This document shows positions 1-64,000 of a stretch of 64,000 nucleotides of DNA, piece by piece. A program made the position numbers and the translations under genes. This DNA comes from Occultella glacieicola (GTDB lineage: Bacteria > Actinomycetota > Actinomycetes > Actinomycetales > Beutenbergiaceae): positions 62,001-126,000 of the forward strand of contig NZ_SMNA01000013.1 in NCBI RefSeq assembly GCF_004353825.1, written 5' to 3'. The notes below the pieces were generated by a model that was not told the DNA's origin, made no database searches, and saw only the letters and a program-made list of their open reading frames with translations. The stretch's first letter is position 1. The number at the start of each line of letters is the position of its first letter.

Positions 1-2
1 AG

Positions 3-248
3 GCCACCGCGAAGGCGCTGCTGGTGGACCGGGAGGCCCTGAAGGTCGCCCAGGCCAGCGGCGACGTGCTCGGCGCGAACGGCCTGCTCATGGACGCCTA
101 CAACACCGACGTCCGCCCGCTCCTCGCGCAGGTGCGCGAGGACCAGGGCCTGGCTGCCGACCCCATCGCCGCCTACCGCGCGTCCGGGTACGGCGAGAAG
201 ATCATCGCCGAGCGCGTCGGCGGCACCCAGGCCGGATGGGGCGCCTGA
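3..248 (+). CDS. rhaI: L-rhamnose isomerase, C-terminal part (truncated by window edge)
   Basis: Open frame from position 3 ([10 protein letters not shown]...[11 protein letters not shown]...GGTQAGWGA) matches the C-terminus of actinobacterial RhaI; immediately upstream of rhaD/rhaB. Confidence 0.85.
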
Positions 249-315
249 CCTCCCGCCGCACCGGCGCCCGCAACCGGAACCGACTCCTACCACCCACGAG
301 AGTGAAGGCTCTTCC

Positions 316-2352
316 ATGACCAACCCGGCCGTCGCCGACCTCATCGCCCGGTCCAACCGCCTCGGCGCGGACCCGCGCAACACCAACTACGCCGGCGGGA
401 ACACCTCCGCCAAGGGCACCGAGATCGACCCGGTCACCGGGGAGTCCGTGGAGCTGTGCTGGGTGAAGGGCTCCGGCGGAGACCTCGGCACCCTGAAGGA
501 GTCCGGCCTGGCGGTGCTGCGTCTGGACCGGCTGCGCGCCCTGACCGGCGTGTACCCGGGCGTGGACCGCGAGGACGAGATGGTCGCCGCGTTCGACTAC
601 TGCCTGCACGGCAAGGGCGGGGCCGCGCCGAGCATCGACACCGCGATGCACGGGCTCGTCGACGCCGCCCACGTGGACCACCTCCACCCCGACTCCGGCA
701 TCGCGATCGCCACCGCCGCCGACGGCGAGCAGCTCACCGCCACGATCTTCGGCGACCGGGTGGTCTGGGTCCCGTGGCGTCGCCCCGGCTTCCAGCTCGG
801 CCTGGACATCGCCGCCATCAAGGAGGCGAACCCGGCCGCGATCGGCTGCATCCTCGGCGGCCACGGCATCACCGCCTGGGGGGAGACCTCCGAGCAGGCC
901 GAGGCGAACTCCCTCGAGATCATCGCCACGGCCGAGGCCTACATCGCCGACCACGGCACGGCGAACCCATTCGGCGCCGTCGTGCCCGGCTACGAGGCGC
1001 TGCCCGAGACCGAGCGCCGCGCGAAGGCCGCCGCCCTGGCCCCCGCGATCCGGGGCATCGCCTCCGCCGACGCCCCCCAGGTGGGCCACTTCACCGACGC
1101 ACCCGAGGTCCTGGACTTCCTCGCCAGCGAGAAGCTCGGTCCGCTCGCGGCGCTGGGCACGTCCTGCCCGGACCACTTCCTGCGCACCAAGGTCAAGCCG
1201 CTCGTGGTCGACCTGCCCGCGGCCGCCCCCGTCGAGGACGTGCTCGCCCGCCTGGCCGAGCTGCACGAGGCCTACCGCGCCGACTACGCCGCCTACTACG
1301 ACCGGCACGCCACGCCGGACAGCCCGGCGATGAGGGGCGCCGACCCGGCGATCGTGCTGGTGCCGGGCGTCGGCATGTTCTCCTTCGGGAAGAACAAGCA
1401 GACCGCGCGCGTGGCCGGCGAGTTCTACGTCAACGCGATCAATGTGATGCGCGGCGCCGAGGCGCTGTCCAGCTACGCCCCGATCGAGGAGTCCGAGAAG
1501 TTCCGGATCGAGTACTGGGCCCTCGAGGAGGCCAAGCTCGCCCGGATGCCCAGGCCGAAGGCGCTCGCCACCCGGGTGGCCCTGGTCACCGGCGCCGGCT
1601 CTGGCATCGGCCGCGCGATCGCCGAGCGGCTCGCCGCCGAGGGTGCCTGCGTCGTCATCGCCGACCTCAACCTCGAGGGCGCGCAGGCCGTCGCCGCCGA
1701 GCTCGGCGGGCCGGACGTGGCCGTGGCCGTTCAGTGCGACGTCACCAGCGAGGAGCAGGTGTCCGCGCTCATCGACGCGGCGGCGCTCGCGTTCGGGGGC
1801 GTGGACCTGGTGGTCAACAACGCCGGCCTGTCCATCTCGAAGCCGCTGCTGGAGACCACGGTCAAGGACTGGGACATCCAGCACGACGTGATGGCCCGTG
1901 GCTCGTTCCTGGTGGCCCGCGAGGCCGCCCGCGCGCTGATCGCCCAGAAGCTCGGCGGCGACATCGTCTACATCGCGAGCAAGAACTCCCTGTTCGCCGG
2001 CCCGAACAACATCGCCTACTCCGCGACCAAGGCGGACCAGGCCCACCAGGTGCGGCTGCTCGCGGCCGAGCTCGGGGAGCACGGCGTGCGGGTCAACGGC
2101 ATCAACCCCGACGGCGTGGTGCGCGGTTCCGGCATCTTCGCCGGCGGGTGGGGCGCCAAGCGGGCCGCCGTGTACGGCGTCGAGGAGTCCGAGCTCGGCG
2201 CGTACTACGCGCAGCGCACGCTGCTCAAGCGTGAGGTGCTGCCCGAGCACGTGGCCGCCGCGGTGTTCGCCCTCGCCGGCGGCGACCTGAGCCAGACGAC
2301 CGGTCTGCACATCCCGGTCGACTCCGGGGTCGCGGCCGCGTTCCTGCGCTGA
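316..2352 (+). CDS. rhaD: Bifunctional rhamnulose-1-phosphate aldolase / short-chain dehydrogenase
   Basis: Class II aldolase N-terminus (GGNTSAK, PSIDTAMH, HLHPD, TSCPDHFLRTK) fused to an SDR domain (TGAGSGIG, YSATK). Confidence 0.93.
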   Translation: MTNPAVADLIARSNRLGADPRNTNYAGGNTSAKGTEIDPVTGESVELCWVKGSGGDLGTLKESGLAVLRLDRLRALTGVYPGVDREDEMVAAFDYCLHGKGGAAPSIDTAMHGLVDAAHVDHLHPDSGIAIATAADGEQLTATIFGDRVVWVPWRRPGFQLGLDIAAIKEANPAAIGCILGGHGITAWGETSEQAEANSLEIIATAEAYIADHGTANPFGAVVPGYEALPETERRAKAAALAPAIRGIASADAPQVGHFTDAPEVLDFLASEKLGPLAALGTSCPDHFLRTKVKPLVVDLPAAAPVEDVLARLAELHEAYRADYAAYYDRHATPDSPAMRGADPAIVLVPGVGMFSFGKNKQTARVAGEFYVNAINVMRGAEALSSYAPIEESEKFRIEYWALEEAKLARMPRPKALATRVALVTGAGSGIGRAIAERLAAEGACVVIADLNLEGAQAVAAELGGPDVAVAVQCDVTSEEQVSALIDAAALAFGGVDLVVNNAGLSISKPLLETTVKDWDIQHDVMARGSFLVAREAARALIAQKLGGDIVYIASKNSLFAGPNNIAYSATKADQAHQVRLLAAELGEHGVRVNGINPDGVVRGSGIFAGGWGAKRAAVYGVEESELGAYYAQRTLLKREVLPEHVAAAVFALAGGDLSQTTGLHIPVDSGVAAAFLR

Positions 2353-2362
2353 TGGGGCGCCG

Positions 2363-3874
2363 GTGACCGCGTTCGCCGCCGTCGACCTGGGCGCCTCCTC
2401 GGGGCGGGTGATCCGCGCCGAGGTAGTGCAGGTCGACGGCGAGCCGCGCATCGTTCTCGAAGAGGTAGCCCGGTTCTCCAACGGCGCGGTGCCTGATCAA
2501 AACGGGGTGCCCGACGGCGCAGGCACGTTGCGCTGGGACCTCACCGGGCTCTTCGGTGAGATAGTGCAGGGGCTGCGCGCCGCTGCGCGGCGCGGCCCGC
2601 TCGCCGGGATCGGCATCGACACCTGGGCCGTGGACTACGGGCTGATCGGCGCCGACGGCGCACTGCTCGCCGAGCCCGTCGCCTACCGCGACGAGCGGAC
2701 GGCGACCGTCATCGAGAACGTGCACTCCGCCGTCGGGCCGGAGGAGCTGTACGCGATCGCGGGCATGCAGCACCTGCCGTTCAACACGATCTACCAGCTC
2801 GCGGCCGAGCGGGACGCCGGCAGCCTCGACGGGGTGGCGCGGGCGCTGCTGATCCCGGACCTGCTCGCGTACCTGCTCACCGGCAACGAGGTGAGCGAGT
2901 TGACGAACGCGTCCACCACGGCCCTGCTCGACCAGCGGACCCGGACCTGGTCCGTCGACCTGCTGCGGCGGCTCGGGTTGCCGGCGGGGCTGTTCCCGGA
3001 CGTCGTCGAACCGGGACACGTGATCGGCACCCTGTCCGGGCCGGTGCGGGAGGCGACCGGTCTCGGCGACGTGCCCGTGATCGCCGTCGGCTCCCACGAC
3101 ACCGCGTCCGCGGTCGCGGGCATCCCGGCCACGGGCGACGACTTCGCGTACGTCTCCTGCGGCACCTGGTCCCTGGTGGGTGTCGAGCTCACCGAACCGG
3201 TGCTCACCGAGGCCTCGCGGGCGGCGAACTTCACGAACGAGCTCGGCGTCGACGGCACCGTGCGGTACCTGCGGAACGTGATGGGGCTGTGGCTGCTCCA
3301 GGAGTCCCAGCGCACCTGGCGCGAGGCCGGGGACCCCGACCTCGAGATCACGACATTGCTGGACGCGGCGGCGCGGGTTCCGGCCCGGCGGACCCTCGTG
3401 GACGTCGACCACCCGGACTTCCTGCCGCCGGGGGACATGCCCGCCCGGATCGCCGCGCACGCCCGCGCGGGCGGCCAGCCGGTCCCGGTCGGCCCGGCCG
3501 AGGTGACCCGGTGCATCCTGGACTCCCTCGCCGTGGCCTACCGGCGGGCGGTCCGTGATGCCACCGACCTGTCCGGCCACCCGGTGCGGGTGCTGCACAT
3601 CGTCGGCGGTGGGTCCAGGAACGCGCTGCTGTGCCAGGCCGCGGCGGACGCCACCGGCCTGCCGGTGGTCGCCGGGCCGGACGAGAGCACCGCCCTGGGG
3701 AACGTGCTCGTCCAGGCCCGTGCCGTCGGGGCCGTCACCGGCGATCTGGCCGGCCTGCGCGCGATCGCCGCCCGCGGGCTGCACCTGACCCGGTACCGGC
3801 CGGACCCGGCCGAGCGGGACGCCTGGGCCCTCGCCGAGGAGCGCGTGCACGGCGCCCGCGCCGACCTGGTGTGA
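2363..3874 (+). CDS. rhaB: Rhamnulokinase (FGGY family)
   Basis: AVDLGASSGR, GIDTWAVDYGL, SHDTASAV and GTWSL motifs; operon context. Confidence 0.92.
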   Translation: MTAFAAVDLGASSGRVIRAEVVQVDGEPRIVLEEVARFSNGAVPDQNGVPDGAGTLRWDLTGLFGEIVQGLRAAARRGPLAGIGIDTWAVDYGLIGADGALLAEPVAYRDERTATVIENVHSAVGPEELYAIAGMQHLPFNTIYQLAAERDAGSLDGVARALLIPDLLAYLLTGNEVSELTNASTTALLDQRTRTWSVDLLRRLGLPAGLFPDVVEPGHVIGTLSGPVREATGLGDVPVIAVGSHDTASAVAGIPATGDDFAYVSCGTWSLVGVELTEPVLTEASRAANFTNELGVDGTVRYLRNVMGLWLLQESQRTWREAGDPDLEITTLLDAAARVPARRTLVDVDHPDFLPPGDMPARIAAHARAGGQPVPVGPAEVTRCILDSLAVAYRRAVRDATDLSGHPVRVLHIVGGGSRNALLCQAAADATGLPVVAGPDESTALGNVLVQARAVGAVTGDLAGLRAIAARGLHLTRYRPDPAERDAWALAEERVHGARADLV

Positions 3875-4524
3875 GCGGCTACCGGAACCCGCTCGCCGGG
3901 CCGGCGGACGTAGCCGACTGGGTCCTCGAGGGCGACGGCGCGGTGACGTTTCCGCAGGGCCGGATGCGGCTGGAGTCCACCCGCGACCCCGCCGAGGGAC
4001 AGGCCGCGAACCTGGTGTTCTGGTGCCCGGTCGAGGTGTCCGACGGCGTGGCGATCAGCTGGGACTTCTGGCCGGTCCACGAACCGGGGCTGTGCATCCT
4101 GTTCTTCGCGGCCACCGGGCACGGCGGGCTCGACTTGTTCGACCCGGCCCTGCCGGCCCGGACCGGTGAGTACGAGCAGTACCACCACGGCGCCCTGGAC
4201 GCCTACCACGTGTCCTACTTCCGGCGCCGCTGGCCGGACGAGCGGGCCCTGCACACCTGCAACCTGCGCAAGTCCCACGGCTTCCACCTGGTGGCATCCG
4301 GTCCCGACCCGCTGCCGGGGGTGCCGGACGCCCGCGGGCCCTACCGGGTCCGGCTCACCCTCTCCCGCGGCGCCGTGACGTTCTCGATCAACGACGTCGA
4401 GTCCTTCCGGTGGGTCGACGACGGCTCGGTGGGCGGGCCGCCGCTGGGGTCGGGCCGGATCGGGTTCCGGCAGATGGCCCCGATGATCGCCGAGTACGCG
4501 AACCTGCGGATCGAGCCGATCTGA
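3871..4524 (+). CDS. DUF1961 / YesU family protein
   Basis: GTG overlaps the rhaB stop (GTGA); YHVSYFRR, TCNLRKS and GRIGFRQM motifs of YesU-like proteins. Confidence 0.75.
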   Translation: MSGYRNPLAGPADVADWVLEGDGAVTFPQGRMRLESTRDPAEGQAANLVFWCPVEVSDGVAISWDFWPVHEPGLCILFFAATGHGGLDLFDPALPARTGEYEQYHHGALDAYHVSYFRRRWPDERALHTCNLRKSHGFHLVASGPDPLPGVPDARGPYRVRLTLSRGAVTFSINDVESFRWVDDGSVGGPPLGSGRIGFRQMAPMIAEYANLRIEPI

Positions 4525-4546
4525 CGACCGTGGGGTCCGCCGCCGG

Positions 4547-4888
4547 TCAGCCAGCGAGCCAGATCGCGGTCAGCAGGAGCGCCCAGAAGCCGACCACCAC
4601 GTAGCCGAGCACCAGCGCCGCCATGGCAAGGCCCCGGCCGCGCATCAGGTTGTTCCGGGTCTGGACCACGCCGATGTGCCCGAAGACGATCGCGAGCAGC
4701 GCGGGCACCGACAGCACCACACCGAGCAGGGCGAACACGAGGGCGAGGGTCGCCCAGACCGAGGACTTCGGCGGTGGCGTGAAGTAGCCGGGACCGGAGA
4801 ACGTCTCGGCGTAGGAGGGTAGCGGCCGGGTGTAGCCGTTCACGAACGGCGAGACGCCGTACTGGGCGGTCGCCTGCCAGGGCCGCAT
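4547..4888 (-). CDS. DUF4190-like small membrane protein
   Basis: Pro/Tyr-rich N-terminus, then two TM helices with AIVFGHIG...GRGLAMAALVLGY; start uncertain (ATG 4888 or GTG 4975). Confidence 0.7.
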   Translation of the reverse strand: MRPWQATAQYGVSPFVNGYTRPLPSYAETFSGPGYFTPPPKSSVWATLALVFALLGVVLSVPALLAIVFGHIGVVQTRNNLMRGRGLAMAALVLGYVVVGFWALLLTAIWLAG

Positions 4889-4978
4889 GGGCTCACCCCG
4901 GGGTTCGGGCTGACCCGCCCCCGGCACCGGGGCGCGAACCGTGCCGAGCGTTGCGAAACCGGCGCCGTCGGGCACGAC

Positions 4979-5584
4979 TCAGCCGGTCGCCGTCGGGAGT
5001 GGTTCGCAGCCCTGCGGAGCAGGGATCACGACGGTCGGATCGAGGAGCACCTCGTCGGCGGGGAGCAGCATCTCGAACGTGCCGCCGAGCACCACGTCGA
5101 CGGTGGCGTCCGCACGCTCGTCGAGCACGATGGTGGACTCGGGGAAGAGCAGCGCCACGCTGTACGCCTGGCCGAGGCCGGTGGGGCCGGCGACGAGCCG
5201 GACCACCCCCGCGTAGCTGGACTCGGCGTTGGCCTGGCTCGCGACGACGATGCCGCGGGCCTGCAGTTCGGCCGCGGTGGTGCCGGCGAGACCGGCCCGG
5301 GAGGTGCCGTTCAGGACGTTCGTGGTGATCTCGGCGAAGTTGACGTAGGTCTGCCCCTCGGGCGGGCACGGGCCGGGCGGGGCCGTCGCCTCGGTGGGCT
5401 CGGGGGAGTTGATCGGGATGTTCACGGGCGTCGGGAGGATCCCGACCCACATGGCACCCGCGGTCAGCGCGATCACCAGCAGCGCCGCGATCAGGGCCCC
5501 GAACACGACGGTCTGACGCTGCTGCAGGTGCCGGCGCCGGGCCAGCCGGGCCTCGGCGGCCGCGCGGTTGCCGTTCGTGCTCAC
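4979..5584 (-). CDS. LytR C-terminal domain membrane protein
   Basis: N-terminal TM helix, VLNGTSRAGLA and VDVVLG motifs; TAGGTT -10 six nt before the GTG. Confidence 0.82.
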   Translation of the reverse strand: MSTNGNRAAAEARLARRRHLQQRQTVVFGALIAALLVIALTAGAMWVGILPTPVNIPINSPEPTEATAPPGPCPPEGQTYVNFAEITTNVLNGTSRAGLAGTTAAELQARGIVVASQANAESSYAGVVRLVAGPTGLGQAYSVALLFPESTIVLDERADATVDVVLGGTFEMLLPADEVLLDPTVVIPAPQGCEPLPTATG

Positions 5585-5629
5585 GGAAGGAACCTAGCGG
5601 ATGCCCGGACCACGGCGGTGCTCATGGCG

Positions 5630-5923
5630 TCAGATCTCCAGGACCCGGGCATGCAGCACGTTGCGCTGCTGCAGCGCGGTACGCAGGGCGCGGTGCAGGC
5701 CGTCCTCGAGGTAGAGCACCCCGCGCCAGGACACCACGTGGGCGAACAGGTCGCCGTAGAACGTGGAGTCCTCCGACAGCAGGCTGTGCAGGTCGAGGGT
5801 GGCCTTGGTGGTGACCAGTTCGTCCAGGTGCACCTGCCGCGGGGGGATCTCCGACCAGTCCTTGGGCGTGGTCAGCCCGTGGTCCGGGTAGGGGCGCTCA
5901 TCGCCGACGGCCTTGAAGATCAC
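5630..5923 (-). CDS. Conserved actinobacterial 97-aa protein (often auto-annotated as VapB antitoxin; ParB/Srx-like motif)
   Basis: MIFKAVGDERPYPDHG start, YLEDGLHRALR motif; TAGGAT -10 six nt before the GTG. Confidence 0.75.
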   Translation of the reverse strand: MIFKAVGDERPYPDHGLTTPKDWSEIPPRQVHLDELVTTKATLDLHSLLSEDSTFYGDLFAHVVSWRGVLYLEDGLHRALRTALQQRNVLHARVLEI

Positions 5924-6012
5924 CAGATGATCCTAAGTGAGGTAGCGGCCTGCCCCTACCGACCCACCATCACGGTTGGGAAATCCACTCTGTGGGAGTA
6001 GCATCCATTCGC

Positions 6013-7200
6013 ATGCCGTCCGACGCGCCACCCGCTCTGGCCACGATGTCCTGGACCGACCTCGACGGCGCCCGCGGGGCGTTGCGGGAGGGATCGGCCC
6101 GAGGGTCGCTGCGGAGCGCGCGGGACGGGCTCCTGGCTCGGGCGCGGACGCTGTCGGTCCTCGCTCCGGTGGCCGTCACGGACAAGCCGGAACCGGGACC
6201 GTCGGGGCAGATCCGCGACTTCTACGCGATCGGCAAGTACGCCTGGCCCGACCCGGACCGACCGGACGGGATGCCGTACCAGCGCCGCGACTGCCTGATC
6301 AACCCCGACTCGAACTCGGCCCGCTATGACAAGGCGCGCTATGACGAGATGGTCGAACGGGTCCGGGTGCTCACCCTCGGCGCGTTCCTCGGCGACGACG
6401 CCGAGCTCGGCGCGGCCGCCGCTGCGGTGCTGCGGACCTGGTTCGTGGACCCTGCCACGTCGATGACACCGCACCTGCGTCACGCGGCCGTGCTGCCGGG
6501 GGTCAACGACGGCGCGGCGATCGGCATCATCGAGGGTGCCGTGCTCGTCGAGGTGCTCGACCACGTGCGCCTCCTCGAGGCGGACGGCCACTGGAGCGGC
6601 GCGGACCGCGACGGTCTGCGGGTCTGGATGGCCGAGTACGCCCGGTGGCTGCGGACGAGCGAGTTCGGCACCACCGAGGGCCGGATGGTGAACAACCATG
6701 GCTCGTTCTGGCTCGCACAGGTGGCCGCGGCCGCCGGCTATGCGGGCACCGCGACACCCGAGGTGATCGCCGACCTGGCCGGGCTCGGCCGCACGCACCT
6801 CGAGCACCAGCTCGGCCCGGACGGCTCACTGCCGGAGGAGATGGCCCGCCCGGACGCGTGGCAGTACGCGACCTACGGGTTGCGCGCGCTCGCCACCGAG
6901 GCCCAGGTCCTCGCCGGGCTCGGGGTGGACCAGTGGGCGTACGAGACGAGCGACGGGCGAAGCCTGCGCCTCGCCTACGAGTTCCTCCTGCCCTACCTGG
7001 GTGGTGCCGAATGGCCCTATGCCCGGGTGGACCAGGACGAGGACAACCACGCCGCCGACCACGCGATCGCCGCGGCCCGGATGGGAGCGATCGGACTCGC
7101 CGACCCGCGCGCGGTCGAGGCGCACCGCCGCATGGCCGCCAGCGGCGAGCCGAGGCACGTGGTGCTGGCCGGCGACGTTCGCCAGGGTGTGGACGCCTAG
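6013..7200 (+). CDS. Alginate lyase family protein (Alginate_lyase-type alpha/alpha fold)
   Basis: DFYAIGKYAWPDP...PYQRRD, LRTWFVDP and catalytic NNHG motifs, LPEEMAR...YATY. Confidence 0.8.
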   Translation: MPSDAPPALATMSWTDLDGARGALREGSARGSLRSARDGLLARARTLSVLAPVAVTDKPEPGPSGQIRDFYAIGKYAWPDPDRPDGMPYQRRDCLINPDSNSARYDKARYDEMVERVRVLTLGAFLGDDAELGAAAAAVLRTWFVDPATSMTPHLRHAAVLPGVNDGAAIGIIEGAVLVEVLDHVRLLEADGHWSGADRDGLRVWMAEYARWLRTSEFGTTEGRMVNNHGSFWLAQVAAAAGYAGTATPEVIADLAGLGRTHLEHQLGPDGSLPEEMARPDAWQYATYGLRALATEAQVLAGLGVDQWAYETSDGRSLRLAYEFLLPYLGGAEWPYARVDQDEDNHAADHAIAAARMGAIGLADPRAVEAHRRMAASGEPRHVVLAGDVRQGVDA

Positions 7201-7802
7201 GAGTAGGCAAGATAGCGGCCGGGCTTGCCCGGATTCTCGACCGTGAACCGCAGTTGCAGGTCGGTCTGACCGATCAGGCCGACCTGCTGGGTGAACTGTT
7301 CGTTGGTGACGAAGAGGTGCCCGTGCAGGCTCCAGTCCTGCGCGAGCCAGGTCCGAAGTGCCTCGAGCAGCGCCCGATCCGTCTCCGTCGCCAGTCGGGA
7401 CCGGCGCACCCAGAAGTACACCGCGGCCTCGTAGGAGTCCCAGCGTTGGTCGCCCACCGCGGTGATGCGCGCGCCGTTGAACGAGCGCCCATCGGTCGCC
7501 ATGAGGTAGACGCACCCGAGACACTCCGTGCCGGACGGGTCTGTCACGGTGTAGGTGAACGCCCGGCGGTCGGCGTGCCGCTCCTCCAGCCCCACCAGGT
7601 CCTTGCGGTTCGCTTCGACCGTGAAGTCGTCCGCCGGCCACGTCGACTGCTCCCAGGTGCGCAGGTAGTCTCGGCTCTCCATCACGGCCGCGTAGTCCAA
7701 CTCGGCGTCGTCGGCCATGATCGGGCGGAGGATGAACTCGGCGGTTGCCAATCCCTCAGGGATGGATTCCAGGTTCGTGAAGGGCACGTCGTGCTCCCGC
7801 AT
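7197..7802 (-). CDS. GNAT-like acetyltransferase (RimJ/L-like)
   Basis: LRPIMADDAELDYAAVM, FTYTV, CLGCVY and VYFWVR motifs; stop codon overlaps the lyase stop in CTAG at 7197-7200. Confidence 0.65.
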   Translation of the reverse strand: MREHDVPFTNLESIPEGLATAEFILRPIMADDAELDYAAVMESRDYLRTWEQSTWPADDFTVEANRKDLVGLEERHADRRAFTYTVTDPSGTECLGCVYLMATDGRSFNGARITAVGDQRWDSYEAAVYFWVRRSRLATETDRALLEALRTWLAQDWSLHGHLFVTNEQFTQQVGLIGQTDLQLRFTVENPGKPGRYLAYS

Positions 7803-7897
7803 GTCGGTGGCTCTCGGTTCACGGTAACGACTCCTCCGGGAGCCTCAAGCGAATATGCCCGACGGCGCCCGGGCGCGTCGCCCTACTCTGGGCTCTC

Positions 7898-8482
7898 ATG
7901 GGGCGACGTCGCAGCGCAGGGCTGGTGGTGGCCGTGGCGCTCCTGGGAAGCGGCACCTCCTGCACGGACCCGTCGCCGACGCCGTCCACGGAATCATCGG
8001 TGACACCGTGTGACATCGCGGCTCCCGACGCCGCATTTCTGCCGCCGGACTTCTCAGGGGAGATCCAGCATCAGGCCGATGGGTTCGGGGGCTTGTTGTT
8101 CGAGTCGCTCGAATCGGCCGTATGTGACGGCTTCGAGAGGGTACTTGTCGAGCTCGGCTCCTACCGCGGTGAGGACCCCGGTCAACCCGGCCTGTGGGCC
8201 GAGTGGGTCGATCAGGTCACGCTCGACAGCGGAGAGATCGTGCCCATCGAGGGTTCGCAGATCTTGGTGCTCAGCATCATCGGCGCCACCTGGCAGCCCG
8301 ACACCGGCGGCACTCATGGTGTCTCCGGTCCTACCGGCGACCCGATCGCCGAGGCCCAGTACCAGGAGCAGTCGGGAGGTTCGGCCGGGCTGTTCGTGGG
8401 GCTCATCGAACGTTCGGAGTTCCGCGCCTTCACCCTGGCTGACCCTTACCGGGTCGTGGTGGACGTCCGGTCGCCTTCCTGA
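7898..8482 (+). CDS. AMIN-like domain lipoprotein
   Basis: Signal peptide with lipobox-like GTSC; FERVLVEL and FRAFTLADPYRVVVDV motifs. Confidence 0.65.
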   Translation: MGRRRSAGLVVAVALLGSGTSCTDPSPTPSTESSVTPCDIAAPDAAFLPPDFSGEIQHQADGFGGLLFESLESAVCDGFERVLVELGSYRGEDPGQPGLWAEWVDQVTLDSGEIVPIEGSQILVLSIIGATWQPDTGGTHGVSGPTGDPIAEAQYQEQSGGSAGLFVGLIERSEFRAFTLADPYRVVVDVRSPS

Positions 8483-9699
8483 GCCGCTCGGTGTCCGACG
8501 AGCCGGTTGAGTCGCTCGGACATGAGTAGACCCAGTGCGGTCAGCACGGCGAGGAACAGCGGAAGGATCCACATTCCCGTCCAGGTCGAGATCGCGCCGA
8601 ACAGCGGGGGCGCGAGGGTGGAGCCGGTGTAGGCGGCGGCCATCTGGATGCCGATGATCGCCTGGGAGTTGCGGCGGCCGAAGTTCACCGGTGTGGAGTG
8701 GATGATGGCGGGGTAGATCGGCGCGGATCCGAGCCCGGCGACCACGAGCCCGACGAGCGCGAGCACATTCGTCTCCAGCGGAAGCGCCAGCATCACCACG
8801 CCGATCCCGACGCTCAGGAAGCCGCCACGGATCAGTAGCCGGTCCCCGATCCGGTCGGCGAAGAAGCCGGCCAGGAACCGCCCGGCGGTGATGCCCAGCA
8901 GGAAGAGCGAGGCGAACGCGGCCGCCGTGGCGGGCGCGACTCCGCGATCGGTGACGAGGTACGTCGACGCCCAGAGGATCGACGTGCTCTCGAGCGCGCA
9001 GTAGGCGAAGAAGGCGGTCAGGATCAGGGCGACGCCCGGGATCCGCAGGGCGCGCGCGAGGGGGACGTGGGTGCTGCCCTGTCCCGACGGTCCGGGCCCG
9101 GCCTCATGAGCCTCGTGGGGTTCGGCGGCGTGCCCGTCCGGGATGACGGAGTTGACCCTGCCCCAGAGCGGGAGGCTGACGAGCAGCAGGAACGTGAGGG
9201 CGGCCTGGATCGTGCCGACGATGAGGTAGGCGTTGGACCACCCCAGGCCGGAGGTGATGGCGTAGCTCATGATGAACGGGCTGATCGACGCACCGACACC
9301 CCAGAAGCTGTGCAGCCAGTTCATGTGTCGTGCCGCGTAGTGCAGGGCCACGTAGTTGTTGAGAGCCGCGTCGACCGCGCCGGCTCCCAGGCCGTAGGGG
9401 ATCGCCCACAGGCACAACATCCAGAACGAGTCGGAGAAGGAGAACCCCACGAGGGCGGCCGCGGTCATCCCGACGCTGACGGCCGTGACCAGGCCGGCGC
9501 CGAACCGGCGGGTGACCCGCTCGGAGGCGAGGCTCGATGCGATGGTGCCGCCGGCGATGATCATGGTGATGATGCCGGCGAAGGCCACGGGAACGCCGAG
9601 GTCCTGATGCATGACCGGCCAGCCGGCACCCACCAGGGAGTCGGGGAGCCCGAGGCTGACGAAGGCGACGTAGATGATGGCGAGGAGGAGCGAGTACAC
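8446..9699 (-). CDS. MFS transporter
   Basis: About 12 hydrophobic helices; LGLPDS, GAGAVDAALN and GRFLAGFFADRIG motifs. Confidence 0.88.
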   Translation of the reverse strand: MYSLLLAIIYVAFVSLGLPDSLVGAGWPVMHQDLGVPVAFAGIITMIIAGGTIASSLASERVTRRFGAGLVTAVSVGMTAAALVGFSFSDSFWMLCLWAIPYGLGAGAVDAALNNYVALHYAARHMNWLHSFWGVGASISPFIMSYAITSGLGWSNAYLIVGTIQAALTFLLLVSLPLWGRVNSVIPDGHAAEPHEAHEAGPGPSGQGSTHVPLARALRIPGVALILTAFFAYCALESTSILWASTYLVTDRGVAPATAAAFASLFLLGITAGRFLAGFFADRIGDRLLIRGGFLSVGIGVVMLALPLETNVLALVGLVVAGLGSAPIYPAIIHSTPVNFGRRNSQAIIGIQMAAAYTGSTLAPPLFGAISTWTGMWILPLFLAVLTALGLLMSERLNRLVGHRAAQEGDRTSTTTR

Positions 9700-9760
9700 G
9701 GCTTGGCGAACTGCCTTTCACGGGGCGTGGCGATCACGACGCAGCACCGCCGCGCACGGA

Positions 9761-9807
9761 CGAGCGTACACAATGTGTGTGCACGCTCGTACACATAGAG
9801 GTAGATT
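9761..9807. promoter_or_regulatory. Probable TetR operator and tetR -10 element in the divergent MFS/tetR spacer
   Basis: Inverted repeat CGAGCGTACAC-N7-GTGCACGCTCG (9761-9789); TAGATT at 9802-9807, 7 nt before the tetR ATG. Confidence 0.55.
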
Positions 9808-9814
9808 CGCGAGC

Positions 9815-10447
9815 ATGGTGGCAACCCAGCCCGCGGCCTCCGCAGGACCGAGCGATCCGATGCCCGACCACAAGCGCGCCGCGGGCACACGGCTCGGTCG
9901 CCGGAACGACCCCGACCGGCGCGACCGGATCATCGACGCCTGCATCGAGGTCGTCTCACGCGCCGGTGTCGCCGGCACCTCCCACCGGAAGGTCGCTGCC
10001 CAGGCCGCCGTCCCGCTCGGCGCGATGACGTACTACTTCGACGGCATGGACGACCTCCTGCGAGAGGCCTTCACTAGGTTCGCCACGACGATCAGCGACA
10101 GGTTCGAACGCCGCATGGCCGCGGCCCCCGATGCCGACGCCGCACGGGAGGCCGTGATCGCGATCATCCTCGAGGACGTCTTCGGCGATGACCGCGAACT
10201 CGTGTTGTCGCACGAGCTCTACACGCTCGCCGCCCGCGACCGGTCCTACCGCTCGATCACCGCCGACTGGATGGCACGCAGCCGCGCCGCCCTCGAGCGC
10301 CACTTCGATCCCGAAACCGCGCGCATGCTCGACGCGCTCATCGAGGGGCTCACCATCCACCGTGCGCTCGACTCACAGCCTCGCGACCCTCGCGAGGTCG
10401 AGATCGCCGTCACCCGCATCCTGACCCGTGGCGGCGAAGCTCGATAG
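9815..10447 (+). CDS. TetR family transcriptional regulator
   Basis: N-terminal HTH (RDRIIDAC...GTSHRKVAAQAAVPLGAMTYYF); divergent from the MFS gene. Confidence 0.88.
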   Translation: MVATQPAASAGPSDPMPDHKRAAGTRLGRRNDPDRRDRIIDACIEVVSRAGVAGTSHRKVAAQAAVPLGAMTYYFDGMDDLLREAFTRFATTISDRFERRMAAAPDADAAREAVIAIILEDVFGDDRELVLSHELYTLAARDRSYRSITADWMARSRAALERHFDPETARMLDALIEGLTIHRALDSQPRDPREVEIAVTRILTRGGEAR

Positions 10448-10504
10448 GCATCGGGGTCATCCCCACGGGGTGCGAAGGCCCGCAGGCGGGCATAGCGTGC
10501 GGAA

Positions 10505-11128
10505 ATGAACGCCAATGAACCCGGCTCACTGTCCGCCGTGATGCTCAACTGCACGCTGAGTCCTTCTCCGGCCGATTCGAGCACCGACGTGCTGGGCCGG
10601 CAGGTGCTCGACTCTCTTGCCGAGCACGGGGTTTCCGGCTCTCAGGTGCGCGTCGTCGACCGCGACGTGCGTCCCGGCGTCGAACTCGACATGGGGGAGG
10701 GGGATGAGTGGCCGGCGATCCGCGAGCAGATCATGGACTCGGACATCCTTATTCTGGCCACGCCCACGTGGATGGGGCAACAGTCGAGCGTCGCGCAGCG
10801 GGTCTTCGAGCGGCTCGATGCGGAACTGTCCGAGACCGATGACGAGGGCCGGCTCCTGACGTTCGGCAAGGTGGCGGTCGTGGTGGTGGTCGGCAACGAG
10901 GACGGTGCTCACCACATCTCCGCGGTGGCGTACCAGTGCCTCAACGATGTCGGCTTCACCATCCCGGCGCAGGGCGTGACCTACTGGAACGGTGAGGCCA
11001 TGCACACGGTCGACTACAAGGAGCTCGAGCAGGTCCCGGAGGGAACCGCATCGGCGACGGCGACGCTGGCCGCCAATGCCGCCCACCTTGCCCGGCTGCT
11101 GCGCCGAGACGGCTACCCGGCAGCCTGA
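10505..11128 (+). CDS. Flavodoxin / NADPH-dependent FMN reductase family protein
   Basis: LNCTLSPSP, LATPTWMG and VGNEDGAHH motifs. Confidence 0.8.
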   Translation: MNANEPGSLSAVMLNCTLSPSPADSSTDVLGRQVLDSLAEHGVSGSQVRVVDRDVRPGVELDMGEGDEWPAIREQIMDSDILILATPTWMGQQSSVAQRVFERLDAELSETDDEGRLLTFGKVAVVVVVGNEDGAHHISAVAYQCLNDVGFTIPAQGVTYWNGEAMHTVDYKELEQVPEGTASATATLAANAAHLARLLRRDGYPAA

Positions 11129-11134
11129 CGTTCG

Positions 11135-11971
11135 GTGACGCCCAGCCTCGACCTGCTCCTGCCCGTCGGGCCGCAACCCTTCGCGCCGGCCGAACAACGA
11201 CGGGTCCGTGCGGCCGTTGACGAAGGGTTGGCAGACGGGCTGTGGGTCCGGGACCTGCCGTGCGTACCGTTCGGCGACCAGGACGCCGGACAGGGTGGCG
11301 ACCCGTTCGCCCACCTGGCCTTCCTCGCGGGCGCGGGGCTCGACCGCGGGCTGCGCCATCTGGGAACGGCCGCCATCATCCTGGGCCTGCGCCATCCGCT
11401 CGTCGTCGCACGTGCGGTCACCGGCCTGCAGTCGCAGGCCAGTTGCCGTCTCGTCCTGGGCGTCGGCACCGGCGGCAAACCTGCGATGAACGACGCGCTC
11501 GGCATCTCCGGTCGGTCGATGCGTGACTTCGCCGGGCAGTGGGACCAACTGCGTGAGGCGCTCCTCCGCCCGGGCGACGGCGCGGCGACGACGTTCGTGG
11601 TCCCCGGGGACTACCGCCCCCCGGACATGCAGCTGGCCACCTCGAACATCGCCAGGTGGGAGGCGATCGAGGGCAGGGCGGAGGGCTGGCAGACATTCCT
11701 CACCACGCCCGAGGACTACCTGACAGCGCTGGACGCCGTGCTGACCGTGCACAACGGACCGCTCCGGGTCTGCGTCCGCGCCGATGTCACCCTGACCAGC
11801 GACGCACCGGCGTCCCCGCAGGTCGGCGAGCGGGGACGAGTCACCTGCAACCCACAGCAGCTCGCCGGGCTCCTGCGCCCCTGGGTCCAGCTGCCCGTCG
11901 ATCACCTGCTCCTGAGTCTGCGCGGAGCCGACCCGCTCGCGACCCTGCGACTGGTTCGCGAGTCCCTGTGA
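11135..11971 (+). CDS. Luciferase-like (LLM) flavin-dependent oxidoreductase, short and divergent
   Basis: GLWVRDLP, DPFAHLAFLA, LGTAAIILGLRHP and LVLGVGTG motifs. Confidence 0.7.
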   Translation: MTPSLDLLLPVGPQPFAPAEQRRVRAAVDEGLADGLWVRDLPCVPFGDQDAGQGGDPFAHLAFLAGAGLDRGLRHLGTAAIILGLRHPLVVARAVTGLQSQASCRLVLGVGTGGKPAMNDALGISGRSMRDFAGQWDQLREALLRPGDGAATTFVVPGDYRPPDMQLATSNIARWEAIEGRAEGWQTFLTTPEDYLTALDAVLTVHNGPLRVCVRADVTLTSDAPASPQVGERGRVTCNPQQLAGLLRPWVQLPVDHLLLSLRGADPLATLRLVRESL

Positions 11972-11989
11972 CCCGGCGTGGCCTGGGGC

Positions 11990-12384
11990 CAGCGCCGGCG
12001 GAAACCAAAGGTCGCACTGGATCCGCTGGCCCGGGTCATGAGCCGTGCGCGTGGCCGAGTCCGGCGGCAAGTAGTACGCCGCAACTCACGGACCCGGTGC
12101 TTCAGAACCGTGAACCACCCGCACCTACCCCCAATCCCGCTCAGGCAATCACCGTCGCCGGCATTCGCGGATACGTGTGCAACAACTCCCGGATCGCAGG
12201 CTCCGCCGCGTGCACGACCGAGCCTTTCGCCGCCCGCGCATGCTTCGGCGGCGATTCGCGCGCCAGCGCCCGGTGCAGCCTGCGGATCTACGCCCAGTCC
12301 TCCACGGTCATCACTCTCCTCGGCTTGGCCGAGGGGTCTGAATTCGGCCGTCGCTACGGGGTGAGTCTTCAGGCGTCGTCGACA
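11990..12384 (-). mobile_element. IS21-family remnant: left end plus decayed 5' part of istA
   Basis: Minus strand begins TGTCGACGACGCCTGAAGACTCACCCC then TAGCGACGGCCGAATTCAGACCCC (repeated IR motifs); then MTVEDWA*IRRLHRA|LARESPPK...IRELL...MPATVIA...TVLKHRVRELR...LPPDSATRT...QCDLWFPP, i.e. IstA N-terminus with a stop, frameshifts and a deletion. Confidence 0.82.
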
Positions 12385-12825
12385 CCCCTAATTGTCTGGA
12401 ACGTTCCCCTTTCGTTCAGATGCCGCACGCGTGCTGGAAGCACGGTGCCTCAACCGCCTCCGCAACTGACTCTTGAACCGTCGTTGCGCCGTCTCAAGCA
12501 TCACGAAGCGCGGGTCGTTCGCGCCCTCGAAGTAGGAGTTCTCAGCGGCGTCGCGGCCACCGTCGGCCTCGATGACCCGAGCCAGGCTTTCCCGCATCGG
12601 CGGTCCGTCAGAGAACTTTCTGGCCCACGCGGCCTTCGGCGTCTCCGGCCCGGTCCCTCCTTCGGTTATGAATCCAAGGCCGACGTCTACCTGCTCGCGC
12701 AACGCTTCGGCTAGGGACGCCCTTATCAAGCAGGCGAAAGCGCTCGATGCGGGATTCGACCTTCACGGACTGGGCGAGCGAGATCGGCTAGAGGGCCTGG
12801 GACAGCCGTACGTCGCTGGCGGTGC

Positions 12826-13524
12826 TCATGTCGAAACGAGGTCCTCGCTCAGGTGCGGCATCCAGTCGATGGCGCGCGCGGTCATGGTCGTGAGATCGGT
12901 CAGTGGCTCGTCAGCGAACAGGCTGATCGCGGTGTTGTGCTTGGTGACCCAGCCGGTCATGGCCGTGATGCCGAGGAACGAGCGAAACAGGTGCTGGAAG
13001 AACGCCCCGTGCGTGAGAAGGGCGACCACGTCGGTCGCCTGGTGCTGCTCGCGAAGCCCCTCGATCAGGATGCGCGCACGTTCGGCGCGCGCCTGATGGT
13101 CGTGCTCGTAGGGCTTGACGTACCAGCCGTTCGGTCCGGCGCCGGCTGGTAGCACCAGCCGTGAGCTGACCGCCTGGAGCGCGTCTGCCGTCGCGCCGGG
13201 GTGTGTCCTGGGCATGCCGTCCTCACCGTCGATGAAGACGCCGGCCGTCTCGTAGGCGTCGAGGTGGCCAAGCAGCGGGAGGTCGACGGCGTCCGCGAGT
13301 GGCGCGGCGGTCTGCACCGCGCGTGTCATCAGGCTGGTGTGGATGTGGGTGAGTTGCCAGGGCAGCACCCCGGCCGCGACCGCCTGAGCCAGCAAAGCGG
13401 CCTGGGTGTGGCCGAGGTCGGTCAACTCGGGGTCGTGGTGACGGCCGATGGAGGCGCCGGTCTGGGACTCGAGGAGGTTGTTGGCCGACTGGCCGTGTCT
13501 GATCACTACGAAGCGCACAGGCAC
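12826..13524 (-). CDS. Histidine phosphatase (phosphoglycerate mutase) family protein
   Basis: RHGQS, SLMTRAVQTA, LTHG and NTAIS motifs. Confidence 0.85.
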   Translation of the reverse strand: MPVRFVVIRHGQSANNLLESQTGASIGRHHDPELTDLGHTQAALLAQAVAAGVLPWQLTHIHTSLMTRAVQTAAPLADAVDLPLLGHLDAYETAGVFIDGEDGMPRTHPGATADALQAVSSRLVLPAGAGPNGWYVKPYEHDHQARAERARILIEGLREQHQATDVVALLTHGAFFQHLFRSFLGITAMTGWVTKHNTAISLFADEPLTDLTTMTARAIDWMPHLSEDLVST

Positions 13525-13587
13525 ATTCTTCCCGAGACTCGGCCAGTCCGGTGCGCGGCGAAGCCGTTCACCCGCGGTGACGACGGT

Positions 13588-14060
13588 TCAGGCATCCGGA
13601 AACGGTCGATCGTGGTCGATCATTGCTGCCAGGCCCTCGTTGAGTCCCTGTGCACGTGTGCCTTCGCAGACCGGAGCGGGGTTCTCGTGGCACAGGGCCG
13701 CCAGATCGATCCCTGGGTCGATGGACTCCGCACCGGTCAGTCCCACAGCGCCTGGATGGAGCATGAGCGTTTCGACCCAATCTGTGACGTTCGTGCACGT
13801 TGTCACGGTGGCCCGGATGGCTGTTTTCTCCGCTCCTCCCGTCCGCGTCATTTCCTCATCGGCGGCCTCATTGCCTCGACGCAAGCCGCTGAAATGGCGC
13901 GGCACTGGGGGCCGCGGTCGCGGATGGTGCTAGTACGTCCGTGGTCGTGGCGCGCGCTCTGGCCGCAGGAGGCGTCGGGTCGCCAGTCTCAGCAGTGCAC
14001 GAGGTAAGTACCAGCGCGAGCAGGCCGATGATGGTCCGACGAGCGAGTGTGTCAGCGTGC
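13588..14060 (-). pseudogene. Frameshifted Cys-containing lipoprotein remnant
   Basis: Signal peptide with lipobox (RRTIIGLLALVLTSC) in one frame; continues as AISAACVEAM and AADEE...TTCTNVTDWVETL...ALCHENPAPVC in two other frames. Confidence 0.4.
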
Positions 14061-14095
14061 GACGATCTCAGCCGGCTGCTAGAGGGGCCCGGGTC

Positions 14096-14196
14096 GGCTC
14101 CGCTCTCGGCTTCCGCAACCTGACCCACTACATCGCCCGATCACTCCTGGAAGCAGGCGGCTTCAGACGGCTGCTACACCCCATCTGCGATGAGCC
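14096..14196 (+). mobile_element. ISL3-family remnant: transposase C-terminus and right end
   Basis: Translates as GSALGFRNLTHYIARSLLEAGGFRRLLHP, the characteristic C-terminus of actinobacterial ISL3 transposases; ends in GATGAGCC, resembling the ISL3 terminal IR. Confidence 0.78.
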
Positions 14197-14272
14197 CCGA
14201 ATCGCCCCACTTCGGTGGTGCGGAAACCACTAGGCTCCGACGCAAGCGGAGTTTCCGACAAAGGGGTGCAGA

Positions 14273-15364
14273 ATGGATATCGGCGAGCGGCTGGCGTCAC
14301 TTGCGACGAAGATCGAGCAGCAGAAGGCGTCCATCGGGACTGAGGAAGCGACGAAGAACGCCTTCGTTATGCCGTTCATTTCCCTGGTCCTTGGGTATGA
14401 CGTGTTCAACCCGAGCGAGGTGATCCCGGAGTTCACTGCAGACGTCGGGACGAAGAAAGGCGAGAAGATTGACTACGCCATCGTCAAGGGCGGCGAACTC
14501 CAGATGCTCATCGAGGCCAAGACGGTCGGCTCCTCGCTCAGCCTGAACCACGCCTCGCAGCTGTTTCGCTACTTCGCGACAACGAACGCACGCATCGCGA
14601 TCCTGACCAACGGGCAGCACTTCCACTTCTTCACCGACCTCGACAAGCCCAACCGGATGGACGAGAAGCCGTTCCTCCAGTTGGACTTGCTCGACCTCGA
14701 CGAGACGCTCATCCCGGAGGTCCAGAAACTCACCAAGGACGCGTTCGACCTTGATTCGATCGTCAGCGCCGCCGAGGAGCTCAAGTACATCGGCGCGCTC
14801 AAGCGGGCGCTGGCCGCCCAGTTCCGTGAGCCGGACGACGAGTGGGTCAAGGCACTGACGAACCAGGTCTACGACGGTTCGTTCACCCAGAAGGTCAAGG
14901 AGCAGTTCCGCGTCCTAGTGCCCAAGGCCATGAAGCAGTTCCTCGCCGACCAGGTCAACGACCGCCTCAAGGCAGCGCTCGGTGGCCAGACCTACGCCGA
15001 CACGACCGTGCCGATGACGGGGGCCGAGGCGGCCGTGGAGAGCGTCGCTGAGGCCAAGGCGTCCGATGAACGTGGCATCGAGACCACGCTCGAGGAGGTC
15101 GAGGGTTACCAGATCGTGCGCGCTATCGCCTGCAGCGAGATCACGCCAGCGCGGATCATGCACCGCGACACCAAGAGCTACATGGGCATCCTGCTCGACG
15201 ATAACAACCGCAAGCCGATCGCCCGCCTGCACTTCAACACCGGCCAGAAGTACCTTGGCCTGTTCGACGAGGACAAGGCCGAGACACGACACCCGATCAC
15301 CTCGCTCGATGAGATCTACGAGCACGCCGAGCACATCCGCAAGACCGTGCACAACTACCTCTGA
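14273..15364 (+). CDS. Stand-alone type I restriction enzyme HsdR N-terminal-domain (PD-(D/E)xK) endonuclease
   Basis: TEEATKNAFVMPFI..LGYDVFNP.EV.PE, KGEKIDYAI, IEAK, QLFRYF and ILTNG motifs; C-terminal DDNNRKPIARLHFN. Confidence 0.85.
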   Translation: MDIGERLASLATKIEQQKASIGTEEATKNAFVMPFISLVLGYDVFNPSEVIPEFTADVGTKKGEKIDYAIVKGGELQMLIEAKTVGSSLSLNHASQLFRYFATTNARIAILTNGQHFHFFTDLDKPNRMDEKPFLQLDLLDLDETLIPEVQKLTKDAFDLDSIVSAAEELKYIGALKRALAAQFREPDDEWVKALTNQVYDGSFTQKVKEQFRVLVPKAMKQFLADQVNDRLKAALGGQTYADTTVPMTGAEAAVESVAEAKASDERGIETTLEEVEGYQIVRAIACSEITPARIMHRDTKSYMGILLDDNNRKPIARLHFNTGQKYLGLFDEDKAETRHPITSLDEIYEHAEHIRKTVHNYL

Positions 15365-15517
15365 GCACCATCGCCGCGCTTGGCGCCGGATCAGGTTGTG
15401 TGCCGCCGTTACCGCGCGGGTACCGCCGAGGGTGTCGAGGACGCCGAGGGCGTGGGTGTGCCGTTGACGATCTTCGTGCCCACTACTGCACATCGCGGCT
15501 CGGGCAAGAACAACAGA

Positions 15518-15549
15518 ATCCCGCCGAAAACTGGTGTTTCTGGCGGGAT
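15518..15549 (-). terminator. Hairpin downstream of tRNA-Ser
   Basis: ATCCCGCCgAAAAC...GTTTCtGGCGGGAT imperfect inverted repeat; T-rich tail on the minus strand. Confidence 0.5.
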
Positions 15550-15565
15550 CCTGGAGACTGCTGGG

Positions 15566-15650
15566 CGGAGGATGGGGGATTCGAACCCCCGAGGGCTTGC
15601 ACCCAACACGCTTTCCAAGCGTGCGCCATAGGCCACTAGGCGAATCCTCC
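15566..15650 (-). tRNA. tRNA-Ser(GGA)
   Basis: GGAGGATTCGCCTAGTGG...CACGC-TTGGAAA-GCGTG...GGTTCGAATCCCCCATCCTCCG; long variable arm. Confidence 0.96.
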
Positions 15651-15836
15651 TGGTCAGGCGTCCACGAGGATACCCGAGTTGGGCGGCGGTTCCGAACCGG
15701 CTGCCGTGACCCGCCACACAGCGCGTCGGTTGCGCCGACCGTGGCCCAGACGGTTGCATGGTGATATGGACGACCCTCCGCATAGACCCGCCCGACTGCG
15801 ACGCGCCGCCGAGCCGCCCGCCGGAACGGCCCGCTG

Positions 15837-17174
15837 ATGGACGGCGGCACGCTCGTCAGCATCGGCCTCGTGCTGCTGTTCATCCTCATCGGAGGGGTCT
15901 TCGCGGCCACCGAGATCGCGCTCGTGTCGCTGCGCGAGAGCCAGATCGACCAGATCGCCGAGAAGAGCGAACGGGGTGCCCGGGTGGCCGCCGTGGCCCG
16001 CGACCCGAACCGGTTCCTGGCCGCCGTCCAGATCGGTGTGACGGTCGCCGGGTTCTTCTCCGCGGCGTACGGGGCGTCCACGATCGCCCCCGACTTCGTC
16101 CCGATCCTGGTCGGCTGGGGGATGCCGGAGTCCGCCGCGAGCACGGTGGCCCTGATCGTGATGACGCTGCTGATCGCGTATCTGTCCCTGGTGCTCGGCG
16201 AGCTCGTGCCGAAGCGGTTCGCGCTGCAGCGCTCCACCGGGGTCGCCCTCGGCGTCGGCCCGCTACTGGACCGGTTCTCGACCCTGATGCGGCCGGTGAT
16301 CTGGCTGCTCTCGGTGTCCACGAACGCCGTCGTGCGGCTGTTCGGCGGCGATCCGAACGCCACGAACGAGGAGATCACCGACGAGGAGTTGCGTGGCCTG
16401 GTCATCGCCCACGAGGGCCTGCCCGAGGACGAGCGGCAGATCCTGCGGGACGTGTTCGACGCGGGCGAACGCTCGGTCAGCGAGGTGATGCGCCCCCGGC
16501 ACGAGGTCGCGTTCCTCGACGGCGACCTCGGCATCCGCGAGGCGACCCGGTTCATCGCGGACCAGCCGTACTCCCGGTACCCGGTCATCGGTGAGGACTT
16601 CGACGACATCCTCGGCTTCGTGCACGTCCGGGACCTCTTCCTCGCCGACGTCGCCACCCTCGCCCCGGACGACGAGGTGCCCCCGACCGTGCACCCGGGC
16701 ACGTCCGCGCAGAAGGTCCGGGACCTGGCCCGCGAGATCGTGGTGCTGCCCTCCACGAACGCGCTGCTGCCCTCGATGTCCATCATGCGGCGGGCCCGGA
16801 TCCACATCGCGGTCGTCATCGACGAGTACGGTGGCACGGACGGGATCGTGACGCTGGAGGACCTCGTCGAGGAGCTCGTCGGCGAGATCCACGACGAGCA
16901 TGACGTCGAGCTCGTCGGGGACGCGTCACCGGCCGAGGACGACGGCCTGATCGACGCCGGCCTCAACCTCGAGGACTTCGCCGACCGGGTCGGGTTCGAG
17001 CTGGTGGACGAGGGCGACTACGAGACCGTCGGCGGCTACTTCCTGGACCGGCTGGGCCGGGTCGCGCAGGTCGGCGACGTGGTGCCGGCGGGCGACCACG
17101 TCCTCGAGGCGGTCGAGATCGACGGGCACCGGATCGTCACGGTGCGGGTGCACCGGACCGAGACCGGCAGCTGA
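15837..17174 (+). CDS. Hemolysin/CNNM (DUF21-CBS-CorC) membrane protein
   Basis: FAATEIALVSLR, GELVPKR, YSRYPV and DEYGGTDGIVTLEDLVEELVGEI motifs. Confidence 0.9.
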   Translation: MDGGTLVSIGLVLLFILIGGVFAATEIALVSLRESQIDQIAEKSERGARVAAVARDPNRFLAAVQIGVTVAGFFSAAYGASTIAPDFVPILVGWGMPESAASTVALIVMTLLIAYLSLVLGELVPKRFALQRSTGVALGVGPLLDRFSTLMRPVIWLLSVSTNAVVRLFGGDPNATNEEITDEELRGLVIAHEGLPEDERQILRDVFDAGERSVSEVMRPRHEVAFLDGDLGIREATRFIADQPYSRYPVIGEDFDDILGFVHVRDLFLADVATLAPDDEVPPTVHPGTSAQKVRDLAREIVVLPSTNALLPSMSIMRRARIHIAVVIDEYGGTDGIVTLEDLVEELVGEIHDEHDVELVGDASPAEDDGLIDAGLNLEDFADRVGFELVDEGDYETVGGYFLDRLGRVAQVGDVVPAGDHVLEAVEIDGHRIVTVRVHRTETGS

Positions 17175-17190
17175 AGCCGCCGATTGGGCA

Positions 17191-17277
17191 TGCCCGACGG
17201 CGGATGGTCGCCGTCGTGGTCGGTGCCGGCTTCGTCCCGTGCCCGACGGCGGATGCTCGCCTCGGGTGGTCGGCGCA
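17191..17277. repeat. Two ~36-bp direct repeats (49-bp period) upstream of ffs
   Basis: TGCCCGACGGCGGATG(G/C)TCGCC...GTGGTCGG(T/C)GC at 17191 and 17240. Confidence 0.6.
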
Positions 17278-17337
17278 CCTGTGCGCGCTGGTCGGCCGGT
17301 TCGAACCTGTCCGAACGCCCGGTTAGTATGGACGGCA

Positions 17338-17425
17338 GACCCCCCGTGTGGCGTCATCCCGCTGAACCCCCCCAGGGCCGGAAGGCAGCAAGGGCAGGTG
17401 GGCTCTGATGGGTACGCGGGGGGTC
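17338..17425 (+). ncRNA. ffs: Signal recognition particle RNA (small bacterial type)
   Basis: Helix-8 motif CAGGGCC-GGAA-GGCAGCAAGG; terminal stem GACCCCCCG/CGGGGGGTC; TAGTAT -10 at 17324; usual position upstream of dnaX. Confidence 0.93.
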
Positions 17426-17531
17426 CTTCATGCCCGCCTCTGCCCGGTCGGCGGCGGCCGCAGCCGGGGCTTCGCGGCCGGAGCGCACCGGCGACTGGGG
17501 CAACGTCGGTGCTGCCGCCTATTGTGATCGG

Positions 17532-20414
17532 GTGAGCACCGCGCTGTATCGCCGCTACCGGCCAGAGACGTTCGCCGACGTGATCGGGCAGGAGCACGTC
17601 ACCGAGCCGCTGATGGCTGCCCTGCGGGCGAACCGGGTGACGCACGCGTACCTGTTCTCCGGGCCCCGCGGCTGCGGCAAGACCACCTCCGCCCGGATCC
17701 TGGCCCGCTGCCTCAACTGCGCGCAGGGCCCGACCGATACCCCGTGCGGCACCTGCGACAGCTGCGTGGAGCTGGCCCGCGGCGGCCCCGGCAGCCTCGA
17801 CGTCGTGGAGATCGACGCGGCCAGCCACAACGGTGTCGACGACGCCCGTGAGCTGCGTGAGCGGGCCGCGTTCGCCCCGGCCCGGGACCGGTACAAGATC
17901 TTCATCCTCGACGAGGCGCACATGGTCACCACGCAGGGCTTCAACGCCCTGCTCAAGCTCGTCGAGGAACCGCCGGCGCACGTGAAGTTCGTGTTCGCCA
18001 CCACCGAGCCGGACAAGGTGATCGGCACGATCCGGTCCCGGACCCACCACTACCCGTTCCGACTCGTCCCGCCGGAGCAGCTCACCGCCTACCTGGACCG
18101 GCTCGCCGTCGCCGAGGAGATCTCGGTGGCCTCGGGTGTGCTGCCGCTCGTGGTCCGCGCCGGTGGCGGCTCGGTGCGGGACTCCCTCTCGGTGCTCGAC
18201 CAGCTGATCGCCGGCGCGGACGCCGGTGAGGTCACCTACGAGCGGGCGGTCGCGCTGCTCGGGTTCACCCACGGCGCGCTGCTCGACGACGCGATCGACG
18301 CCCTCGCCGCGCGGGACGGCGCCAGCCTCTTCCGGGTCGTGGAGCGGGTCATCGACTCCGGGCACGCGCCGCGCCGGTTCGTCGAGGACCTGCTGGAGCG
18401 GATGCGGGACCTGATCGTGGTGCTCGCGGCCGGGGAGCAGGCGGGCACGGTGCTGCGGGCCGTCCCCGAGGACCAGCTCGAGCGGATGCGGGTGCAGTCC
18501 CAGCACCTCGGGCTCGGCGCCCTGTCCCGGGCCGCGGACCTGGTGAACCTCGCGCTCACCGAGATGGTCGGAGCGACGTCGCCCCGGCTGCAACTGGAAC
18601 TGCTCTGCGCGCGCCTCCTGCTGCCCGCCGCGGATGACGGGGTGGACGGCTTCAACGCGCGCCTGGACCGGCTCGAGGGGGCCCTCAGCGGCGCCGCGCC
18701 ACTGTCCCCGCGCTCGCCGGTGGCGGTGCCCCCGGCGCCCACCTCCACGGTGCCGCCGGCCCCCGTCCCCGCGGGGGCCGAGCCTGCTCCGTCCGCCGAG
18801 CCGGCCGAGCAGGTCCCGCCAGCCGGGCACGCTGCGCCCCCTGCGGCAACCGAGCACGCCGAACCGCCTGCGGCGTCGGAGGGCGCCGACCCCCGCGCGG
18901 CAGCCGAGCGCACCGAGCCCGGTGTGCCGTCGGAGCGCGCTGAGAACCCGGTGCCGACCGAGCGCATCGAGCCGCCCGCCGCGGCCAAGCCCGCAGCGCC
19001 CGATCCGGTCGCGCCGTCGGGCGGCGCCGGTGGGATGACCGCGGAGCAAGTGCGTCGGCGCTGGCCCGAGGTCCTGGAGACGCTGACCAGGATCAAGCGC
19101 ACCACGTGGGCGCTCATCTCCCAGGACGCTCAGGTCGTCGACCTGACCGCGACCAACCTCGCGCTCGGGTTCTCGACCTCCGGGCTCGCCTCCGCGTTCC
19201 GCAACGGCCCTCACGGCGAGCACCTGCAGCGAGCACTGTCGGAGACCCTCGGCCTGAACGTGCGCATCGACGCCGTCGTCGCCGACGGCAGCGCTCCGGC
19301 CGGGCAGTCCGAGCCAACGGCTGATCGCGACGGCGGCTCCGGCCCGGATGCGGCCGGTGCCAGCGGCGGCGCTCAGGCTTCCGTGAACGATGCGGTCAGC
19401 CGGGCCGAGGCCGACTGGGGCCGGCCGGCCGCGCCGGCGGGTACGGCACCGCGATCGACCGCTCCGGAGCAGGCCCCGCGGCCGCAGGCGGCCGAACCCG
19501 CACACGAGGTTTCGTCCGAGGTCCGGCCCGAGCCGGCACACCGGCCGACGCAGTCCTCGACGCGGTCGGCGTCACCGACGGGCAACGCGGACGCCGGCGC
19601 GGCCGACGCCGAGGACCCCGAGCCGGCGGGAGCCACGGCCACCGGAACGCCAGCCGCGGACGACGACTTCCCACCGCCGCCGTGGGACATCCCCGAGGAC
19701 CCGCCCGCACCGACCACCGGCGAGGACCCGCCCTCCGGCGGCGTGCGCCGCGAGGGGAGTCCGGGTGACCGGCCCGGCCCCATGGGCGGAGCCCGTGGTG
19801 AGTCGGGCGGGGGCGACGGGCCGACCCCCAGGGGTGGAGCGGGTGGTGAGTCGGACGGGGGCGACCGGCCGACCGCCAGGGGCGGAGCCCGCGGTGAGTC
19901 GGACGGGGGCGACCGGCCGACCGCCAGGCGTGGAGCCGGTGGTGAGTCCGATGGGGGCGACCGGCCGACCCCGACAGATGGAGCCGGCGGTGCGTCGAGC
20001 CAGGGTGGCCGGCCCGGATCGTCGGCCGGTGCGCGCCCACCGGTGCCGGAGGACGACATCCCGCCGGCGGAACCGCCGGACTTCGACGACGGTCCCGCAC
20101 CCGACCGGTTCCGGGGGGGCCCGGCCGGGGCGTCCCGAGCGGCAGCACCCCGCGGCTCCGCGCTCGCGGACCGCCCGTCGTCCGCGTCCGCCCGCGACGC
20201 CGCGTTCGCGGCCGCCCGCGCCCACACCAGCGGCGCCGGCAGCCGCGGTGGCGACCGGACGCCGTCGGGCCCCGGTCCGGTACCGATGGACGAACCCGAC
20301 ATGTCCGACCCGGACATCGAGTCCTCGTCCCTGATCGGGGCGCCGCTGGTGGCCCGCCTGCTCGGCGGCACCGTGATCGATGAGATCACCGAGACCACGG
20401 ACGGAGCGCCCTGA
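17532..20414 (+). CDS. dnaX: DNA polymerase III subunit gamma/tau with long low-complexity C-terminal linker
   Basis: [17 protein letters not shown], Zn-binding cysteines, EIDAAS and DEAHM motifs; TATTGT -10 six nt before GTG 17532. Confidence 0.95.
19785..19976 (+). repeat. In-frame 48-bp tandem repeat x4 within dnaX
   Basis: [16 protein letters not shown] / [16 protein letters not shown] / [16 protein letters not shown] / [16 protein letters not shown]. Confidence 0.9.
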
Positions 20415-21019
20415 TGGCCGCGTACGAGGGGATCATCGCCGACCTGATCGAGGAACTGGGCCGGCTGCCCGGGGTGGGCCCGAAGAGCGCCCAGCGGATC
20501 GCGTTCCACATCCTCGCGGCCGACCCGGCCGAGGTGCAGCGGCTGGCGGCCGTGCTCACCGAGGTCAAGAGCAAGGTCCGGTTCTGTGAGATCTGCGGCA
20601 ACGTCTCCGAGGACGTCCAGTGCCGGATCTGCCGCGACCCACGCCGCGACCCGTCGATCCTGTGTGTGGTCGAGGAGGCGAAGGACGTCGTCGCGATCGA
20701 GCGCACCCGGGAGTTCCGCGGCCGCTACCACGTGCTCGGCGGGGCCATCAACCCGATCGACGGGGTCGGCCCGGACGACCTGCGGATCCGGGAGCTGATG
20801 ACCCGGCTGGCCGACGGCGCCGTGCAGGAGATCATCATCGCCACCGACCCGAACGTGGAGGGCGAGGCCACGGCCACCTACCTGGCCCGGATGCTGCGGC
20901 CGATGGGGTTGACCATCTCGCGGCTGGCCTCCGGTCTGCCGGTGGGTGGAGACTTGGAGTACGCGGACGAGATCACCCTCGGCCGGGCGTTCGAGGGACG
21001 GAGGAGCATCGATGTCTGA
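20414..21019 (+). CDS. recR: Recombination mediator RecR
   Basis: [11 protein letters not shown]hH, C4 zinc finger, Toprim EGEATA; coupled to dnaX by TGATG. Confidence 0.96.
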
Positions 21020-21590
21020 GAGCCACGGACTGGACAATGACCTGCTGGTGCTGGCCACCGCGACCGCCGGGGTCGCCGAACGCTACCTGGACACGGTCCG
21101 CGAGGTCGCTGCCGGGGTGAGCCCGGACGCCTCCATCCCGCTGCTCCTGCTCGCCGTCTCCGACCTCAGCGCCGCCGGCGCCCGCCTGGGCGCCATCGTG
21201 GACATCGTGCCCTCCGAACGGTTCGAGCCCGACGACGGCCCCGAGGGCGACCTCGAACCGCTGCGGGTGTCCCTGGCGAACGTGCTCGAGGGGATCGACG
21301 AGTACACCGAGGTCGCCGACCCGCTGGTCAGCCCCGAGGTCAGCGCCGGTGCGCTCAGCAACGACCTGTCCGACGTCGCCCAGGCCCTGAGCGTCGGCCT
21401 GCAGCACCACCGGGCCGGGAACCCTTCGGAGGCCCTGTGGTGGTGGCAGTTCTCCTACCTGTCGGCCTGGGGTGAGCGCGCGGCCAGCGCGATGCGGGTC
21501 CTGCTCAGCCTGATCTCGCACCTGCGCCTGGACGTGGACGACGACATCGCCGGGGAGGCCGAGTTCGACGCGCTGCACGGCGGCGCCTGA
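21012..21590 (+). CDS. DUF5063 domain protein
   Basis: FEPDDG and [14 protein letters not shown] motifs; conserved position after recR. Confidence 0.8.
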
Positions 21591-21646
21591 ACCCCGGTGA
21601 CGGCGTGTGAGAGCCGCGGCCCGGCGGCCGCGCCGGCAGCCCGCGG

Positions 21647-22741
21647 TTACGCGACCCGGGTGCCGCCCGGCAGCGTGCGGTAGGGCACCCTGAGCCGGCG
21701 GATCGCGACCGCGAGCCCGACCGCCCCGAGCAGCAGGTTCGCCGCGAGGCCCCACGGCCAGATCGGCGCCGCGTCATCGACCGTCGGCGGCGGCGCGCTG
21801 TCCAGCCAGCACTCCTGATGCACGTCCGGTGGGCCGCTGCGCACCTGGTTCGTGGCCGAGCGGATCGCCTCGAACGGGCCGGAGTCCCGCGGGTCCAGGC
21901 CCGGTTGGGCGCCGGTGTCGGCGAGGATCACGAACGGGTTGATCGCGAGCAGCCACCAGGTCCGCTCCGTGTGGGTGACCTCGCGCTGGGCCGTGAACGT
22001 CTCGCACTCGTAGGTCTGGTCACCGGCCATGGCCTCCTCGCTGACGCCGTAGACCTCGACCTCCTCCGTGGTGGTCACCAGCGGCGCGGTCAGCGCGAAC
22101 AGGATCAGCGAGATCACGGTGAGCGAGGCGACGGCCACATAGGTGAGTACGCTCGATCCGGCCGTGCGGGCGGTCAGCGCGGAGAACCCGAGCCCGATCG
22201 CGCAGACCACCCCGAGCAGCAGCGCGAGCACCACGATGGAGAGGAAGAACCCGGCCACGGTGGTGCCGCCGAGCAGTGCGCTCCAGATCAGGAACGGCAG
22301 CGAAACCGCGAGGAACGCGAGCGCCGCGGCCCAGCCGGCGAGCAGCTTCCCGACGGCGATGTCCGCCGGGGAGAGCAGCGTCACCTGCAGGATCGCGAGG
22401 GTTCCCGCGTTGCGGTCGCCGTTGATGGCGGTGGACGCGAGCGTCGGCGCCACCACCAGGCCGAGTCCGAGCACGAACATCAGGACCAGCCCGAAGGACC
22501 AGGTCGGGTCACCGCCGAGAGCGGCGAACGCCCCGCCGATCAGGATGCTGACCAGGCCGACGAGCGCGAACCAGACCGCCAGGGCGACCCGCCAGCGGGT
22601 CGACCGGATCCGTTGCCGCAGTTCCAGGACGGCGATCGTGCGGACGCCCTGCCAGGAGATCGCCCTGGCGGAGGTGTCGGGCCCGGGCGGCGCCGGGTCC
22701 AAGGGGTGGCCGGGCTCCAAAGGCACGTCGAAGGTCGTCAT
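21647..22741 (-). CDS. ABC-2 type transporter permease
   Basis: LELRQRIR, AINGDRNAGTL and GKLLAGW motifs; multiple TM helices. Confidence 0.85.
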   Translation of the reverse strand: MTTFDVPLEPGHPLDPAPPGPDTSARAISWQGVRTIAVLELRQRIRSTRWRVALAVWFALVGLVSILIGGAFAALGGDPTWSFGLVLMFVLGLGLVVAPTLASTAINGDRNAGTLAILQVTLLSPADIAVGKLLAGWAAALAFLAVSLPFLIWSALLGGTTVAGFFLSIVVLALLLGVVCAIGLGFSALTARTAGSSVLTYVAVASLTVISLILFALTAPLVTTTEEVEVYGVSEEAMAGDQTYECETFTAQREVTHTERTWWLLAINPFVILADTGAQPGLDPRDSGPFEAIRSATNQVRSGPPDVHQECWLDSAPPPTVDDAAPIWPWGLAANLLLGAVGLAVAIRRLRVPYRTLPGGTRVA

Positions 22742-23703
22742 CGTCGCTCCGTATCCAGGGAGAGGTAGGCCTGCTCGAGCCGGCCGCTGACGGGAGCGAG
22801 CGAGACCACCGGAACCCCGGCCCCGACCGCTGCGGCGAGCAGCGCGGCCGCAGCCGCGTCATCGGTGAGATCGACGAGGACCGAGCCGGCACCGTCGGGC
22901 GCGTCGGTGTCCGGGTGCAGGGTGACCCGGGCCGCGGACGCCCACCGCTGCAGCGCCGGACCGTCGAGCGTGCGCAGCCGCCACCGGCGCTCGGTGACGC
23001 CCACGCGCAGCTGTTCGGAGCTGACCGTGCGGCCGCGGGAGAGGAACACGGCGTCGTCGACCATCTCGTCCAGCTCGGCCAGCACGTGGGAGGAGATCAG
23101 CACGGTGGTGCCGGCGGCGGCCAGGCCGCGCAGCAGCGAGCGCATCTCGATCCTCGAGCGGGGATCGAGCCCGGACGCGGGTTCGTCCAGCAGCAGCACC
23201 TCGGGGGAGTTGATCAGCGCCCGGGCCATCCCCAGGCGCTGCTTCTGCCCGCGGGAGAGGGTGTGCGCGGGTGCGGCGGCCAGGTCGTCGAGGTGCACCG
23301 TCCGCAGGAGCTCCCAGGCCCGCGCCCGGCCCTGCCCGGCCGGCAGCCGGTAGGCGCCGGCCATCGTGGTGAGCACCTCGACCGCGGTCAGGGAGTCCCA
23401 GGTGCCGAACGCGTCGGGCATCCAGCCGACCCGGGACCGGGCGGTCGCCGACGACCCGGGGTCGGCGCCGGCCACCAGCACGGAGCCGTGGTCCGGGGCG
23501 AGGAGTCCCGCCAGGATGAGCAGCAGGGTCGTCTTGCCGGAGCCGTTCGGGCCGACCAGCGCGGTCACCGAGCCGCGCCGCACGGTCAGGTCCACCCCGG
23601 CCACCGCCCGGACGGTGCCGAACGAGCGGTGCAGGTCCCGCGCGAGGATCCCCGGCGGCGGGTCGGGCGGGGCGCCGGGCCCCGCCGGCTGAGGTGTCGA
23701 CAT
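22738..23703 (-). CDS. ABC transporter ATP-binding protein
   Basis: GPNGSGKTT, LSRGQKQR, LLLDEP and ISSH motifs. Confidence 0.9.
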   Translation of the reverse strand: MSTPQPAGPGAPPDPPPGILARDLHRSFGTVRAVAGVDLTVRRGSVTALVGPNGSGKTTLLLILAGLLAPDHGSVLVAGADPGSSATARSRVGWMPDAFGTWDSLTAVEVLTTMAGAYRLPAGQGRARAWELLRTVHLDDLAAAPAHTLSRGQKQRLGMARALINSPEVLLLDEPASGLDPRSRIEMRSLLRGLAAAGTTVLISSHVLAELDEMVDDAVFLSRGRTVSSEQLRVGVTERRWRLRTLDGPALQRWASAARVTLHPDTDAPDGAGSVLVDLTDDAAAAALLAAAVGAGVPVVSLAPVSGRLEQAYLSLDTERR

Positions 23704-23842
23704 GACCCACACGGTAGGGCCGGCTCCCCACCTTCGGGCTGGTTCCGGCCGGTGCGGCCTGCGTGGATCCTGTGGCCGTCCCGTGTGCCTCACGGTCCGG
23801 ATCCGTTCGGCGTCGAGCCCGGTGAGGTGGTAGACCTGCTCG

Positions 23843-24676
23843 GTGCCCCACGCCCCGATGCTCGCCGACGCCACGATCACCCTCCCGGGGACCGGCGGCA
23901 TCGAGCTGACGCTCGGCGTGATCGCCCTGATCCTGCTGGCCGGGTTCGCGGCGGGCTGGGTCGACGCCGTCGTGGGCGGCGGCGGGCTGATCCAGCTGCC
24001 CGCCCTGCTGGTGCTGGTCCCGGACATCACCGCGGTGCAGGCCCTGGCCACGAACAAGGTCGGGTCCATCATGGGCACCTCCACGAGTTCCCTGACCTAC
24101 TACCGGCGGATCCATCCGGACCTGCGCACGGCCGCGCCGATGGCGATCGCGGCCTTCCTCGCGGCCGTCGGCGGCGCGGCGCTGGCCTCGAACATCCCGG
24201 AGTCCGCCCTGCGCCCGATCATCATCGTGGTGCTCGTCCTGGTCGCGGTGTACACGGCGGCCAGGCCGCGGCTCGGGGCGGTCACCGACCTGCGCTGGAG
24301 CGGGAACCGGCACTACGGCGCGGCCGCCGGCATCGGCCTAGCGATCGGGGCCTACGACGGGCTGCTCGGCCCCGGGACCGGCAGCTTCCTGGTCATCGCC
24401 CTGGTCAGCGTGCTGGGGTATGCGTTCCTGCCCGCCAGCGCGCTCGCGAAGATCGTGAACTTCGCCACGAACCTCGGTGCGCTGGTGTTCTTCGTGCCGT
24501 ACGGCGCCGTGCTCTGGGGGATCGGGATCGGGGTCGGTGCCGCGAACATCCTCGGCGCCTACATCGGGGCGCGGATGGCGGTGGCCCGGGGCAGCGGCTT
24601 CATCCGGGTCGCGTTCCTGGTGGTGGTCGCCGCCCTCATCGTGAAGCTCACCTGGGACGTCGTCAGCGGCAACTGA
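23843..24676 (+). CDS. TSUP (TauE/SafE) family transporter
   Basis: DAVVGGGGLIQLP, ATNK and YDGLLGPGTGSF motifs. Confidence 0.87.
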   Translation: MPHAPMLADATITLPGTGGIELTLGVIALILLAGFAAGWVDAVVGGGGLIQLPALLVLVPDITAVQALATNKVGSIMGTSTSSLTYYRRIHPDLRTAAPMAIAAFLAAVGGAALASNIPESALRPIIIVVLVLVAVYTAARPRLGAVTDLRWSGNRHYGAAAGIGLAIGAYDGLLGPGTGSFLVIALVSVLGYAFLPASALAKIVNFATNLGALVFFVPYGAVLWGIGIGVGAANILGAYIGARMAVARGSGFIRVAFLVVVAALIVKLTWDVVSGN

Positions 24677-24785
24677 TCCGCGGCGGGCCCGGACGACAGG
24701 TTTCGCGATGCGGACCGCGCCGTGTCCACGGACTGGTCCGCTCTAGAATCAGACGTTCCATTTTCCCCACCCCATCGGAGCCTCC

Positions 24786-27094
<2,309 letters not shown>

Positions 27095-27101
27095 AGGGTC
27101 C

Positions 27102-28970
27102 TCAGCCGGCCGGCAGATGCCGGGTGACGAACTCCAGTTCGGCCCGCATCTGCCGGATCCGCTCGTGGTCCACGTAGGACCCGTGTCCGGCGTCGTAGGT
27201 GTAGGTCTCCACCACCGCACCCCGGCCGCGCAGCGCGGTCACGTAGTTCTCGATCTGCCGGTACGGGCACCTCGGGTCGTTCTGACCCGCGAGGATCAAC
27301 ACCGGGGCCCGGACCGCGTCGACGTAGGTCAGCGGTGAGGAGACCCGGTAGGCCTCCGGCACCTCCTCCGGCGAACCGCCGAACAGGGACCGGTCGAACG
27401 CCTTCAGGCTGTCCATCTCGTCGGCGTAGGCGGCGACGTAGTCGGCGACCGGAACGCCGGCGATGCCGAGGGACCACCGTTCCGGCTGGGTGCCGAGCCC
27501 GAGCAGGGTCAGGTACCCGCCCCAGGACGCCCCGGCCAGCACCGACCGGTTCGCATCGAGGGTCCCGTCCGCCACCAGGGCCTCGTGCACGGCGGCGATG
27601 TCCGCGAGCTCGGTGAACCCGACCTTCGCCTCGAGGGCGTCCCGCCAGGCCGAGCCGTACCCCGTGGAGCCCCGGTAGTTGACCTTCAGGACCGCGAACC
27701 CGTGGTCGGACCACGCGGCCGCGTACGGGTCGAAGGAGTCCGAGTCGTGCCACGTCGGGCCGCCGTGCACGTCCACGATCACCGGGTAGGGGGCGGACCC
27801 GGTCGCCGGGCGGCGGAGCAGGCCGTGGATGCGCCCACCCGGGCCGTCCGCCCAGACGTCCTCCACGGGCACGGACGTGGGCGGCCGCTTCCCGCCGAGC
27901 GTGATCAGGGATGCCCCGCTCGCGGCCGAGACCACGTCCCGGGGTTCAGCCGCGGACGAGCGCGCGATCCAGACGTCACCGTCCGGCCGGGGCGTTGCCC
28001 CGGAGACCGTCCCGACGGCGGAGCCCACCTGCCGTACGGAGCCGTCCTGGAGGTCGTAGCGGAACAGGAGGGTGCGCGCCTCGTGGTCCTGGGCGATGAG
28101 CAGGGCGCGCCCGTCCGGGTAGAAGTCCGCGTCCGAGACGTCGCCCGGCAGGCCCGGCTCGATCGGACGGATCAGCCCGGTCCGCACGTCCCAGATCAGC
28201 AGCCGGTTGGCGCCGGACCGCTCGTGCCGGACCAGGAGCCGCGAGTCGGCGGCGTGTGGTGCGAACGCGATCGCCCACAGGCCCAGACCGGGCCCGTCGT
28301 CCAGGTCCGCGACCGCGGCGCCGTTGTCGACCGAGAGGACCCGGATCGCCGGGTGCCGGTTGTCGCCGCGCTCGCTGTGCTCGACGGCCACCAGGTTGCC
28401 GTCCCGGCTCAGGGCAGCCGCCTCCGCGTCCTGGGCGTGCCGGTACAGCGGCACGGGCACGGCATCGGGGTATCCGGCCCGGACGGCGTGGATCTGGGTT
28501 CCGTAACTCTCATCGCTGCGCCCGATCACGGCCGTGCCGTCGTCGTGGAGCAGCAGCCCGGCGGAGTAGGCAGGCGGCAGGTTGATCGGGTGCTCAGGCC
28601 GGCGGGTCACGGTGGAGCCGAACGGTTGCCGCCGCCAGGTACCGAACTCGTCGCCGTCGTGGTCGTCGAACCACCAGATCCACGCCCCGGTCGGGTCGAT
28701 CGTGGCGTCCGTGGTGCCGTGCGGGCGGTCGGTCGCGCGCACCAGCGCACCGGTGGAGACGGTCCAGGAGTGCACCTGCTGCGCCCCACCCGCGGTGGCG
28801 ATCACCACCGCGCGGTCCGGGTTGGCGTGCGCCCACTCGGGCAGACCGACCCGGCGGGCCCGGAAGCGCTCCTCCCAGGGCGGCGGCGGCCAGGTCTCGA
28901 CGTCCGCGCCGGGTCGGGCGGAGCGGTCGGTGGCCCGGTGGGTGCGGCCGGTGACGCGATCGATCGGCAT
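27102..28970 (-). CDS. S9 family (prolyl oligopeptidase-like) serine peptidase
   Basis: HGGP, NYRGSTGYG, GASWGG nucleophile, DPRC and GH; beta-propeller-like N-terminus. Confidence 0.9.
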   Translation of the reverse strand: MPIDRVTGRTHRATDRSARPGADVETWPPPPWEERFRARRVGLPEWAHANPDRAVVIATAGGAQQVHSWTVSTGALVRATDRPHGTTDATIDPTGAWIWWFDDHDGDEFGTWRRQPFGSTVTRRPEHPINLPPAYSAGLLLHDDGTAVIGRSDESYGTQIHAVRAGYPDAVPVPLYRHAQDAEAAALSRDGNLVAVEHSERGDNRHPAIRVLSVDNGAAVADLDDGPGLGLWAIAFAPHAADSRLLVRHERSGANRLLIWDVRTGLIRPIEPGLPGDVSDADFYPDGRALLIAQDHEARTLLFRYDLQDGSVRQVGSAVGTVSGATPRPDGDVWIARSSAAEPRDVVSAASGASLITLGGKRPPTSVPVEDVWADGPGGRIHGLLRRPATGSAPYPVIVDVHGGPTWHDSDSFDPYAAAWSDHGFAVLKVNYRGSTGYGSAWRDALEAKVGFTELADIAAVHEALVADGTLDANRSVLAGASWGGYLTLLGLGTQPERWSLGIAGVPVADYVAAYADEMDSLKAFDRSLFGGSPEEVPEAYRVSSPLTYVDAVRAPVLILAGQNDPRCPYRQIENYVTALRGRGAVVETYTYDAGHGSYVDHERIRQMRAELEFVTRHLPAG

Positions 28971-29076
28971 GTCGGCAGCCTACGACCACCGCGCCGACCG
29001 CGGTGCCGGGTGTTCGACGAGCGCCCGTGGCCGACGCGGTCGTGGTGATCCGGCGTGCCCACCCGGTGCGTCGAAA

Positions 29077-29136
29077 TGTATACACGCGAGGCTGATTCCG
29101 GACGGAACTGGTCAGAACGAGGGATTGGTGTATACG
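29077..29136. promoter_or_regulatory. Two GntR/FadR-type operator boxes
   Basis: TGTATACA (29077-29084) and TGTATACG (29129-29136) upstream of gntR-prpDBC. Confidence 0.6.
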
Positions 29137-29162
29137 CTGGGGTCAAGATCTGACCAAGGCAG

Positions 29163-29888
29163 GTGAATCTGATGCGGGCTGGTTCGCGGGCCTACCACGC
29201 CCTGCGCGAGGACATCCTCGAGTGGCGGCTGCCGCCCGGTACACCCCTGGGCGAGGTGGAGCAGGCGCAACGGCTCGGCGTCTCCCGCACCCCGGTCCGG
29301 GAGGCGCTCGCCCGGCTCGCCGCCGACGGACTCGTGCGTGGCACCGGCGCCCGGGGCGCCGTCGTCGCCGATCTCTCGCCCGCGGACGTGCGCGACCTGT
29401 TCGACCTGCGGATCGCCGTCGAGACCCGGCTCGCCCGGCTCGCGGCGCAGCGACGCGACCCCGGACCCTTCCGGGCCCTCGCCGCGGACCTGGGCGCCGC
29501 CGTCGACCTGGATCTGGGCGCACCCGGGGACCGGGCCTCCTACTACGACCTGGTGCAGCGACTCGACGACGCGATCGACACGGCGGCCGCGAGCCGGCTG
29601 CTGTCCCAGGCCCTCGACGGGGTCCGGCTGCACCTGAGGCGGCTGCGACGGGTAGCCCGGGACCACCCCGACCGGTTGCGGGAGTCGGCCAGCGAGCACC
29701 TGAGCGTGACCCGCGCCATCCTGGACTCCGACGCCGAACTGGCGGCTGCCGCGACCCTCGTGCACCTGCGCGCGAGCCTCGGCCACATCCTGCACACCTA
29801 CGAGGACGACCCCGCACGACCGCTGCCGACGGCGCCGACGGCGCTCTCGGCCGACGAACCCACCGCGCGAATCGGAGAGGCCCCATGA
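29163..29888 (+). CDS. GntR (FCD) family regulator of the methylcitrate operon
   Basis: [18 protein letters not shown] domain (EH...AILD); overlaps the prpD start (ATGA). Confidence 0.9.
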
Positions 29889-31399
29889 TCACCCACCAGG
29901 TACGCACCCACCGCAGCGACGAGGACCTACCCCGCACGCAGCAACTCGCCTGGAGTCTCGCCGAGCTCGCCACCGACCCGGTGCCGGTGACCCCCGAGGT
30001 CACCGAGATGATCATCAACCGGGTCATCGACAACGCGGCCGTGGCGACGGCGTCCCTGCTGCGGGCGCCGGTGGTGGCGGCCCGTTCGCAGGCGCTCGCT
30101 CACCCGTACACGCCCGGGGCGACCGTGTTCGGTCGCAGCCCGGACCTGCGGGTCAGCCCCGAGTGGGCCGCCTGGGCGAACGGGGTCGCGGTCCGCGAGC
30201 TCGACTACCACGACACGTTCCTGGCCGCGGAGTACTCCCACCCGGGCGACAACATCCCGCCGATCCTCGCCGTCGCCCAGCACACCGGCGCCTCCGGTGC
30301 GGACCTGGTCCGGGGCATCACCACCGGGTACGAGATCCAGGTCGACCTGGTCCGGGCGATCAGCCTGCACAAGCACAAGATCGACCACGTGGCCCACCTC
30401 GGGCCGAGCGCGGCCGCCGGCATCGGCACCCTGCTCCGGCTGGACGCCGAGACGGTCTTCCAGGCCATCGGGCAGGCGCTGCACACCACCACCGCGACCC
30501 GGCAGTCCCGCAAGGGGCAGATCTCGACGTGGAAGGCGTACGCGCCCGCCCTGGCCGGCAAGCTCGCCATCGAGGCCGTCGACCGGGCGATGCGCGGGCA
30601 GACGTCCCCCGAGCCGATCTACGAGGGCGAGGACGGCGTGATCGCCTGGCTCCTGGACGGGCCGGACGCGACCTACGACGTGCCGCTGCCGGGCCCGGGG
30701 GAGCCGCGCACCGGGATCCTCGACACGTACACGAAGGAGCACTCCGCGGAGTACCAGTCGCAGGCGCTCATCGATCTGGCCCGGCGGCTGCACCGGACCC
30801 GCCCGGAACTGGCCGAGCCGGGCCGGATCGAATCCATCGTCATCCACACCAGCCACCACACCCACTACGTGATCGGCTCCGGCGCGAACGACCCGCAGAA
30901 GTACTCCCCGTCCGCCACCCGGGAGACGCTCGACCACTCGATCCCGTACATCGTCGCGGTCGCGCTGCAGGACGGCACCTGGCACCACGAACGCTCGTAT
31001 GCCCCGGAGCGGGCGGGCCGCCCGGACACCGTGGCCCTGTGGCAGAAGATCACCACCGCCGAGGACCCCGAGTGGACCCGCCGCTACCACTCCACGGACC
31101 CGGCCGAGAAGGCGTTCGGGGGCCGGATGGAGATCACCACCACCGACGGGCAGCGGATCGTGGAGGAGATCGCCGTGGCCGACGCCCACCCCCTCGGGGC
31201 CCGCCCGTTCGAGCGCGCGCAGTACGTCGAGAAGTTCCGCACCCTGGCCGACGGCGTCCTCGAGCCGGCCGAGATCGACCGGTTCCTCACGGTCGCGGCA
31301 CGGCTGCCGGAGCTCGAACCGGGGGAGCTGTCCCAGCTCACCGTGGTGGCCCGGCCCGGGCTGCTCGGCACGGTGCGCTCACCCAAGGGCCTGTTCTGA
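29885..31399 (+). CDS. prpD: 2-methylcitrate dehydratase
   Basis: [35 protein letters not shown] and RETLDHS motifs. Confidence 0.94.
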
Positions 31400-32292
31400 T
31401 GCTGCACGCCCCGGCGAGTGCGGCGGCCAAACGGCGCGGGCTGCGCGAGGCTCTCGCGGGCCCGGACCTGCTTCGCTTCCCCGGGGCGTTCAACCCGCTC
31501 TCGGCCCGGCTGATCGAGGAGAAGGGCTTCGAGGGGGTCTACATCTCCGGGGCCGTGCTCTCCGCCGACCTCGGTCTGCCGGACATCGGCCTGACCACCC
31601 TCACCGAGGTGGCGGCCCGGTCCGGACAGATCGCCCGGATGACGAACCTGCCGGCGATCGTGGACGCGGACACCGGGTTCGGAGAACCGATGAACGTGGC
31701 CCGCACCATCCAGGTCCTCGAGGACGCCGGGCTCGCCGGCGCCCACATCGAGGACCAGGTGAACCCCAAGCGGTGCGGGCACCTGGACGGCAAGTCCGTG
31801 GTGGGGCTCGGTGACGCGGTCAAACGGATCCGCGCCGCCGCCGACGCCCGCCGGGACCCGGACTTCCTGATCATGGCGCGCACCGACGTGCGCGCCCTCG
31901 AGGGGCTGCCCGCGGCCGTCGACCGGGCCCGGGCGCTCGTGGACGCCGGAGCGGACGCGATCTTCCCCGAGGCGATGGCGGACCTGCGCGAGTTCGAGGC
32001 CGTCGCCTCCGCGGTGGAGGTCCCGGTGCTGGCGAACATGACCGAGTTCGGCAAGTCCGAGCTGTTCACGACGGCGCTACTCGCCTCCGCCGGGGTCCGG
32101 ATCGTCATCTATCCGGTCACCCTGCTCCGGCTGGCGATGGGGGAGGCCGAGCGGGGCCTGGACGAGATCGTCGCCGCCGGCACCCAGGCGGGGGTGGTGC
32201 CCCGGATGCAGACCCGGGCCCGGCTCTACGAACTGCTCGACTACGCCGCGTACAACGAGTTCGACTCCGAGATCTTCACCTACCGGCCCTGA
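31399..32292 (+). CDS. prpB: Methylisocitrate lyase
   Basis: LGLPDIG, DADTGFG and EDQVNPKRCGH motifs. Confidence 0.95.
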   Translation: MLHAPASAAAKRRGLREALAGPDLLRFPGAFNPLSARLIEEKGFEGVYISGAVLSADLGLPDIGLTTLTEVAARSGQIARMTNLPAIVDADTGFGEPMNVARTIQVLEDAGLAGAHIEDQVNPKRCGHLDGKSVVGLGDAVKRIRAAADARRDPDFLIMARTDVRALEGLPAAVDRARALVDAGADAIFPEAMADLREFEAVASAVEVPVLANMTEFGKSELFTTALLASAGVRIVIYPVTLLRLAMGEAERGLDEIVAAGTQAGVVPRMQTRARLYELLDYAAYNEFDSEIFTYRP

Positions 32293-32333
32293 ACCGGCAC
32301 CCGAAGCGATCCACCGACGATGGAGGACACACC

Positions 32334-33455
32334 ATGACCGAGACGGACATCAAGAAGGGGCTGGCCGGGGTCGTCGTCGACGTCACGGCCATCTCCAAGG
32401 TCAACCCCGAGACCAACTCGCTGCTCTACCGCGGCTACCCGGTGCAGGACCTCGCCGCGCACTGCTCGTTCGAGGAGGTCGCCCACCTGCTCTGGCACGG
32501 CGAGCTGCCCACGCCCGAGGAACTGGCGGCCCAGAACGAGGCCGAGCGCGCCCAGCGCGCCCTGCCCGACGGCGTCGTCGACGTCGTCTCGGCCCTGCCG
32601 ACCACCTGCCACCCGATGGACGTGTGCCGCACCGCCGTGTCGGTGATCGGCGCGCACGACCCGGCCGCCGAGGACCCCTCACCCGAGGCGAGCCTCGCGA
32701 AGTCTCTGCGCCTGTTCGCCCAGCTCCCCGCCGTCGTCGCCTTCGACCAGCGCCGACGCCGCGGCCAGGAACTCGTGCCCCCGCGCGCGGACCTCGGCTA
32801 CGCCGAGAACTTCCTGTACATGACGTACGGCGAGGTCCCCGAGCCGGAGGTGGTGCGGGCGTTCGAGGTGTCGATGGTGCTCTACGCCGAGCACTCCTTC
32901 AACGCCTCCACGTTCACGGCCCGGGTGATCACCTCGACGCTGGCGGACCTGCACTCGGCCGTGGTCGGCGCGATCGGCGCGCTCAAGGGGCCGCTGCACG
33001 GCGGCGCGAACGAGGCCGTGATGGCGACCTTCGAACAGATCGGATCGGCCGAGAACGCCGAGGCCTGGCTGGACGACGCGCTCGCGAACAAGAAGAAGAT
33101 CATGGGCTTCGGGCACCGGGTCTACAAGAACGGCGACTCCCGGGTGCCGACCATGAAGTCGGTCCTGGACGACCTGGTCGCCCACTACGACCGGCCCGAC
33201 CTCGGCGCGCTCTACGCTGCGCTCGAGAAGGCCATGGGGGACCGCAAGAACATCAAGCCGAACCTCGACTACCCGGCCGGGCCCGCCTACCACCTGATGG
33301 GCTTCGACACCCCGACCTTCACCCCGCTGTTCGTCGCCTCCCGGGTCACCGGGTGGACCGCGCACATCATGGAGCAGGCTGCCTCGAACGCTCTGATCCG
33401 GCCGCTCAGCGAGTACGTCGGTCCGGACCAGCGCGAGGTGCCCCGGCGCGGCTGA
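32334..33455 (+). CDS. prpC: 2-methylcitrate synthase / citrate synthase
   Basis: KGLAGV, EHSFNAST, GPLHGGANE, GFGHRVY and NLDY motifs; operon context. Confidence 0.93.
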   Translation: MTETDIKKGLAGVVVDVTAISKVNPETNSLLYRGYPVQDLAAHCSFEEVAHLLWHGELPTPEELAAQNEAERAQRALPDGVVDVVSALPTTCHPMDVCRTAVSVIGAHDPAAEDPSPEASLAKSLRLFAQLPAVVAFDQRRRRGQELVPPRADLGYAENFLYMTYGEVPEPEVVRAFEVSMVLYAEHSFNASTFTARVITSTLADLHSAVVGAIGALKGPLHGGANEAVMATFEQIGSAENAEAWLDDALANKKKIMGFGHRVYKNGDSRVPTMKSVLDDLVAHYDRPDLGALYAALEKAMGDRKNIKPNLDYPAGPAYHLMGFDTPTFTPLFVASRVTGWTAHIMEQAASNALIRPLSEYVGPDQREVPRRG

Positions 33456-33460
33456 CGCAC

Positions 33461-33505
33461 CGCGCTGCGCCACTGACCCGCGGGACGGGTCAGTGGCGCA
33501 GCGCG
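33461..33505. terminator. 20-bp perfect hairpin between convergent prpC and SDR genes
   Basis: CGCGCTGCGCCACTGACCCG-cggga-CGGGTCAGTGGCGCAGCGCG. Confidence 0.75.
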
Positions 33506-33552
33506 CGCGTCGGGCAGGGCCTCCCGCCGACTGCCGCAGCGCCGGGCCGGGC

Positions 33553-34311
33553 TCAGACGGCCGTGTAGCCGCCGTCGACCAGGTGGTAGCTGCCGGTGAT
33601 GAAGCTGGCCCGCTCGGACAGCAGGAAGCAGACCAGCGCCGAGACCTCCTCGGGTCGCCCGAGACGCCCGAGCGGGTGCCGCCCGATCAGCGCGTCCCGG
33701 AACTCCTCGGGCAGCCCGGCCAACAGCGGGGTGTCGATGTAGGCCGGGCCGACGGAGTTGATCCGCAGGCCGGCCGGGCCGTACTCCGCGGCGGCATTCT
33801 TGGTGAGCCCGACGACGGCGTGCTTGGCGGCCGTGTAGGCGCCGTTGCCGATCGCCGCCACGGTGCCGTGGATCGAGGCCATGTTCACGATCGCGCTGCG
33901 CCGGGGATCCTTGAGCAGCTCCGGGATCTGGTACCGCATCCCGTACAGGACGCCGTTGAGGTTGATGTCGATGACCCGGTCCCAGTCGGCCAGGTCGACC
34001 TCGCCGGCCGGCGCCTGCGCACCGCCGATCCCGGCGTTGTTCACGGCCAGGTGCAGTCCGCCGTACGTCGCCACGGCGTGCTCGACGAGCGCACGCGAGG
34101 ACTCCGCGTCGGCCACGTCCTGCGCGAACGGGGACGCGGTGCCACCGGCCGCCACGATCTCCTCCGCGACCCGGGTCGCGCCGTCCAGGTTCAGGTCGCT
34201 GACCACCACCGCCGCCCCGCCGTCGGCGAGCTCCTTCGCGATCGCCTCGCCGAGACCGGAGCCGCCCCCGGTCACGATCGCCACCTTGTCGTCGAATCGG
34301 AAGTCCGCCAT
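33553..34311 (-). CDS. SDR family oxidoreductase
   Basis: TGGGSGLG, NNAG and YTAAK motifs. Confidence 0.92.
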   Translation of the reverse strand: MADFRFDDKVAIVTGGGSGLGEAIAKELADGGAAVVVSDLNLDGATRVAEEIVAAGGTASPFAQDVADAESSRALVEHAVATYGGLHLAVNNAGIGGAQAPAGEVDLADWDRVIDINLNGVLYGMRYQIPELLKDPRRSAIVNMASIHGTVAAIGNGAYTAAKHAVVGLTKNAAAEYGPAGLRINSVGPAYIDTPLLAGLPEEFRDALIGRHPLGRLGRPEEVSALVCFLLSERASFITGSYHLVDGGYTAV

Positions 34312-34448
34312 CGCCGTCTCCTGTCGCTGAGGTTGCTGAGGTTGCTGTGCCTTCAGCGTAGGCGTGGGACCGGCGGCCCGCCTGGGCCCTCGGTCCCACG
34401 ACGCCGGAGCGGAGACCGAGCCCGCTCCGGCGGGATCCGATCACCCCC

Positions 34449-34544
34449 TTGACGCCTTCCGGGACTCCCGCCTATGGTCTGCGCATACGTAGTACCGCCT
34501 CGTGCGGAAATTCTCGTGCCACGATGGGCATACGAATGACCATC
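34449..34544 (+). promoter_or_regulatory. Sigma70-type promoter and two LacI-like operators for the ABC operon
   Basis: TTGACG-18nt-TATGGT (34449-34478); GCGCATACGTAGTACC (34481-34496) and pseudo-palindrome GATGGGCATACGAATGACCATC (34523-34544). Confidence 0.65.
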
Positions 34545-34599
34545 CCGGAGAACCATCGCGGCGCATCGACTGATCGACCTCGACGACGAGAGAGTTCTC

Positions 34600-36258
34600 A
34601 TGCGCATCAAGCACACGATCCTGAGGGTTGCCCTCCCGCTGGCGGTCACCGCCGCCCTGGTGGCGGCTTGTTCGCCGAACACCGTGGCGGACCCGGACGG
34701 CACCTCCGACGACAGCGTCCCGGCCCTGGTCTACGGCAATACCGACGGTGGTACGACGTACACGCTCAACTACAACGTGTACTCGCCGGCCACGGACAAG
34801 TCCCCCAACAGCTCGCTCGTCTACGAGCCGCTCGTCCGCATCGACTACAGCGACGGCGGGAACCTCGCCCCGTGGCTGGCCGAGTCCTGGACGTTCTCCC
34901 CGGACGGCACCTCCGTGACGTTCGTGCTGCGGGACGACGTCACGTTCTCCGACGGCGAGCCCATGACGGCGGACGACGTCGCGTTCTCGCTGTCGATCCC
35001 CCTCGAGCACGCCGAGCTGAACGCCACCGGCGCCACCTACGAGTCCGTGGAGGCGGTCTCCGAACACGAGGTCCAGGTGACCTACGCGGCACCGTCCTAC
35101 AGCTCGCTGAACCAGTTCGCCAGCCTGCAGATCGTGCCCGAGCACATCTGGAGCGAGCAGGAGCTGACCACCTGGACCAATCCCGAACCGGTGGGCACCG
35201 GTGGCTTCACGGTGGCGGACTTCTCGCCGCAGCAGGTGACCTTCGAGGCCCGTGACGACTACTGGGGCGGCACCTTCGAGGTGCAGACGTTCAAGGTGGT
35301 TCCGGTCACCCAGGACACCGTGAAGGCACAGCTGCTCAGCGGTGACGTCCACTGGGGCACGGTCTCCTGGGCGAACGGTGAGGAGGAGTTCGTAGCCCTC
35401 GACCCCGAGGCGAACCACTACCAGCTCTATGCCACGGGTGGCGCGTTCTCGGCGATCTTCAACACCGGCCGCGCCCCGTTCGACGACGTCCACCTGCGCC
35501 GGGCCCTCGCGATGACCATTCCGCGGTCGGACATCGTGGCGACGCTGAACCGGCCGGGCACCGAGGCCGGCCCCACCGGACTGGTCGACGGCGTCTACGC
35601 CGACTGGCTGCGGCCCGAGTACCAGGGCCTGGTGCAGGAGGTCGACGCCGAGGGAGCGTTGGCCGAGCTGGCCCAGTCCGGCTTCACGGTCGAAGGCGGC
35701 GCCCTCGTGCGGGACGGGCAGGTCTACAACCCGACGATCTCCTTCAACACGGACTTCGGGTGGGAGGCCTACGCGGACATCATGATCAACAGCTGGCGCG
35801 AGCACCTCGGCCTCGAGGTCGCACCGGCCGGGGCGCCGGGCGCCGCGTTGTTCGAACAGCAGCAGCTCGGCCAGTTCGACATCACGATCAACGCCACCGG
35901 AGGGGCGGGCGTGTACGGGGTCTACAGCGGCCTGAGCTCGCAGTACCTGGCTCCCGAGGGCGAGCAGGCGGCCATCAACTACGGCCGCTGGAACGACCCC
36001 GCCACCGACGAGGTGATCGCCCAGATGGCGTCCACCGCGGACCCCGAGGAACTGCGCGAACTCGGACAGGAGATGCAACAGATCGTCGTGGAGGGTGTCC
36101 CGTACAGCCCGATCTACACCAGCTACTGGTTCATCGACATCAACGCGAGCGAATGGACCGGTTGGCCGACCCCCGAGGACTTCAGCTACGTACCGTCGCC
36201 GCAGCAGAGCACGGACAACACGCTGACCCTGCTCGGCCTCGAGCGGGCGGAGTCGTGA
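34600..36258 (+). CDS. ABC transporter substrate-binding lipoprotein (family 5, Opp/Dpp-like)
   Basis: Lipobox LVAAC; YEPL, FSDGEPMTADDVAFS and PVGTG motifs. Confidence 0.9.
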   Translation: MRIKHTILRVALPLAVTAALVAACSPNTVADPDGTSDDSVPALVYGNTDGGTTYTLNYNVYSPATDKSPNSSLVYEPLVRIDYSDGGNLAPWLAESWTFSPDGTSVTFVLRDDVTFSDGEPMTADDVAFSLSIPLEHAELNATGATYESVEAVSEHEVQVTYAAPSYSSLNQFASLQIVPEHIWSEQELTTWTNPEPVGTGGFTVADFSPQQVTFEARDDYWGGTFEVQTFKVVPVTQDTVKAQLLSGDVHWGTVSWANGEEEFVALDPEANHYQLYATGGAFSAIFNTGRAPFDDVHLRRALAMTIPRSDIVATLNRPGTEAGPTGLVDGVYADWLRPEYQGLVQEVDAEGALAELAQSGFTVEGGALVRDGQVYNPTISFNTDFGWEAYADIMINSWREHLGLEVAPAGAPGAALFEQQQLGQFDITINATGGAGVYGVYSGLSSQYLAPEGEQAAINYGRWNDPATDEVIAQMASTADPEELRELGQEMQQIVVEGVPYSPIYTSYWFIDINASEWTGWPTPEDFSYVPSPQQSTDNTLTLLGLERAES

Positions 36259-36286
36259 CGGCGGGCCCTCGGCCCGGGGAAGCGCC

Positions 36287-37336
36287 ATGACCGTCGTCAC
36301 CGACGTGTCGGCGCCGGCGGCACCGACCACGCGGCTCCGGGTGCCGAGCCGGTGGGCCTTCCTGGCCCGCCGGCTGGGGTTCTACCTGACCGCCGCGTGG
36401 GCGGCGATCACGCTGAACTTCCTGCTCCCGCGGCTGATGCCCGGTGACCCGTCGGTCGCGATCGTGGACCAGCTGCAGCGGGTCAGCGGGCGTCAGCTGC
36501 CGCCCGAGACCCTGGTCTCGATCCAGACGCTCTTCGGCGATCCGGACGCGAACCTGGCCGAGCAGTACCTCGCCTACCTCGGCCAGCTCGCCAGGTTCGA
36601 CCTGGGCATCTCGATCTCCCGCTTCCCGACCCCGGTCGCGGACCTGGTCGCCTCCGGGCTGCCGTGGACGCTGATGCTGGTGGGCACCACCACCGTGCTG
36701 GCCTTCGTGATCGGGACCGGCCTGGGGGTGCTGACCGGCTGGAAGGCGGGCGGCCGCTTCGACGCGATCGTCACCCCCGCCTCGACCTTCATCTCGTCCG
36801 TCCCGTACTTCTGGGTGGCGCTGATCGCGCTGTGGGTGTTCGCGTTCGAACTGCGCTGGCTCCCGTCCTCCGGTGGCTACGACCCGGATCTCGAGGGCCC
36901 CGCGTTCTGGCTGAGCGCGCTGCGCTACGGCATCCTCCCGGCGGCCACGATCGTGTTCTCCGCGTTCGGCGGCTGGCTGCTGGGGATGCGCAACATGACC
37001 GTCACCACCGTCCGGGAGGAGTACGTGCTGCTCGCCCAGGCGAAGGGGCTGTCCCCGTCCCGGGTGGTCCTGCGCTACGCGGCCCGCAACGCCATGCTGC
37101 CCAGCTTCACGGGATTCGCACTGGCACTGGGCGGGGTGATCGGGGGCGCCCTGCTCACCGAGATCGTGTTCAGCTACCCGGGCATCGGCTACCTGCTCTA
37201 CGACTCGCTGACCAAGCGCGACTACCCCGTGATGCAGGGCGTGTTCCTGCTGATCGCGCTGACCGTCCTGTTGGCGAACCTGATCGCCGACTCCGTCTAC
37301 GTGTTCGTGGACCCCCGGGTCCGCGAGCAGGGGTGA
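36287..37336 (+). CDS. ABC transporter permease (OppB-like)
   Basis: PRLMPGDP, EEYVLLAQAKGL, RDYPVMQG and DPRVR motifs. Confidence 0.9.
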   Translation: MTVVTDVSAPAAPTTRLRVPSRWAFLARRLGFYLTAAWAAITLNFLLPRLMPGDPSVAIVDQLQRVSGRQLPPETLVSIQTLFGDPDANLAEQYLAYLGQLARFDLGISISRFPTPVADLVASGLPWTLMLVGTTTVLAFVIGTGLGVLTGWKAGGRFDAIVTPASTFISSVPYFWVALIALWVFAFELRWLPSSGGYDPDLEGPAFWLSALRYGILPAATIVFSAFGGWLLGMRNMTVTTVREEYVLLAQAKGLSPSRVVLRYAARNAMLPSFTGFALALGGVIGGALLTEIVFSYPGIGYLLYDSLTKRDYPVMQGVFLLIALTVLLANLIADSVYVFVDPRVREQG

Positions 37337-37343
37337 GGCCGAC

Positions 37344-38255
37344 ATGAACTCGTCCTTCGGGTCCAACCCCAAGGTCCGCTTCGGACTCGTGGTGGTGACC
37401 TTCTTCGCCGCCCTGGCGATCCTCGGCCCGTGGCTGACGGGCACCGTGATGGGCATCGACCCGCGCGCGAACGACATCTCGGCGATCGCCTCCCCGCCGA
37501 GCTCGGAGCACTGGCTCGGCACCACCCAGTTCGGGCAGGACGTCCTCGCCCAGCTGATCGCGGGTGCCCGAGGCTCGATGTTCGTGGGCGTGCTCGCGGC
37601 CCTCATCGGCACCGTTCTGGCGATCGTGTTCGGTGTCACGGCCGGCTACTTCGGCGGCCGCACCGACCACGTCCTGAACTTCGTCACGAACATCTTCATG
37701 GTGATGCCGGTCCTCCCGCTGATCTTCATCGTCTCCGGCTACCTGCGCGGCACGGGTCTGTGGATGATCGCGATCATCATCGGGGTGTTCGGCTGGGCCG
37801 GCGGGGCCCGCACCCTGCGGGCGCAGACGATGAGCGTGCGCAACCGCGACTTCGTGCTCGCCATGCGCATGCTCGGGGAGTCGAACCCGCGCCTGATCGG
37901 CTCCGAGGTGCTCCCGCACTTGGGTGGCTGGGTCGCCTCGATGTTCCTGTCCGCGATGATCGGGGCGATCCTGGCCGAGGCCGGTCTGGCGTTCCTCGGG
38001 ATCTCCGACTCCGGGGCGATCAGCTGGGGGTCGATGATCCAGGCAGCCCAGTCCCAGAGCGCGGTGCTGCGCGGACTCTGGTGGTGGTTCGTGCCGCCCG
38101 GCCTGTGCATCGCCCTGATCGGCACGGCCGCGGCCATGCTGAACTTCGGCGTGGACGAGCTGTCCAACCCGAAGCTGCGCTCGGCGACCCGCAAGGTCGT
38201 GCGTCGCACCCGTCGGGTGGAGCGAGCCGTGGCGGCCGAGACGAGGACGGCATGA
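37344..38255 (+). CDS. ABC transporter permease (OppC-like)
   Basis: HWLGTTQFGQD, EAGLAFLG and SWG motifs. Confidence 0.9.
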   Translation: MNSSFGSNPKVRFGLVVVTFFAALAILGPWLTGTVMGIDPRANDISAIASPPSSEHWLGTTQFGQDVLAQLIAGARGSMFVGVLAALIGTVLAIVFGVTAGYFGGRTDHVLNFVTNIFMVMPVLPLIFIVSGYLRGTGLWMIAIIIGVFGWAGGARTLRAQTMSVRNRDFVLAMRMLGESNPRLIGSEVLPHLGGWVASMFLSAMIGAILAEAGLAFLGISDSGAISWGSMIQAAQSQSAVLRGLWWWFVPPGLCIALIGTAAAMLNFGVDELSNPKLRSATRKVVRRTRRVERAVAAETRTA

Positions 38256-39292
38256 GCGCCCCCGCCCGCACCGAGACCCGGACCCTCACCCGGAGCAGCC
38301 CCCACGAGGCGGTGCTCGAGGTGCGTGACCTCACCGTCGACTACATCGGGCCCGACGGCGCCGTGACGGCGTGCAAGGACGTCACCCTCTCGCTTCGGCG
38401 TGGTGAGATCCTCGGCATCGCCGGTGAGTCCGGCTCCGGCAAGTCCACGCTGATCACGGCCCTGACCCGGTTGCAACGGCCGCCCGCCGCGACCACCTCC
38501 GGCAGCATCACGTTCCATCCGCGGGACGGCCGGGCCGGGATCGACCTGGTCGGTCTCTCCCCGCGGGAGCTCCGCCGGCTGCGGTGGTCCACGATGTCGA
38601 TCGTGCTGCAGAGCGCGATGGACGCCCTGAACCCGGTGATGCGCCTCGGCGACCAGTTCGCCGACGTGCTGCGCACCCACTACCGGGATCTGGACCGCAG
38701 CGGCGCCAGGGACCGGACCACCGAGCTGCTCGCGATGGTGGGCATATCCGCGGACCGGGCCCGGAGCTTCCCGCACGAGATGTCCGGCGGGATGCGCCAA
38801 CGCGCCACCATCGCCCTCGCCCTCGCGTGCGAGCCGGAACTGGTGGTGATGGACGAGCCGACCACCGCCGTCGACGTGGTCATGCAACGGCAGATCCTCG
38901 CCCAAGTGCTGCGGCTACGACGCGAACTGGGCTTCGCCGTCGTGATCGTCACGCACGACCTGTCCCTGCTCCTGGAGGTGGCCGACCGGATCGCGATCAT
39001 GTACGCCGGACGCATCGTGGAGGTGGGCACGGCCAGCGCCCTGTACCGGGACCCGGCCCACCCGTACACCCGCGGGCTGCGGGACTCCTTCCCACCACTG
39101 CACGCGCCGTTGCGGGAACTCCGGGGGATCCCGGGGACGCCACCGGACCTGCGCCGCCCGCCGAGCGGGTGCCCGTTCCATCCCCGGTGCCCGGTGCGCG
39201 TCGAAGCCTGCCAGAGCACCCTGCCCGCGCTCGTACCCTTGCCCGAACAGGAGGCCGCGTGCCTGCTGCTGACCTCGGAGGAGAACCCATGA
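38252..39292 (+). CDS. ABC transporter ATP-binding protein (OppD-like)
   Basis: GESGSGKS, MSGGMRQR, DEPT and GCPFHPRC motifs; ATG overlaps the upstream stop. Confidence 0.92.
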   Translation: MSAPARTETRTLTRSSPHEAVLEVRDLTVDYIGPDGAVTACKDVTLSLRRGEILGIAGESGSGKSTLITALTRLQRPPAATTSGSITFHPRDGRAGIDLVGLSPRELRRLRWSTMSIVLQSAMDALNPVMRLGDQFADVLRTHYRDLDRSGARDRTTELLAMVGISADRARSFPHEMSGGMRQRATIALALACEPELVVMDEPTTAVDVVMQRQILAQVLRLRRELGFAVVIVTHDLSLLLEVADRIAIMYAGRIVEVGTASALYRDPAHPYTRGLRDSFPPLHAPLRELRGIPGTPPDLRRPPSGCPFHPRCPVRVEACQSTLPALVPLPEQEAACLLLTSEENP

Positions 39293-40389
39293 CACGCCAC
39301 GACGGCGCACCGGCGGACACGGCCGACCACGAGGTTGCGGTCCTGTCCGCGGTGGACGTGAGCAAGCACTTCGTGGTGCGCAACGCCGTCGGGAACTCCT
39401 CGGTGGTGCGTGCCGTGGAGCACGCCTCGGTGGACCTGCACGCCGGACGGATCGTCGCCGTCGTCGGGGAGAGCGGCAGCGGTAAGACCACGCTGGCCCG
39501 GCTGCTGGCCCGGTTCTACGAGCCGACGCAGGGACAGATCCGCCTCGACGGCGCCCCGGTCGCCAAGGGGTCGGCCGCCCGCGGCTACCACCAGCAGGTC
39601 CAGCTGATCTTCCAGGACCCGTTCGGGTCGCTGAACCCGGTGCACCGGGTCCGGCACAACCTCGACCGGGCCCTGCGCATCCACGACCGCCGTCTCGGCC
39701 GGGCGGAGCGACGCAGGCGTGCCGTCGAGCTGCTGGAGCGGGTCAGCCTCACCCCTGGCGAGGACTTCCTGGACAAGTTCCCGCACGAGCTCTCCGGAGG
39801 CCAGCGGCAGAGGGTGGTGATCGCGCGGGCGCTGGCGGTGGCGCCGAAGGTCCTGCTGGGCGACGAGCCGATCTCGATGCTGGACGTCTCGATCCGGCTC
39901 GAGATGCTCAACCTGCTCGGTCGGCTCAGCCGCGAGGAGGGGCTGGCCATGCTCTACATCACGCATGACATCGCCAGCGCCCGTTACGTCTGCGACGACG
40001 TGGTGGTGATGTACGCCGGGCAGATGACCGAGGGGGGCCCCAAGGACCGGGTCATCGGCGCCCCGGCGCACCCGTACACGAAGCTGCTCGTGGAGTCCTC
40101 ACCGGATCCGGACCGGGTGGGCACCACCTCAAGGGACGACCAGTTCGCCGACGCCGAGGCGCTCGGCGAGCCGCCGAGCCTGATCGAGCCACCGACCGGC
40201 TGCCGGTTCCACCCGCGGTGCCCGTTCGCGATGAGCCGGTGCGCCGAGGAGGAGCCGCCCCGCACCGACCTCGGGGACGGGCACTGGTCCCGGTGCTGGC
40301 TGCACCAGGTGGGCCGCGCGGACGAGATCGGTGCGGACACCTACTCGGCGGCGCTGGCCCGGCGCGACCCGGCCGAGGTGGCGTCGTGA
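39289..40389 (+). CDS. ABC transporter ATP-binding protein (OppF-like)
   Basis: [19 protein letters not shown] and GCRFHPRC motifs. Confidence 0.92.
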
Positions 40390-41441
40390 CAGCCGTGCGC
40401 CGGGACCGGCCGGTGCGGCAGTCCGACGTGGCGCGCCTGGCCGGGGTCTCCCAGTCGGCCGTGTCGCGCGTGGTGAGCGGGGACCTCGCCCGCATCCCCG
40501 CGGCCACGGCGGAACGCATCCGGGAGGCCGTCCGGGAACTCGGCTACGTGCCGAACCCGGCGGCTCGCAGCCTACGGGGGCGGCGGAACTCGCTCCTGGG
40601 GGTGCACGCGTTCGAACCACTGTTCCAGTGGGCCCGGGACGGGTTCTACCTGGACTTCCTGCTCGGCATCGAGGAACGCGCCGAGGAGACCGGCAACGAC
40701 CTGGTCCTGTTCACCTCCGCCACCGGCCGGCACGGGTCGGGCACCGTGTACACCTCGGAGATGAACCGTCTCGGCATGGCGGACGGCAGCATCCTGCTGG
40801 GTGTCGCCTCGGACCCGCACGAGCTCGCCCGCCTCGCCGGCGACGGCTACCCGTTCGTGCACGTCGGTCGCCGGGACGTCCCCGGCGTCGAGATCTCGTG
40901 TGTGATCCCGGACTACCGCACCGCGTCCGTGGAGGTGGTCACCCGGCTGGCCGAGCTCGGCCACCGCACCCTCACCTACCTGCGGGACCCGAACGAGAAC
41001 GAGCCCTACCAGGATCGGCGCGCCGGGTACCAGGCGGCGCTCGCCGAGCTCGGGCTGGAGGACGACTCGCCCGGTGCCGCCGGCCGGTCGGGCTTCGACG
41101 ACTCCTCGGTCGAGGACCTGCTGCGACGTGGGTCCACCGCGGTGGTGGCCGAGAGCGTGTGGCTGGCCGAGCAGATGATGGCCGCGCTGACCGCCCGGGG
41201 CCTGACCGTGCCCACCGACGTCTCCGTCGCGGTCCTCGAGACCCGTTCTCCGGACTCGGCGGTCGAGTGGGACTGCCTCGTGATCCCCCGGCTCGAGGTC
41301 GGCCGCCGGGCCGTGGACCAGCTGATCGAACTCGTCGAGGATCCCCGGACCCCTCCGACCCAGACCTGGGTGCCGTGCTCCATGGCGCCGGGCACCACCA
41401 TCACCATCGCGAAGACGAGCCAACGGAAGGTCGAGCCATGA
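40386..41441 (+). CDS. LacI family transcriptional regulator
   Basis: DVARLAGVSQSAVSRV HTH, LGYVPNPAARSL hinge; GTG overlaps the upstream stop. Confidence 0.92.
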   Translation: MTAVRRDRPVRQSDVARLAGVSQSAVSRVVSGDLARIPAATAERIREAVRELGYVPNPAARSLRGRRNSLLGVHAFEPLFQWARDGFYLDFLLGIEERAEETGNDLVLFTSATGRHGSGTVYTSEMNRLGMADGSILLGVASDPHELARLAGDGYPFVHVGRRDVPGVEISCVIPDYRTASVEVVTRLAELGHRTLTYLRDPNENEPYQDRRAGYQAALAELGLEDDSPGAAGRSGFDDSSVEDLLRRGSTAVVAESVWLAEQMMAALTARGLTVPTDVSVAVLETRSPDSAVEWDCLVIPRLEVGRRAVDQLIELVEDPRTPPTQTWVPCSMAPGTTITIAKTSQRKVEP

Positions 41442-43039
41442 CAGAACGTCGAACCGAGATCCTGGTGGTCGGGGGTGGGCTCGGCGGCGTCGCCGCGGCC
41501 CTGACCGCGGCCCGCCTGGGCCGGAAGGTGATCCTCACCGAGGAGACCGACTGGCTCGGGGGACAGCTGACCGCCCAGCTCGTGCCACCGGACGAGCACG
41601 CCTGGATCGAGTCCGACCTGGTCTCCCCGACCTACGCCGAGCTGCGGCGCCGGATCCGTGACTACTACCGGCGCAACTACCCGCTGTTGCCCGCCGCCGC
41701 CGAGAACCCGACCCTGAACCCCGGGCTCGGCTGGGTCTCCCGGCTCTGCCACGAGCCCCGCGTCGCGGTCGCCGCGATCGAGGAGATGCTCGCGCCGTGG
41801 CGCGCCTCCGGCGCGATCGAGGTCCTCCTCGAGCATGTCCCGACGGCGGTGCACACGGGCGGCGACGTGATCGACGCGGTGACGCTGAGCGACCGGCGCA
41901 CGGGGGACGAGCTGACCGTCGCCGCGGACTTCGTGGTGGACGCCACCGAGCTGGGTGACCTGCTCGAGCTCGGCGGGGTCGAGCACGTCATCGGAACCGA
42001 GTCGCGGGAGGACACCGGGGAGCTGCACGCTCCGGAACGGGCGGACCCGCTCGACCAGCAGGCCGTCTCCTGGTGCTACGCCCTGGAGCACCGGGAGGGG
42101 GAGGACCACACCATCGACCGGCCCGCGAGCTACCAGCACTGGGCCACGAAGGTGGACGACTTCTGGCCCGGACCGCAGCTGTCCTGGGTGGACGTGGAGC
42201 CGGTGTATCTGGGCAGGCGGGACCGGCCGATCTTCATGTCCGAGCCGACGCCGGGGGTGCCCTTCGACCTGTGGGACTACCGCCGGATCCTCGCCGCCGA
42301 GCAGTTCGACCCGGCCGCGGGCCTGCGCGACGTCTCCGCGGTGAACTGGCCGCAGATCGACTACTGGGAGGCGCCGCTGCTCGGTGTCGACGCCGCCGCG
42401 AAGGAGCGGGCCCTCGCCCGCAGCCGGGAGCTGTCCCTCTCCTTCCTGTACTGGATGCAGACCGACGCACCCCGGGAGGACGGCGGCACCGGCTACCCCG
42501 GGTTGCGGCTGCGGCCGGACGTGGCCGGCACCGCGGACGGGCTGGCCAAGACCGCCTACATCCGCGAGTCACGCCGGATCGCGGCCGAGTTCACCGTGCT
42601 CGAGCAACACGTCGGCGTCGAGGCCCGTGGCGTGGAGGCGGGCTCCGCCGTGTTCGACGACGCCGTGGGGATCGGCCACTACCGGATCGATCTGCATCCC
42701 TCCACGGCCGGCCGCACCTACGTGGACATCGAGTGCTTCCCGTTCCAGATCCCGCTCGGGGCCCTGCTCCCGGTCCGGGTGGACAACCTGCTGCCGGCGT
42801 GCAAGAACATCGGCACCACCCACATCACGAACGGGAGCTACCGCCTGCACCCGGTCGAGTGGTCGATCGGTGAGGCGGTCGGGGCGCTGGTCGCGTTCTG
42901 CCTCGACCGCGGCGTGGTGCCCCGCAAGGTGCGCGCCGACTCCGCCAGCCGCTCCGACTACCAGGAACTGCTGCGCGGTCGGCTCGGGGTGACCACGGCC
43001 TGGCCGGACGAGGTCCGGCGCACCCGACCCGGCCACTGA
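41438..43039 (+). CDS. FAD-dependent oxidoreductase (FAD_oxidored family)
   Basis: VGGGLGG, GGQLT, DATELGD, YIRESRR, IDLH and PFQIPLGAL motifs. Confidence 0.88.
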   Translation: MTERRTEILVVGGGLGGVAAALTAARLGRKVILTEETDWLGGQLTAQLVPPDEHAWIESDLVSPTYAELRRRIRDYYRRNYPLLPAAAENPTLNPGLGWVSRLCHEPRVAVAAIEEMLAPWRASGAIEVLLEHVPTAVHTGGDVIDAVTLSDRRTGDELTVAADFVVDATELGDLLELGGVEHVIGTESREDTGELHAPERADPLDQQAVSWCYALEHREGEDHTIDRPASYQHWATKVDDFWPGPQLSWVDVEPVYLGRRDRPIFMSEPTPGVPFDLWDYRRILAAEQFDPAAGLRDVSAVNWPQIDYWEAPLLGVDAAAKERALARSRELSLSFLYWMQTDAPREDGGTGYPGLRLRPDVAGTADGLAKTAYIRESRRIAAEFTVLEQHVGVEARGVEAGSAVFDDAVGIGHYRIDLHPSTAGRTYVDIECFPFQIPLGALLPVRVDNLLPACKNIGTTHITNGSYRLHPVEWSIGEAVGALVAFCLDRGVVPRKVRADSASRSDYQELLRGRLGVTTAWPDEVRRTRPGH

Positions 43040-43150
43040 CCGCGGCCGGCGCCGTCGGGCGGGCCGGTGCGGCTCGGGGACAGTTGGTCCCCGGTCCCGC
43101 ATGCAGAGACGCCCGACGGCGCCCGCTCGCCGGGTGTGTAGTCTCCCCTT

Positions 43151-43213
43151 ATGCGTTGCGCACCCAGGTATTGGTTTAGCGTGTCGGCCCCGGCCGTCGC
43201 GCTCAGCCTCTGA
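43151..43213 (+). CDS. Putative leader peptide MRCAPRYWFSVSAPAVALSL of the DAHP synthase gene
   Basis: ATG at 43151, 6 nt after TAGTCT (-10, 43139-43144); contiguous TAT-TGG-TTT codons; followed by alternative hairpins before the aroG SD. Confidence 0.7.
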   Translation: MRCAPRYWFSVSAPAVALSL

Positions 43214-43326
43214 CGCGCGCAACCGGAGCCGACACAGGGCGTGGACCAACGGGGTCCGCGCCCTTCGCCATTGAGGCGGGCGCTCCGGGAGCTGGGGTGA
43301 TCCGCCCGGACCCGGAAGGACCAGCC

Positions 43327-44394
43327 GTGGATCTCACCCAGACCGAACGCACCAACGACCTGCGCGTGTTGCGCATGGAGCCGCTGCCGACCCCGAGCGA
43401 GGTGCTCGCCGAGCTGCCGCTGCCGGACGCCTCCGCCGAGCTCGTGGCCCGCTCGCGGGCGCACACCCAGGACATCCTGGCCGGCCGTGACCACCGGCTG
43501 CTCGTGGTGGTCGGCCCGTGCTCGGTGCACGATCCCGTGGCCGGTGTGGAGTACGCGCACCGGCTGTCCGCGCTCGCGGCCGAGCTGAGCGACGACCTGC
43601 ACGTCGTGATGCGCGTCTACTTCGAGAAGCCGCGCACCACCACCGGCTGGAAGGGCCTCATCAACGACCCCGGGCTGGACGGCAGCTACGACATCCCGCG
43701 GGGTCTGCGTCTGGCCCGGACCGTGCTGCTGGACGTGCTGGCCGAGGGCGTGAGCGCCGGGTGCGAGTTCCTCGAGACGACCTCGCCGCAGTACATCGCG
43801 GACACGGTCAGCTACGGAGCGATCGGGGCGCGAACGGTCGAGTCCCAGGTGCACCGGCAACTGGCCTCCGGGCTGTCCATGCCGATCGGGTTCAAGAACT
43901 CCTCCGACGGCGACGTCCAGGTGGCCGCGGACGCGTGCGTGGCCGCGGCCTCGCCACAGACGTTCCTCGGCGTGGATGCCCGCGGCCGGGCCGCGGTCGT
44001 CGACACCGCCGGCAACCCGGACTCCCACGTGATCCTGCGCGGCGGCCGCCGTGGCCCGAACTACGCACCGCCGGCGCTCACCGCCGCGCTGGACGTGCTC
44101 GAGCGGTCCGGCCTGGCCCGCCGCCTGGTCGTGGACGCCAGTCACGGCAACAGCGGCAAGGACCACGTCCGGCAGGCCGAGGTGGCCCGGGAGATCGCCG
44201 AACAGGTCGCCACCGGCGAGCACGGGATCGCCGGGGTGATGCTGGAGAGCTTCCTGGTGGCCGGGCGGCAGGAACCGGCGCCGACGGGACTCACCTACGG
44301 CCAGTCGGTCACGGACGCGTGCCTGTCCTGGGACACGACCGAGTCGGCGATGCGGAACCTGGCCACCGCGGCGGCGCGGCGACGCGCGAACTGA
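43327..44394 (+). CDS. aroG: 3-deoxy-7-phosphoheptulonate (DAHP) synthase, class I-alpha
   Basis: GPCSVHD, RVYFEKPRTT.GWKG, GARTVESQVHR, DASHGNS and YGQSVTDAC motifs; SD GAAGGA before GTG 43327 (isoenzyme name nominal). Confidence 0.93.
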   Translation: MDLTQTERTNDLRVLRMEPLPTPSEVLAELPLPDASAELVARSRAHTQDILAGRDHRLLVVVGPCSVHDPVAGVEYAHRLSALAAELSDDLHVVMRVYFEKPRTTTGWKGLINDPGLDGSYDIPRGLRLARTVLLDVLAEGVSAGCEFLETTSPQYIADTVSYGAIGARTVESQVHRQLASGLSMPIGFKNSSDGDVQVAADACVAAASPQTFLGVDARGRAAVVDTAGNPDSHVILRGGRRGPNYAPPALTAALDVLERSGLARRLVVDASHGNSGKDHVRQAEVAREIAEQVATGEHGIAGVMLESFLVAGRQEPAPTGLTYGQSVTDACLSWDTTESAMRNLATAAARRRAN

Positions 44395-44497
44395 CGTTGC
44401 GCCGTCGGGCGGAGCGACGAGGAGCAGCCGGCGCCCTGGCGCGGTGACCGACCGGACCGGGCTGACGCCGTCGGGCACCACCGGCGACGGCGTCGCC

Positions 44498-44983
44498 TCA
44501 CCGCTCGAAGGCGGGTCCGGCGGACGGGTCGGACCGGAAGGCGAGCGTGTCCGCGATCCGCTGGGCGGTGGTGTCCGCGAGCGGCGCCGGCAGCGCGTCG
44601 GTCGCGAACCAGCCGACCTCGAGCGACTCGTCGTCGCCGACGCGGGCCTCACCGCCCGTGTGCCGGCACCAGAACGTCAGGTCCAGGTACTGCGCCCGGT
44701 CGCCGTTCGGGTAGGTGATCACGTCGCCGGTGCGGACCGCCGTCAGCGCCTCCACCCGTGCGCTCACGCCGGTCTCCTCGGCGACCTCGCGCAGCGCGGC
44801 GCGGGCGGGCTGCTCGCCGGGGTCGAGGATGCCACTGATCACCGCCCAGGCGCCGGTGTCGCTGCGGCGCCCGAGCAGGACCCGGTCGGCGGCGTCGAAC
44901 ACCACCGCGCTCACCCCCGAGAGCCACAGGAGCTCGGTGCCGACGTGCCGGCGCAGGTCCGTCACGAACTCGGGGATCGGCAT
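44498..44983 (-). CDS. NUDIX hydrolase
   Basis: Nudix box GILDPGEQPARAALREVAEETGV. Confidence 0.9.
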   Translation of the reverse strand: MPIPEFVTDLRRHVGTELLWLSGVSAVVFDAADRVLLGRRSDTGAWAVISGILDPGEQPARAALREVAEETGVSARVEALTAVRTGDVITYPNGDRAQYLDLTFWCRHTGGEARVGDDESLEVGWFATDALPAPLADTTAQRIADTLAFRSDPSAGPAFER

Positions 44984-45083
44984 GGCATCGATCCTGCCAC
45001 GGGCGGCGGACGGCCGGTCCCGACGTCGCCGCTACGATGCCGGACGGGCCCCGGCCGGTGGCCCGAACAGATGAGGAGCATCC

Positions 45084-46376
45084 GTGCAGGGTTGGACGTT
45101 GTATCGAGACGGCAGGACGATCAGGCCGGGCGAGGTGGTCGGGCCCGGGCAGCGGCTGTCCTGGCCGCGCACGATCGGCATCGGCGCCCAGCACGTGGTC
45201 GCGATGTTCGGCGCCACGTTCCTGGTGCCGCTGATCACCGGGTTCCCACCCTCGACCACGCTGTTCTTCTCCGCGATCGGGACGTTCGGCTTCCTGCTGA
45301 TCACCGGCAACCGGCTGCCCAGCTACCTCGGGTCCAGCTTCGCGTTCATCGCTCCGATCGGTGCGGTGATGGGCACGCACGGGATGTCGACGGCGTTGGG
45401 TGGCATCCTCGTGGTGGGGGTGCTGCTGGCGCTCGTGGGCGTGGTGGTGCACGTGGCCGGCGCGCGCTGGATCGACCTCGTGATGCCACCGGTCGTGACC
45501 GGCACCATCGTGGCCCTGATCGGCTTCAACCTCGCCCCGGCGGCGTGGGGCAACGTGTCCGAAGCGCCCGTGACCGCCATCGTCACGATCGCGGCGATCG
45601 TGCTGATCACGGTGCTGTTCCGGGGGATCCTGGGGCGGCTCGCGGTCCTGCTCGGGGTGCTCGTGGGGTACGCGGTGGCCGCCTGGCGCGGCGAGGTCGA
45701 CTTCACGAAGGTGGGGGAGGCGGACTGGATCGGGCTGCCGCAGTTCACGACCCCGTCGTTCGACCTCGCGACGCTGGGGCTGTTCATCCCGGTGGTCCTG
45801 GTGCTGATCGCGGAGAACGTCGGGCACGTGAAGTCCGTGGCCGCGATGACCGGTGACAACTACGACGCGATCACCGGCCGGGCGCTGATCGCCGACGGTG
45901 TCGCGACCACCCTGGCCGGGGCCGGCGGCGGGTCCGGCACCACGACCTACGCGGAGAACATCGGCGTGATGGCCGCCACCCGCGTGTACTCGACCGCCGC
46001 CTACGCGACGGCGGCGGCCTTCGCGCTGGTGCTGAGCCTGTCCCCGAAGTTCGGCGAGGTCATCAACACGGTGCCGGCGGGCGTGCTCGGCGGCGCGGCC
46101 ACCGTGCTCTACGGGATGATCGGGGTGCTCGGCGCCCGGATCTGGGTCCAGGCCAAGGTCGACTTCTCCGACCCGGTGAACCTGACCACGGCCGGGATCG
46201 CGCTGATCGTCGGGATCGCGAACTACACCTGGGTGGCCGGCGCCCTCAAGTTCGAGGGCATCGCGCTCGGTACCGCGTCCGCGCTGATCGTCTACCACGC
46301 GATGCGCGCCATCTCCCGGTGGCGGGGGACCGCGGTGGAGCCGGTGGGTGCGGGCACGCCCGTCGACGGCGACTGA
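45084..46376 (+). CDS. Uracil-xanthine permease (NCS2 family)
   Basis: QHVVAMFGAT, YLGSSFAF and TTYAENIGVMAATRVYS motifs. Confidence 0.92.
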   Translation: MQGWTLYRDGRTIRPGEVVGPGQRLSWPRTIGIGAQHVVAMFGATFLVPLITGFPPSTTLFFSAIGTFGFLLITGNRLPSYLGSSFAFIAPIGAVMGTHGMSTALGGILVVGVLLALVGVVVHVAGARWIDLVMPPVVTGTIVALIGFNLAPAAWGNVSEAPVTAIVTIAAIVLITVLFRGILGRLAVLLGVLVGYAVAAWRGEVDFTKVGEADWIGLPQFTTPSFDLATLGLFIPVVLVLIAENVGHVKSVAAMTGDNYDAITGRALIADGVATTLAGAGGGSGTTTYAENIGVMAATRVYSTAAYATAAAFALVLSLSPKFGEVINTVPAGVLGGAATVLYGMIGVLGARIWVQAKVDFSDPVNLTTAGIALIVGIANYTWVAGALKFEGIALGTASALIVYHAMRAISRWRGTAVEPVGAGTPVDGD

Positions 46377-46397
46377 CGCCGCACCTCGGACCACATG

Positions 46398-46435
46398 CGA
46401 AACAGGCCGGCCCCGTGAGGGACCGGCCTGTTTCG
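46398..46435. terminator. Probable bidirectional terminator between the permease and tRNA-Pro
   Basis: CGAAACAGGCCGG...CCGGCCTGTTTCG inverted repeat. Confidence 0.75.
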
Positions 46436-46459
46436 TGTTGCTCTCCGAGCGACAATCTT

Positions 46460-46534
<75 letters not shown>

Positions 46535-46619
46535 GGGAGCCTCGTCAGGATAGCGGAGTCCGGGGCCCAGAGTGAAACCGGGTCGGTGTGCGGAGTCTCA
46601 CACGGGCGGGCGGGACCGC

Positions 46620-47585
46620 TCAGTCGGCCGAGGTCAACGTGAGCAGTGTCGCCTCGGGGCGGCAGGCGAACCGGACCGGTGTGAACGGGGACGTGCCCAG
46701 CCCCGCACTCACGTGCAGCCAGGTCGAGCCGGAAGCGCCGCCGTCGACGTCCGGGCGCGCGCCCGGCCAGCCGTGCAGGCCGCTGGCGCGCCCGGTGTCG
46801 AGGTCGCAGTTCGTGACCAGTGCGCCGTATCCGGGGACGCACAACTGGCCGCCGTGGGTGTGCCCCGCGAGGATCAGCCCGCAGCCGTCATCGCGCATGG
46901 CGTCGAGGACCCGGACGTAGGGGGCGTGGGACACGCCCACGTGCAGCGCGGGTTCGTTCTGACGAGGTGCGCCCCGACCGAGCGCGCTCCCATTGTCGAG
47001 GTGAGCGCCGCCGTCGCCGGTCGGGGACGGGAAGCGGTCCCGCTCCAGGTGCGGGTCGTCGACCCCGACGAACGAGAACGTGACGCCGCCGGCGCGGACC
47101 TGCGCGCGCGTGTTGGTCAGATCCGCCCACCCCGCGGACACGAACGCCTGACCGAGCGCGCGGGCCGGCAGGGACGGAGCCTTCGGGGCGTTCGGATTGC
47201 GGGGGTCGTCGCGCAGGTAGCGGGCGGGATTGCGCAGCACGGGCTCGTAGTAGTCGTTCGAGCCCATCACGAAGACGCCGGGAACCTTCAGCAGCGGCGC
47301 CAGGGCCTCCAGGACCGCCGGCATCGAGTTCTGGTGGGCCATGTTGTCGCCGGTGTTGACGACCAGGTCCGGCCGCAACCCGGCGAGGGCCCGCACCCAC
47401 TCGATCTTGCGCCGTTGGCTGGGCAGCAGGTGCAGGTCGGAGATGTGCAGGACCCGCACGTCCGGTGCCCCCGCGGGCAGCACCGGCACGGTGACCCGGC
47501 GCACCGTGTACGCCTGGGCCTCCAGCAGGGCCCACCCGAGGCCGGTGGCGGCGCCGAGCACGCCGATCCCGATGGCGCGGCGCAC
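46620..47585 (-). CDS. Metallophosphoesterase
   Basis: SDLH, TGD, GSND, SH and GHTHGGQ motifs; usual position downstream of the PBP. Confidence 0.9.
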   Translation of the reverse strand: MRRAIGIGVLGAATGLGWALLEAQAYTVRRVTVPVLPAGAPDVRVLHISDLHLLPSQRRKIEWVRALAGLRPDLVVNTGDNMAHQNSMPAVLEALAPLLKVPGVFVMGSNDYYEPVLRNPARYLRDDPRNPNAPKAPSLPARALGQAFVSAGWADLTNTRAQVRAGGVTFSFVGVDDPHLERDRFPSPTGDGGAHLDNGSALGRGAPRQNEPALHVGVSHAPYVRVLDAMRDDGCGLILAGHTHGGQLCVPGYGALVTNCDLDTGRASGLHGWPGARPDVDGGASGSTWLHVSAGLGTSPFTPVRFACRPEATLLTLTSAD

Positions 47586-47642
47586 GACCGCGCCGGTGCT
47601 GTTCAGGGTGTCCCCGACCCGACCACGGGGCGTGGGCGTCGA

Positions 47643-50087
47643 TCAGTCGTCACGACCGCCACCGCCCCCGTTGCCGGGACCGCCGCCGCCGTTGCCGCCG
47701 CCGTTCCCGTTGCCGTTGCCGTTGTCAGCGTCGGGGCTCGCCGGGGGTTCGGCCGCGGGGCCGCCGCTGATCACGATCGTGACGGCGCTGCCCGGTGTCA
47801 GCCGGCTGCCCGGGCCCGGGGAGGTGCCGATCACGGACCCGGCCGGCACGCTGTCATGGTTCTCCGTGGACCCGGTCCGGACCGTGAAGCCGGCCCCCTC
47901 GATGGTGGAGGTGGCGTCCGCCACCGAACGCCCGCTCACGTCGGGCACCGCACGGCGTTCACCGTAGATCTCGCGATCGCCCGCTGCCGCGAAGGTCTCC
48001 ACCGGCAGCCCCTCGACCGCCTGGCTCATGTAGTCCTGCCAGATCGGCGCGGCCATCGCGCCACCGTAGACCCACCGGTGGTAGCGGCCGTTGATCGTGA
48101 TCCGCTGCATGGGCTCGGTGCCCTCGGAGAAACCGACCCACACGGCCGAGGCGAGCTGCGGCACGTACCCCACGAACCAGGCCGCGGTGTCGTCGTTCGC
48201 GGTCCCGGTCTTGCCCGCGGACGGGCGGTCCAGCCGGCTCGGCCGGCCGGTGCCGTCCGCGACGACCTGACCGAGCGCGTAGTTCATCGCGTTCGCGATG
48301 TGCGGCTCGAGGGCCTGCGAACAGGTCTGCGGCGGCACCGGGAGGTCCTCACCGTTCGAGTTCTGGATCGACAGGATCGCGATCGGCTCGCAGTAGACGC
48401 CGCCGGCGGCATAGGTCGCGAACGCGGCGGCCATCGTCAGCGGGGCCAGCTCATTCGTGCCGAGTGCCATGGACGGGATCACCGAGAGCTCGTAACCGTT
48501 GTCGAACGTGGAGCCGGGTGCGAGCGTTGCGTGGTGCACGCCCATCGCCTGTGCGGTGTTCGCGAGATCGCAGAGGTTCATCTGGTTCGCCAGGTTCACG
48601 AACGCGGTGTTCACCGACTGCTCGGTGGCGGCGAGCACGCTCATCCGACCGGTCCCGATGCCCTCGAGGTTCTTCGGTTCGTAGGGGTCGCTGGAGATGT
48701 ACTCGGGCAGACATGTGTCCCAGGATCTCCGCGGGAAACTCTGCCCCTGGGAGCCGTCGACCGAGTCGTTGAGGGAGTGTCCGTCGATCAGCCACTGGGT
48801 CAGCACGAACGCCTTGAACGTCGAGCCGGTCTGGAAGCCGCTGGAACCCCCGTATCGGGAATCGGCGTTGAAGTTCACCTCGGTGGTTCTCGCCGCGCCC
48901 TCGGTGGGCTTGCCGTACAGGGTGTTCTGCGCCATCGCCATGATGTGCCCGGTGCCGGGCTCGACGGTCGAGGTGGCGGTCGAGACGCCGGACGGGTCGT
49001 CGACCGGGATCGCGTCGACCAGTGCCGCGTAGGCCTCGGCCTGCATCTCGAGGTCGATCGTGGTGTTGATGGTCAGGCCACCGCGCACGAGGAGCTGGTA
49101 CCGCTCGGCCTGGGTCTCCCCGAAGATCGGGTTGTTCAGGATCTCGGACTTGACGTAGTCACAGAAGTACGCGGCCGTGCCCGCGGCCGAGCAGCCCACC
49201 GGGGTGGTCGAGACGTTCAGCATGTCCTCGATCGGCTGCGCGGCGGCGACGTCGTGCTCCTCCTGCGTGATGACGCCCTGGGAGAGCATCAGTGCGAGCA
49301 CCGTGTTCCGGCCGGAGAGGGCGTTCTCCGGGTTCGTCACCGGGTTCCACTTGGCCGGGCTCTGCGTGATCCGGGCGAGCATCGCGGACTGCCCGAGGCT
49401 GAGCTCGGCGGCACTGATCGAGAAGAAGTACTGGGAGGCGGCCTCGACCCCGTACTGGGACGGGCCGAACTGCGCGATGTTGAGGTAGCCCTCGAGGATC
49501 TCGTCCTTGGTGCGGACCTGCTCCAGCGCGATCGCCAGCTTCGCCTCGCGGAGCTTGCGGCCGAGCGTGGTCTCGGTCGCGGCCTCGATGGCCTCCGGGT
49601 CGTTCGCGTTCCGCCCGGCCTCGATGAGGACGTTCTTCACGTACTGCTGGGTCAGCGTCGAGCCACCCTGGTTGCTCTGCCCGGTGATGTTCTGGAAGGC
49701 GGCCCGCATGAGGCCCTCGGGGTCCACCCCACCGTGGTCGTAGAAGCGCCGGTCCTCCACCGCGACCACGGCCGCAGCCACGTACGGCGAGATCTCGGAC
49801 AGCGGCACGACGATCCGGTTCTCCAGGAAGAACGTGGCCAGCCGGGTGCCGTCGGAGGAGTTCATGACCGTCTGCTCGGACAGGTCCTCCGAACCCAGTT
49901 CCGTGGGCAACTCGTCGAAGAGCCGCGTCGATGCCTCCGTGGTCGCCCCGACGGCGGTCACGAAGGGCATCATGAAGCCCGCCGAAAGTACGCCACCGAC
50001 GCCCGCGACCAGGAGGAACGCGAGGAACAGGGAGACGAGTTGCGCCGCGTTGACGGCGCGCGAAGTCGACCGGGAGGGAGGAGCCAT
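47643..50087 (-). CDS. Class A penicillin-binding protein (transglycosylase-transpeptidase-PASTA; PonA2-like)
   Basis: EDRRF, GGSTLTQQYVKN, RKLRE; STFK, SVN, KTG; C-terminal PASTA; divergent from whiB4. Confidence 0.93.
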   Translation of the reverse strand: MAPPSRSTSRAVNAAQLVSLFLAFLLVAGVGGVLSAGFMMPFVTAVGATTEASTRLFDELPTELGSEDLSEQTVMNSSDGTRLATFFLENRIVVPLSEISPYVAAAVVAVEDRRFYDHGGVDPEGLMRAAFQNITGQSNQGGSTLTQQYVKNVLIEAGRNANDPEAIEAATETTLGRKLREAKLAIALEQVRTKDEILEGYLNIAQFGPSQYGVEAASQYFFSISAAELSLGQSAMLARITQSPAKWNPVTNPENALSGRNTVLALMLSQGVITQEEHDVAAAQPIEDMLNVSTTPVGCSAAGTAAYFCDYVKSEILNNPIFGETQAERYQLLVRGGLTINTTIDLEMQAEAYAALVDAIPVDDPSGVSTATSTVEPGTGHIMAMAQNTLYGKPTEGAARTTEVNFNADSRYGGSSGFQTGSTFKAFVLTQWLIDGHSLNDSVDGSQGQSFPRRSWDTCLPEYISSDPYEPKNLEGIGTGRMSVLAATEQSVNTAFVNLANQMNLCDLANTAQAMGVHHATLAPGSTFDNGYELSVIPSMALGTNELAPLTMAAAFATYAAGGVYCEPIAILSIQNSNGEDLPVPPQTCSQALEPHIANAMNYALGQVVADGTGRPSRLDRPSAGKTGTANDDTAAWFVGYVPQLASAVWVGFSEGTEPMQRITINGRYHRWVYGGAMAAPIWQDYMSQAVEGLPVETFAAAGDREIYGERRAVPDVSGRSVADATSTIEGAGFTVRTGSTENHDSVPAGSVIGTSPGPGSRLTPGSAVTIVISGGPAAEPPASPDADNGNGNGNGGGNGGGGPGNGGGGGRDD

Positions 50088-50465
50088 ACCCCATAGGATA
50101 CGTTGTCGTCCGGTTGCACCCACGCTCCGGCGCCGGCGGCGTGCGTCCGGCCGCGAGACCTCGTTCGTGCGGGACGGTCCGGTGAGCGCGCGGCGAACGC
50201 CCGACGAACCGGACACCAGCCGCCGGTCGTTGCCCGGGCCGAGCCCGATCGCCTCTGACGGCGCCGGTTTCACGGGCCGGGACGGATCCGGACAGCCCGC
50301 GGAGGAGGGGCCGCCGGGAGCCAGATTCCGGCGCCGCTGTCTTTTGTCGGCGCGGAGGTGTATAACTCCGCTCATAGGAGGAGCGCTCGAGCCGATGTAT
50401 TTCCTGAGGCCGAGTCAACTCCTCTGGATTGACTGGGGCAGGGCAATCTCGTCGTGGAGGTCAAG

Positions 50466-50813
50466 GTGGACGTACGATTCGATGAAAGTTGGACGTTGCA
50501 GGCGGCGTGTGCGCAGAAGGCACCCGACGACCTCTTCGTCCAGGGCGCGGCGCAGCGGCAGGCTCGGGAGGTCTGCTTCTCGTGCACGGTGCGCCTGGAG
50601 TGTCTGGTGGACGCCCTCGACAACCGGATCCAGTTCGGGGTCTGGGGTGGCATGACCGAGCGGGAGCGTCGCGCACTGCTGCGCCGGGCGCCCACGGTCG
50701 AGTCGTGGCGGATGGCGCTGGCGGACACGGACCGCAATGCCATCAACGAGCTGATCAGCCAGAAGTGGCCGGCGACGAAGCCGCGCCGAGGGGCTGACCC
50801 GCGCAACAACTGA
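50466..50813 (+). CDS. whiB4: WhiB family regulator (WhiB4/WblA type)
   Basis: Four cysteines, LFVQGAAQ and FGVWGGMTERERRALLRR motifs; GGAGG SD before GTG 50466. Confidence 0.88.
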   Translation: MDVRFDESWTLQAACAQKAPDDLFVQGAAQRQAREVCFSCTVRLECLVDALDNRIQFGVWGGMTERERRALLRRAPTVESWRMALADTDRNAINELISQKWPATKPRRGADPRNN

Positions 50814-50830
50814 AGCCATAGGATCACTGC

Positions 50831-50986
50831 ATGGCTACTTGGGAGTACGCGACGATTCCGCTGATCATCCACTCGACGAAGGCGATCCTGGACCAGTGGG
50901 GCGCCGACGGGTGGGAGCTCGTGCAGGTGGTGCCCGGGCCCGACGGTCAGGGTCTGGTCGCCTACCTCAAGCGGGAGAAGGCGTGA
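50831..50986 (+). CDS. DUF4177 small protein, 51 aa (not in the ORF track)
   Basis: MATWEYATIPLIIHSTKAILDQWGADGWELVQVV...VAYLKREKA; TAGGAT -10 six nt before the ATG; stop overlaps the ridA GTG. Confidence 0.85.
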   Translation: MATWEYATIPLIIHSTKAILDQWGADGWELVQVVPGPDGQGLVAYLKREKA

Positions 50987-51456
50987 GTGCATCGGCGCGT
51001 CTCGCCGAACTAGGGATCGCCCTGCCCGACGTGGTCCCGCCGGTCGCGTCCTACGTGCCGGCCCTGCGTCAGGGTGACCTCGTGCACACCTCCGGGCAAC
51101 TGCCGATGGTGGACGGCACGATGGCCCACACCGGCAAGGTGGGCGACGGTGACGGCCTCGTCAGCCCCACGGACGCGACCGCCCTCGCCCGGGTCGCGGC
51201 CCTGAACGGGCTCGCCGCGGTCTCGGCGCTGGTCGGTGGGGTGGACCGGATCGTCCGGGTGGTCAAGGTGCTCGGCTTCGTCGCCTCGGACCCCTCCTTC
51301 ACCGGTCAGCCCGGGGTGATCAACGGGGCCTCGAACGTGCTCCAGGAGATCTTCGGCGACGCGGGCGTGCACGCACGCTCCGCCGTCGGCGTGGCGGTCC
51401 TCCCGCTCGACGCGCCCGTCGAGGTGGAGCTGACCGTCGAGGTCCTGCCGGACTGA
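50983..51456 (+). CDS. RidA/YjgF family protein
   Basis: SYVPA, TSGQLP, NGAS and HARSAVGVAVLPLDAPVEVE motifs. Confidence 0.9.
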   Translation: MSASARLAELGIALPDVVPPVASYVPALRQGDLVHTSGQLPMVDGTMAHTGKVGDGDGLVSPTDATALARVAALNGLAAVSALVGGVDRIVRVVKVLGFVASDPSFTGQPGVINGASNVLQEIFGDAGVHARSAVGVAVLPLDAPVEVELTVEVLPD

Positions 51457-51527
51457 CGACAGGCCGGCCGGCGCACCCGCGCCGGCCCTGCGGCGTCGCC
51501 TCGGTCGAGCGCGCTGTTGCCCCTACG

Positions 51528-51552
51528 CCCCCGGCCAGTTGACCGGGGGTTT
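51528..51552 (+). terminator. Probable terminator between convergent ridA and crp
   Basis: CCCCCGGcCA-gt-TGaCCGGGGG followed by TTT. Confidence 0.5.
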
Positions 51553-51578
51553 CCGCGCGCTCGGCGGGGGCCAGAGGG

Positions 51579-52256
51579 TTAGCGGCCCCGGCGGGCGAGG
51601 CGGTCGACGTCGAGGAGGATGACGGACCGGCCCTGCAGTTGCAGCCAGCCCCGGGAGGAGAACTCGGCGAGGGCCTTGTTCACCGTCTCCCGGGTCGCGC
51701 CGACGAGTTGGGCCAGTTCCTCCTGGGTGAGGTCGTGGGTGACCTTCAGGCCGGCGTCGGTGCGTTCCCCGAACCGGCGGCCCAGGTCCAGCAGGGCCTT
51801 GGCGACCCGGCCGGGCACGTCGGAGAAGATCAGGTCCGCGACCTTGTCGTTCGTGCGTCGCAACCGCAGCGCCAGGGAGCGGAGCAGGTGCTGGGACACC
51901 TCCGGGCGGGCGTCGAGGATCTTCAGCAGCCCCTGGTGGCTCAGTTCGACGAGCTCGGTCGTGGCGAGCGCGGTGGCCGTCGCGGTGCGGGGGCCCGGGT
52001 CGTACAGGGAGACCTCGCCGAGGATCTCACCGGGGCCGAGGATGGCCAGCAGGTGCTCCCGGCCGTCCGGGGCGACGTGGCCGAGCTTCACCTTGCCGGA
52101 ACCGAGCACGAACAGGCGGTCCCCGGCCGAGCCCTCGTGGAAGATCTCCTCGCCGCGCCGGAACGTCAGGGATTCCATCCGTTCCCGGACCGCGAGGTAA
52201 CTCTCGTCGCTCAGCTCCGCGAAGAGTGGTGCGTTACGGACCACGGTCTCGTTCAT
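51579..52256 (-). CDS. crp: Crp/Fnr family regulator (actinobacterial Crp/GlxR type)
   Basis: cNMP domain (GEVSLYDPGPRTAT); DVPGRVAKALL; HTH LTQEELAQLVGATRETVNKAL. Confidence 0.9.
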   Translation of the reverse strand: MNETVVRNAPLFAELSDESYLAVRERMESLTFRRGEEIFHEGSAGDRLFVLGSGKVKLGHVAPDGREHLLAILGPGEILGEVSLYDPGPRTATATALATTELVELSHQGLLKILDARPEVSQHLLRSLALRLRRTNDKVADLIFSDVPGRVAKALLDLGRRFGERTDAGLKVTHDLTQEELAQLVGATRETVNKALAEFSSRGWLQLQGRSVILLDVDRLARRGR

Positions 52257-52291
52257 CGATTCTCCCTGTTCGGTGCCCAACGGGGCAGGCG

Positions 52292-52307
52292 TGTGAGGCA
52301 AGCCACA
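52292..52307. promoter_or_regulatory. CRP box upstream of crp
   Basis: TGTGA-GGCAAG-CCACA, 9/10 match to TGTGA-N6-TCACA. Confidence 0.6.
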
Positions 52308-52380
52308 GTCTGCCACCCACCCGGGCTTCGGGCAGACCGTGACAGGCCCGAACGCGGCCCGGACCCGGGCGCCGGGGCGC

Positions 52381-53289
52381 TCACGGCAGTTCGGCGAGCC
52401 AGGCGAGCAGCAACCCACCCACCTCCTGTGGTGCCTCCTCCGACAAGAAGTGACCTGCGCCGTCGAGCACCACCCGGCTGTACCGCGCGGTGACCATCTC
52501 GCCGTCGCGGCGGCAGGAGCGCGGCGGCAGGTTCCCGTCCGCGGAGCCGTGCAGGGACAGGACCGGCACCGTGACCGGGTCCGAGACGGCGGCCCGGAAC
52601 CGGCGACCGTCGCTGCGGGGGGTGGAGCGCACGAGCCAGCGGATCTGCTCCATCGCGCTGTGGGCGACGAACGGCAGCCGCATCGCGTCGGTGTAGAGCT
52701 CGACGTCGGGGCTCCGCCAGCCGGACGCGCCCCACGCGTGCAGCAACCGGGCGACCTGGTCGCCGCGGATGAGTGAGCGCTCCGGGAACCACGGCAGCTG
52801 GAACTGGGCCAGCCGAGCGATCGTGCCCGCCGGCGCCGCCCGGTGTGACACCGAGTGCAGGAACACCGGGTGCGGCGCGGCCAGCACGCCGATGGCCCGG
52901 GTGACCCGGGGCGCCATGGCCGGCATCGACCAGGCCACCTGCCCGCCGATGCCATGCCCGACCACGACCGCCTCGGTGGCGCCGAGGGAGCGGATCACCC
53001 CGCTGACGTCGGCGACCATCGAGGGGGTGTCGTGGCCGACCGGCGGCTTGTCCGAGCCGGCGAACCCGCGCAGGTCCATGGCCGCGACCCGGTAGCCGGC
53101 GTCCGCCAGCATCGGGATCTGCGCCCGCCACGCCCACCAGAATTGGGGAAAGCCGTGCAGGAGCACCACCAGCGGGGCGTCGCCGTCGTCGGGGCCGGCG
53201 AGCGCCACGTGGAACCGGCCACCGTTCGCGGCGACCATCCGGTGGGTCCACGGGCCATCGCCGAGGATGATCGAGGGGTCGACGGTCAC
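52381..53289 (-). CDS. Alpha/beta hydrolase (epoxide-hydrolase-like)
   Basis: LLHGFPQFWWAW, DLRGFAGS, GHGIGG and GHF motifs. Confidence 0.85.
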   Translation of the reverse strand: MTVDPSIILGDGPWTHRMVAANGGRFHVALAGPDDGDAPLVVLLHGFPQFWWAWRAQIPMLADAGYRVAAMDLRGFAGSDKPPVGHDTPSMVADVSGVIRSLGATEAVVVGHGIGGQVAWSMPAMAPRVTRAIGVLAAPHPVFLHSVSHRAAPAGTIARLAQFQLPWFPERSLIRGDQVARLLHAWGASGWRSPDVELYTDAMRLPFVAHSAMEQIRWLVRSTPRSDGRRFRAAVSDPVTVPVLSLHGSADGNLPPRSCRRDGEMVTARYSRVVLDGAGHFLSEEAPQEVGGLLLAWLAELP

Positions 53290-53316
53290 GGGACCCGAGG
53301 CTACCCCCCAACCCCC

Positions 53317-53351
53317 GGCGTACCCCGGCACCGCCGTGCCCGGGGTACGCC
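53317..53351 (-). terminator. Hairpin downstream of acs
   Basis: GGCGTACCCCGGCAC-cgcc-GTGCCcGGGGTACGCC. Confidence 0.55.
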
Positions 53352-53359
53352 CGGACCGG

Positions 53360-55351
53360 TCAGTCGGCGGCTGGTGCGGCGTTCAGGCCGGAGGAGATCA
53401 GGTCCATGACGGAGGTGTCGGCGAGGGTGGTGACGTCTCCGACGGGGCGGTGCTCGGCGACGTCGCGCAGGAGACGGCGCATGATCTTGCCGGATCGGGT
53501 CTTGGGGAGTTCGGCGACGACGAGGATCGATCGGGGTTTGGCGATGGGGCCGATCTCCTTGGCGACGTGGTTGCGTAGTTCGGCGACGACGTCGTGGCCC
53601 TCGCCGGCTTCGTCGGCACGTTCGACGGCTTCCCCGCGCAGGATCACGAACGCGACGACGGCTTGGCCGGTGGTGTCGTCGGAGGCACCCACGACCGCGG
53701 CCTCGGCGACCCAGTCGTGGGAGACCAGGGCGGACTCGATCTCGGTGGTGGACAGGCGGTGGCCGGAGACGTTCATGACATCGTCGACACGGCCGAGGAG
53801 CCAGATGTTGCCGTCCTCGTCGTACTTGGCGCCGTCGCCGGCGAAGTAGGTGCCGGGGAACCGGGACCAGTAGGTGTCCTTGAAGCGTTCGGGGTCGCCC
53901 CAGATGCCGCGCAGCATGGAGGGCCAGGGCTCGTCCAGGACGAGGTAGCCGCCGCCGCCCTTGCCGACGGGTTCGCCGGCGTCGTTCCAGATGTCGGCGC
54001 TGATGCCCGGCAGTGGGGTCTGCGCCGAGCCGGGCCTGGCGGCGGTGACGCCGGGCAGCGGGGAGATCATGATGGCGCCGGTCTCGGTCTGCCACCAGGT
54101 GTCCACGATCGGGGTGCGGTCGGCGCCGATGACGCGGCGGTACCACATCCAGGCCTCGGGGTTGATCGGTTCACCGACGCTGCCGAGGACCCGCAGCGAG
54201 CTGAGGTCGAACTCGGCCGGGACCTGTTCGCCCCACTTCATGCAGGTGCGGATCGCCGTCGGTGCGGTGTAGAGGATGGTGACCTGGTACTTGGCGACGA
54301 TCTCCCACCAGCGGCCCTTGTGCGGGGTGTCCGGGGTGCCCTCGTAGAGGACCTGGGTGGCGCCGTTGATCAGCGGCCCGTAGGTGACGTAGGAGTGGCC
54401 GGTGACCCAGCCGACGTCGGCGGTGCACCAGTACACATCCGTCTCGGGTTTGAGGTCGAAGACCACCGAGTGGGTGTAGGCGCACTGGGTCAGGTAGCCG
54501 CCGGTGGTGTGCAGGATGCCCTTCGGCTTCCCGGTGGTGCCGGAGGTGTACAGGATGAACAGGGGGTGCTCGGCGTCCACCGGCACCGGGGTGTGCTCGG
54601 TCGAGGCGCCCGCGAGGGCCTCGTGCCACCACACGTCCCGCCCGTCGGTCCAGGCCACGTCCTGTTCGGTGCGGGCGACCACGAGCACGTTGGTCACGTT
54701 CGTGGCGCCCTTGGTCAGGGCCTCGTCGACGGCCGGCTTGAGGGCGCTGGGCTTGCCGCGGCGGTAGCCGCCGTCGGCGGTGATGACGAGCTTGGCGTCG
54801 GCGTCGGTGATCCGGGAGAACAGGGCCTCGGCCGAGAACCCACCGAACACCACCGAGTGGGTGGCCCCGATCCGCGCGCAGGCGAGCATCGCGATGACCG
54901 CCTCGGGGATCATCGGCAGGTAGATCGCGACCCGGTCACCGGTGCTGACCCCGAGCGCGCCGAGAGCGTTCGCCGCGCGGGACACCTCGTCCTTGAGGTC
55001 GGCGTAGGTCAGGGAGCGGGTGTCGCCCGGCTCGCCCTCGAACAGGATCGCGACCCGGTCCCCGTGACCGGCCTCGACATGCCGGTCGACCGCGTTGTAC
55101 GCGGCGTTCAGCTGCCCGTCGGCGAACCAGCGCGCCGTCGGTGCCCCGGAGAAGTCGAGGACCTCGGTGAACGGCTTGGACCAGGTCAGGTAGTTCCGGG
55201 CCTGATCGGCCCAGAACCCGAGCCGATCCGCGGCCGCACGCTCGTACAACTCCGGCTGGGCATTCGCCCGTGCCGCGAACTCCGCACTGGGCGGGAACGA
55301 CCGCGTCTCTGAGAGCAGGTTCTCCAACGCGGGGCTGTGCTGGTCCGTCAC
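53360..55351 (-). CDS. acs: Acetate--CoA ligase
   Basis: [31 protein letters not shown] and [11 protein letters not shown] motifs; GGAGG SD before GTG 55351. Confidence 0.96.
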
Positions 55352-55412
55352 GGTTCCTCCGAGCAGCATCGACGGTGCATAGATTTCGCTGGTCAGCCTA
55401 TGCCCATCGGCC

Positions 55413-55468
55413 GGACCCGTGAGGACACGTGAGGACACGTGAGGACACGTGAAGACACGTGAGGACCC
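55413..55468. repeat. 10-bp tandem repeat (GAGGACACGT) x~5.5 upstream of acs
   Basis: ggacccgt GAGGACACGT GAGGACACGT GAGGACACGT GAAGACACGT GAGGACcc. Confidence 0.9.
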
Positions 55469-55544
55469 GGTCGGCACGAGGGACGACGACGAACGGGGCG
55501 GCCCGGCGCTCATGCGCCGGACCGCCCCGTCCCGGGTCGTGGAC

Positions 55545-56747
55545 TCACTCGAGCCCGACGGCGGCCTTGCGTCGTTCTTCCCGCCGGCCCTGGCGCCGAG
55601 CGCCGTGGGAGACGATGCCCGTGAAGATCAGGACGACGCCGTAGACCAGCAGCCGGCCGGTCTGGCCGTCGGACAGCAGGTGGTCGTAGATGTTCGTGCC
55701 GAACTGGTCGAGCCGCTCGAACACCGGCGCGGCCTGCTCGTCCAGGAAGTCCAGCACGACGCGGGGCACGGCGAGGAACGCGGCGCCGATGAGGGCACCG
55801 ACCGAGCCCATCACGATCGAGCCCACCGAGGACCAGCGGGCCGCGACGAAGAGCGCGACGAGCGCGAGGATGCCCCCGCCGAGCTCGATGAACCCGGCCA
55901 CGTTGATCTGGTCGAGGTTGGTGGTCTGCGCGTGCTGGATCCGGTCACCGCCGTCGGCGATCAGGAACCAGGAGACCGGGGTGAACACCAGGGCGATGAG
56001 GATGGCCCACCAGTGGGCGGCGGTGCGGGACTGCGGGCCTTCGTCCCAGTCCTCGAACGGGTCGTCCTCCCCGCGTGTGGCCGTCCGGTCGGCCACCGGG
56101 GCGTCGGCCCGGGCGTCGCCGGTCCCGGCCGCGACGGCGGCCGCACCGGCTCCCGGTCCCGGGTCCGGTTCTGCCGTGGTCGTCTCGGGCGCGGAGCCCA
56201 CGGCCGTGGTGCCGGCCGTGCTCGTGCCGGCCGCCGTGGTTCCGGCCGCTGCTCCGGCCTCCTCGGCGGAGGCGGCGCTCTCTCCGGACGGACGGCCGAA
56301 CCGGCGCGCACGCTCGGCGCGGATCGCCTCGTCCTCCTCGCGGGTGGGGGCAGGGGGCACGTCGTCCTCCAGGGGGTCGTCGGCGTCGAGGGCCTGGGGG
56401 GTGTCCTCGACGGGGCGGGTCGTGGGTCGCTCGGTCGCCGGCAGGTCGCTGCCTGCCGTGGTCACCGGCGCGGCAGGGAGGTCGGTGCCGGCCGCCGTGG
56501 GTTCGTCGGCGACGTCGGACTCGGAGACCGGCTCGATGGGGTCGGCGGGTTCATCCGGGGGGCCGGCCGTCTCGACGATCGGGTCCGGCGCCACGGCGGG
56601 CTCGGTCGGCACGGCGGCGCCGGTGTCCGTCGACGGGGTGGGCAGCACGCCGCCCTGCGTGGGCGCGTTTGGAGTCGCGGCGGTGTCGTCGGCGGGTGCG
56701 GGGTTCACCTCGTCCTTGTCACCTGCGCGGGGCGGGTCGGTACTCAC
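55545..56747 (-). CDS. Hypothetical membrane protein (acidic Pro/Ala/Thr-rich N-terminus, ~4 C-terminal TM helices)
   Basis: GGAGGA SD before GTG; low-complexity N-terminal half; hydrophobic helices ending [12 protein letters not shown]. Confidence 0.75.
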
Positions 56748-56833
56748 TGGATCCTCCAAGATCGTCGTGTGGAGTCACCGTAGCGAGGCGGGCCGTGCAC
56801 ATCCGAGGGGCGCGCCGAACCGGCCCGGCACCG

Positions 56834-56997
56834 AAAACACGCAACGACGGCGCCCGTCGGGCGCCGTCGTCACCTTCAGTGGCGTACGAGCGATCAAGCG
56901 TGCACATCCGGTTCGGGTCGCTACGGGACGGATCCCGGTCGCCCGGTCCTATTCGTGGACCTATCGCGCGTGGGTACTCGCCGCTGCTGGAGTTGTT
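56834..56997 (-). ncRNA. Candidate Ms1-like RNA-polymerase-binding sRNA
   Basis: TTCCCA-17nt-TAGACA promoter-like pair (57031-57003); 12-bp terminator hairpin 56844-56870 with GTGTTTT tail; ACCCACGCG and TGCACGCTTG motifs; position divergent from ssd-tadA near acs. Confidence 0.55.
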
Positions 56998-57162
56998 CTC
57001 CATGTCTACTCCTTCTGGCTGGGGTTGGGAAGAGGACCAACGTCCCGGCTCCGCGCCCGTGTCCACAGGAGGAGCCCGATCCATCACCGTCCACAGCGGG
57101 CCCGGCGCGGCCGTGGACGGGCCGGGCCCCGTGGGCATGCTCAAGGCCCGACCCGAGGAGTC

Positions 57163-58182
57163 ATGGTGTCCCTGGAGCAACCGTTCATCGCCCTGCGTTC
57201 GGCCGACGCCACCCTGATCGAGGCGGTGCGGGCGGTCACCTCCCTCGCCGGCGTGCCGCTGGCCATCCACCCACCGGCCGCCGGCCCCCCGGAGGCGGGG
57301 CTGCTCTTGGACAGCGCCACCGAGTGGGGTCCGCAGGACCCGTCGTGGACGGAGCTACGGCACCGTTCCGCGTGGGTCAGTGCCGTGCCGGAGGCACAAG
57401 CGCCCGACGGCGGAGCGTGCCTGGTTCTCCCGGGTGACGCCGAGCAGGTGCTCGCCAGGGCCAGGGCCGGCACCCGGACCCGGCGCGCGCAGGTGGTCGG
57501 CGTGGTCGGGGCGCGCGGTGGCGTGGGCACGTCCGCGCTGGCCACCGCGCTCGCTCGGGCGTGCGCGGACGCCGGTCTTGGCGTGGCCCTCGCCGACCTG
57601 GACGTGACCGGGGCCGGCGTGGAACTCCTTCTGGGCATCGAGCACGAGGGCGGGGTCCGGTGGGCCGACCTGGCCGGGGGCCGCGGCGCCTACGACGCCG
57701 AGTCCATCTCGGTGGCACTACCGGTCTGGCACGGCGTACACGTGCTCTCCGCGGACTGGCGGGGCGGCCCGGCGCCCGGCGCCGAGACCCCGGTCCTGGA
57801 CGCCCTCGCCGCTGCCCATGACGTGCTGGTCCTCGACCTCGCGCGGGGTCCGGCGGAGCCTGGGCAGGAGAACGCGGCCGCCTTCTGCGACGTGGTCCTG
57901 GTGCTCGCGACCTGTGACGTCGCCTCCGCCGCAGGCGCCCAGGTGGTGGCGCGCGCGGTGACCGGCGCGGACGTGCGCCTGGTGGTGCGGGGGCCGGCGC
58001 CCGGTGGGCTGACGGCGGAGGAGATCGCGCAGACCTGCGACCTGCCGTTGGAGCTGACGATGCGTCCCGAGCGGTCCCTCGCCGCCGCCGTCGAACGTGG
58101 CGTCGCGCCCGGGGAGCAGCGCCGCGGGCCGTTGATCCGAGGGGCGCGCACCCTCGTGGGCCGACTCGGTCTCGCGGACTGA
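57163..58182 (+). CDS. ssd: Septum site-determining protein Ssd (CpaE/TadZ-like)
   Basis: GARGGVGTS deviant Walker A; GVELLLGIE, VRWADL, VLVLDL and LVVRGP motifs. Confidence 0.85.
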   Translation: MVSLEQPFIALRSADATLIEAVRAVTSLAGVPLAIHPPAAGPPEAGLLLDSATEWGPQDPSWTELRHRSAWVSAVPEAQAPDGGACLVLPGDAEQVLARARAGTRTRRAQVVGVVGARGGVGTSALATALARACADAGLGVALADLDVTGAGVELLLGIEHEGGVRWADLAGGRGAYDAESISVALPVWHGVHVLSADWRGGPAPGAETPVLDALAAAHDVLVLDLARGPAEPGQENAAAFCDVVLVLATCDVASAAGAQVVARAVTGADVRLVVRGPAPGGLTAEEIAQTCDLPLELTMRPERSLAAAVERGVAPGEQRRGPLIRGARTLVGRLGLAD

Positions 58183-58193
58183 CCGGCGCGACC

Positions 58194-59345
58194 GTGACGA
58201 ACCCCGGCATCACCGGAGTGCGCGACCGCCTTCTCGCGGGCGACCGGGCCGCGAGCGCGGACCCGGGGCAGGTCGCCCGAGCGGTCCGGGAGACGTCCTC
58301 CACGCAGGGGGACCGGGACCTGATCGCCCTGGCCCGGGACGCCCGCGCCGAACTCCTCGGCGCCGGGCCGGTGCTGCAGCCGCTCCTCGACGACCCGCTC
58401 GTGACCGACGTCCTGGTCAACGCCGACCAGGGCGTCTGGACGGACCGTGGCGACGGCCTGCGGCGCGTGCCCGCGGCCGGACTCGGCGACACCCGGGCGC
58501 TGGCGACCCGGCTCGCGGCGGTCGCCGGGCAGCGACTGGATGACGCGGCGCCGGTGGCCGAGGGGCGCCTGCCGGACGGCACCCGGCTGCACGCCGTGCT
58601 CGCCCCACTCAGCGCCGAAGGTGCGCTGATCTCCCTACGTACCGTCCGCCGTCAGGCATTCCGCCTCCCCGAACTCGTGGCCGGCGGCTTCCTCGACGAC
58701 CGGGCCGCCCAGATCCTCGCCCAGCTCGTGCGGGTCCGTGCGAACGTCCTGGTCAGCGGCGCGACCGGCAGCGGGAAGACCACGCTGCTCGCGAGCATGC
58801 TCTCGATCGTGCCGGCGGACGAACGGATCGTGTGCATCGAGGAGGCCGCCGAGCTCGCCCCCGACCACCCGCACGTGGTGCATCTGCAGGTGCGGCGGCC
58901 GAACGTCCAGGGCGTCGGCGGGATCGGGCTGGACTACCTGGTGCGGACGGCCATGCGGATGCGCCCGGACCGGTTGGTGCTGGGGGAGTGCCGCGGAGCG
59001 GAGGTGCGGGAGGTGCTCGGTGCCCTGAACACCGGGCACGACGGCGGCTGGGCCACCGTGCATGCGAACGCCGCGACCGACGTCCCGGCCCGCCTGGCGG
59101 CGCTCGGGTCCCTCGCCGGACTCAGTCCCGCGGCCGTCGCGGTCCAGGCGCTCAGCGCCGTCGACGCGGTCGTGCATCTGCGCCGGACGGAGGGGCGACG
59201 CCACGTCGACCAGATCGCCGTCCTCGAGCCCGACGGCGATGGCGGCATGCGCTGTGAGGTTGCCATGGGCGGGGACGGCCACGGCGGCTGGTGGTGGGGC
59301 CCGGGCTGGCCGGCGCTCGCCGAGCGTCTGGACTCGGCGCGATGA
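58194..59345 (+). CDS. tadA: TadA/CpaF pilus assembly ATPase
   Basis: VTDVLVN, GATGSGKTT, IEEAAEL, RMRPDRLVLGECRG and NTGHDGG motifs. Confidence 0.93.
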   Translation: MTNPGITGVRDRLLAGDRAASADPGQVARAVRETSSTQGDRDLIALARDARAELLGAGPVLQPLLDDPLVTDVLVNADQGVWTDRGDGLRRVPAAGLGDTRALATRLAAVAGQRLDDAAPVAEGRLPDGTRLHAVLAPLSAEGALISLRTVRRQAFRLPELVAGGFLDDRAAQILAQLVRVRANVLVSGATGSGKTTLLASMLSIVPADERIVCIEEAAELAPDHPHVVHLQVRRPNVQGVGGIGLDYLVRTAMRMRPDRLVLGECRGAEVREVLGALNTGHDGGWATVHANAATDVPARLAALGSLAGLSPAAVAVQALSAVDAVVHLRRTEGRRHVDQIAVLEPDGDGGMRCEVAMGGDGHGGWWWGPGWPALAERLDSAR

Positions 59346-60157
59346 GTGGCGCGGCCGTACTGGCGGCCCTGCTCGGCGTGGTCGCCGTGTGGCTGCTGAC
59401 GGCGTCCGGTCACCGGGGCCCGCCGACCAGCCGGCGCCGGCCCGGGCCGGGTACCGATCGCCGCCGCCCGGGCGGCCGGACTCGTGGGTGGGGCCGGCGG
59501 CGGACGGAGTCGCAGCTGCGGATCGGGGAGGTACTCGTGGAGGTTGCCGCGAGGCTACGGTCCGGTTCCGACGTCGGGTCCGCATGGCAGAAGGCGCTCA
59601 CCGGCTCCGGCACGGAGGGCCCGTTGTCCGCCGTGAGTGCGACCGACCCGGCGCCGGAGCGGATGCCGACGTCCGTGGCGGGGCCGAGGGCTCCTGCCGT
59701 GCGACGTCCGCCACCGGTCCCCGGCGCAGCGCCCGAGGCACGCGATGCTGCTCCCGGTGTCCCCGCTCCACTGGCCGAACTCGCCAGCCGGGTGGGTGCC
59801 GGCCCGGACGCCGCCCAGGTGGCCGGCGCGATCGCCGCCTGCCGGGTCGCCCATCGTGTCGGCACGCCTTTGGCGGACGTGCTCGAGCGTTGCGCCGGCG
59901 GCTTGGTGGAGTCGGCGGAGGCGGCGTCGGCGCGGCGCACGGCGCTGGCGGGCCCGAGGTCGACGGCGCGCCTGCTCGCCTGGCTGCCGCTGGCCGGGGT
60001 GCTGCTCGGGACCGCACTGGGTGCCGACCCGGTCGGCGTGCTGCTCGGCGGTGGGGTCGGCGGGCTGTGCCTCGTGCTCGGCGGCGCGTTCCTGATCGTC
60101 GGCCGGCGTTGGGTCGCCGCCCTGGTGCATCGGGCCGAACGGGCCGGTGGCGCATGA
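59342..60157 (+). CDS. TadB-like (T2SS F family) membrane protein
   Basis: AARLRSG, GTPLADVL, ALAGPRSTARLLAWLP and LGADP motifs. Confidence 0.82.
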   Translation: MSGAAVLAALLGVVAVWLLTASGHRGPPTSRRRPGPGTDRRRPGGRTRGWGRRRTESQLRIGEVLVEVAARLRSGSDVGSAWQKALTGSGTEGPLSAVSATDPAPERMPTSVAGPRAPAVRRPPPVPGAAPEARDAAPGVPAPLAELASRVGAGPDAAQVAGAIAACRVAHRVGTPLADVLERCAGGLVESAEAASARRTALAGPRSTARLLAWLPLAGVLLGTALGADPVGVLLGGGVGGLCLVLGGAFLIVGRRWVAALVHRAERAGGA

Positions 60158-60278
60158 GCGGAGCTTCGAGTGGAGCCGGTCGGGTGGGTGTGCGTGGCGG
60201 GTCGGGTCGAACGGACCTGGTCGGTGCGAGATGCGGGTCGGGTCGAACCGGCCGGATCGGCCTGGACGGCGGCTCGGG

Positions 60279-60878
60279 ATGAGTCCGGCCTGGCTCGCCG
60301 CGGCGCTCCTCGTGCTCGCGTCCCTGCCGTGGGCGGTGCGACGCCCACGGGTCGCCCACGCGCCGCCGGCCCGGCCCGGCCCGGCGACCGAGCCCGGCGA
60401 ACGGGGCCGCTTCCGGTGGTGGCGGGGGCAGCGCCGACCGACCGACCCGGTCGTCGATCCCGCCGTGGTGCTCGACCTTCTCGACGCGACCCTCGCGGCG
60501 GGGGTGTCGATCCCGGCGGCCCTCGATGCGCTCGGGCAGGCCCTGCCGGCGACCCAGGGCGAACCGCTCCGGCGGGTCGCCGGTGCCCTCCGGCTCGGTG
60601 CCGACTGGGACCAGGCCTGGCAGGGGACCGACGACTCCTGGGCCGCGGTGTCGCGTGCCCTGGCCCCGGCCTGGTGCGACGGTGTCGCCCCCGGAGCGGG
60701 GCTGCGCCAGGCCGCCGAAGGAATCCGCGCCCGCCGCGGCGCGAGTGCCCGCGAGGCCGCCGCCCGCCTCGGGGTGCAGCTCGTACTCCCACTCGGGCTG
60801 TGCCTGCTCCCGGCGTTCGTGCTGCTCGGGTTGGTTCCGGTGCTGTTGTCCACGGGTGTCGACCTGCTCGGCCCATGA
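60279..60878 (+). CDS. TadC-like (T2SS F family) membrane protein
   Basis: LDLLDATLAAG and AARLGVQLVLPLGLCLLPAFVLLGLVP motifs. Confidence 0.82.
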   Translation: MSPAWLAAALLVLASLPWAVRRPRVAHAPPARPGPATEPGERGRFRWWRGQRRPTDPVVDPAVVLDLLDATLAAGVSIPAALDALGQALPATQGEPLRRVAGALRLGADWDQAWQGTDDSWAAVSRALAPAWCDGVAPGAGLRQAAEGIRARRGASAREAAARLGVQLVLPLGLCLLPAFVLLGLVPVLLSTGVDLLGP

Positions 60879-61071
60879 GTCGGTCGTGGGCCGGTCTGGT
60901 CGCGTCGGCCGGGACGTTGAACTGACGTGCCCACTTCGTCGGTGTGCGCCGGCCCGCTCCCGGTCGATGCCGAGCCGTCCACAGGTGCCCCCGGGACCGA
61001 TGCGGCCCGTGGCCGGCGACCTTCACAGTGGAGCCAGGACGGGGTCGATCGATCCCGGCGACGAGAGGAAC

Positions 61072-61353
61072 ATGATGAGAATCTCCATGATGAGAGCCGG
61101 CGCGTGGCGCCGGGTCGTGGTGGGGCTGCGCCGGTCCACCGAGGGAGTGCACCGCAGGGTCGCCACCGGTCTGCACCGCCGCTTCGCGCTGCTGCGGCGC
61201 ACTGCGGAGGCGGGCATGGCCACCGCCGAGTACGCCATCGCGACCCTGGCCGCGGTCGCCTTCGCGGGTCTGCTGCTGGTGATCCTGCGCAGCGACGAGG
61301 TCCGTGGCCTCCTGCTCGGGATCATCCGGCAGGCGCTGTCGGTGGGCGGCTGA
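61072..61353 (+). CDS. Flp pilin (DUF4244)
   Basis: Prepilin site EAG|MATAEYAIATLAAVAFAGLL; SD GAGAGGA before ATG 61072 (start uncertain). Confidence 0.85.
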   Translation: MMRISMMRAGAWRRVVVGLRRSTEGVHRRVATGLHRRFALLRRTAEAGMATAEYAIATLAAVAFAGLLLVILRSDEVRGLLLGIIRQALSVGG

Positions 61354-61424
61354 GTCGGGTGCGGGCGCCCGTGGCGCCGCGGCGGGGGTGTACCCGCGCC
61401 CGGCGGTTGCGCGTCGATGCGGCT

Positions 61425-61808
61425 GTGATCCGCGGCCCGCGCGGCGCCGGATCCGGTCGCGGCATCGATCGTGGCTCCGTCACGGCCGAGTTCGCGATCG
61501 TGCTGCCCGCGGTGGTCCTGGTGCTGGTCGCCGTGCTGCTCGTGGCGGCGGCGGCGGCCACGCAGGTGCGGTGCACTGACGCAGCCCGGGCGGGCGCCCG
61601 CGCTGCCGCGCTCGGCTCCGGTGAGGCCGAGGTCGCCGCGATCGCCTCGGACCTCGCCGGGGAGCAGGCGCGGGTGTCGGTGAGCTCCGCCGACGGCTGG
61701 GTGGTGGTTCGGGTGACCGCGCCCGTGGCCACCGGCCCGTTCGGGGCCGCGGGACTCACGGCCTCCGCGCAGTTCTCCGCGCGCGCCGAACCGGGCAGCG
61801 AGCCATGA
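61425..61808 (+). CDS. TadE family minor pilin
   Basis: DRG|SVTAEFAIVLP and DAARAGARAAA motifs; start uncertain. Confidence 0.8.
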   Translation: MIRGPRGAGSGRGIDRGSVTAEFAIVLPAVVLVLVAVLLVAAAAATQVRCTDAARAGARAAALGSGEAEVAAIASDLAGEQARVSVSSADGWVVVRVTAPVATGPFGAAGLTASAQFSARAEPGSEP

Positions 61809-62266
61809 GCGGGAGCACGGGGGCATTGCACGGTCGGTCGACCGGTCCCGGGCGCGCCGACGAGGACCATCGGCGGACTCCCACCGGCGCGGACCATCGG
61901 TGGACTCCCACCGGTGCCCGGGACCGCGGGTCGGCGACGATCCTGGTGCTCGGCATCGTCGCGTCGGCGCTGGTGCTCGCCGTGCTGCTCGGTGGCCTGG
62001 CCCGGGTCACCGGCGCGCGGGGCCTGGCGCAGGGGGCCGCCGATCTGGCCGCCATCGCCGGTGCGGAGGCAGCAGTCGGCCGTACCGGCGACCCGTGTGC
62101 GGCCGCGGCCACGGTGGCGCGACGCCATGGCGTGACGCTCGACTCCTGCGGCGTGTCGGCGGGTGGCCTGGTGACCGTCGAGGTCGGGGTCGCGGTCACG
62201 CCGCTGCCCGGATGGTCGACCAGGGCCACGGCCCAGGCCCGGGCCGGACCGGTCGGGCTCGGCTGA
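61805..62266 (+). CDS. Rv3654c-family TadE/G-like minor pilin
   Basis: DRG|SAT, AQGAADLAAIAGA, two cysteines, ARAGP end. Confidence 0.82.
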   Translation: MSGSTGALHGRSTGPGRADEDHRRTPTGADHRWTPTGARDRGSATILVLGIVASALVLAVLLGGLARVTGARGLAQGAADLAAIAGAEAAVGRTGDPCAAAATVARRHGVTLDSCGVSAGGLVTVEVGVAVTPLPGWSTRATAQARAGPVGLG

Positions 62267-62344
62267 GACCGGTCGCCGGCGCGTGAGCCCGCGGCGCACA
62301 AATCGCCTTGATCCCGGCTGGGTTCCGGGGCAGGGTCGCCTGCG

Positions 62345-63292
62345 ATGACCTCGACACCGAACCACGCCGACGCTCCAGGGACGCCCGACCCGGACGGCGT
62401 CCCCGCCACCGGCGACACCGCCACGTACCCAACCGACATCGGGTCGGCCACCTCGTCGGCGAGCGGTAAGCCCGTGGACCTGGCTGGCGTCAGCGACGAT
62501 GCCGCCTCCCCGGCCGACCGTTCGACCGCGGGGCAGGCAGACGGCTCCGCTCCGCCACCGGCGGGCTCGGGGACCCGGCTGACCTTCAACGCCCCGCTCT
62601 CGGCCGAGCGAGCCCTCCGGCTGGCGACCGACCTCGCCGCGACGAACCCGTCGCTGGTGGTGGACCTCGGCTGCGGGTGGGCCGAGCTTCTGCTGATGAC
62701 GCTGGCCGGAGCGCGGGAGGCGCACGGGGTCGGCGTCGACACCCACGTCCCGGACCTCGCACGCGCACGGGCCACGGCTGCCGCGCGGGGACTCGCCGGC
62801 CGCGTCGACCTGGTCGACGGGGCGGCGGCGGATCACACCGAGGTGGCCGACGTCGTGTTGAACATCGGCGCGTTCCACGCCTTCGGCTCGATCCCCGAGG
62901 CCCTGACGGCACTGCGCGCGCGGGTGCGCGACGGCGGGCGGCTGCTGTTCGGGGTCGAGTACTGGGAGCACCCGCCCACTTCGACCGAGCTCGCGAACCT
63001 CTGGGAGGGCACCACCGTCGACGACTGCCCCTCGCTCGCGGACCTGGTCGATCAGGCCGTCGCCGCCGGGTTCCGCCCGATCCGCACCGAGACCGTCACC
63101 CGGGGCGAGTGGGAGGAGTACGAGTCCGGGCACATGGCCGACCGGGAGCTCTGGCTCGCGGCCAATCCGGACCACCCCGACGCCGAGGCGGTCCGCCACT
63201 CCCTGGACGAACAGCGCTCGATCTGGCTCCGCGGCCACCGGGACGTCCTGGGCTTCGCGTACCTGACGCTCGTGGCCGTGCGGGTACCGTAG
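62345..63292 (+). CDS. Class I SAM-dependent methyltransferase
   Basis: FNAPLS, VDLGCGWAE, GVGVD and GFAYLTL motifs; N-terminal ~75 aa low complexity, start uncertain. Confidence 0.8.
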   Translation: MTSTPNHADAPGTPDPDGVPATGDTATYPTDIGSATSSASGKPVDLAGVSDDAASPADRSTAGQADGSAPPPAGSGTRLTFNAPLSAERALRLATDLAATNPSLVVDLGCGWAELLLMTLAGAREAHGVGVDTHVPDLARARATAAARGLAGRVDLVDGAAADHTEVADVVLNIGAFHAFGSIPEALTALRARVRDGGRLLFGVEYWEHPPTSTELANLWEGTTVDDCPSLADLVDQAVAAGFRPIRTETVTRGEWEEYESGHMADRELWLAANPDHPDAEAVRHSLDEQRSIWLRGHRDVLGFAYLTLVAVRVP

Positions 63293-63477
63293 CCGGCGGG
63301 TGACCGAGGCCGCGCTGGCGAACCACGCGTAGGAGTCCGAACCGCAGCGCTCGCCGCGCCTGCACGAGTCGAGCGGTCCGCGCCGCCGGCCACGCGCCGG
63401 ACCGAACCGGACCGCCCCACCGCCGACGAGCGTCCCCGCACCGCCCGGGCCACGAGCCGGACGACCTACCGCGCGGG

Positions 63478-63873
63478 TCAGTCGTCCGCCGCGAACTCGC
63501 CGGTGAACGGGATCGGCTCGATGACGTCGACCAGGACACCGCCGGGCGCGACGACGATGAAGTGCCGCTGCCCGAAGTCCTCCGAACGGAGTTCGAGCGC
63601 GACCCGGACGTCACCACCTGCCGTGAGCCGGGCGTAGGCGTCGTCGACTTGATCCACTTCGATGTTCAGCAGAACCCCGGTGGCGGCGGTGCCGAACCCG
63701 TGGGGAATCGTCGGGTGGTCTGCGGCGACGAACGCCAGTTCCCAGGTGCCCTGGCGCAGCGAGACGTACCAGTCGGCCTCGAACACGGTCTCGAATCCGA
63801 ACCGCTCCGTGAAGAACCTGGCGCTGGCGGCCACGTCCGTGCTCATCAGGACCGGGTAGCTGCTGGTGATCAT
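63478..63873 (-). CDS. VOC (glyoxalase/bleomycin resistance) family protein
   Basis: FEADWYVSL, LNIEVDQVD and EDFGQRHF...GVLVDVI motifs. Confidence 0.88.
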   Translation of the reverse strand: MITSSYPVLMSTDVAASARFFTERFGFETVFEADWYVSLRQGTWELAFVAADHPTIPHGFGTAATGVLLNIEVDQVDDAYARLTAGGDVRVALELRSEDFGQRHFIVVAPGGVLVDVIEPIPFTGEFAADD

Positions 63874-63884
63874 GATGCCTCCAG

Positions 63885-63940
63885 TATAGATACAGACTGT
63901 ATGTATAGAGTGAGGCTAGGATACGTACAGATTGTTTGTA
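63885..63940. promoter_or_regulatory. Two probable TetR operators in the VOC/tetR divergent spacer
   Basis: Near-perfect palindrome TATAGATACAGACTGTATGTATA (63885-63907) and degenerate copy TACGTACAGATTGTTTGTA (63922-63940). Confidence 0.7.
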
Positions 63941-63952
63941 AAGGGGTTGCTG

Positions 63953-64000
63953 ATGGCGAGAGCGAGCAAGGCTCAGAGCGAGGCGACCGAGCGGCGCCTG
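63953..64000 (+). CDS. Probable TetR family regulator, N-terminus (truncated by window edge)
   Basis: AAGGGG SD, MARASKAQSEATERRL; divergent from the VOC gene with palindromic operators. Confidence 0.55.
   Translation, partial: MARASKAQSEATERRL

Follow-up and report, generated by a model that had tools for sequence, protein, structure and literature searches.

A candidate leader-peptide attenuator with tandem aromatic codons upstream of DAHP synthase genes in Actinomycetes

Described systems and the locus

How much carbon enters Phe, Tyr and Trp synthesis is set by DAHP synthase, an enzyme that strain engineering routinely targets. Leader-based control by a stalled ribosome can act on translation, as in the translational attenuation of ermC. 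A counterpart before a DAHP synthase gene is the aroR-aroF pair of Corynebacterium glutamicum (cg4017 before cg1129), in which, as described by Mentz et al. 2013, aroR is a leaderless ("LL") ORF of 78 nt with a Phe-Tyr-Phe motif, and the BLAST matches of its peptide were, by its authors' account, confined to close Corynebacterium relatives (PMC4046766). The aroR leader was also the subject of Neshat et al. 2014 (J Biotechnol), as cited in two later papers (PMC11802643, PMC7356990); aroR-aroF expression is reported to rise on Phe limitation, and removal of aroR has already been used to raise flux in C. glutamicum (PMC7356990). The original prediction knew of no such arrangement for a DAHP synthase; on this point it had been anticipated by the published accounts of aroR-aroF (PMC4046766, PMC11802643). 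Phe/Tyr uORF candidates beside shikimate-pathway genes are presented by Stav et al. 2019 (PMC6429828), and the mycobacterial leaderless polycysteine sORF Ms5788A has been proposed to act on the ribosome-binding site (RBS) (bioRxiv 10.1101/834739). Beyond aroR, hints from Vibrio and E. coli, and the uORFs of Stav et al., a literature search covering mainly article texts found no account of the actinobacterial family described below, and a term search of Seliverstov 2005 (PMC1262725) and Naville 2010 (PMC2965389) gave no mention of aro genes.

The leader studied here lies in a window of 64,000 nucleotides (the whole stretch of Occultella glacieicola DNA that was analyzed), 5' of a gene for a type I DAHP synthase (PF00793, E = 3.7e-80) whose GTG start was set by Shine-Dalgarno (SD) spacing and the N termini of orthologues (Table 1). 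The hexamer, the ATG, the Tyr-Trp-Phe codons, the helix arms, the hairpin and the TCCGGG motif of the original prediction all match the sequence: GTGTCGGCcCCGG (43181-93) is complementary to CCGGaGCCGACAC (43223-35), 43236-47 pairs with 43253-64 in the proposed 12-bp hairpin, and a pattern scan of the window detected no U-tract terminator, as had been claimed. No consensus promoter was detected by pattern scan of the window, and transcription is predicted to start at the uORF ATG itself (43151), in a leaderless layout. The leader folds at -104.3 kcal/mol, compared with -87.9 +/- 4.6 kcal/mol for shuffled sequences (z = -3.6), and 1 of 200 shuffles was equally good. The aromatic cluster alone is weak evidence at a single locus, with 22 of the 878 small ORFs in the window having at least three aromatic residues within 6 residues; the feature is more than chance because it is conserved in 54 distinct leaders.

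Table 1. Features of the leader and of the DAHP synthase gene (window positions)
Feature	Position	Strand	Description
-10-like hexamer TAGTCT	43139..43144	+	From sequence; 6 nt 5' of the uORF start
Leader-peptide uORF	43151..43213	+	20 codons plus TGA, MRCAPRYWFSVSAPAVALSL
Candidate sensor codons TAT-TGG-TTT (Tyr-Trp-Phe)	43169..43177	+	Rare U-ending Tyr and Phe codons
Segment A (P1 5' arm)	43181..43193	+	Begins 3 nt after the Phe codon
Small P1-loop hairpin	43196..43220	+	MFE fold; encloses the uORF stop TGA (43211-13)
Segment B (P1 3' arm)	43223..43235	+	Core CCGGAGC (43223-29), predicted to pair with A or E
P2 hairpin	43236..43264	+	12 bp, GC-rich, formed in every modelled state; CUUCGCCAUU tail follows
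P3 hairpin	43265..43279	+	C (TCGCC, 43265-69) pairs with D (GGCGG, 43275-79)
Segment E (GCTCCGG)	43282..43288	+	Copy-like mimic of A; predicted to pair with B when A is masked
Segment F (CCGCC)	43302..43306	+	In the family model, a second possible partner for D
Segment 4 (CCCGGA, 43311-16)	43311..43320	+	Overlaps the SD GGAAGGA (43314-20)
Type I DAHP synthase gene	43327..44394	+	GTG start (43327), 355 codons

As in the described aroR system, a short leaderless actinobacterial ORF with tandem aromatic codons stands directly 5' of a DAHP synthase gene, and the reported response of aroR to Phe limitation fits the position of Phe as the codon nearest to arm A in the window leader. The two differ in motif (Tyr-Trp-Phe here, Phe-Tyr-Phe without Trp in the published aroR) and in length (20 codons here, 25 there); a 154-nt short transcript is documented for aroR, whereas the window leader has no U-tract. 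C. glutamicum aroF presumably encodes a type I DAHP synthase. As in C. glutamicum, a second DAHP synthase is encoded elsewhere in the genome, here by a type II gene (contig C5 of G000), and the PF01474 control search also gave a match in C. glutamicum. With the uORFs of Stav et al. the leader shares its aromatic codons, its place 5' of a shikimate gene and its recognition by comparative genomics, those uORFs being from other bacteria (PMC6429828).

Distribution of the family and its sensor codons

An alignment of upstream regions, as suggested with the original prediction, revealed, in 54 distinct leaders, a conserved uORF with clustered aromatic codons, followed by covarying helices. The uORF was found in all 17 orthologous loci of the search among relatives, and a covariance model (R1), built from the structured part only with the aromatic codons left out, found 17 new loci, 8 of them in the order and 9 in the class. 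Each of these has an in-frame aromatic-cluster uORF 24 to 39 nt upstream, and the offset of the uORF start from the R1 match is a multiple of 3 in 17/17. Fourteen of the new loci precede a type I DAHP synthase gene; the other three precede a DAHP-synthase-like/chorismate-mutase fusion (DAHP_synth_1+CM_2), and their uORFs contain Phe and Tyr without Trp. The type of 20-codon leaderless uORF seen in the window recurs 5' of type I DAHP synthase genes at 51 distinct actinobacterial loci, and 54 distinct leaders have an equivalent uORF. A TANNNT hexamer ends 6 to 8 nt 5' of the uORF ATG or GTG in all 53 of the leaders having upstream sequence, the start with such a hexamer having been picked where uORF starts were nested.

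The genera represented include Arthrobacter, Microbacterium, Isoptericola, Mycolicibacterium, Dietzia and Micromonospora. Matches of R1 in other Mycobacteriales (Dietzia, Mycolicibacterium and Mycobacterium) make homology to aroR, whose leader was compared by description, no more than plausible. A permissive cmscan of positions 42000-45000 gave no match to the Rfam leader and riboswitch models (Trp_leader, Phe_leader, T-box and others); there were three noise matches (E of at least 2.6, scores far below the gathering score), none of them to a leader family. Comparative sequence evidence marks the leader as a broad actinobacterial family without an Rfam entry, of a kind common across Actinomycetes. 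It also provides a rule for annotation, a covariance model and a set of 54 variants from nature.

The TAT and TTT codons that had been singled out as unusual are so throughout the family. In the leaders, 63 of 67 Tyr codons are TAT (94%; 4 TAC) and 48 of 58 Phe codons are TTT (83%; 10 TTC), whereas in the 54 downstream coding sequences TAT accounts for 5 of 266 Tyr codons (2%; 261 TAC) and TTT for 4 of 345 Phe codons (1%; 341 TTC). Such an extreme preference for two codons that these genomes otherwise hardly use offers a clean natural case of stall-tuned codon choice. Of the 51 DAHP synthase leaders, 47 contain Trp, Tyr and Phe together, and 46 of the 51 have Phe as their final aromatic residue; the aromatic residues are kept though their order and spacing vary (YWF, WYWF, WYAYF, YWRF). 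Equal sensing of all three aromatic amino acids is conjectural: from footprint geometry, a ribosome waiting at the Tyr codon would cover only about 2-3 nt of arm A, compared with about 5-6 nt at Trp and 8-9 nt at Phe. The core of the original prediction, a translated leaderless leader peptide with aromatic codons as the sensor and alternative helices, probably holds, with strong support from the comparison of leaders.

Helices and the predicted A:B/B:E switch

Over all helices, 93.0% of the alignment cells are paired, compared with 79.3% in shuffles and 39-46% with slid partners, and 19 of 27 pairs show compensatory change across the leader alignment, although these counts come from an alignment fitted to the model and overstate independence because the sequences are related. 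P1 is 97.1% paired over 43 sequences, with 3 of 9 pairs compensatory, and the small hairpin in its loop (helix 2) is weakly conserved (69% paired). No helix is better conserved than P2, which is 96.7% paired with compensatory change at 8 of 10 pairs; when the window was folded in 20 combinations of state and context, its pair probability was 0.97-0.99 in 19. P3 is 84.3% paired, with 3 of 5 pairs compensatory, and reaches a probability of about 0.9 in most window folds. A D:F hairpin was considered as a fourth family helix and set aside: it is 92% paired on the model-fitted alignment, whereas its probability in the window folds is 0-0.05. The U-containing tail of P2 and its rank as the best-conserved helix are more in keeping with a terminator than with a spacer.

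Folding models of the window point to two exclusive states. In free folds, A:B has a probability of 0.97-1.0 and B:E of 0-0.02; with a ribosome stalled at the Trp or Phe codon, A:B falls to 0-0.15 and B:E reaches 0.73-0.98 in 8 of 10 folds, the remaining two giving 0.35 and 0.04. The same pairing recurs in the family: when 43 leaders were searched for the strongest partner of B downstream of P2, it lay no more than 4 nt from the end of D in 40, with z < -2 in 19 of 43 and z > 0 in only 1 of 43, a tighter test that superseded one with loosely defined B segments (z < -2 in 13 of 54). E covaries with A, CCGGAGC:GCUCCGG in some leaders being replaced by CAGAGCC:GGCUCUG or GGUUCUG in others. These alignments and folds suggest that the conserved switch is between A:B, masked by a ribosome stalled at Trp or Phe, and B:E, and we regard this sensor-plus-switch part of the explanation as very probable. 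The other pairings of the original prediction fared differently. Re-pairing of the P2 3' arm (43252-58) with 43307-13 was not populated, with P2 formed in 19 of the 20 folds, and the same persistence of P2 speaks against the proposed pairing of CCTTC (43262-66) with the SD region; the pairing proposed there for TCCGGG (43284-89) does occur in short-context folds.

As in E. coli trpL, pheL and hisL and in a Bradyrhizobium DAHP synthase leader (L091), the codons are those of pathway end products and the stop codon falls between segments 1 and 2, and as in classical attenuators generally, ribosome position would set alternative 1:2 and 2:3 pairings. Sequence and folding models together indicate the broad features of a leader-peptide attenuator, namely, a short 5' ORF, codons for pathway end products and exclusive helices within reach of the ribosome. 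In classical attenuators, however, segment 3 doubles as the terminator's 5' arm, whereas here the terminator-like P2 is uncontested and lies inside the 2:3 helix; unlike them, the window ORF is leaderless and its leader lacks a U-run.

The regulated step

We propose that transcription begins at the uORF ATG and that, when charged tRNA is ample, the ribosome would reach the TGA in the P1 loop and depart, so that A:B forms and E stays available. Under a shortage of tRNA-Phe or tRNA-Trp (or, to a lesser extent, tRNA-Tyr), the waiting ribosome would mask arm A, and B would then pair with E, closing a three-way junction over P2 and P3. Free E (UCCGGG) could pair with the CCCGGA overlapping the SD, and B:E formation would release the SD; P2 would be a constitutive leaky terminator or pause rather than the regulated element. 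By analogy with ermC and the mycobacterial Cys leaders, we give even odds to a translational output. To the whole explanation, an aromatic aminoacyl-tRNA stall sensor that raises DAHP synthase expression, output step included, we assign a probability of roughly 0.5. The more specific joint claim is tentative, and we hold it to be possible rather than probable: that, in a pan-actinobacterial family absent from Rfam and from the papers searched, one leaderless peptide with purposely rare codons combines the charging signals of Trp, Tyr and Phe, and that the members are nonclassical attenuators acting through the RBS or mRNA fate, with a B:E relay that closes over a constitutive terminator-like hairpin without terminator/antiterminator competition.

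With 3 to 12 nt of the coding sequence included in the window fold, the SD is unpaired with a probability of 0.21-0.26 in the free state and 0.43-0.68 in the Trp/Phe stall; with at least 30 nt, this value is 0.64-0.68 whatever the state, and the start codon remains paired, and with 21 nt RBS access is 0.53 versus 0.55. E:4 has a probability of 0.84-0.95 in the free state versus 0.00-0.22 in three of four Trp/Phe-stall folds, in short 3' context only. In these models, RBS unmasking in the window is our best guess and is not robust. On stalling, RBS access increases in 17 of the 54 leaders, decreases in 6 (by over 0.1 in either direction) and does not change in 31, and relatives of the same genus show no opening (L002, 0.19 to 0.18; L003, 0.18 to 0.26; L004, 0.57 to 0.43). 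The best downstream partner of E overlaps positions -16 to +3 in 28 of 43 leaders. The E:4 duplex of the window (-11.9 kcal/mol, z = -0.4) is no better than composition predicts, and across leaders this complementarity has a median z of -0.5, with 7 of 43 below -2.

With Ms5788A as described and with ermC, the leader would share a very stable fold and the proposed freeing of the next gene's RBS by a stalled ribosome, with no terminator in control, and with Ms5788A also a leaderless sensor ORF in an actinobacterium. A helix between the Tyr-Trp-Phe codons (43164-77) and the SD and start region (43318-30), present in the MFE fold, was rejected; unlike in the published Ms5788A proposal, such pairing of sensor codons with the SD lacks conservation across the leaders (median z = 0.33; z < -2 in 2 of 54). 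Further differences from Ms5788A are that segments B and E would relay the signal and that the amino acids sensed differ. Mimicry of the SD by a B-like GGAGCC at the RBS was also considered and dropped, as it reached p < 0.05 in only 3 of 54 leaders; the GGAGCC itself is present at the RBS in some lineages (L011, L036-38, L043, L046, L047 and L049). In the group formed by L013, L015 and L016, the helix logic predicts an RBS effect of the opposite sign.

The same sensor could instead act at P2 (43236-64, followed by the CUUCGCCAUU tail), where a stall would by some route lower premature transcription termination, or pausing. Premature termination is reported for aroR, for which a 154-nt short transcript extends over the 78-nt leaderless ORF (PMC4046766) and which is described as transcription attenuation (PMC11802643). 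Besides its conservation, P2 has a tail that is U-enriched for genomes of about 70% GC (of 43 leaders, 6 have 6-8 U in 9 nt and 27 have 4-5 U), and its counterpart is a textbook terminator in Paractinoplanes (L074), in Mycolicibacterium and at the chorismate mutase fusion loci; by sequence comparison P2 is homologous to these textbook intrinsic terminators of other lineages. We nevertheless consider regulation at this step unlikely. The P2 tail of the window has 4 U in 9 nt and fails the terminator pattern scan, and in one relative (L015) the tail is devoid of U. Because E lies downstream of the termination point, B:E is unable to affect P2, and the E:4 pairing has no U residues after it. In none of the 43 leaders did the P2 5' arm, as a classical segment 3 forming the 5' arm of an intrinsic terminator would, show complementarity to upstream RNA at z < -2 (median z = -0.23), whereas the same test on the classical Bradyrhizobium attenuator (L091) gave z = -4.1. 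Alignment folding with A masked and the P2 3' arm blocked left only 3 bp, and ribosome-masked alignment folding, single folds in the lineages with U-tracts and a shuffled duplex search detected no antiterminator for P2; MFE folds alone miss a kinetic antiterminator, as the Bradyrhizobium control showed, and this conclusion therefore rests on the complementarity test. A conserved terminator-like hairpin without an antiterminator is a testable puzzle for attenuation in high-GC, U-tract-poor bacteria.

A stalled ribosome is known to stabilize erm mRNAs. With the sensor again the same, either the B:E three-way junction or a ribosome halted 18-27 nt into the transcript might shield the mRNA from 5'-end-dependent RNases or Rho and so raise expression while the RBS remains unchanged, and the sensor codons do lie within one ribosome footprint of the predicted 5' end, UUCGCCAUU is the only AU-containing single-stranded stretch and is conserved, and the RBS effect is inconsistent across the family. 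Such protection is improbable as the regulated step, as it leaves the covariation of A, B and E as a 1:2/2:3 set unexplained and, judged from its letters, the leader would be a poor Rho loading site because it is G-rich and highly structured. That the leader senses no amino acid, but is instead an RNA bound by a protein or ligand, or the source of a short peptide with a function of its own, its aromatic codons being incidental, is very improbable: the C-terminal peptide parts SAPA, ALEGP and APGGA are conserved within groups, but this conservation is explained by RNA pairing because they coincide with helix arm A, a search at E values up to 10 gave no Rfam match beyond the noise, the aromatic residues persist despite their changed order and spacing, Trp is missing from the three leaders 5' of the chorismate mutase fusion, and the codon choice of the leaders is inverted relative to that of the host genes.

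Predicted leader peptide upstream of the DAHP synthase gene

Between a FAD-dependent oxidoreductase gene ending at 43039 and the type I DAHP synthase gene (PF00793; E = 3.7e-80) lies a short upstream open reading frame (uORF) followed by a structured leader. When the sequence was re-read, every element named in the original prediction was recovered as described (hexamer, ATG, ORF, aromatic codons, arms A and B, hairpin P2, TCCGGG, and SD), and its statement that there is no U-tract terminator was matched by a consensus scan that detected neither a hairpin with a T run nor a sigma-70 promoter at the leader. The folding energy of the 190-nt leader is −104.3 kcal/mol, versus −87.9 ± 4.6 for shuffled sequences (z = −3.6; 1 of 200 shuffles equally good), and no Rfam family matches it (three noise hits, all with E ≥ 2.6). 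The aromatic cluster of the window is by itself weak evidence, since 22 of its 878 small ORFs also have at least three aromatics within six residues.

Features of the DAHP synthase leader and of other loci discussed (window coordinates unless a contig or locus is named)
Feature	Position	Strand	Basis
14-bp inverted repeat, GGCGCCGTCGGGCG / CGCCCGACGGCGCC	43048-43061 / 43110-43123		
Hairpin GGGGAC...GTCCCC	43077-43093		
-10-like hexamer TAGTCT, 6 nt before the ATG	43139-43144	+	sequence
uORF, 20 codons, MRCAPRYWFSVSAPAVALSL	ATG 43151 to TGA 43211-43213	+	sequence and ORF listing
Sensor codons TAT-TGG-TTT	43169-43177	+	sequence
Arms A / B, mutually complementary (P1)	43181-43193 / 43223-43235	+	sequence
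P2, 12-bp hairpin	43236-43247 / 43253-43264	+	sequence
C / D (P3)	43265-43269 / 43275-43279		
E, GCTCCGG	43282-43288		
TCCGGG	43284-43289	+	sequence
F	43302-43306		
Segment 4, CCCGGA	43311-43316		
SD GGAAGGA	43314-43320	+	sequence
GTG start of DAHP synthase gene	43327	+	sequence
470-codon ORF	44444-45856	+	
Type II DAHP synthase gene (L127)	G000 contig C5:110142-111434	-	PF01474, E 9.4e-201
Fusion gene, partial DAHP_synth_1 domain plus chorismate mutase type II	L043:508-1482	-	
Fusion gene, same domains	L046:1653-2882	+	
Fusion gene, same domains	L047:445-1443	-	
Bradyrhizobium leader / its terminator	L091:421-547 / 526-547		

Sequence signatures were counted over 54 distinct leaders, 51 preceding DAHP synthase and 3 preceding a fusion gene. 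TANNNT ends 6 to 8 nt 5' of the start in all 53 leaders with upstream sequence, the hexamer-bearing start having been chosen among nested ones. Trp, Tyr, and Phe occur together in 47 of the 51 DAHP synthase leaders, and Phe is the last aromatic in 46. Within the leaders, TAT makes up 63/67 of Tyr codons and TTT 48/58 of Phe codons; the corresponding values are 5/266 and 4/345 in the 54 downstream genes and 15/235 and 5/327 in the long GC3-rich frames of the window. Rare codons read by wobble sharpen stalling in classical leaders. The aromatic residues are retained while their order and spacing differ (YWF, WYWF, WYAYF, YWRF, and WRYF), which argues for a constraint on codons rather than for a nucleotide motif.

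Distribution and conserved structure

A protein search found DAHP synthase in 19 of 41 related genomes; 17 full-length loci were kept, and two genomes were dropped, one (G016) with the gene split into three pieces (L018, L020, and L021) and one (G019) with a match of 37% identity (L019; E = 8.9e-4). All 17 loci (L001 to L017) carry, at the same position, a uORF of 18 to 22 codons that contains a Trp/Tyr/Phe cluster. The covariance model R1 was restricted to the stretch from arm A to segment F, leaving out the aromatic codons and thus avoiding circularity. It matched once in the window's own genome, at this leader, as well as in 17 of 151 genomes across the order (E up to 0.01) and in 11 of 151 across the class (E up to 0.05). 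Each of the 17 new loci has an ATG- or GTG-started ORF with an aromatic cluster, beginning 24, 27, 30, 36, or 39 nt before the match, all multiples of three; 14 lie upstream of type I DAHP synthase and 3 upstream of the fusion gene.

Among 79 loci from named genomes, R1 matched 14 (E < 0.01), all on the gene strand, 5' of the gene, and in Actinomycetes (five Arthrobacter, two Mycobacterium, and one each of Microbacterium, Isoptericola, Catellatospora, Micromonospora, Paractinoplanes, Dietzia, and Mycolicibacterium). The uORF scan of these genomes detected a leaderless aromatic uORF in 21 of 33 class Actinomycetes loci and none in 11 (Bifidobacterium, Nocardiopsis, Streptosporangiaceae, and Gryllotalpicola); L110, with a longer aromatic ORF lacking the -10 hexamer, was kept out of both classes. 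Identical leader peptides are common to families of the window's order and Arthrobacter, Microbacterium, and Isoptericola, so that the Micrococcales named in the original prediction would fit.

RNAalifold recovered P1, P2, and P3 from 16 leaders, with compensatory change at 10 of 25 pairs. In 43 model-aligned leaders, 93.0% of cells were paired, versus 79.3% after shuffling and 39 to 46% with slid partners (P1, 97.1%; P2, 96.7%; P3, 84.3%; alternative D:F, 92%), figures that lean high owing to an alignment fitted to the model and to relatedness among the sequences. Both sides changed at 19 of 27 pairs, and compensatory changes affect 8 of 10 pairs in P2. The comparison of upstream regions proposed with the original prediction came out in its favor, the clustered aromatic codons being kept in 17/17 orthologous loci and the helices covarying. 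At the sequence level, the reading of the leader peptide as an aromatic codon sensor is strongly supported by codon bias, the fixed frame in 17/17 new loci, and the covarying helices.

The three fusion-gene leaders, from one family with large genomes (8 to 9 Mb), match the same RNA model, and their P2 has a true U-tract (TTTTTTGTTT, TTTTTCGTT). Their uORFs (MNRCFAFT... and MGRYSSFT...) contain Phe/Tyr and lack Trp, as expected before a chorismate mutase fusion if the codons follow the branch of the pathway. In Solirubrobacterales and an uncultured Actinomycetes MAG (L077, L078, L087, and L110), upstream ORFs of 28 to 31 codons, apparently not leaderless, carry a YW-R-F motif at the C-terminal end (...YFYFWRFT, ...PYWRFS, ...SYFWRFS, and ...SYWWRFS) and may represent an older or variant leader form.

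Candidate switch and its output

Arm B has a second partner, E, which is located just 3' of P3 and is a near-copy of A. In 40 of 43 leaders, the segment past P2 that pairs best with B starts no more than 4 nt from where D ends, and it forms 7 to 10 contiguous pairs; complementarity z scores are below −2 in 19/43, below −1 in 34/43, and above 0 in 1/43, and a looser test put 13/54 below −2. Changes in E track those in B and A (CCGGAGC with GCUCCGG; CAGAGCC with GGCUCUG or GGUUCUG). In partition-function folds of the window with five different 3' ends, the free RNA has A:B at 0.97 to 1.0 and B:E at 0 to 0.02. Masking that mimics a ribosome paused at the Trp or Phe codon lowers A:B to 0 to 0.15; B:E then reaches 0.73 to 0.98 in eight of ten folds, the two others giving 0.35 and 0.04. 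A:B stays at 0.42 to 0.60 in four of five Tyr-stall folds, so that in these models Phe and Trp should carry more weight than Tyr, in line with a Corynebacterium glutamicum leader reported to respond to Phe but not Tyr (PMC11802643).

For the output, we give roughly even odds to an ermC-like translational relay (1:2, 2:3, 3:4) in which segment 4 lies at the SD: stalling at the sensor codons would mask A and let B:E (2:3) replace A:B (1:2), releasing the SD with which free E would otherwise pair through segment 4 (3:4). In window folds with only 3 to 12 nt of coding sequence, free E (UCCGGG) pairs CCCGGA with probability 0.84 to 0.95 in free RNA and 0.00 to 0.22 in three of four Trp/Phe-stall folds, and the SD goes from 0.21 to 0.26 unpaired to 0.43 to 0.68. 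With at least 30 nt of coding sequence, it is 0.64 to 0.68 unpaired in all states, and a separate fold run agrees. Among the 54 leaders folded with +15 nt, stalling increases ribosome-binding-site access by over 0.1 in 17, decreases it in 6, and leaves it about unchanged in 31; no opening is seen in such folds for the three relatives from the same genus. The segment 3' of E that pairs best with it overlaps −16 to +3 in 28 of 43 leaders, with scores near composition expectation (median z = −0.5; below −2 in 7/43; window, −0.4).

The main rival is regulated termination or pausing at P2, which looks like a terminator, with its GC-rich stem, 4- to 5-nt loop, and U-enriched tail (6 to 8 U of 9 in 6/43 leaders, 4 to 5 in 27/43, and at most 3 in 10/43); that of Paractinoplanes was flagged as one. 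However, P2 is present in every modeled fold state, E is located 3' of its termination point, and its arms have no complementary competitor (best upstream partner of the 5' arm, median z = −0.23 and 0/43 below −2, versus −4.1 for a control Bradyrhizobium DAHP synthase leader); when A was masked and the 3' arm blocked, folding of the alignment yielded only 3 bp. Protection of the mRNA ranks third. The classical terminator/antiterminator design is rejected because P2 always forms, its arms lack a competitor, and E lies past the termination point. It is the predicted nonclassical wiring, a relay helix over a constant hairpin with no antiterminator, that merits experiment.

Known counterparts and neighboring features

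The original prediction knew of no such arrangement for a DAHP synthase, but the literature already describes one in C. glutamicum, where a leaderless 78-nt ORF (cg4017, aroR) with Phe-Tyr-Phe precedes aroF and a 154-nt short transcript is reported (PMC4046766); aroR is described as a Phe-responsive attenuator (PMC11802643) and was deleted in production strains (PMC7356990). Other papers mention putative attenuators before Vibrio aroA(I-alpha)-tyrA (PMC1173090, Table 7), a hint of attenuation for Escherichia coli aroF (PMC2659441), uORFs with Phe/Tyr close to shikimate genes (PMC6429828, Fig. 6b legend), and mycobacterial leaderless Cys sORFs shown to act on the ribosome-binding site (bioRxiv 10.1101/834739). 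Our literature search found no description of the actinobacterial leader family as such. The leader belongs to a broad actinobacterial family that is absent from Rfam and is of an already known kind. Like C. glutamicum, the window's genome has two entry enzymes, since it encodes a type II DAHP synthase in addition to the putatively leader-controlled type I enzyme.

Visual inspection also revealed upstream uORFs with Phe/Tyr/Trp runs at about 15 of the 41 nonactinobacterial DAHP synthase loci (L062, L083, L089, L091, L092, L102, L104, L107, L111, L113, L114, L116, L117, L121, and L122), for example, in Xanthomonas (MNANRSFYFWYYGF...), Bradyrhizobium (MITVATSYFWYFSY...), and Acidovorax (MQVRSAFYFWFYF...), and aromatic leaders of this enzyme seem widespread beyond the Actinobacteria. 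In Bradyrhizobium, the leader forms a textbook attenuator of uORF, antiterminator, and terminator, the last followed by TTTTGTGTGC; its uORF segment CTGGCGGC matches the terminator 3' arm.

No Pfam family matches (E up to 0.001) the 470-codon ORF that begins 50 nt past the stop of the DAHP synthase gene; this ORF may be cotranscribed with DAHP synthase and hence governed by the same leader. As read from the sequence, a perfect 14-bp inverted repeat between the stop of the upstream gene and the leader promoter, its arms separated by 48 nt, encloses a second hairpin; in same-genus relatives, both arms form a single tight hairpin, and the upstream gene may thus end in a terminator that lacks U residues and carries an insertion in this strain.
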